Both the position numbers and the translations under genes were made by a program. Shown one piece after another: positions 1 to 20,000 of a stretch of 20,000 nucleotides of DNA. Origin of the DNA: an uncultured virus (IMG/VR IMGVR_UViG_3300017971_000213) (lineage: Duplodnaviria; Heunggongvirae; Uroviricota; Caudoviricetes). The stretch is from IMG/VR virus record IMGVR_UViG_3300017971_000213, positions 109,007 to 129,006 of that record. One strand, 5' to 3'. The notes beneath the pieces are model-generated. The model saw nothing but the letters and a program-made list of their open reading frames with translations. It had not been told where the DNA came from and made no database searches. How positions within the stretch are numbered: the first letter of the stretch is position 1; every line of letters begins with the position of its first letter.

Positions 1-336
1 GTTGACGACATACCCTCCAGGACCCTCCTGGAACATGTACTTCGACTCCACCTTGGCCTTGACCTGAACGAACTCCAGCTTCGACATCGAACTCCGTAGC
101 TTGTTGTAGGACTTCCCCAGAGCGCCTATCGCCTTGTGCTGCCGCTCGATGGTCTGCCGTTGGCCGGAGAGCTGCTCCTCGAAGAATTCGCACGCTCGCT
201 GGAGACGATCAACCCGGCGACGAAGAGCGCAGTTCTCGTTTCGCAGCTCTTCTTCCCTACGGCGTTGATGCTCGCATGCGCAAGGATCGTCTGGGTAGCT
301 CGTGCTGCTGCACTTTGAACACTCGTGATCACTCAC
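1..336 (-). CDS. Hypothetical phage protein (N-terminal Cys cluster, coiled coil), partial; runs off the left edge
   Basis: Not in the ORF track. GTG at 336 overlaps the upstream TGA (GTGA). The frame is open to base 1: MSDHECSKCSSTSYPDDPCACEHQRRREEELRNENCALRRRVDRLQ...PGGYVVN. Confidence 0.7.
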   Translation of the reverse strand, partial: MSDHECSKCSSTSYPDDPCACEHQRRREEELRNENCALRRRVDRLQRACEFFEEQLSGQRQTIERQHKAIGALGKSYNKLRSSMSKLEFVQVKAKVESKYMFQEGPGGYVVN

Positions 337-632
337 CGTCCACCCCCCTCCATCGCGAATACGTGCCAGACAAGACGACCCTTGGCCATCTGGAAAGAGC
401 CGTAGTGGCCCCCCACGTTTTCCTTCAGAGGGTGTCCGGTTCCGCACAAGCGAAATCGTCGACGCTCCATCGGGGCCTCAGTGTCGACACGCGCCCACAT
501 GCAAGCCTGCTCGGCAGACGCTAGCGAATACACCGGCTGGGACTCGACGACGAGGATTTCGGCACCCTCGGGCATCTCCAGCTCAACGATGTCGGAGATC
601 TGGAACGGGAACTTCCCCACAGTCTGCATCAC
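333..632 (-). CDS. Conserved phage hypothetical protein (DUF7352-like)
   Basis: Pattern EMPEGAEIL...MWARVD...RRFRLCGTGHP...GSFQM..GRLVWHVF is recalled from a widespread small phage family. Coupled to its neighbours. Confidence 0.65.
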   Translation of the reverse strand: MMQTVGKFPFQISDIVELEMPEGAEILVVESQPVYSLASAEQACMWARVDTEAPMERRRFRLCGTGHPLKENVGGHYGSFQMAKGRLVWHVFAMEGGGR

Positions 633-946
633 TGGCCCTCCTTTTCCTCTTCCGAGCGCTCCTCCAGGAGCTGATTGAGACGCTTCGTGTAGCGCAGAGC
701 CTCGTCTGTATCGAACGCCTCAATCACACTCAGCAGTTCTGACTCCCTCCACAGATCCTTCACCCACTGCATCATGAAATTTCGCCCTTCGGGGCGCATC
801 ATCATCGCATCGAAGCTCTTTGTAGGCGTAGGAGGATGATGTTGGAGCCAGCAGAGCTGACACGCAATGAGCCCCTCTCTGGCCGTTACACCACTCCCCT
901 TCGTGTCGCGCCCACAGTACGGGCAAGGTTGTTTCTTTTTCGTCAT
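629..946 (-). CDS. Hypothetical protein with N-terminal CxxC...CxxC zinc ribbon
   Basis: Start revised to ATG 946 (GGAGGAGG SD, TGA-G-ATG junction). CPYC and CQLC motifs. Confidence 0.6.
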   Translation of the reverse strand: MTKKKQPCPYCGRDTKGSGVTAREGLIACQLCWLQHHPPTPTKSFDAMMMRPEGRNFMMQWVKDLWRESELLSVIEAFDTDEALRYTKRLNQLLEERSEEEKEGQ

Positions 947-947
947 C

Positions 948-1334
948 TCAAGCCTCCTCCCCGTACTGCCCTTCTTGATCTGGAGCATCGACACCCTCTC
1001 CCAAGTTCAGCCGGGCCAACTCTTTCCCCGTCTCGCAAATGAATTTCTTCATCCTTTTCTGAATGGTCTCGGCGGCTTCAATCGATTTTTCAAGAAGTTC
1101 TTTTCTAGTGCGGAACCAGGGGCCGATGTCATCACCGGTCTCTTCGACCAAAACGTGCGCCTCCAGCTTTTCTCGACACTTCCATAGTACTAGCCAAGGA
1201 TGGCCTGGCATCGTTGAATACATAGCGCCCTGGTTGTCGTGCCTCAGGTACTCGAACTGTGCATCCATAAGATCGAGACTCTGAGTGTCCAAGACAAAAA
1301 TCTTTTCCGGAGCCCATTCTGGTCTTTCACCCAC
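948..1334 (-). CDS. Hypothetical phage protein
   Basis: Fills the minus-strand tiling. Probable GTG start at 1334, just after the upstream stop; start uncertain. Confidence 0.55.
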   Translation of the reverse strand: MGERPEWAPEKIFVLDTQSLDLMDAQFEYLRHDNQGAMYSTMPGHPWLVLWKCREKLEAHVLVEETGDDIGPWFRTRKELLEKSIEAAETIQKRMKKFICETGKELARLNLGEGVDAPDQEGQYGEEA

Positions 1335-1338
1335 GGCG

Positions 1339-1536
1339 CTACACCCAACCCTTCTTCTCGGCCCACCATTCAGTAACCATGAGAACCCCATCGTCTCCCT
1401 TCCGCCACACGTCGCTGTCTTCGGTTATCTGGCTCTGTGGTATCCATTCAGGCTCGTCGAAGTCTGGAGCCTCCACCAAAATGGCCGTCTCCGTCTCCGC
1501 CGTACACTCTGCGTCTTCTATCCTGAAATCAGTCAT
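1339..1536 (-). CDS. Small conserved acidic phage protein
   Basis: ETETAILV...WIPQSQI...VTEWWAEKKG pattern is common in phage small proteins. ATG 1536 with GAGG SD. Confidence 0.65.
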   Translation of the reverse strand: MTDFRIEDAECTAETETAILVEAPDFDEPEWIPQSQITEDSDVWRKGDDGVLMVTEWWAEKKGWV

Positions 1537-2311
1537 CGTACTCTTCCTCAAGCGCCATTATCAAGCGCTGCATGTCGGCCTTGTAGAAGCCCGCACAGTT
1601 GATACATCCGCACTCAACGATCTTCCAGCCGGTCTCGGTGAGTGCAACATCCATCACGAACGACCGGGCTAGGCAGAACCGGTTGATCATCTTCTCGCAG
1701 AACCACGACGCCTCAGGAGGAACATCGATACTGAAGAACGGGCGGCCCCCGAGCTTGTAGCAGCTCTGCGCGGCGATTTTGGCCCCTACGACCCAGAAAC
1801 GGTACTCCTGCCGTACCCGCTTCACCGGGGCCACCTGGATAGGCGTCTCGTCCCTCAAGGACGTAACCAGCCCTCCGCCCTTAACACCCTGCTGGTGATC
1901 GTAGCGGAACTTCATCCAGGAGGTCATATTGAAGACCCCTCCGTTGAACTCCTTGCCGTCACCACACGGACGAATGAAGTAGTTACCTATCGGCCAGGGA
2001 AAGTCCTCACCGAACAGGTAGACGTTGGAATCGAAATTGAGGAGGTAGTGTTGGTAATGGTTCCGGTACACTAGAAAGTTGTGGTTCGGGGACAGCACCA
2101 CCCCCGGCACCCAACCAAGTTTCGACGCCAGCCGGGCCAGCTTCAACGACCCGAACACGAAAACGTCCTTACGGTCGGTCTGGAACTCGAACTCCTCGAC
2201 GAACGGCAAGACCCTTACAACCTCCCAATCGAGTCCGAGCCTCTCTAAGGTATCGGTGAGAGAGTCATAGCCTTCCTCGCGAAAGACGTTTTCTTGGATG
2301 ACGTAGTACAT
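1529..2311 (-). CDS. ATP-grasp domain protein (R2K clade / DUF4343-like)
   Basis: Motifs FIRP...K.F.G.V, EYRFWVVG.KI...S.Y and FVMDVA....GWKIVE..CIN.AGFY; 260 aa. Confidence 0.85.
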   Translation of the reverse strand: MYYVIQENVFREEGYDSLTDTLERLGLDWEVVRVLPFVEEFEFQTDRKDVFVFGSLKLARLASKLGWVPGVVLSPNHNFLVYRNHYQHYLLNFDSNVYLFGEDFPWPIGNYFIRPCGDGKEFNGGVFNMTSWMKFRYDHQQGVKGGGLVTSLRDETPIQVAPVKRVRQEYRFWVVGAKIAAQSCYKLGGRPFFSIDVPPEASWFCEKMINRFCLARSFVMDVALTETGWKIVECGCINCAGFYKADMQRLIMALEEEYDD

Positions 2312-2333
2312 CAGTTCACGGTCCAGTCACCAT

Positions 2334-2513
2334 TCACCCCTTCGTGTTGCTTGTGAAACTCCAGATCAGAGCAACCAACCAACCGATTACGCTCCACCCG
2401 AAGAAGAGGTTGACCAGCAGGATAGGGCCTCCGTTGTTGTGCTTGCGTGCCGCCGCCACAACCGTCGGGAGGAAGTAAAGAAAAACGAAAAGAATGACCG
2501 TACCAGTACCCAT
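2334..2513 (-). CDS. imm: Superinfection immunity protein (T4 Imm / Imm_superinfect family)
   Basis: 59 aa, below the ORF-track cutoff. GGAGG SD then MGTGTVILFVFLYFLPTVVAAARKHNNGGPILLVNLFFGWSVIGWLVALIWSFTSNTKG, matching the family signature YFLP..A..RKH.N...I...N...GW..IGW..AL.W. Confidence 0.88.
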   Translation of the reverse strand: MGTGTVILFVFLYFLPTVVAAARKHNNGGPILLVNLFFGWSVIGWLVALIWSFTSNTKG

Positions 2514-2525
2514 ACCAAACCTCCC

Positions 2526-2720
2526 TTATCCAACCTTCACTGCCTGAATCTTCGCTACCGCCCACGGAGGGTGCTCCCGCGTCATCTCGTGGGTAACTCG
2601 GAAATAGACGTCCTTACGGTCGACCCCGAGCATCTCAGCCACTTCGCGCTCGGTGAGGACCAGCTCAGCCACGATCTGTTCTTTCTTGGGCTCTTTTGGG
2701 TAGTCGTACTTCGGCATCAA
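2526..2720 (-). CDS. Small protein, possible excisionase/AlpA-like HTH
   Basis: LTEREVAEMLGVDRKDVY resembles an HTH_17-type helix-turn-helix. The C-terminal part is atypical. Confidence 0.5.
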   Translation of the reverse strand: MMPKYDYPKEPKKEQIVAELVLTEREVAEMLGVDRKDVYFRVTHEMTREHPPWAVAKIQAVKVG

Positions 2721-2935
2721 AACACCTTGACCTCAGCGTAGCCCGTCCCGTTCTCGGACTTCACGTAGAGCTTCCCTTGCGTGCACAGCCACATCAGGTT
2801 GATCGACCGACGGACCACCTCGGCGTTGGAAGACATGTCGAGACTTTCTCGAATCTCGCGAACTCTCTCCATCTGTAGAGCAGAGAAGTCGAACTGCACC
2901 CGTGAGTAGCCTCCCTTTCGAGCCGGCTTAGGCAT
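2717..2935 (-). CDS. Ribbon-helix-helix (CopG/Arc-like) DNA-binding protein
   Basis: Start revised to ATG 2935 (GGAGG SD). RVQFDF strand, then ERVREIRESL and SSNAEVVRRSINL helices. Confidence 0.65.
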   Translation of the reverse strand: MPKPARKGGYSRVQFDFSALQMERVREIRESLDMSSNAEVVRRSINLMWLCTQGKLYVKSENGTGYAEVKVF

Positions 2936-3329
2936 CCTCGTCCTCCGTGATCGTCCGGTCGACGTGAGCAAGGTCGTCGGCCACCCGCTCAACCAGCTCT
3001 CGCGTGATGTCATCGTTGGACAGCTTGGTGTTCCCGTAAGCAAAGCTCCTGCGCTGCGCCTCACGCTCTTCGTCAGAGATCGTGCGTTCGAAGGGCTCAA
3101 CCGTGACGGGCACCTCCGTAGCAACGACATCTTCATCCGCCGAAGCAGGCATCGCGTGTTCACGGCCGATAGGGTAGATCTCGCCTGCGTCTAGACGACG
3201 GTCTAGTTCATCGTCATCGATGCTCAAAGCGTCTTTGAGCGCCTCCCTGACGGCCATCGCCATCCCACAGATACACGACCCCTTGTCGATGAAACCCCCG
3301 CATTCCGGACATCGCACGTACTCAGACAT
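2928..3329 (-). CDS. Hypothetical protein; N-terminal Cys knuckle, C-terminal EEREAQRRSFAYGN motif
   Basis: Start revised to ATG 3329. CPECG...CICG; the C-terminal motif is recalled from small bacterial/phage hypothetical proteins. Confidence 0.6.
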   Translation of the reverse strand: MSEYVRCPECGGFIDKGSCICGMAMAVREALKDALSIDDDELDRRLDAGEIYPIGREHAMPASADEDVVATEVPVTVEPFERTISDEEREAQRRSFAYGNTKLSNDDITRELVERVADDLAHVDRTITEDEDA

Positions 3330-3336
3330 CTGCGCC

Positions 3337-3630
3337 TCAACCCCCCTTGTACGGCGGCATTCCGTCAATGACGTACTCGCCGTCCGGGTTGTCCATCTCT
3401 TCGGAGCAGCAGTAACCGGGATCATCCGGGTCCCAGCCTTCTGCAAGCGTGGAGACGTCAATCGACGTATCCGGTGACTCTGAGGTCGTCTCGGGCTCCT
3501 CGATTTCGTCGAGAAGCTCGATCACACCAGCCGCCAGCAACATCGTACTCTCCAGGGGAACCGGCCCGTGGAGAGTCTCGCCCATGAGGCCCTCAGCCAG
3601 TTTCCTGAGATCCTTGCGGTTCGTCTTCAT
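3337..3630 (-). CDS. Hypothetical phage protein
   Basis: GGAGG SD, acidic C-terminus, fits tiling. Confidence 0.55.
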   Translation of the reverse strand: MKTNRKDLRKLAEGLMGETLHGPVPLESTMLLAAGVIELLDEIEEPETTSESPDTSIDVSTLAEGWDPDDPGYCCSEEMDNPDGEYVIDGMPPYKGG

Positions 3631-3997
3631 CGTCGTCCTCCCACCATTCCTCGATCATCCCACACACGCGCTCTCGGGCACGCGGAGTCAATTCCACCAG
3701 ACAGTCGAAGTCCACATCCGGGGCAGCACAGAAGTGCTCCGTCAGAAGCTCCCAGAGACCTCCGTAGACGTACCCTTCGCAGAAAAACACGTCACGGACA
3801 CTCAGGCAGTCCTTGCAGGTCTTGAAGGTGTGCGTGGACCCGTCCCAGACCCCGAAGACGTGTTCGTAGTCTTCACCGGCTCCGATAGTCCGCGAGCAGT
3901 CCGTGCACTTGTGCTCCTTCCGAGCCTTGCGTACCTTCGAGTCTGTGAAATCCGCAGGGTCGTAGTCCCCGACATAGACACAGGAGCATGCATCCAT
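3593..3997 (-). CDS. Conserved phage Cys-rich (zinc-binding) protein
   Basis: RKARKEHKC..C...I..GE.YE...G.WDG....FKTC..C pattern; GGAGG SD. Confidence 0.7.
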   Translation of the reverse strand: MDACSCVYVGDYDPADFTDSKVRKARKEHKCTDCSRTIGAGEDYEHVFGVWDGSTHTFKTCKDCLSVRDVFFCEGYVYGGLWELLTEHFCAAPDVDFDCLVELTPRARERVCGMIEEWWEDDDEDEPQGSQETG

Positions 3998-4201
3998 CTA
4001 CTCACCTCCTAGCTGAGTCTTGGTGAACTTGCCCATCATCACAGGGACTACCGTAACGGTCTCTCCCATACTGCTGAGCTGGCGAGCCTGGTGCTCGGCT
4101 TCCTTCAGGGTGTGGAAGCCTCCGGGGCAGCAAGAATCGATCTTGATGGTCCCCTCCGTAGAGATGCTGACCACCAATACGATGTACACCATACTGCTCA
4201 C
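3998..4201 (-). CDS. Hypothetical protein, first gene after a promoter
   Basis: Start revised to GTG 4201 after a GGAGG SD. The longer ORF-track start would overlap the promoter. Confidence 0.55.
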   Translation of the reverse strand: MSSMVYIVLVVSISTEGTIKIDSCCPGGFHTLKEAEHQARQLSSMGETVTVVPVMMGKFTKTQLGGE

Positions 4202-4237
4202 GCTCTCCTCCCGTACAACCCACTTACAAGCCTCGCC

Positions 4238-4266
4238 TATATAGCATAGGCGAGTGGACAAGTCAA
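4238..4266 (-). promoter_or_regulatory. Sigma70-like promoter (TTGACT-N17-TATATA, TG at extended -10 position)
   Basis: One of five similar intergenic elements. Overlaid by a 9-bp inverted repeat CTCGCCTAT/ATAGGCGAG (4232-4254). Confidence 0.7.
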
Positions 4267-4276
4267 CTATAAAGAG

Positions 4277-4570
4277 CTAGTCGCGATCCAAGATCTCGAC
4301 GATGCGGTCCGCAGGGACCTCCAAATGGTCTTTCTGGTAGCCCTCACAGAGCTTTCGAATCTGGTCGAGCTTCACCCTGATCCGGAACAACTCACCGGCC
4401 TGCACGCCATTGAACTGCTCGCGGGGGACGATGGCGTAACCGTCCAGGTGCGCCACCGCGACCTCGACCGGTTCCCGTGTCTCGGGATCGATCATCATGC
4501 AGCCCGTAAACAAGATCTCATCAGGCCTTCTTGCCGCGATGTGGCAGTTCACCACTCTAGACTTCCTCAC
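4277..4570 (-). CDS. Hypothetical phage protein
   Basis: GTGA overlap with upstream gene; fits tiling. Confidence 0.55.
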   Translation of the reverse strand: MRKSRVVNCHIAARRPDEILFTGCMMIDPETREPVEVAVAHLDGYAIVPREQFNGVQAGELFRIRVKLDQIRKLCEGYQKDHLEVPADRIVEILDRD

Positions 4571-5301
4571 GAGTTTCCCTCCTTGGCTGCTAGGAACCCT
4601 CGGGGGATAACGGGGTTCCGCATCTCGATCTCACCCACGCCTGCACACTTCGTGCACTTGTTATAGATCTTCCGGATGTCCTTCTTGGGGACTTCGACCG
4701 TACCGTGCCCGTCACAAGCGTTGCAGGTCTGCCCCACCTTGTCCGTGCCGGGGATGTACCTGGCCCGACGGAGAAAGTCGAAAGCAGACCGCGCGGAGTA
4801 CTGCTTCTTCTTCCTTGGGTAGAACCAACCGGTACCCTTGCAGAGATAGCACTCCCCGGAAACCTTACCCGTCTTGGGATGCTTGTACTTACCGTCACCG
4901 CCGCACTTGCGACACGGGTACCGTACGAGACCACCGCCTCCGCACTTCTCGCACGTGGCAGTCTCGTATCCGACGGTCTTCGTGAACTCCTGGTACCCCC
5001 GACCTTGGCAGGTCTCGCAGGTCCTGGCAGACGTCGTGAGAGGGTAGCCATGACCCAACTCCACCAGAGGTGTCCCATCGACGGTAGAAAGGGCCTTGTC
5101 GGTCCCGGAAGCCCCGGTAGCAGAGACATGCCCCTCTAGCGTAGAAAAGGCCGCCTGAAGCTCCTGAAAGGCCTCCCCTGAGCCTCCGGTGTCGGGATGG
5201 GCGAGCAGGGACTGCTTTCGGAAAGCCGACTTCAGCTCTGTGAAGGTGAACTTGGCGTCCACCGAGAAACCCAGCAATTCCCTGGCACGAAGCTCCTTCA
5301 C
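4567..5301 (-). CDS. DnaJ-like protein: J-domain plus six CxxCxGxG zinc-finger repeats
   Basis: J-domain ELKSAFRKQSLLAHPDTGG..EAFQELQAAF with HPD. Repeats CETCQGRG, CEKCGGGG, CRKCGGDG, CYLCKGTG, CNACDGHG, CTKCAGVG. No C-terminal substrate-binding domain. Confidence 0.85.
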   Translation of the reverse strand: MKELRARELLGFSVDAKFTFTELKSAFRKQSLLAHPDTGGSGEAFQELQAAFSTLEGHVSATGASGTDKALSTVDGTPLVELGHGYPLTTSARTCETCQGRGYQEFTKTVGYETATCEKCGGGGLVRYPCRKCGGDGKYKHPKTGKVSGECYLCKGTGWFYPRKKKQYSARSAFDFLRRARYIPGTDKVGQTCNACDGHGTVEVPKKDIRKIYNKCTKCAGVGEIEMRNPVIPRGFLAAKEGNS

Positions 5302-5543
5302 GGGGAGGTGCTCCCGTCTTTCAGGCCCGGACGGTCTTTCTCGGAGTCGACAATCGTGACGGGTGCGAGACCCAGCACGGTCCCTTTGGGGATCACCACA
5401 TCACCCACCGCCGTGCGAACTTCCACCGTGACCTCAGGATCGACGTACCGCTGGCGGGGGTAGTTGCGCTCGCACCATTGACCGAGAAAGAAAGCCCCGA
5501 TCAGCGCAGCGGGAAAGACCAGTAGGATGACCCAGAAGAGCAC
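5298..5543 (-). CDS. Small membrane-anchored protein
   Basis: N-terminal hydrophobic stretch LFWVILLVFPAALIGAFFLG. Probable GTG start at 5543. Confidence 0.55.
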   Translation of the reverse strand: MLFWVILLVFPAALIGAFFLGQWCERNYPRQRYVDPEVTVEVRTAVGDVVIPKGTVLGLAPVTIVDSEKDRPGLKDGSTSP

Positions 5544-5785
5544 TACTGGGCCTTCGACGACAGACGAAGCTGTACGCAATCAGCCGGTGTGGTCAACTCT
5601 ATCTCACGACTGATTTGCAAACCATGCTTGTCTACGGCCGCGACCCGGTCGACGATCTTGCCGTCAGGGCTCGTGAAGGTCTTCCCCACGTAGGGCGTGA
5701 ACAGCTCGACCATCTTTTCCGGGTACCTCGCGCACTCCCACAGCATCTCCCGGTAGACTTCCCACTCTGCCTTCTTCTTAGCCAT
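5543..5785 (-). CDS. Hypothetical phage protein
   Basis: Start revised to ATG 5785 (GGAGG SD, TAG-G-ATG junction). Confidence 0.55.
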   Translation of the reverse strand: MAKKKAEWEVYREMLWECARYPEKMVELFTPYVGKTFTSPDGKIVDRVAAVDKHGLQISREIELTTPADCVQLRLSSKAQ

Positions 5786-5786
5786 C

Positions 5787-5972
5787 CTACTCCTCCACGG
5801 GTTCGATCTGCACATTGAGCCCTTCGCCGCTCTCTTCGTCTTGCGCTGCGAAATTGATCAAATCTTCCCAGTTACCGAGGTCGGCTTCAGCCATCTCCTT
5901 CGGATCAGCTGTCCCATAGAACTTCGGGTTAGCCTCGTACTCATAGGTCACTGTCAGCCGCAGCTTCGTCAT
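5787..5972 (-). CDS. Small acidic hypothetical protein
   Basis: ATGA overlap; GGAGG SD. Confidence 0.6.
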   Translation of the reverse strand: MTKLRLTVTYEYEANPKFYGTADPKEMAEADLGNWEDLINFAAQDEESGEGLNVQIEPVEE

Positions 5973-6307
5973 CTTGGGGTTCCCTCCATTTCTAGGTACT
6001 CTTCAAGGATCTCTTCCGGATCAGTCTTGCTGTTCGGATTCTTACCCTCCGACCACCGCCACTGACCGATCTCGTCTGCCATCATCCGCGCGATTTTTTC
6101 CCACCTTTTGGCCTCCCCGCGAATATAGATCATCTTCCCCTCGACACGTTGAGACACGACGGCATGCGCGAACTGAGAGTCCTTGCGGTAACGGGAAACG
6201 TCCTTGATCGCCTGGGCCAGATCCGCCTCGGCTGCCTCGGCGCGCTTCCGGTACCCCGCAATGAGTTCTGATGCATCGAGCCTGAACTGGATATTTCCGT
6301 GGCCCAT
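5969..6307 (-). CDS. Hypothetical phage protein
   Basis: Start revised to ATG 6307 within a GGAGGACTGAGATG junction. Confidence 0.6.
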   Translation of the reverse strand: MGHGNIQFRLDASELIAGYRKRAEAAEADLAQAIKDVSRYRKDSQFAHAVVSQRVEGKMIYIRGEAKRWEKIARMMADEIGQWRWSEGKNPNSKTDPEEILEEYLEMEGTPR

Positions 6308-6308
6308 C

Positions 6309-6977
6309 TCAGTCCTCCGCTGACCACCACACGTACGCGGTCTCGTAGGTCGGGATGGGTACACCATGGAGATAGGACATGTACTCCAGCTTGACGTACT
6401 TCTCGTTATCTTGCCTGCGGCATCCGGAAAGGATATCCCCCATCACCATTAGCTCGTCTTCCAGATCCAGCATTATCTCATCGCACACAGACTGCTTCGA
6501 GTGGGTTACGTAGGCGTCGATGTCATCGTAGCATTCGTCGAGTTCCGACTCCAGAGACTCCTCCTCTTGACGACAACGTCTGAGTTTCTTCAAGCTCTCC
6601 TCATGTCCCTTAGAGAGGTCCTTGAGCTTCTTCTGTACACGGCTCAATCGATCCGCGATCAGACGTCGAGGTTCCCCACAGAACCCATGAGCCTCACACC
6701 ACAGCTCTTCGTCCGTGGCCGGAGGCAGCTTCATGTCCTTTTCCAGCTCAGCGACTCTGCACTCCACAGATACTTCCTCGCGAAGCTCCTCCTTGAAGTC
6801 TTCGGTCTTCCACTGCGAGTAACCGTAGATCACTCCACAGGTAGCGCCGCCAGCCAGCACCAGGACGATCAACGACGCTACAATATCACTGACGTCTCTT
6901 GCCCCGGCGTCATCGCGCTCCCTGTCATCCGTCCGGCTGACAACAGAACCACAATGCTGGCATTTCAGGCTACCCAT
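6309..6977 (-). CDS. Membrane-anchored coiled-coil protein
   Basis: TM segment IVASLIVLVLAGGATCGVIYG followed by a Cys-dotted E/K-rich coiled coil. Confidence 0.6.
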   Translation of the reverse strand: MGSLKCQHCGSVVSRTDDRERDDAGARDVSDIVASLIVLVLAGGATCGVIYGYSQWKTEDFKEELREEVSVECRVAELEKDMKLPPATDEELWCEAHGFCGEPRRLIADRLSRVQKKLKDLSKGHEESLKKLRRCRQEEESLESELDECYDDIDAYVTHSKQSVCDEIMLDLEDELMVMGDILSGCRRQDNEKYVKLEYMSYLHGVPIPTYETAYVWWSAED

Positions 6978-7737
6978 TCGGCCCACCCTTCATCGGTATC
7001 GGACCTTCCCCGTTGGCCCACTGACGTAGCTCCTCTACGGTGAACCAACCGCAGTTGTTCTCACGCTGCCGTCGAGGGTTCAGCCATGTCCGTACCACCC
7101 CGTCATCACCTCTGTGGAGCGTAGTGCCCATCGAGTACCAGTGGCATCCTGCGGTCTTCAGAACCTCTTCCAGGTCCCCCGCAGCGAGAACCCACGCGTC
7201 CCTGATCGCAATGCGCTCCAGATCGTCCCTCCTCCACTTGTCTAGAATCTTCTGGGAAACACGACTGGCGATGAGGATCATCAGCCCGCTACCCGCGAAG
7301 GGGTTCCGGGAACCAGATAGACAGACAAAAGCGTCCTTGTCCCGCAACGCATCGAAGATCTCATCGAGCCGACGAAGACCGACTGGATCACGGGCGAGAA
7401 GAGCAAGCGACTCCTCGTTCCACGCACACGCCAGGTCATTGTCGTAGAAGTTCAGCTCTCCGAAATGGACTTCTCGAACCTCTCTGTCCCACAACGGTCT
7501 CGTATACGCGAAACCCTTTCCTTGCGGGTTATCTATCTTGCGGAGACCCGCCTCGGGGGTCTTGGTCACCCGGATAGCGTCAGCGCCCACGACATCCGGG
7601 TCCGTCCCGACCCCAAAAGCCTCCTTGATGTGCTTGATACCTACCTCGTGCTCGGCGCAGTAATCGTAACCCAATGAGACGCCGACGAACGTACCGTTCT
7701 CGACGATAAAGGACATCTCCCTCGTTGTTGCGCGCAT
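6970..7737 (-). CDS. Hypothetical phage protein (255 aa), first gene after a promoter
   Basis: Long ORF with GGAGG SD; no family recognised. Confidence 0.7.
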   Translation of the reverse strand: MRATTREMSFIVENGTFVGVSLGYDYCAEHEVGIKHIKEAFGVGTDPDVVGADAIRVTKTPEAGLRKIDNPQGKGFAYTRPLWDREVREVHFGELNFYDNDLACAWNEESLALLARDPVGLRRLDEIFDALRDKDAFVCLSGSRNPFAGSGLMILIASRVSQKILDKWRRDDLERIAIRDAWVLAAGDLEEVLKTAGCHWYSMGTTLHRGDDGVVRTWLNPRRQRENNCGWFTVEELRQWANGEGPIPMKGGPNG

Positions 7738-7773
7738 TGTGCCCTCCGTAGCAAGTCCCGTACAACTCTCATA

Positions 7774-7802
7774 GCTATATCATAGGCTCACTAGCCTGTC
7801 AA
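7774..7802 (-). promoter_or_regulatory. Sigma70-like promoter (TTGACA-N17-TATAGC)
   Basis: Perfect -35, TG before the -10, intergenic position. Confidence 0.75.
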
Positions 7803-7824
7803 CCCTAAAGCACCCCGTGCCAAG

Positions 7825-8208
7825 CTATTTTCGGGGACGTACCCGTTTGAGGAGCACCTGCACGACAGTCGTACCGTCCTCCGCCGCGCAGTCCCACATC
7901 GCAGCCAGCTCCCATCCGCGAGCCCCCTCCCCGTTTAGGATGCACGGGAGATCGTTAGACTCCGTGAGAACCATCTGCATCCTCCGGTACTGGATCAATG
8001 GAGTCTCAGAGTCGTAGTAAGTCGTGCACAGCTCACAGAGCCGATGCAACTTACGACCGCCCGAGATCTGAATCGGCGTCAACCGATCTTTGATGTGCTC
8101 GTCACAGAAGCGCGCCCCGCAGTCGTCGCACATGTGTATACCGAAGGAATCTGTAGTAGCGTAACACCCTGGATGCGCGCACACCAGGGACGGCTTGTCC
8201 TTAGACAT
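7825..8208 (-). CDS. Zinc-finger protein with DUF4177-like C-terminus
   Basis: CAHPGC, CDDCGARFCDEH and CELC motifs; C-terminal LNGEGARGWEL...LLKR. Confidence 0.55.
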   Translation of the reverse strand: MSKDKPSLVCAHPGCYATTDSFGIHMCDDCGARFCDEHIKDRLTPIQISGGRKLHRLCELCTTYYDSETPLIQYRRMQMVLTESNDLPCILNGEGARGWELAAMWDCAAEDGTTVVQVLLKRVRPRK

Positions 8209-8713
8209 CGTCTCCCTCCACGGCTAGGATTTCGTCCATCCTCTGAGTGCCGATGGCCTCTCTGATCTTGGCCAAGTCGGTTTCCATGCGCTGGCACTGC
8301 TCGGACAGTCGATCCCTCTCGTCCCCCAGCTCCGCCCGCACCTCAAGCCCGCGAGTGACATCTCCTCGGAGCTGATTGTTCAGCCTCTTGGCCTCCTTCA
8401 ATAGCTCCTGGGTATCCCTGACCTCCAGACGAGCCTTCTGGGCTACCTCCTTGGCTTTCTCGGCATCTTCGTTCGCCCACTTGACCGCAGCGTCCTCGTT
8501 GAGTCGCATAAGGAATCGTGTAGATGTCGAAGGCACCATCTCGTCTCGGTAAACGGGATTCCCGTACTGGTCCTGGTTCCCGCTCTGGCAAGACTGCATA
8601 CGAGACTCCTGCTCTTGATACACCCCCACGATCTCGTACCCGCAGAGAGACAGCGCGTGAACTTTCTCCTCCTCGACGACCTGAACCTCTCCCGTCAATT
8701 CCATCTTGATCAT
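8201..8713 (-). CDS. Coiled-coil hypothetical protein
   Basis: ATGA overlap; heptad-rich C-terminal half. Confidence 0.6.
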   Translation of the reverse strand: MIKMELTGEVQVVEEEKVHALSLCGYEIVGVYQEQESRMQSCQSGNQDQYGNPVYRDEMVPSTSTRFLMRLNEDAAVKWANEDAEKAKEVAQKARLEVRDTQELLKEAKRLNNQLRGDVTRGLEVRAELGDERDRLSEQCQRMETDLAKIREAIGTQRMDEILAVEGDDV

Positions 8714-9153
8714 TTTCCGTCCTCCTTTTCGTGGAGTTCCTCCCGCAGCTGGATCAACTCTGCCAGCACGGGGTCATCGGGCTCTTCGTACTTCTCAGGT
8801 TCCACGGTCTTGGCCCCTTTGTAGAGGTTGCATTGAGGACACGCCAACTGGAGGTTGGTGAGGTCAAACTCAGCACCTCCCTTGGAGAGAGGTACGATGT
8901 GGTCGACATGGAACTTCTGGTGTCGCCGGATGCGCGAGCCGCAAATCATACAGATACCCCCATCGCGCTCGTAGACGACCCTGCGAACCCTCTTCCAGTC
9001 CGTCCCCATGAAGAAGTCGCGCAGACACTCCCGGCCGCAGAACGACGTTCTCCTGCCGCTCAGGGTCTTCCCGCATACCCTACAAAGACGTCGCCCCTGC
9101 GCGTCCTTACGGTACGGGAACAGCTTCGCATTGCTGTGAACGAGTCGACTCAT
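8710..9153 (-). CDS. HNH endonuclease with N-terminal zinc finger
   Basis: Start revised to ATG 9153. CRVCG...FCGREC, then RDGGICMICG...VDHIVPLSKGG....TNLQLACPQCNLYK. Confidence 0.9.
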   Translation of the reverse strand: MSRLVHSNAKLFPYRKDAQGRRLCRVCGKTLSGRRTSFCGRECLRDFFMGTDWKRVRRVVYERDGGICMICGSRIRRHQKFHVDHIVPLSKGGAEFDLTNLQLACPQCNLYKGAKTVEPEKYEEPDDPVLAELIQLREELHEKEDGK

Positions 9154-9386
9154 TCCGAAAACCCAGCAACCAACGGGAACACCTTGTCGAAGCACTCTCG
9201 GGCATCGACGTACTGCTCCGGACGAACCCTCTTCGGGGTATCCATGAACTCTTCTACGTTCGCGGTGATGCCGAGGTTGACCAGCTCGTCGAAGCACTCG
9301 CAGCAGATGTACCCAAGCCGGTTCGAGTAGCGATCACACATCACGTTGTCGCAACCTGTCCTGTCGCACGCCATCACTCCCATCAT
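9150..9386 (-). CDS. Conserved phage Cys-rich protein
   Basis: MGVMACDRTGCDNVMCDRYS...GYICCECFDEL; ATGA overlap, GAGG SD. Confidence 0.65.
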   Translation of the reverse strand: MMGVMACDRTGCDNVMCDRYSNRLGYICCECFDELVNLGITANVEEFMDTPKRVRPEQYVDARECFDKVFPLVAGFSE

Positions 9387-9664
9387 GCACCTCTCTGAAG
9401 GGGGATCACGGAAAACTTGCACGGAGTCCCGTCGGTCAACCTCTTGATCCGAATCGCCCGTTTGTCTCTCGAAGGACCCAGCTCGATGTACCCAAAACGC
9501 ACTAGCTCGTCGAGATGGTCCTTCACCGTACCTACGTTCCGCAACTGTAGCAGATCTGCGAGCCGGCGGCGCGTCGGAGGATAGCCCATGCGGTCGATAT
9601 AGGAAATCACCGTCTCCAGCACTTCGAGCTGACGGGTGGTCGGTTTTGTACTCTTGAGGGCCAT
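9383..9664 (-). CDS. LexA-like N-terminal winged-helix DNA-binding protein lacking the S24 peptidase domain
   Basis: T.RQLEVL..I...I...GYPPT.R.LA..L......TV..HL..L...GYI.......RAI; only 93 aa. Confidence 0.85.
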   Translation of the reverse strand: MALKSTKPTTRQLEVLETVISYIDRMGYPPTRRRLADLLQLRNVGTVKDHLDELVRFGYIELGPSRDKRAIRIKRLTDGTPCKFSVIPLQRGA

Positions 9665-9667
9665 CGA

Positions 9668-9961
9668 CTACTTCCTTGGATCTGAGCAGATGCTCTCAGT
9701 CGACATGTAACCACCCCTCTGAGAGCGCCGGTTCATCTCCAACGACAGATACACAACTAGCGCAGCCATTCCTTCACAGCGAAGCTTTTCAGCCTTCGTG
9801 CGCGGCTTGGTCGGGTGAATGCACTCGCCCACGTAATACATGTGTGCATCCGACTCAGCGATGTAGTAGCCGATCTCCTTGCAGTCGCTCTTCGAGTACT
9901 CCCCGTCGCCCTTGGCCGACAGGCAGAGCACGGCCAGTATCAGTAAGAAACACACTCGCAC
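9668..9961 (-). CDS. Putative exported protein
   Basis: Signal-peptide-like N-terminus MRVCFLLILAVLCLSA; GGAGG SD. Confidence 0.55.
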   Translation of the reverse strand: MRVCFLLILAVLCLSAKGDGEYSKSDCKEIGYYIAESDAHMYYVGECIHPTKPRTKAEKLRCEGMAALVVYLSLEMNRRSQRGGYMSTESICSDPRK

Positions 9962-9962
9962 G

Positions 9963-10283
9963 TCAGCCCTCCTGTTCCTTCCCTCGGAGTAGGGAGATGA
10001 GCGTACAGGAGAGGCAGCCAGAGCCGTCCTTTCTGTCGATGCAGCCGATCTCCTTGTACAGCTCCGAAAAGACCTTGCGGGATTCCTCCAGTCGACCCTC
10101 CAGCTCTTCGAGGCGACACCACGGGCAGTTCTCTTTCGGGACGTAGCCTACCCCGTCACATCCGGGACGAATGACCTCGGTAAAACCATGTTTGGGGCAC
10201 CGAATCGCAACCGACAGCACAAAGTCTCTCTTGCAGTCGGTCATGTCGGCATCCTTGTCAGCAATTCGCAGCTTTTCTGCCAC
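9963..10283 (-). CDS. Cys-rich hypothetical protein
   Basis: CPKHG, CPWC and CLSC motifs; start uncertain. Confidence 0.55.
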   Translation of the reverse strand: MAEKLRIADKDADMTDCKRDFVLSVAIRCPKHGFTEVIRPGCDGVGYVPKENCPWCRLEELEGRLEESRKVFSELYKEIGCIDRKDGSGCLSCTLISLLRGKEQEG

Positions 10284-10696
10284 GCCCAGTGCTTCTCAAG
10301 ATCTCCAGGCTTGTTCTTACGGATGTACCCAGCGCCAGCGAGTCCCGTAGGGACACCTGGGAGGCGAAACTGCTCTTGTCGGCAGTTACCCACCGCAGTT
10401 CTTGCCATCATGAACGAACCCGCTAGCGAGTCTTCGTACATCGCCTCTTCGGCTTCGAAATCATGCTCCCACTGGTCATCGTCTTCACAGGTGTAATCGA
10501 ATGGATCTTTGGTACGCACTGGTTTCCCGATGACACCGATTTTTACCAACGTATCTGCCGCCGCGCAGTCATGGCAGCACGGGTTGCCTTCTAGGTCGAG
10601 CGGAGCATCGGCTCCCTCTGGCAGCGGCATGATGGCTTCCTTGCGGATCGCCCCATTCATGTGCGCGTTGATACAGCGCGGACACGGATCTTGCAT
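10241..10696 (-). CDS. Hypothetical protein with Cys motifs
   Basis: Start revised to ATG 10696 (GGAGG SD). CPRC...CCHDC. Confidence 0.6.
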   Translation of the reverse strand: MQDPCPRCINAHMNGAIRKEAIMPLPEGADAPLDLEGNPCCHDCAAADTLVKIGVIGKPVRTKDPFDYTCEDDDQWEHDFEAEEAMYEDSLAGSFMMARTAVGNCRQEQFRLPGVPTGLAGAGYIRKNKPGDLEKHWAWQKSCELLTRMPT

Positions 10697-10830
10697 CACT
10701 TCTCCCTCCACTCCAGCATCGGTCTGGTCGATTCGACGCGTACCCCACACCGCAAGCGGTGTCCCTGGGACGACCCTCCCTACGCGTCATATCCAGTCCT
10801 CCTCGTACAAACCCACATAACAGCCTGACC

Positions 10831-10860
10831 TATATAGCACAGGGGCACACCGGGTGTCAA
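10831..10860 (-). promoter_or_regulatory. Sigma70-like promoter (TTGACA-N18-TATATA)
   Basis: Shares CTGTGCTATATAGG with the cas promoter; intergenic. Confidence 0.75.
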
Positions 10861-10876
10861 GAAGAGGGTCGAAAAG

Positions 10877-11167
10877 TCACCTCTGCGGGTGACTACGCCC
10901 CTCGAAGTAGCAGTCCGAAGCGTCGTCGGGGTCCAGGCCAGCGACCAAGGCCAAGTCATTGGCATCAAGGACGCCCTTCGCGGCCAAGACCTCACAGAGC
11001 TTAGAAAACGCCGACGCGATCAGATCAACGCTCGGAGCCGTCAGTGTAGGGTAGTGGCTATTTGAATTCTGATACACGTACACCGAGGACTGGATGAACT
11101 CCTTGACGGGTTTGACCAACTCCCCCTCAACGGGGTCGGGGTATACGATTCTGGTGCTGTCGGTCAT
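10877..11167 (-). CDS. Hypothetical phage protein
   Basis: GGAG SD; fits tiling. Confidence 0.55.
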   Translation of the reverse strand: MTDSTRIVYPDPVEGELVKPVKEFIQSSVYVYQNSNSHYPTLTAPSVDLIASAFSKLCEVLAAKGVLDANDLALVAGLDPDDASDCYFEGRSHPQR

Positions 11168-11168
11168 G

Positions 11169-11441
11169 TCACTTCTCCATGGATTCGAGTTCTTTCCTGA
11201 AGCTCGGTAGTCGCGCGATCATGAGACGGCAGCTGTTTGCCTTATCCGTGGGCCACAGCTTTTTCCACAAGCGGAAATACCAAGAGACCTCGCGAAACAG
11301 GAAGACCGGACGTGCGTCAGTCAGCTCGTCGAACATCTCGTCACCCAGGTAGCCCTCCTTCCAGAGCCACGCTATCATCTTCATCCCCGCATCTGTGGCA
11401 AGATCCTCGATGTCGTGCTCTGTGTACGAGTATATATGCAT
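11169..11441 (-). CDS. Hypothetical phage protein
   Basis: Start revised to ATG 11441 (TGA-G-ATG junction). Confidence 0.6.
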   Translation of the reverse strand: MHIYSYTEHDIEDLATDAGMKMIAWLWKEGYLGDEMFDELTDARPVFLFREVSWYFRLWKKLWPTDKANSCRLMIARLPSFRKELESMEK

Positions 11442-11442
11442 C

Positions 11443-11892
11443 TCAGTGTTTCTCCTTTCCGAAGCAGTCGTAGCAGGCATACCCTTCGCACGCCTCTTTC
11501 GTGTGAGGGGTGACGTGAGCTGGATGCCAGCCCCTGCGCATCTCTGCTATCTCGGACTCACAGGTCATCAACGACTCGTAGACGTAGTCGCAGCGCCGCA
11601 TCTCCTTGTCAGCCTGCTCCTGCCAATCAACGAGCGTGTCCCAGCAAACGATCTCACGAGACTCTTCGACGTACCGTTCGATGTCCTCCTGGCACTCGAC
11701 CCACGCATGCTTCCAGTACATCACACGCTCGGTCTCGGGCTCGAACTCGGAGAACGAACTACACTCCTCGAACAGGTCCTTGTACTGCTTGACCTCGTGC
11801 TTCCACTGGAACCAGTTGAACGCCCACATACCAAGAAGCACCGTGTACGCGACGATCAAGATGTTCCACCGTCTTCGGTAATAATCATTCAC
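11443..11892 (-). CDS. Membrane-anchored Cys-dotted coiled-coil protein
   Basis: N-terminal TM WNILIVAYTVLLGMWAF. Similar architecture to 6309-6977. Confidence 0.6.
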   Translation of the reverse strand: MNDYYRRRWNILIVAYTVLLGMWAFNWFQWKHEVKQYKDLFEECSSFSEFEPETERVMYWKHAWVECQEDIERYVEESREIVCWDTLVDWQEQADKEMRRCDYVYESLMTCESEIAEMRRGWHPAHVTPHTKEACEGYACYDCFGKEKH

Positions 11893-11933
11893 GGACTACC
11901 ACCACCTTTCCGAGAGCACGATTGCGCCCATGA

Positions 11934-12119
11934 TCAGACCCACGAACCAACCATACCCGGACTCGCCCTGAGAAGAATCCACAGCATCTGTACGACCGGG
12001 TTCTCGAAGCCGCTAGTCACTTGAAACCACCAGACAGATGCGCCGAACAAAGCAACTATCGCCAGGACGTACAGCAATTTGCAGACGATCTCGACCACCA
12101 GTTTCTGTACCGAAGTCAC
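11934..12119 (-). CDS. Small membrane protein
   Basis: Two hydrophobic segments; GGAGG SD. Confidence 0.5.
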   Translation of the reverse strand: MTSVQKLVVEIVCKLLYVLAIVALFGASVWWFQVTSGFENPVVQMLWILLRASPGMVGSWV

Positions 12120-12725
12120 CTAGCCCTCCTCGACCTCAGAAAGTACATCGCAACGGCAACCCGCGTTCTTCCCAGTCTTCTGCATGTCCACTTGGCGTGT
12201 TGCTATCGAGTCGATGAAGTCCTTGTCCCACAGAACATCGATCTCCCGTTTCGAGACCTTCTTAGCCTCTTCAACCGTGAAGACATGAGCGTCTTCGAGA
12301 TGAGTCGTATAGCCTGCGTAGTCCTTGGCCCACCACAGAATGCAGTTGCCGACAGGCCCACGGTTCTGCATGTAGTAGAGCTTCTCCTCCCCCGAAGATC
12401 TCCCACACTGTACGTCAGGGTACTCCCACGGAAGAGGCTCGACACCGCGTAGGCGCTGTAAGGTTTCGTAGCGGTCGTTCTCTGCATCTCCGACAAAGGT
12501 GTCGTGCCACCCGTAGTCGTAGTGCCGGCACTGGAAGTGCATGCACCTTCCGTCCTCTACGAGATCTCCATGCTCGGCCGGCATGTCGCACCAGTCGCAG
12601 GTAGGTGGATTCTCCGCCAGGAACGCCTTGCACGCCTTCTCGCACTCCTCGGCCTCTTCGTAGGTCGAGTGCTCCGTGTAGCAGTACTCGCAGCTCCAAG
12701 GTATGTCGTCTATCCTAGTCGGCAT
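12120..12725 (-). CDS. Cys-rich conserved phage protein
   Basis: Start revised to ATG 12725 (GGAGG SD). CEYC...EEAEECE and CDWC motifs; C-terminal VGNCILWWAK...GYTT.L..AHVFT.EEA motif. Confidence 0.65.
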   Translation of the reverse strand: MPTRIDDIPWSCEYCYTEHSTYEEAEECEKACKAFLAENPPTCDWCDMPAEHGDLVEDGRCMHFQCRHYDYGWHDTFVGDAENDRYETLQRLRGVEPLPWEYPDVQCGRSSGEEKLYYMQNRGPVGNCILWWAKDYAGYTTHLEDAHVFTVEEAKKVSKREIDVLWDKDFIDSIATRQVDMQKTGKNAGCRCDVLSEVEEG

Positions 12726-12873
12726 CCCATCCTCCCTCTTTCTCCAGCTCCCCCAGGGAACCGAGAATCTCCCGCAGGCTGTCATACGAAGTACGACTGT
12801 CGCACCCCCGCTGCTTCTCTGTCCACTCCCGCACTTCGCGCAGTTTAGCTTCGGCAACTTCGGCACGGGCCGT
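12715..12873 (-). pseudogene. Start-less C-terminal remnant of a paralogue of the 14531-15166 gene
   Basis: Frame reads TARAEVAEAKLREVREW...LREILG...WDAD*, versus ARTERAEAKLEAVREW in 14531-15166. It is preceded directly by TAA and a hairpin. Confidence 0.5.
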
Positions 12874-12884
12874 TTAATTTAGTC

Positions 12885-12939
12885 GGGGTGCTGCGTCGGG
12901 TTGGAGAGTCGTCCTAAACAGGTTATGACGCAGCACCCC
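12885..12939. repeat. 13-bp perfect inverted repeat with a 29-nt spacer
   Basis: GGGGTGCTGCGTC (12885-12897) and GACGCAGCACCCC (12927-12939), intergenic. Confidence 0.85.
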
Positions 12940-12944
12940 ATGTT

Positions 12945-13238
12945 TCAGTCCTTCCTCTTCGCACCCTCGATGATCATGAGTGCGTACGCGACAGCCCGAC
13001 GGTACTCGATCTCTCCCTGTTCCCCGAGAGCCACAGAGCGTGAGCATTCCAGCAACCGACCCTCAATCCTGTCGACGACCTTCTTCCACTTTGCCCTATC
13101 GTGCCAGCGTGTCGCAACCTTGAGCCGAGAGGACTTGTCCAGAAGGTCACGCCCGGCGTCAAGAGCTTCTGCGGCCGACTTGAGCACCTCTCGCGCCGCC
13201 AGTTCCACGTCTTCGTCGTAGAAACTCACTTCAGCCAT
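12945..13238 (-). CDS. Hypothetical phage protein
   Basis: Start revised to ATG 13238 (GGAG SD). Confidence 0.6.
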   Translation of the reverse strand: MAEVSFYDEDVELAAREVLKSAAEALDAGRDLLDKSSRLKVATRWHDRAKWKKVVDRIEGRLLECSRSVALGEQGEIEYRRAVAYALMIIEGAKRKD

Positions 13239-13464
13239 TATCTCTCCGCTGGTACTCACCGCACCATTCGTCATCTTTGACGGGAGGCCAACCTGAGACG
13301 ACATGCTTGGACGTGATGAATGATGGCCTGAAGGACTTCCGGAATTCATCTTTGGTCGCGCCGTACACTGGCCACGTCATGCGCGGCGACTTCTTATGGC
13401 ACTCGTTGTTGCGGCAGAAGCGGCAGTTCTTGCAGCTTTCTTTATCGACTTTTCTTTTGGTCAT
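13231..13464 (-). CDS. Conserved phage Cys-rich protein
   Basis: CKNCRFC...C...P...WPPV...EWCGEY pattern; ATG 13464 with GGAGG SD. Confidence 0.65.
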   Translation of the reverse strand: MTKRKVDKESCKNCRFCRNNECHKKSPRMTWPVYGATKDEFRKSFRPSFITSKHVVSGWPPVKDDEWCGEYQRRDNG

Positions 13465-13729
13465 CGTCTTCCTCCTCGGGCGCGTGAGTGGGGGCGGTGT
13501 TGAGTTGCTCGCGAATCTGCTGGGCACACTCGCGGGGCGACCACTCTCGGCACCGTGGCCTCTCACACAACCTGGCGGCTTCCTCTAGAGCGTCGGACCT
13601 CGCCGCCGCCAACGTCGCCCGCGCCTCGTCCCGCTCGCGCTCCAACTCTGCGATCTGCTCGTCTACGCAATCTCCGCAACGGCAACGCGGGCCTGCTAAT
13701 GCGCCGTGCCTCATGCAGGTGTACTCCAT
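13442..13729 (-). CDS. Hypothetical protein (ERERDEAR coiled coil)
   Basis: Start revised to ATG 13729 in a GGAGGACTGAGATG junction. Confidence 0.6.
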   Translation of the reverse strand: MEYTCMRHGALAGPRCRCGDCVDEQIAELERERDEARATLAAARSDALEEAARLCERPRCREWSPRECAQQIREQLNTAPTHAPEEEDDDQKKSR

Positions 13730-13730
13730 C

Positions 13731-13943
13731 TCAGTCCTCCTCGACAATGACCGTATAGCCGCTGCGGGACTCGGTACCAATGCGGTCTGGGCGCACCCAA
13801 GTCTTAGAGGTCCCCCAGTTGACCCGTACACGACCGAGGTGTTCAACATCAGAACCCTTTTCGATCACCGCCCCCTTCCGGTAGCTACACCGGGGATCGT
13901 TGTCCTGGATGACCATACCGATCTTGACATCTTCGAACTTCAT
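13731..13943 (-). CDS. Small SH3-like beta protein
   Basis: VKIGMVI...GAVIE...RVRVNW...TWVRP; AGGAG SD. Confidence 0.55.
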   Translation of the reverse strand: MKFEDVKIGMVIQDNDPRCSYRKGAVIEKGSDVEHLGRVRVNWGTSKTWVRPDRIGTESRSGYTVIVEED

Positions 13944-13954
13944 TCACGCGCTCC

Positions 13955-14182
13955 TTACTCTACGTAGCATAGTCCCCCACCCATCCCGCCAGTACACAGC
14001 AAGCCCACTACACCGACGAATATCAGCGTCCCGGACACGCCTCCCCACCAGTAGGTGAAGATTTGGTCCTGTCTGCGCGCTGGGTGGATGAACGCAAAGG
14101 GGATGAGGCAGAACGGGAGCGCAGCGGCACCCAAGTAGCCGAGTATGAACGACCACCCGAACAAGGTACGTAGCAGTTCCAC
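13955..14182 (-). CDS. Small two-TM membrane protein
   Basis: Two hydrophobic segments; GGAG SD. Confidence 0.55.
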   Translation of the reverse strand: MELLRTLFGWSFILGYLGAAALPFCLIPFAFIHPARRQDQIFTYWWGGVSGTLIFVGVVGLLCTGGMGGGLCYVE

Positions 14183-14187
14183 GGCCC

Positions 14188-14541
14188 CTACTCCCCCTTC
14201 AGCGACTGGTCGTCCTCAGTCCCGAGGATGACATCCAGATCGTCCCAGACAATCGCCTGGAGCGGCCCCCTGTTCAGCTCCGCCCACTTCCTCACCTCGG
14301 ATAGCCTTGAGCGCACCTCGGTCACCTCGCGCTCGGCTGCGGAAAGCTTGTCCCGCGTTTCGCCATGCCACTTGACCTCATAGCCGTGGTCGCGCTTCCA
14401 CCCGTCCCGCTCGCGCAGCGCGTCTCTATACCATGGTGACTTTTTGACGCACTCCTCGCATACGTAGTCGTTGTGCTTCCCAAACAGCTTGCTGTCGTCG
14501 TGCGGATATGTTTTGCAGATCGCGCAGTATTTATCGCTCAT
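14188..14541 (-). CDS. Zinc-finger plus coiled-coil hypothetical protein
   Basis: CAIC...VCEECV, then coiled coil. Confidence 0.6.
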   Translation of the reverse strand: MSDKYCAICKTYPHDDSKLFGKHNDYVCEECVKKSPWYRDALRERDGWKRDHGYEVKWHGETRDKLSAAEREVTEVRSRLSEVRKWAELNRGPLQAIVWDDLDVILGTEDDQSLKGE

Positions 14542-15166
14542 CGTCTTGCTCCTCGGGCGCGGGGGTGGTGAGGATGCAGCCTAATTCTAACCAATCTTGT
14601 TGTGTCAAGCCCCCGTAAACCAGTGGGCTGCGTTTCTTCTTCCACTCCCTCACCGCCTCCAGCTTCGCCTCTGCTCTCTCGGTGCGCGCGCGGAGTCGTA
14701 CATTTTCGTCAAACATCCTGGTGTAGTCGTCCTCCCAGCACTCGCACGAATAGGCCAGGTCATCGCATGCTTCCCGTGCCTCGTCTCGCTCGCGCTCGGC
14801 TTTTAAGGCACGTTCGCGCATAGTGTCCAACGCATCTTCTTTTGTCACATGGTATGACATCTCAGTCCTCCTCGGGCACGTCGAGCGCAAGAAATGCAAC
14901 TGCCCAATCTCCCGGTCCCGCTCCTCGATCACGCGCGCATCAGCAGCCCTCACTGCTGCCACGGCATCGGCCAGAGACAGGTGCTCGTGATCGCGCCCGA
15001 TACTCTCGGAGTATACGCGAGCTATCTCCCGGTCCCGCTCCTCTACGGCAGCGAGGGCGCGGAGTATGTCTTCATTCGTCCACTCGCAACAATCGTCTGG
15101 CTCCTCTGTAGCGTACTGCCGGTACTCTACGATCTCCTCCGCCGTCAGCGGCTTGTATTCAGTCAT
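14531..15166 (-). CDS. Coiled-coil phage protein, probably chimeric (internal SD-ATG at 14860)
   Basis: Start revised to ATG 15166. A 20-bp direct repeat (14907-14926, 15024-15043) encodes EERDREI twice. Contains an internal GGAGGACTGAGATG. Confidence 0.6.
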   Translation of the reverse strand: MTEYKPLTAEEIVEYRQYATEEPDDCCEWTNEDILRALAAVEERDREIARVYSESIGRDHEHLSLADAVAAVRAADARVIEERDREIGQLHFLRSTCPRRTEMSYHVTKEDALDTMRERALKAERERDEAREACDDLAYSCECWEDDYTRMFDENVRLRARTERAEAKLEAVREWKKKRSPLVYGGLTQQDWLELGCILTTPAPEEQDDER

Positions 15167-15390
15167 CGCGCATCCCCACACTTCCGCATCTCCCGATGCC
15201 CCTGCACCCACTCCTGGAGAGTCTTCTCACGGTACTTGCCGTGGTACTGTGCAAACCACAGCGCCACCTCTTCTAGAGTGACACGACGTTCGACCTCGGG
15301 ACCGAGACGAAGCAGCTCTCCCTCAATGGACTCGATGACATCTGCGGGAGCGTTTTCCGTCATCCACATCAGCGCGTTGCTTAGATCCAT
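15163..15390 (-). CDS. Hypothetical phage protein
   Basis: GAGGAG SD; ATGA overlap with the next gene. Confidence 0.55.
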   Translation of the reverse strand: MDLSNALMWMTENAPADVIESIEGELLRLGPEVERRVTLEEVALWFAQYHGKYREKTLQEWVQGHREMRKCGDAR

Positions 15391-15652
15391 CTCGGTTCTC
15401 CTCGTCTACGGCGACAATCACCCCCACCCACTCATTGGGGTAGTTGAAACGCAGATCACGAACGTTTCCAATGAGCACTCCGTCAACTGACGCGCTGCCG
15501 TCGTCCTTCCCTGAAAAAGAAATCCCCACCTTGAGTGGACCGTGACTGCGAAAGTCGTCCCTACTGTGATAGGTGTGACGGTTGGCGTAGGTCACGACAG
15601 GCAGCTCGGGGTCCACCTGCCTGAGCACCTCAATCAGTTCCTTGACCTTCAT
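15323..15652 (-). CDS. Hypothetical phage protein (MKVKELIE.L...DPELPV N-terminus)
   Basis: Start revised to ATG 15652; common phage small-protein N-terminus. Confidence 0.65.
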   Translation of the reverse strand: MKVKELIEVLRQVDPELPVVTYANRHTYHSRDDFRSHGPLKVGISFSGKDDGSASVDGVLIGNVRDLRFNYPNEWVGVIVAVDEENRDGSKQRADVDDGKRSRRCHRVH

Positions 15653-15653
15653 C

Positions 15654-16124
15654 TCAGCCCTCCTCGCTCGTGGCCAGTGCGTAGACCATCTCGGGCACGG
15701 TACACTTCTCCTCCGAAGGCCAAGGCCACTCGGCCTTCTTGAAGCACTCGGGACAGATACGATGGCCAGACTGAACACCGTCGGCGGCCTTCGCCATGCG
15801 ACCACACCTCGAACAAACCCAAAGAGGTCCTCCGAGCAACTTCGACAATCGCTCCAGGGTATCTTGGTTCAGAACGCTGAAGCGGCTCTCGTGTTCGAGT
15901 ATATTCTGACGCTCTGTGAGGCCCTGCACCATCCGTTCCAGCGCCCGCCTCTCCTGTGAGGCCTGCTGGTGCATATCTCGGAGAGTCAGGCAGCGGGCCT
16001 GGAGATTGGCAACACTCAGCTTCAAGCCCTCGCGGTCTTTGATCGTCGCGCGCAGCGCCGCCGACATTGCATCGATCTCATCGAGGATCTCAGCCTTGGT
16101 CCGTCTGTCCTTCGCATCACCCAT
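15654..16124 (-). CDS. Coiled-coil plus zinc-ribbon hypothetical protein
   Basis: CSRCG...ICPECF; GGAGGACTGAGATG junction. Confidence 0.65.
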   Translation of the reverse strand: MGDAKDRRTKAEILDEIDAMSAALRATIKDREGLKLSVANLQARCLTLRDMHQQASQERRALERMVQGLTERQNILEHESRFSVLNQDTLERLSKLLGGPLWVCSRCGRMAKAADGVQSGHRICPECFKKAEWPWPSEEKCTVPEMVYALATSEEG

Positions 16125-16125
16125 C

Positions 16126-16188
16126 TCAGTCCTCCTTCTTCATCCGCAGCAGATCCGTACCGCCACCGGAAAACCGAACATTGCCCAT
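16126..16188 (-). CDS. 20-aa micro-ORF coupled to the downstream gene
   Basis: GGAGG SD, MGNVRFSGGGTDLLRMKKED*, stop within TGA-G-ATG; first ORF after the promoter. Confidence 0.4.
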   Translation of the reverse strand: MGNVRFSGGGTDLLRMKKED

Positions 16189-16228
16189 CGTTTCGATCCT
16201 CCGTACCAGATCACGTACGACCCTCTAT

Positions 16229-16258
16229 GCTATATCATAGGTCCAAGGTTCCTGTCAA
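16229..16258 (-). promoter_or_regulatory. Sigma70-like promoter (TTGACA-N18-TATAGC) just beyond the array trailer
   Basis: Shares CCTATGATATAGC with the 7774-7802 promoter. Confidence 0.75.
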
Positions 16259-16296
16259 GCAGAAATCTTCTCACTGTCACAGACCATTCCACTACC

Positions 16297-17547
16297 GTCG
16301 AGACTTCTAAACCGTCTCACAGACATCGAGGGGATCGGCCAGTCGAGACTTCTAAACCGTCTCGCAGGTATTGTAAGCTGAGGCGATGAACCGTATTGCC
16401 AACACGGCCCGACAGTCGAGACTTCTAAACCGTCTCGCAGGTATTGGAAGCCCGCGAGAGTGAGCGCGTCTCCAGATGAGGCCAAGACGTCGAGACTTCT
16501 AAACCGTCTCGCAGGTATTGGAAGGGCCTCATGGTAGAGGATGTTGTCGGCGCGGTTGGGGGTCGAGACTTCTAAACCGTCTCGCAGGTATTGTAAGAAG
16601 AGCAACGGGCGAAGTGAGGGTACCAAGCACTTTGCGTCGAGACTTCTAAACCGTCTCGCAGGTATTGGAAGGGCGATCCCGAAAAAGATCGCGGCTTGGC
16701 CTCTCAGTCGAGACTTCTAAACCGTCTCGCAGGTATTGTAAGAACTGCGTGTTCGGGCTCCAGCTCAACCCGGCCTCTCAGTCGAGACTTCTAAACCGTC
16801 TCGCAGGTATTGTAAGCTCCGCGCGACGGAAGGGTAACGTCTACATCACCACGTCGAGACTTCTAAACCGTCTCGCAGGTATTGTAAGAGTGGACTGGCA
16901 ACCACTCCAACGGAGAGTGGCGTCCGTCGAGACCTCTAAACCGTCTCGCAGGTATTGTAAACAAGGGACGGTGCGCGCCCTGGGCCAGGCCTCCGGGATG
17001 TCGAGACTTCTAAACCGTCTCGCAGGTATTGGAGGACCCCAACCGGGGAAAGCACAGTAGAAAAGGAATGTCGAGACTTCTAAACCGTCTCGCAGGTATT
17101 GTAAGTCGGGTACCAGCCGAGAAGGTGTGTACCTCTACCATCGTCGAGACCTCTAAACCGTCTCGCAGGTATTGGAAGGGTCGGGTTGCGCGGTGGTCGG
17201 GATTCGACACCTCGGGTCGAGACTTCTAAACCGTCTCGCAGGTATTGGAAGCTGGTGACGCAGGTCCGGGATGGGGCGTTCTGCAAGCTGTCGAGACTTC
17301 TAAACCGTCTCGCAGGTATTGGAAAAAGAGCAACGGGCGAAGTGAGGGTACCAAGCACTTTGCGTCGAGACTTCTAAACCGTCTCGCAGGTATTGGAAGA
17401 CGGAATGCGGCGTGAAGCTGGTGGAGCATCCGGGTGTCGAGACTTCTAAACCGTCTCGCAGGTATTGTAAGCAGGATTTCTCGGTCGAGCGTGCTGAGGT
17501 TGGCCATCTTCGTCGAGACTTCTAAACCGTCTCGCAGGTATTGTAAG
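16297..17547 (-). CRISPR. Type V CRISPR array: 17 full 36-nt repeats plus one partial trailer repeat; 16 spacers of 34-40 nt and one of about 23 nt
   Basis: Minus-strand repeat CTT(A/C)CAATACCTGCGAGACGGTTTAGAAGTCTCGAC with a 3' hairpin CGAGAC/GTCTCG followed by AC. Full repeats start (+ coordinates) at 16342, 16415, 16489, 16562, 16636, 16707, 16781, 16853, 16926, 17000, 17070, 17143, 17216, 17290, 17364, 17436, 17512; partial at 16297. Orientation is inferred from the cas gene, leader and degenerate end. Confidence 0.97.
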
Positions 17548-17713
17548 GGCGCTTCGCCAGATCACAACAATTTCAGCAAGTTTGCTCTATGATTTCGAGC
17601 GGTCCACCACGACTGCCGTCGCGCCCAGAATTTCTTCAATGGTTTCGAGCACCAGGCCTCACCACGACCACAGCGCTCGCCAAATTGTCAAAGAACCAAC
17701 CGACCCGAACCGC
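17548..17713 (-). promoter_or_regulatory. CRISPR leader with boxA-like motif
   Basis: 166-nt gap between the cas stop and the first repeat. GTTCTTTGACAA at 17685-17696; duplicated motifs 50-55 bp apart. Confidence 0.7.
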
Positions 17714-19642
17714 TCACACCGAGGGCTGCGCAGCCTCCTGGGACTTACGCTGCTGAACGATCTTCTTCCCCTTCTTGCGCCCTTTCTGACGTCTCGACAT
17801 CTTCGGCTCGACAGGCACGCTCCCGTCGATCATCTTGAGGGTCTCGTCGTTCCTGTACAGACGCATGATGTTCCGTGCGGCATTCGCATCCTGGTCCCAC
17901 TTCGCACCGCACTCCACGCAGACATGATCGACCTCAGGAATAGCATCCCAGGGCTCCAGGCAACCGCACTCGAAGCACCGCTGGGTGGTCATGCGGGCAT
18001 CGACCCAAACCACGGTCCCTCCGCGCGCGAGGAACGCCTGGACGAACATCATCCGCAGCTCGTAGCATGCGGCCTCTTTCTGCTGGTTGCGCGCGGCCTG
18101 GATCTCCACCTTCTCGCTCTCAGGGGGCTCGTGCTTCTGCGTCTCGGTGAGCTTGAAATCCTCGATCACCAGCACCTTGTACTTCCGGGCCAGCTTGGCC
18201 GCCACCCTCCGGTAGTGGTCCTTACGGCGCCTGAGAGACTTCTGCTCCTGGCTCTCCTTCCACTGCCATAGGTGTCGGTCGCCTCCGTCCCTGCGGCCCA
18301 GGGACTCCTCGTAGGTCCCACTCAGCCAGTCCTTCAGGATCTGGAAGCCCTCTCCGTCTCCATCCCATCTCTTCTCCCCCCACTTGCGGAGGAGCCCAGC
18401 GTAGCGCTTCGGTGACTTCCACGAATGCAGGTATCGCACATCCTCACGGAACCACTCGGGCAGATTCTTCTTGTTCGACTTGATCCACCCCTTGAGACTC
18501 TTCTGCATCTCGTTCTGGTTCAAGGCCCGGATCGACTGAAGACTCTCCACCTTGTCGAACCCCCGGACCACCTCGGGCTCCATGAGCAGCTCGTCTCCGC
18601 GACCCAGCGGGTCCTGGCGGTCTCTCAAGTACGCCGCGTACTCATCCCCGTCCACCAGGTACGCCACCCTGATCTGATCCTCTCCGCGCTTTCTCCAACC
18701 GATGTCGACAGCCACTGCCCCACGTCCACTCCCGAACTCCTCGTGCTGGTACTCAGCAGGGAGGCCCAGGCTGAAGTGCACCGTCCACCGAGGACGATCA
18801 GAGATCATACGCCGCTTCACGACGGCCCACTTGATCCGCACCCCCTGGGGCAGCGGACGGTGCATGATGATAGGGAACTCCGCCCAAACAGGACCTCTGC
18901 TCTTCGTACTCCCCACTCGGAGCCGCATCACCCCACGACGCTTCTTGCGCCGCGTCTTCGACACCACCCCCTCGGGTGGCGGCTCCATGTCTACCTGGAG
19001 GAACGTATCCTCCCCTGAGAAGATCTTCTCCACGGGGTGCTTGTCCCCTTGAAGCTGTACGGCAACCGTACCGTCACCCCTCCACTGGAGAAACTTCGGG
19101 TCGAGAGGTTGTCCGTGCTCGTCCCACATCTTCAGATCTCTCCGCGAATCCTCCATCGCGTTGTCCACCTGAAGGTAGGTTCCCCAGAACAAACCCTCCC
19201 GGCTGAACCCCTGCTGGGCCGCCTGGGACTTTTCCGAAGCTGTCAGGTTCGCCTCGCTCAACCTCTTCTGCAACTCCTCGTCGAGCTTCAACTCCTTCCG
19301 AGCCTCGCTCAACCTCTTCGCCACCTCCTGGGCCGCCTTGCGCGCTTCCTTGACGCGGGCTCGCTGCTCGGCCGTGTCTGAACGCGATCTCGTCTTCGCC
19401 CTCTGACGTTTGAGGTCCTCTGTGGCGCGCTTCAACTCGCTCTTCGCCACCTTGTCCTCTTCGACCAACCCCTCCAAGGCCAGATCACGTTCATCGTAGA
19501 CCTCTCTTACCTTTTCTCTCCGCTCACGCTCGATCTCGATGAGCGCGTTCCGGTACTTATGCGCCAACCTCATCTGCTCCTCCACGAGATCAGCATTGAC
19601 CGTCGGTCCCAGCGGCAACCCGTACACATACGTCTTCGTCAT
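17714..19642 (-). CDS. cas12m: Compact type V CRISPR effector, Cas12m (V-U1/V-M)-like, 642 aa
   Basis: RuvC-I AVAVD313IGWR, RuvC-II LVIE494DF, RuvC-III WDQD585ANAA and zinc ribbon C556/C559/C575/C578. Blocks recalled from Cas12m: QMRLAHKYRN.L..IE, long N-terminal coiled coil, LFWGTY..V, W.GDGTVAVQLQ, MHRPLP, W.SP.R...L, R.D.YR.VAA. Adjacent to the array; GAGGAGG SD. Confidence 0.85.
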   Translation of the reverse strand: MTKTYVYGLPLGPTVNADLVEEQMRLAHKYRNALIEIERERREKVREVYDERDLALEGLVEEDKVAKSELKRATEDLKRQRAKTRSRSDTAEQRARVKEARKAAQEVAKRLSEARKELKLDEELQKRLSEANLTASEKSQAAQQGFSREGLFWGTYLQVDNAMEDSRRDLKMWDEHGQPLDPKFLQWRGDGTVAVQLQGDKHPVEKIFSGEDTFLQVDMEPPPEGVVSKTRRKKRRGVMRLRVGSTKSRGPVWAEFPIIMHRPLPQGVRIKWAVVKRRMISDRPRWTVHFSLGLPAEYQHEEFGSGRGAVAVDIGWRKRGEDQIRVAYLVDGDEYAAYLRDRQDPLGRGDELLMEPEVVRGFDKVESLQSIRALNQNEMQKSLKGWIKSNKKNLPEWFREDVRYLHSWKSPKRYAGLLRKWGEKRWDGDGEGFQILKDWLSGTYEESLGRRDGGDRHLWQWKESQEQKSLRRRKDHYRRVAAKLARKYKVLVIEDFKLTETQKHEPPESEKVEIQAARNQQKEAACYELRMMFVQAFLARGGTVVWVDARMTTQRCFECGCLEPWDAIPEVDHVCVECGAKWDQDANAARNIMRLYRNDETLKMIDGSVPVEPKMSRRQKGRKKGKKIVQQRKSQEAAQPSV

Positions 19643-19685
19643 CTCTTGCCCTCCTCGGCGTACCAGCCCTCATACCAACCTAGCC

Positions 19686-19715
19686 TATATAGCACAGAGA
19701 CACGGCCGCTGTCAA
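19686..19715 (-). promoter_or_regulatory. Promoter of the cas gene (TTGACA-N18-TATATA)
   Basis: Same architecture as the four other promoters; the -10 lies 43 nt upstream of the ATG. Confidence 0.8.
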
Positions 19716-19944
19716 CCCTCAAGCCCATCTGGGTCTTCGTCAGAGGTTGGCGCAACCCTACCTGGGTTACCTTGGGTTGGGGTACCACTTGGCGCGGAGC
19801 GCCTACCTTGTGGTGAACCCCTGGTAGACCAGTCGCCGCAGGCGACGATCCTTACAACAACCCTACCTCGGTACCTCAACCCCTCCGTAGATGTTCTCGA
19901 ACCTCGTACACTTCAACCTACCTTGCCGCCGCCCCTTGCGACCT

Positions 19945-20000
19945 CCATCAAGTACCCATCAAGTACCCATCAAGTACCCATCAAGTACCCATCAAGTACC
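19945..20000. repeat. 11-bp perfect tandem repeat (CCATCAAGTAC)n, at least 5 copies, running off the window
   Basis: Units start at 19945, 19956, 19967, 19978 and 19989. Confidence 0.95.

Follow-up and report, generated by a model that had tools for sequence, protein, structure and literature searches.

A type V-M CRISPR-Cas12m locus with a long array in a tailed phage, probably silencing rival DNA by binding without cutting

Introduction

A single effector gene followed by a long CRISPR array, carried by a virus and unaccompanied by adaptation genes, raises the question of what kind of system this is, against which DNA it is directed and how its array changes. The locus lies in a stretch of 20,000 nucleotides (positions 109,007 to 129,006 of the IMG/VR virus record IMGVR_UViG_3300017971_000213), which is called the window here and whose own numbering is used unless another record is named. 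A sequence-only reading of this DNA had proposed a Cas12m-like effector of an undescribed phage-encoded branch, used against competing mobile elements or host genes. The analysis reported here favors a phage-encoded type V-M CRISPR-Cas12m locus, which probably silences rival DNA by binding it without cutting.

Organization of the locus

The features of the locus are as follows.

19686..19715, minus strand: promoter-like motif upstream of cas12m, TTGACA-N18-TATATA, extended by a TG that precedes the -10 element by two bases
17714..19642, minus strand: cas12m, a single intact open reading frame encoding the 642-aa protein P0001
17548..17713, minus strand: leader of 166 nt, from the stop codon of cas12m to the start of the array
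16297..17547, minus strand: CRISPR array with 17 conserved 36-nt repeats, one degenerate terminal repeat and 16 full spacers
17326..17363, minus strand: spacer S03, identical to S13
17252..17289, minus strand: spacer S04, identical at 34 of 38 positions to part of P0122, a gene that the phage itself carries (twin record G001)
16598..16635, minus strand: spacer S13, identical to S03
16297..16332, minus strand: degenerate terminal repeat, keeping the 3' 22 nt including the hairpin, with a diverged 5' half
16229..16258, minus strand: the following promoter-like motif, located shortly past the array

The gene, the leader and the array share the minus strand, which confirms the co-oriented 642-aa RuvC/zinc-ribbon gene, leader and 18-repeat array described before. 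All 18 repeats are direct and spaced at 70-76 nt. Because the distal repeat starts only 9 nt past its neighbor, 16 full spacers of 34-40 nt result, of which 15 are unique since S03 and S13 are the same; this terminal repeat scored 18.6 bits with the covariance model, compared to 31-34 bits for the rest. The repeat ends in GAC and features the hairpin and pseudoknot of the family, the hairpin having a folding energy of -8.7 kcal/mol. In a set of 33 Cas12m-associated repeats (this one and 32 related ones), 91.2% of the cells were paired and compensatory changes occurred in 9 of 9 pairs, a covariation score reached by none of 500 shuffles, with slid controls being 31-44% paired. Solitary repeats beyond the array were found with the covariance model neither in the 129-kb contig G000 nor in G001, and no Rfam family reached its gathering score in the window. 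Likewise, the reported absence of an anti-repeat was upheld, the best pairing between positions 14500 and 20000 comprising 13 of 14 bases with G-U pairs allowed.

The motif upstream of cas12m is present according to a custom pattern, which has 7 sites on the minus (coding) strand and none on the plus strand of the 129-kb contig. It was not picked up by a stricter scan for sigma-70 promoters and terminators, in which no signal exceeded that of shuffled sequence. Judged by its sequence, the motif may serve as the cas12m promoter, and the one at 16229..16258 probably starts the next operon.

Identity of the effector

By sequence and predicted fold, P0001 is a full-length Cas12m (type V-M). In the PDB, its sequence matches 23vw_A, named Cas12m (E 3e-66, query residues 11-595 against 27-570 of the 577-residue chain), the Cas12m2 entry 8hhl (E 7e-28) and, with E 3e-20, entry 8pm4, whose title gives it as a complex of Cas12m. 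With the AF2 model (pLDDT 86.2, pTM 0.74), Foldseek placed 8hhl (TM 0.71/0.77) and 8pm4 (TM 0.72/0.77) at the top, followed by Cas12f and TnpB as runners-up with TM ~0.35. The match to 23vw and the fold similarity of 0.71-0.77 to Cas12m2 and GoCas12m bear out the earlier assignment as Cas12m-like. MmCas12m2 (8hhl/8hio), GoCas12m (8pm4) and 23vw, with which P0001 shares a size of ~600 aa, are matched over the full length in both sequence and fold.

The protein features a RuvC triad (D313/E494/D585), a zinc ribbon of four cysteines (C556/C559/C575/C578), a helical, K/R-rich REC insertion at residues ~17-148 (25% K+R at 17-148; helices predicted by the AF2 model at 17-54, 57-84, 91-117 and 122-148) and a basic C-terminal tail (596-642); compared to the 577-aa 23vw chain, it has ~47 additional C-terminal residues. 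The REC insertion was likened to the 'Roof' of GoCas12m by its description (PMC11013384). While the triad of GoCas12m is H-D-D (PMC11013384), and that of MmCas12m likewise, P0001 carries D-E-D, and its triad residues recur in 33 (D), 38 (E) and 39 (D) of 40 relatives. Apart from its own strain variants, no sequence found exceeds 48% identity to P0001. On its sequence, P0001 is a divergent, compact D-E-D Cas12m.

With the characterized type V-M systems (formerly V-U1), the locus shares sequence homology, the bilobed WED-REC-RuvC-ZnF fold, the basic REC insertion, the RuvC domain with a triad of a known type, the zinc ribbon and an array of structured 36-nt repeats with hairpin and pseudoknot; computational searches gave no tracrRNA candidate, and an adaptation module is missing, as is usual for such loci. 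In contrast to them, it is carried by a tailed phage of ~190 kb and not by a bacterial chromosome or plasmid. Cas12j (CasPhi) and CasLambda of huge phages, which are active nucleases, resemble the present system as compact single-effector type V systems with arrays and without adaptation genes, but they belong to another family: the model reached TM values of only 0.29 (7odf) and 0.30 (8dc2) with them, compared to 0.71-0.72 for Cas12m, and neither occurred among the 19 sequence matches of P0001 at E<=10, so that this assignment was discarded. IS200/IS605 TnpB has the RuvC and zinc-ribbon core in common with P0001; unlike TnpB, the locus features a CRISPR array in place of an omega RNA, no transposon ends were seen, and the TM was ~0.35. 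Grouping with IS-associated TnpB, an outcome named beforehand as adverse, was rejected, as the NCBIfam model guided_TnpB scored 47.9 bits, short of its cut-off of 100, and covered residues 468-594 only.

The leading alternative, though it is unlikely, takes the effector for an RNA-guided nuclease that actively cuts its targets like CasPhi, and not for a DNA-binding silencer. This would fit the canonical D313/E494/D585 triad, largely kept in the 40 relatives, and a 2026 preprint stating that its D-E-D phage protein may be a nuclease (bioRxiv 10.64898/2026.09.14.751636). Against it, the D-E-D variants of Cas12m that were tested showed neither dsDNA cleavage nor collateral activity, as reported in PMC11013384, and the fold of P0001 is far nearer to the non-cutting Cas12m2 and GoCas12m than to any cutting Cas12. 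P0001 may further serve binding-based tools.

Carrier phage and absence of adaptation genes

The viral origin of the contig was checked as the sequence-only reading had proposed. The 129-kb contig G000 encodes a terminase large subunit, portal, head protease, baseplate, tail fibers and replication genes, all of these hallmarks being located outside the window on the same contig. Its twin record G001 comprises 192,260 bp with direct repeats at the termini, is 100% complete according to CheckV and contains a gene and an array identical to those of G000. The carrier is a tailed phage of ~192 kb, which is contained in sediment and seawater runs. The locus adds complete genome context for a long array.

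The earlier statement that cas1, cas2 and cas4 are lacking can be extended from the window to entire records, as Cas1, Cas2 and Cas4 gave no match at E<=1 in G000 and none in the complete 192-kb G001. Moreover, 50 further viral records with Cas12m, among which 20 have a completeness of at least 90%, gave no Cas1 match; terminal repeats were present in 16 of the 50 records examined.

Relatives and previous descriptions

The proposal of an undescribed phage branch of Cas12m has to be abandoned. Phage-borne Cas12m is common and not rare, because a single IMG/VR scan gave 63 loci encoding relatives. In 42 of the 63 viral loci and in 9 of 13 MAG loci, the gene is followed within 900 nt by the start of an array with at least 3 repeats. 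On the tree, the viral label requires 34 changes among 57 viral rows, and the viral Cas12m sequences are therefore scattered and do not form a single branch.

Phage-borne Cas12m loci have also been reported before, and the present one is not of an undescribed kind. Bigelyte et al. (2024) mined IMG/VR, and UnCas12m, a D-E-D protein among the eight they tested, is given an IMG/VR source id in their Table S2 (PMC11013384). Like P0001, it is a Cas12m with a D-E-D triad whose source record is classed as viral, but it has 583 aa compared to 642 aa; the id of the present source record and the string UViG are absent from the supplementary text searched. In the same paper, none of the tested variants cleaved dsDNA; the D-E-D, H-D-D and N-D-D variants of Cas12m tested are reported to have bound dsDNA and left it uncut, with no tracrRNA being found, and the D-E-D variants are described as free of collateral activity. 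In addition, type V-M is carried by some prophages according to a 2024 review, and a preprint of September 2026 describes a myxophage Cas12m with an array and without adaptation genes (bioRxiv 10.64898/2026.09.14.751636). As presented there, MvCas12m of phage MV-1 resembles P0001 in being phage-encoded, featuring a D-E-D triad and an adjacent array, and lacking cas1, cas2, cas4, a tracrRNA and confident protospacers, but it has 610 aa and 8 spacers compared to 642 aa and 16 spacers. Locus L079 of the present collection encodes a 610-aa protein (D305/E463/D555) with 9 repeats and presumably corresponds to this MvCas12m; the protein is 36% identical to P0001 and sits outside the 21-row clade of P0001 on the tree.

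Proposed mechanism

For the favored reading as a non-cutting type V-M system, the individual steps can be sketched from characterized Cas12m proteins. The gene and the array would be transcribed from the sigma-70-type promoter of the phage, and Cas12m would process the pre-crRNA itself, without a tracrRNA, to guides of ~50-60 nt. The resulting complex would then bind PAM-flanked dsDNA and leave it uncut, whereby transcription or replication of the target would be blocked. The targets are most likely competing elements, in particular sibling phages. New spacers would have to be gained with the help of host adaptation proteins in trans, as the sequence-only reading had suggested, or else through the recombination of one phage array with another. 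The genome context, the candidate kin-directed spacer and the strain pair together make two questions testable, namely which targets an adaptation-less phage CRISPR system has and how such arrays change.

Spacer targets

The use against competing mobile elements, as suggested before, gained some support by a near-match of S04 to a lineage-specific gene, but no perfect protospacer was found, the IMG/VR scan having taken in 4 of the 15 unique spacers (S01-S04). Exact 25-mers of S01, S02 and S03 occurred in IMG/VR in the phage's own array only. For S04, a 30-mer whose second position was set to N occurred only in the array and in the matching gene of the phage itself. In the metagenome collection, the S03 25-mer was present in the twin record and the sibling strain L087 only. 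The whole array gave no match to the GenBank phage and PLSDB plasmid collections, and comparing the spacers of the related phage G002 with G001, and vice versa, gave repeat-to-repeat matches only.

S04 is identical to positions 162475-162512 of G001 at 34 of 38 nucleotides (E 1.5e-9), with mismatches at position 2 of the seed and at positions 31-33. The 28 consecutive bases which pair are located ~235 nt past the start of P0122, near its promoter motif. This gene encodes 126 aa, has a GC3 of 0.85 and its own promoter motif, and neither it nor its neighbors belong to a Pfam or PHROG family. Its protein cluster has one member, and in a search of 50 records (G001 itself and 49 others) a homologue was found in G002 only. 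The four nucleotide differences from S04 would alter a single amino acid (V69T). The match to a gene of the phage's own lineage points to the targeting of kin phages, and the four mismatches of the resident copy would protect the phage's own genome. New in this locus is a candidate for a kin-directed spacer with a resident seed mismatch. As in inter-virus kin competition, one spacer is aimed at a gene of the own lineage; here, the phage supplies both the effector and a long array, and no host effector is employed. An allele exactly matching S04 did not occur in the contigs of four runs: those of runs X4 and X8 span the site and have the sequence of G001 there, and those of runs X5 and X7 span it only in part.

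When the array was compared with the 50 further viral records that carry Cas12m, two short matches came up, and both were rejected. That of S04 in G028 comprises 29 of 38 positions (only 14 of the first 20) in a record lacking a P0122 homologue, and S01 agrees with G044 at 27 of 40 positions, the first 20 contributing no more than 8.

The same 28 paired bases near the promoter motif would also suit a regulatory role, in which the S04 crRNA represses P0122 by partial complementarity and the array controls the phage's own genes. This is distinctly improbable, as the mismatch falls on position 2 of the PAM-proximal seed, and single mismatches up to 12 nt from the PAM abolished the activity of PmCas12m, as stated in a preprint. 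Furthermore, the flank of the site (5'-TTCCGC) shows no obvious T-rich PAM, the self match is limited to 1 of the 15 unique spacers, and the sibling strain lacks S04 entirely.

Array change between strains

The change of the array can be followed in two strains, between which it differs by a block of the recombination type; this is likewise new in this locus. The array of the sibling strain L087 lacks exactly S04-S13. This block has the duplicated spacer S03/S13 at its borders, and recombination between phage arrays is supported because of this boundary. Comparison of the leader and the first three repeat-spacer units with L087 gave 2 differences, both in the fourth repeat (17325-17290), and the two strains differ at 1 position over 1,150 shared coding nucleotides versus 48 over 1,186 nt downstream of the array.

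A bolder version of the favored reading can be offered tentatively and is rather doubtful as a whole. A lineage of phages of ~190-205 kb might keep Cas12m with long arrays, of 17 to ~36 repeats, in order to attack siblings without cutting their DNA. A single seed mismatch in a gene specific to the lineage could then suffice to tell self from kin, and the arrays would diversify by recombination between co-infecting relatives without an adaptation module of their own. Decay of the locus to a passenger, with a disused array or a gene retained for a function outside CRISPR, is very unlikely, since the absent adaptation genes, the lack of a perfect target among those found and the degenerate terminal repeat are opposed by an intact open reading frame, 17 near-identical repeats, the promoter motif, the single coding difference from the sibling strain as against 48 downstream of the array, and the related phage G002, which retains Cas12m together with an array of ~36 repeats.

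The cas12m locus and its surroundings

The sequence-only reading had described a Cas12m-like effector with an array, and this observation is confirmed: the effector gene is followed by a leader and 18 co-oriented repeats.

17714-19642, - strand: cas12m, one 642-aa ORF (P0001) in the window's last 3.4 kb
Between cas12m and the array, - strand: leader, 166 nt, same strand as the gene and downstream of it
16297-17547, - strand: CRISPR array, 18 direct repeats, downstream of cas12m and leader
Start at 19715: TTGACA-N18-TATATA motif with TG extension, upstream of cas12m (custom pattern)
16258: second promoter-like motif, directly after the array

Seventeen repeats are near-identical 36-mers with variation confined to the first four bases, while the distal repeat, which follows its neighbour after just 9 nt, has retained the 3' 22 nt and is degenerate in the 5' half. 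The 16 full spacers (S01-S16, numbered from the leader side) measure 34-40 nt, with S03 and S13 being identical. The adjacent spacers S11 and S12 (window 16672-16780) have their first 9 nt (TGAGAGGCC) in common and diverge afterward, which is unlikely to have arisen by chance. On the 129-kb contig, the TTGACA-N18-TATATA motif type occurs seven times on the coding strand and not once on the other. A stricter sigma-70 scan flagged neither 19715 nor 16258; from their sequence, we infer that both may function as promoters.

About six tandem copies of an 11-nt unit (GGTACTTGATG, - strand) lie between cas12m and a region of divergent transcription (window 19945-20000; 5621-5708 of the extracted stretch L007). 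Several GGTAGG-like motifs are close by, and the repeat may be a site for a regulator or an origin. As the end of the 129-kb contig falls inside this repeat, the assembly probably broke there. Upstream of cas12m, the opposite strand also carries three copies of an intergenic element some 290 nt long (L007 691-980, 2690-2982 and 3873-4167; 60-87% alike), each containing a TTGAC-N-TGCTATACT promoter-like motif.

Assignment of the effector and its repeat

The assignment of P0001 to Cas12m is firmly supported. Pfam returned only a Cas12f1-like TNB zinc ribbon, and the NCBIfam TnpB model stayed at 47.9 bits, below its cut-off of 100. Among PDB sequences, a full-length match was obtained to 23vw_A, named Cas12m (E 3e-66, query 11-595), besides Cas12m2 (7e-28), 23vu UnCas12m4a (2.7e-20) and 8pm4 (3e-20). 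The AlphaFold2 model, built with 40 relatives as input (mean pLDDT 86.2, pTM 0.74), ranked Cas12m2 (8hhl; TM 0.71/0.77) and GoCas12m (8pm4; TM 0.72/0.77) at the top in Foldseek; Cas12f and TnpB came next at only about 0.35, and CasPhi and CasLambda reached 0.29 and 0.30. D313, E494 and D585 make up the RuvC triad, accompanied by a CCCC zinc ribbon; at the RuvC-I position, 33 of the 40 aligned relatives have D and the other 7 have N. Four long helices are predicted for residues 17-148 (K+R 25%), this basic helical part matching the description of the basic 'Roof' of GoCas12m. As reported by Bigelyte et al. (2024; PMC11013384), proteins with D-E-D, H-D-D and N-D-D show PAM-dependent binding to dsDNA without cutting, using a 50-60-nt crRNA without tracrRNA.

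The window repeat is of the V-M type. Its transcribed strand forms a 6-bp hairpin close to the 3' end (-8.7 kcal/mol) and terminates in GAC. Together with one repeat each from 32 related loci, it could be aligned without gaps (33 rows, 37 columns), other arrays being left out if their recovered consensus was below 33 nt, malformed or a duplicate of an included repeat. The tested fold, i.e., the hairpin (columns 15-20 with 30-35) and a crossing 3-bp helix (10-12 with 21-23), was paired in 91.2% of cells, with changes on both sides in all nine pairs and a covariation score reached by none of 500 shuffles; sliding the partners reduced pairing to 31-44%. A search for an anti-repeat near the locus found none, in agreement with the sequence-only reading.

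Carrier phage and lack of adaptation genes

The phage context is firmly supported as well, and the claim that the system is phage-borne held for the whole contig. The window is the final 20 kb of a 129,006-bp IMG/VR record (CheckV completeness 67%). When 80 ORFs from the rest of the contig, each 120 aa or longer, were scanned against PHROGs, matches included terminase large subunit, portal, head protease, baseplate wedge and two tail fibres as well as DNA polymerase, primase, helicases and clamp loader, and greedy calling placed 130 of the contig's 136 ORFs on the - strand. A twin IMG/VR record (G001; 192,260 bp, direct terminal repeats, CheckV 100% complete) carries a 100% identical Cas12m with the same 18 repeats and spacers. 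The proposed absence of adaptation genes likewise stood, as Cas1, Cas2 and Cas4 profiles matched nothing at E<=1 in either the contig or the complete twin, with control genomes responding. The search of the twin matters because the window's contig stops about 360 nt upstream of cas12m.

A cluster of 14 tRNAs lies about 0.9 kb before the window (L006 6727-8102 = contig 106,727-108,102) on the + strand, opposite to almost all protein genes; a 250-aa ORF greedily called within it is probably spurious. The contig starts (positions 1 to ~126) with about seven tandem copies of an 18-nt unit (GGAGCAGCGGCAGCCGGA). Small window genes on the - strand encode an R2K-type ATP-grasp protein (1529-2311), a DnaJ-like protein with CxxCxGxG repeats (4567-5301), an HNH endonuclease (8710-9297) and a LexA-type DNA-binding domain (9383-9664), with the remaining window ORFs being mostly without family.

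Relatives and distribution

The proposal of an undescribed phage-encoded branch of the V-U1/Cas12m clade was not sustained. Apart from a strain variant (98%), all proteins closest to P0001 are at most 48% identical. A scan of IMG/VR with a 40-sequence profile revealed 63 loci with relatives, whose identity is 22-47% except for the twin. In at least 42 of the 63, an array with three repeats or more begins no further than 900 nt downstream, a lower bound given that the array finder under-called heterogeneous arrays. Phage-borne Cas12m is thus a common kind. A FastTree phylogeny was built from 189 rows, without six short locus proteins and a 477-aa hit. It groups the window protein with two viral loci and 18 metagenomic proteins that carry no label, a 21-row set with good support. 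The 57 viral rows are scattered, requiring 34 changes of the viral label, and there is therefore no single phage branch. Relatives on 13 MAG contigs are at most 38% identical. None of 50 Cas12m-bearing viral records, including 20 at least 90% complete and 16 with terminal repeats, gave a Cas1 match.

According to Bigelyte et al. (2024; PMC11013384), nr, IMG/M and IMG/VR were searched and 134 variants listed, and in their Table S2 the D-E-D 'UnCas12m' carries an IMG/VR source id. A preprint of September 2026 (bioRxiv 10.64898/2026.09.14.751636) describes a myxophage Cas12m (610 aa; D305/E463/D555; eight spacers), claimed as the first from a bacteriophage; the locus L079 encodes a protein fitting this description, presumably the same one, which is 36% identical to P0001. 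What is new here is a divergent Cas12m member, Cas12m on phages being already known.

Only one of the 50 records, the related 205.6-kb phage G002, has a terminase similar to that of the window phage (70% identity). Its Cas12m is 47% identical to P0001, and some of its about 36 repeats are almost identical to the window's. The G002 array (L008 7840-10160 = G002:61,820-64,265) comprises at least two repeat sequence types with compensating stem changes, and one or two solitary repeat copies (G002:36925-36961, G002:42900-42930) lie 19-25 kb from it. In L092 (246-1276 = G003:8745-9775), six degenerate repeat-like units, irregularly spaced by 49-322 nt and not a regular array, lie on the downstream side of another Cas12m, which shares 47% identity with P0001. 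Moreover, a single 152.9-kb IMG/VR viral record features two separate Cas12m-like loci (L014, L034) about 49 kb apart.

Spacer targets and array dynamics

No spacer matched the 129-kb contig over more than 15 nt. In the complete twin, 34 of the 38 S04 positions matched G001:162475-162512 (E 1.5e-9). Counting from the repeat, there is identity throughout positions 3-30, with mismatches at position 2 and at 31-33. The site belongs to P0122, a coding-strand gene of 126 aa with a GC3 of 0.85 and a phage promoter motif directly upstream. No Pfam or PHROG family was found for P0122, and its homologue occurred in G002 only (47% identity) among 50 records (G001 itself and 49 others). As the four nucleotide differences would cause only one amino-acid change (V69T), S04 looks like an allele of P0122 acquired from a sibling phage; a search for the S04-exact allele found none in IMG/VR (30-mer), in the run contigs that cover the site or in the one-member protein cluster of P0122. 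Further target scans were negative too: exact 25-mers of S01, S02 and S03 matched nothing in IMG/VR besides the phage's own records, and the whole array matched nothing in the GenBank phage and PLSDB plasmid collections. Judging by a preprint on PmCas12m mismatch tolerance, the resident copy would probably escape, being mismatched in the seed at position 2. Most likely, crRNA-guided Cas12m would bind DNA and thereby silence competing elements, probably including sibling phages, and spacers may be gained in trans or through recombination.

L087, a 6.4-kb metagenome contig of a sibling strain, encodes a Cas12m with 10 substitutions in 642 residues, five in residues 95-130 and five in 240-282. 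Its array reads S01, S02, S03, S14, S15, S16 and the 9-nt remnant, lacking exactly S04-S13, and its S03 precedes the repeat variant that stands after S13 in the window array. This fits a deletion by recombination between the S03/S13 duplicates; equally, it fits an origin of the long window array from unequal crossover of two sibling arrays, with the old spacers S13-S16 common to both. The divergence between both strains is mosaic across window 15000-19642, with one difference in the 3' 1,150 coding nt of cas12m, two in the leader and first three repeat-spacer units, and 48 in the stretch of 1,186 nt that comes after the array, which suggests a recent exchange of part of the locus.

Follow-up and report, generated by a model that had tools for sequence, protein, structure and literature searches.

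Our analysis revealed that positions 17714..19642 of the 20,000-nucleotide stretch of viral DNA studied here (the window) encode a full-length type V-M Cas12m, carried by a phage. The protein is probably a phage-borne effector of the D-E-D/N-E-D 'clade 3' kind that uses the array downstream of its gene and binds its targets without cutting them, and its most likely role, judging from its relatives, would be that of a binding-only silencer in phage-phage conflicts. The gene and the two domains discussed first are located as follows.

17714..19642, minus strand: cas12m gene, 642 aa, TGA stop codon at 17714-17716 (open reading frame list, phmmer against the PDB, AF2 model, Foldseek)
19136..19594, minus strand: REC lobe of the coiled-coil type, four long helices (residues 17-148) and a fifth (153-169) (DSSP of the AF2 model)
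17909..17977, minus strand: CxxC...CxxC zinc finger of the TNB domain, C556, C559, C575 and C578 (PF07282; codons checked)

The initial annotation had described a Cas12m-like protein, an assignment that full-length homology and the Foldseek ranks bear out. However, the range it gave, 17714-18720, covers only residues ~308-642 (RuvC and zinc finger), while the gene extends to 19642. In a phmmer search against the PDB, the best solved relative was 23vw_A (E 3e-66, 227 bits, residues 11-595), whose printed residues are those of TfCas12m in Table S3 of Bigelyte et al. (2024), with an offset of 10 residues. Cas12m2 (8hhl_A, E 7e-28), 23vu (E 3e-20) and GoCas12m (8pm4, E 3e-20) were matched as well, while Cas12f and TnpB chains aligned only with the last ~70-130 residues. 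The AF2 model (pLDDT 91.3, pTM 0.85) placed Cas12m structures, either Cas12m2 or GoCas12m, at Foldseek ranks 1-4 (TMq 0.61-0.73), and Cas12f, TnpB and the other chains listed did not exceed a TMq of 0.40. The fold of Cas12m, composed of WED, a REC with a coiled-coil insertion, a RuvC with a helical insertion and a CCCC zinc-finger TNB, is supported by the long helices at residues 17-148 of the model, the Foldseek ranks and the conserved cysteines. The REC coiled coil thus appears in the predicted structure as part of a full Cas12m architecture, the names of this and other domains being taken from published descriptions of Cas12m2 and GoCas12m. The zinc finger belongs to a Cas12f1-like_TNB domain (PF07282, E 1.3e-11, residues 529-592), and each of its four cysteines reaches a conservation of at least 90% across 56 sequences.

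The RuvC site was located by alignment, at the following positions.

18704..18706, minus strand: codon of D313 (RuvC-I, AVAVDIGWR), aligned with D of 23vw_A and H of Cas12m2
18161..18163, minus strand: codon of E494 (RuvC-II, VLVIEDF), from the alignment; at least 90% conserved in 56 sequences
17888..17890, minus strand: codon of D585 (RuvC-III, WDQDANAARN); D583, Q584 and D585 at least 90% conserved in 56 sequences
17870..17899, minus strand: RuvC-III motif WDQDANAARN, residues 582-591, from the sequence

D313, E494 and D585 were found by phmmer to align with D/E/D of 23vw_A (aiDLGWR, vlEEF, WDQDYNAA) and with H/D/D of Cas12m2 (8hhl_A). Because these are the triads of solved Cas12m structures, the RuvC site lies at the three residues and not elsewhere; their initial reading as canonical was correct, and the alignment puts no other residues in the active site. 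In a six-sequence alignment (A2), D583, Q584, D585, A586, N587 and N591 do not vary. On a broader scale, too, the active site seems to be preserved, with E494, D583, Q584 and D585 at least 90% conserved in the 56 sequences and 84 of 121 triads intact, an observation that stands as a counterpoint to a binding-only protein. Such conservation would also fit a catalytic role still to be found.

It had initially been suggested that the intact triad could set the protein apart and mark it as an intermediate between TnpB and Cas12m. Neither proposal is supported, since D-E-D has been published for clades 3 and 4 and is shared by 84 of the 121 nearest homologues, and since the protein has the full Cas12m architecture, REC coiled coil included. 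The triad states listed for the clades are HEK/HQK, HDD, DED/NED and DED/DND/NED, with D-E-D in clades 3 and 4 (discussion in Omura et al., 2023; clade scheme cited at second hand), and the phage protein falls within this range. It is not a missing link but an ordinary member of a known Cas12m branch, the D-E-D/N-E-D 'clade 3' kind, the link to the clade being that its closest characterised protein, TfCas12m, is labelled c3.

Within this branch the first catalytic residue is variable. The triads of the homologues are D-E-D, N-E-D or N-D-D, and at the first position 88 of 116 aligned homologues have D, 26 have N and 2 have E; on their tree this Asp was replaced no fewer than 10 times. The immediate subclade of the phage protein (12 rows) is D-E-D throughout, and its sister group has N-E-D in four members and N-D-D in one; a member of this sister group (P0002, 48% identity) is the second most similar protein. 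As read from these sequences, the catalytic Asp is evidently dispensable in the Cas12m family.

Could the protein nevertheless be a true RNA-guided dsDNA nuclease, i.e. a compact tracr-free cutter carried by a phage? The canonical D313, E494 and D585, the conserved RuvC-III motif and the uniform D-E-D of the 12-row subclade are what such an enzyme would have, and Omura et al. (2023) proposed that members of clades 3 and 4 may be able to hydrolyse DNA. We nonetheless consider it unlikely. According to Bigelyte et al. (2024), none of eight Cas12m variants gave an adapter-ligation signal of dsDNA cleavage, and six of the eight bound DNA in a PAM-dependent manner. Four of the eight, Ms, Ap, Un and Tf, carry D-E-D and are labelled c3. 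For TfCas12m, the closest solved relative, plasmid interference was confined to targets in the origin of replication. Conversion of H-D-D to D-E-D in Cas12m2 did not restore cleavage (Omura et al., 2023), and the repeated loss of the first Asp, the sister clade included, is hard to square with a function that depends on catalysis. Cleavage competence of the phage Cas12m thus seems unlikely, because the four D-E-D proteins, Tf among them, gave no dsDNA cleavage and none was restored in the converted Cas12m2. The published negative assays span four D-E-D proteins, of which the nearest is TfCas12m (E 3e-66); four short motifs of tested Cas12m proteins had no match among the 120 closest homologues.

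A related suggestion is that the lineage of this phage, unlike the four tested D-E-D proteins, retained a true nuclease function, be it full cleavage of dsDNA or a nick in the displaced strand. This would be accounted for by the fully conserved D-E-D and DANAARN site, and is in our opinion improbable. If it were true, phages of ~190-205 kb would be armed against their competitors with a DNA cutter of 642 aa that needs no tracrRNA and processes its own crRNA. DANAARN is conserved here, and Cas12m2 has DQDRSFVT at the same place.

A catalytic RuvC might instead act on another substrate, for example by trimming guides at their 3' end, by a nick confined to the displaced strand or by cleavage of ssDNA. 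Binding alone leaves the conservation of the triad unexplained, and a preprint on PmCas12m reports cleavage at guide positions 17-18 and within the repeat. However, the PmCas12m with that guide cleavage has N-D-D. For MsCas12m, itself a D-E-D protein, a D274A mutant still processed pre-crRNA, and the purified protein showed neither target nor collateral cleavage of DNA or RNA; with purified Ms and Go, neither DNA nor RNA was cleaved in cis or in trans (Bigelyte et al., 2024). We thus regard such an activity as very unlikely.

The reading we prefer, binding without cutting, agrees with what has been described for the family. The initial annotation had stated that MmCas12m and GoCas12m carry H-D-D and bind without cutting dsDNA, in agreement with published work; Mm, Go, Ms, Tf and further members are described as binding dsDNA next to a PAM and silencing it without cleavage. 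If they do not cut, the phage Cas12m would be a reasonable test case for why most members of the family retain an intact D-E-D site.

TfCas12m (Thermanaerosceptrum fracticalcis, 23vw_A, c3) resembles the phage protein in its D-E-D triad (D306/E459/D550), its DLGWR and WDQDxNAA motifs and its domain order, and belongs to a type V-M system with a single crRNA. It is bacterial and chromosomal rather than phage-borne, and has 567 aa against 642 aa, the phage protein having extra loops and a basic C-terminal tail. The clade 2 proteins MmCas12m/Cas12m2 (8HHL) and GoCas12m (8PM4), which were the top Foldseek matches (TMq 0.72-0.73, 20% identity), share the bilobed shape, REC coiled coil, RuvC, zinc finger and an array without adaptation genes. 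They differ in having H-D-D and a degenerate RuvC-III (DQDRSFVT), where the phage protein has D-E-D and DQDANAARN.

Viral Cas12m proteins are likewise not new. Those reported include UnCas12m (IMG/VR, D304/E457/D548), 21 proteins of the CHOOSER study and MvCas12m of myxophage MV-1, and they are virus-encoded and located beside an array without cas1, cas2 or cas4, as in our phage. D-E-D is kept in 9 of the 21 CHOOSER proteins and in MvCas12m, and the viral proteins are given sizes of 623-999 aa, larger than those of bacterial Cas12m. The numbering of MvCas12m (D305/E463/D555, 610 aa) fits no protein aligned here, and the MV-1 array has 8 spacers, compared to 17 repeats in this phage. The same layout occurs in virus Rctr197k, a phage of comparable genome length (KX853510.1, Caudoviricetes, 197,311 bp), where a 622-aa homologue annotated as 'similar to transposase' (30% identity, E 2e-66, D-E-D by alignment) is followed by an annotated CRISPR region of 1.5 kb. 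The phage Cas12m is one more virus-encoded Cas12m of the clade 3 type, in a family already described, solved and engineered, and it is probably not a new editor.

Two other identities were rejected. With TnpB (IS200/IS605) and Cas12f the protein shares the RuvC and zinc-finger core: NCBIfam guided_TnpB matched residues 468-594 (E 1e-12) and Cas12f chains residues 522-593. However, the guided_TnpB score was 47.9 bits against a cut-off of 100 and that of IS200_TnpB 22.3 against 425; TMq values for TnpB and Cas12f were at most 0.40, and the phage protein has 642 aa (TnpB, about 400 aa), a large REC coiled coil, an array rather than an omega RNA, and no transposon context. Cas12j/CasPhi was absent from the 19 phmmer matches, and its structures (7odf, 7lyt) reached a Foldseek TMq of 0.27 at ranks 25 and 33. 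CasPhi of huge phages is also a compact, phage-encoded, tracr-free type V effector beside an array without adaptation genes, but it belongs to a different Cas12 branch and is described as a nuclease in the literature.

The array lies 166 nt downstream of cas12m on the same strand, and the parts referred to below are as follows.

16297..17547, minus strand: CRISPR array of 17 complete 36-nt repeats (CTTMCAATACCTGCGAGACGGTTTAGARGTCTCGAC) ending in a truncated one, with 17 spacers, of which 16 measure 34-40 nt and one 21 nt
16297..16320, minus strand: truncated, degenerate terminal repeat (GTGAGACGGTTTAGAAGTCTCGAC), which marks the trailer end
17548..17713, minus strand: leader, from the cas12m stop codon to the first repeat, also found 5' of different spacers in metagenome contig L045
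17326..17363, minus strand: spacer 3, identical to spacer 13
17252..17289, minus strand: spacer 4, with a 34/38 match (28 contiguous) to a gene of the same phage
16598..16635, minus strand: spacer 13, with the same sequence as spacer 3

Folding of the repeat gives a stem of 6 bp that carries a 9-nt loop and lies 2 nt before the 3' end (MFE -8.7, z -1.95); 9 of 200 shuffled sequences fold equally well, and a related array in L020 has compensatory variants in the stem. The flanking 4 kb on each side yielded no tracrRNA candidate, in accordance with the initial proposal of a tracr-free system; the longest anti-repeat match there was 12 nt, inside coding-like sequence and without extension. Cas1, Cas2 and Cas4 had no Pfam matches in the complete 192,260-bp phage record, although control genomes were matched.

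This record is that of a phage of complete length and carries terminase, portal, protease, baseplate and tail fibre genes and a replication module. Relatives with genomes of 188 kb and 205 kb, whose terminases are 68-70% identical, also have cas12m and arrays with related repeats, the related loci having been found by single-protein searches. A cas12m gene with its array is a conserved feature of a lineage of ~190-205 kb phages. Variant arrays have trailer spacers in common and differ at the leader end, and in one of them (L047) precisely the segment that separates the identical spacers 3 and 13 is missing. The phage array has 15 unique spacers, and the variant in L045 has 10 further ones. The arrays thus turn over at the leader end even though the phages have no adaptation genes.

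On the target side, the 17 spacer strings matched only the array in the window's 129-kb assembly, where nothing else exceeded 14 nt exact or 15 nt with a single mismatch. The whole array had no blastn match (E up to 1) in INPHARED phages or PLSDB plasmids. Stretches of 30 nt from spacer 4 and of 24 nt each from spacers 16 and 3, searched as exact strings, were found in IMG/VR in the phage's own record only, and those of spacers 16 and 3 had no exact match in GTDB species genomes; exact-match scans of this type miss imperfect protospacers. Searches for cross-targeting between the phage and three relatives (G002, G003, G004), and for targeting by the L045 variant of the array, returned only repeat-driven matches from array to array. 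Since spacer targets outside the phage were not found in these searches, we infer the biological role of the system.

The one match obtained was that of spacer 4 to the phage itself, at about position 162475-162512 of its record (G001), inside a 126-aa ORF; this region of the genome is missing from the assembly to which the window belongs. Guide position 2 is mismatched and the 5' flank is GATTCCGC. Spacer 4 might therefore guide a non-cutting Cas12m to the phage's own gene and tune its expression, making the system a programmable repressor and not a weapon. The length of the match within one complete phage genome favours this proposal, and self-targeting would be survivable if the protein binds without cleavage. 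However, the mismatch adjoins the expected PAM side, and the flank has neither the TTN nor the YTN PAM of Mm, Go and Pm (other family members have undefined T-rich or C-rich PAMs). Moreover, spacer 4 is not essential, because variant array L047 lacks it, and the pattern fits equally well a spacer acquired from a related phage, with the resident copy as an escape variant. We therefore find such self-regulation quite unlikely. The mismatch would also be expected if the protein were a nuclease and a perfect match to the phage itself did damage. In any case, this near-copy offers a concrete test case for exclusion of relatives versus regulation of the phage's own genes.

For binding without cutting in conflicts between phages, the following course may be envisaged; family membership, fold, array, absence of adaptation genes and phage context were observed in this locus, and the steps themselves are modelled on characterised relatives. 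The array would be transcribed from the gene-proximal leader, and Cas12m itself would cut the pre-crRNA inside the repeat, independently of RuvC, to yield a crRNA with the 3' stem-loop of the repeat and a guide of roughly 17-20 nt. On finding a PAM-flanked double-stranded target, the complex would form an R-loop and remain bound, its acidic triad presumably holding magnesium and gripping the displaced strand, and would block the target's transcription or replication while leaving its DNA uncut. Likely targets would be relatives with which the phage competes, or other mobile elements.

Some minor features of the locus may be added. A promoter and terminator scan gave sites no commoner than in shuffled sequence, and an Rfam search of 16000-20000 (E up to 1) gave one sub-threshold snoRNA match, which was dismissed. 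By eye, a promoter-like site was recognized upstream of the gene; the consensus scan did not list it, as its rule demands a T in the sixth place of the second hexamer.

19643..19715, minus strand: upstream region with a TTGACA-N18-TATATA promoter-like site (19686-19715) and GGAGG eight bases 5' of the ATG

An arginine between the two zinc knuckles is said to be required in some proteins of the Cas12f and TnpB types; the corresponding stretch of the phage Cas12m (GCLEPWDAIPEVDHV) contains no R or K. The C-terminal tail of the protein, in turn, is basic, with 12 K/R among its last 44 residues.

Within Cas12m, the 642-aa protein belongs to the D-E-D branch (D-E-D denoting the residues at the three RuvC catalytic positions), of which it is an ordinary, though new, member; it is carried by a phage of roughly 192 kb. 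The range 17714-18720 of the initial annotation falls inside its ORF, but covers the C-terminal half only.

Position of cas12m and its catalytic codons in the window
17714-19642, minus strand: cas12m ORF, 642 aa (ORF list)
18704-18706, minus strand: codon of D313, context AVAVDIGWR (sequence)
18161-18163, minus strand: codon of E494, context VLVIEDF (sequence)
17888-17890, minus strand: codon of D585, context WDQDANAARN (sequence)

A Cas12f1-like TNB zinc-finger domain was the sole Pfam match (E 1.3e-11), and NCBIfam TnpB models matched the final 130 residues only, with scores far under their cut-offs. When all PDB chains were searched with phmmer, residues 11-595 aligned to 23vw_A, "CRISPR-associated DNA-binding protein Cas12m" (E 3e-66). 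Matches were also obtained to Cas12m2 (MmCas12m; 8hhl and 8hio, E 7e-28), UnCas12m4a (23vu, E 3e-20) and GoCas12m (8pm4, E 3e-20), and Cas12f, TnpB and Fanzor chains aligned to residues about 464-612 only. Since the residues printed for 23vw_A match the TfCas12m sequence with a numbering offset of ten (D316/D560 versus D306/D550; Table S3 of Bigelyte et al., 2024), 23vw is taken here to be TfCas12m. An AlphaFold2 model built from 56 homologues was confident (pLDDT 91.3, pTM 0.85); its predicted fold has four long N-terminal helices (residues 17-148), followed by a beta-rich WED part and a RuvC and zinc-finger C-terminus. In Foldseek against PDB, Cas12m2 and GoCas12m occupied ranks 1-4 (TMq 0.61-0.73), with all other listed chains, including Cas12f and TnpB, at TMq 0.40 or lower. 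The claimed D313, E494 and D585 are present and align to D/E/D of 23vw_A and to H/D/D of Cas12m2 (8hhl_A), not elsewhere, and are therefore the RuvC positions. Upstream of the start codon, a TTGACA-N18-TATATA site and GGAGG were recognized by eye, the promoter scan not reporting them.

An intact triad is not unusual in Cas12m. Omura et al. (2023) describe four clades, with HEK/HQK in clade 1, HDD in 2, DED/NED in 3 and DED/DND/NED in 4, and "gradual inactivation" within type V-M is described by Altae-Tran et al. (2023). The eight variants selected by Bigelyte et al. (2024) comprise four D-E-D, two H-D-D and two N-D-D; the CHOOSER paper gives D-E-D in 9/21 Cas12m of viral origin (623-999 aa), and a 2026 preprint presents MvCas12m, a D-E-D protein of 610 aa from a myxophage. 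Our census of the query and the best 120 of 175 database matches revealed D-E-D in 84 of the 121 proteins, N-D-D in 14, N-E-D in eight, D-E-gap in five and other combinations in the remaining 10. On a FastTree phylogeny of 116 homologues, from which the five rows with a triad gap were left out, at least ten changes were counted at the first catalytic position (D in 88, N in 26, E in two), six at the second and two at the third. The query's 12-row subclade is entirely D-E-D, and its sister group carries N-E-D in four members and N-D-D in one.

The initial annotation had suggested that the triad might mark a cleavage-competent intermediate between TnpB and Cas12m. The known behaviour of the closest relatives does not support this, and the query probably binds its target without cutting. 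PAM-dependent DNA binding was reported for 6/8 variants by Bigelyte et al. (2024), whose Table S1 labels all four D-E-D variants as clade c3. A true dsDNA cutter might be argued from the conservation, at 90% or more of 56 homologues, of E494, D583, Q584 and D585, from the RuvC-III motif DANAARN kept among close relatives, and from hydrolysis by clades 3 and 4 being left open by Omura et al. (2023). We nevertheless consider cutting unlikely. No cleavage signal was obtained for any of the eight variants in the adapter-ligation assay of Bigelyte et al. (2024); in the same study purified MsCas12m (D-E-D) and GoCas12m left both target and bystander DNA and RNA uncut, MsCas12m D274A retained pre-crRNA processing, and TfCas12m blocked plasmids only when the origin was targeted, in a roadblock-like manner. 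Conversion of Cas12m2 to D-E-D likewise did not restore cleavage ("data not shown"; Omura et al., 2023). Moreover, the catalytic Asp has been lost repeatedly, also in the sister group, and cleavage is therefore unlikely to be the function of the family. Some other catalytic role of the RuvC site in the query seems more improbable still.

The window forms the final 20 kb of a virus record of 129,006 bp, 67% complete; an identical gene and array also occur in a 192,260-bp IMG/VR record that has direct terminal repeats and is rated 100% complete. Of 73 ORFs with a length of 200 aa or more, 55 were submitted to PHROGs and 18 of these matched at E 1e-8 or better, among them terminase large subunit, portal, head protease, baseplate wedge, tail fibres, DNA polymerase, clamp loader, primase and helicases. 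Within the window, 8/31 ORFs have a PHROGs match and 6/31 a Pfam match, the other 25 having none in Pfam.

Further Pfam-matched genes of the window
1529-2311, minus strand: R2K-clade ATP-grasp protein
4567-5301, minus strand: DnaJ-like zinc-finger protein
8710-9297, minus strand: HNH endonuclease
9383-9664, minus strand: small protein with a LexA-type DNA-binding domain

An 11-nt tandem unit, ATCAAGTACCC (plus strand), occupies 19946-20000 in at least five copies, some 300 nt upstream of cas12m, and continues in stretch L007 (3632-3697); the 129-kb assembly stops within this tandem array, and the 192-kb record reads through it.

The CRISPR array begins 166 nt downstream of the cas12m stop codon, on the same strand.

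Position of the array
16297-17547, minus strand (that of cas12m): CRISPR array, 17 full 36-nt repeats and a truncated terminal repeat

Spacers are 34-40 nt long, the last being 21 nt. On the gene strand, a 6-bp stem with a 9-nt loop is predicted at the end of the repeat, leaving two bases ahead of the spacer; type V crRNAs usually have this layout, with the stem on the spacer side. The leader adjoins the gene, because a degenerate repeat lies at the gene-distal end and two metagenome contigs carry variant arrays: in L045 the shared leader is followed by nine different leader-proximal spacers and, after these, by spacer 16 of the window array, and L047, which encodes a protein (P0001) 98% identical to the query, has spacers 1, 2, 3, 14, 15, 16 and 17, which corresponds to the window array without the block that separates the duplicates 3 and 13. 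Profiles of Cas1, Cas2 and Cas4 had no match in the complete 192-kb record, and control genomes did match. Turnover at the leader end in the absence of adaptation genes implies borrowed host machinery or recombination between arrays; given the 3/13 duplication and the matching deletion variant, recombination is the favoured reading for at least one event. Within 4 kb on either side, anti-repeats did not exceed 12 nt. The 12-nt match at L007:1751-1762, to the reverse complement of repeat positions 9-20 with no extension either side, lies 2.2 kb upstream of cas12m in coding-like sequence and is probably due to chance rather than a tracrRNA. Adjacent spacers 11 and 12 (16672-16780) share their first nine bases, TGAGAGGCC. 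A -10-like TACAAT lies in the 5' end of the repeat (17540-17567; every repeat with CTTACAAT) and with TTGTGA of the leader forms the sole sigma-70-like site from the scan, at no excess over shuffled sequence.

Spacer targets were absent from the window's own assembly, INPHARED phages and PLSDB plasmids; exact scans with spacers 3, 4 and 16 gave no match outside the phage's own record, and the four related phage records and the variant array showed no cross-targeting. The one exception is spacer 4 (17252-17289), for which a match lies at about 162,475-162,512 of the complete phage genome, a region missing from the window's assembly; it covers 34/38 positions, including 28 contiguous ones (E 2.5e-11 in 63 kb), with mismatches at guide positions 2 and 31-33. 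The target lies inside a 126-aa ORF with no family assigned, and its 5' flank is GATTCCGC. On the simplest reading, spacer 4 derives from the version of this gene in a relative, and the phage's own version escapes through the PAM-side mismatch; the system would then serve to exclude related phages. Self-regulation of the phage gene by a non-cutting effector is less likely, because the L047 array is without spacer 4.

Two more complete phage records (188,555 and 205,564 bp), with terminases 68-70% identical to that of the query phage, carry D-E-D cas12m genes 47-50% identical to the query, each followed by an array with closely related repeats. Virus Rctr197k (GenBank KX853510.1; Caudoviricetes, 197,311 bp) has the same cas12m and CRISPR layout; within 109507-117168 (stretch L052), its D-E-D homologue, 30% identical and annotated "similar to transposase", lies beside an annotated CRISPR region. 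In the 188-kb record (G003), the array next to the cas12m of homologue P0003 is flanked by a 38-nt inverted repeat of 89% identity (L019:7195-7235 and 8159-8196), one arm, containing TTGACA, directly after the cas12m stop codon and the other directly beyond the last repeat; a 38-nt inverted repeat likewise surrounds the array of the related record G002, and no comparable pair was found in the window. The array of the 205-kb record (L020:6840-9280) is heterogeneous, its more than 30 repeat copies sharing 61-100% identity with the reference copy. Its repeat stem shows paired changes on both sides (GAGAC/GTCTC, GGGAC/GTCCC, GGGAG/CTCCC, GGGAA/TTCCC and GGGAT/ATCCC), and the stem is therefore supported by natural covariation.
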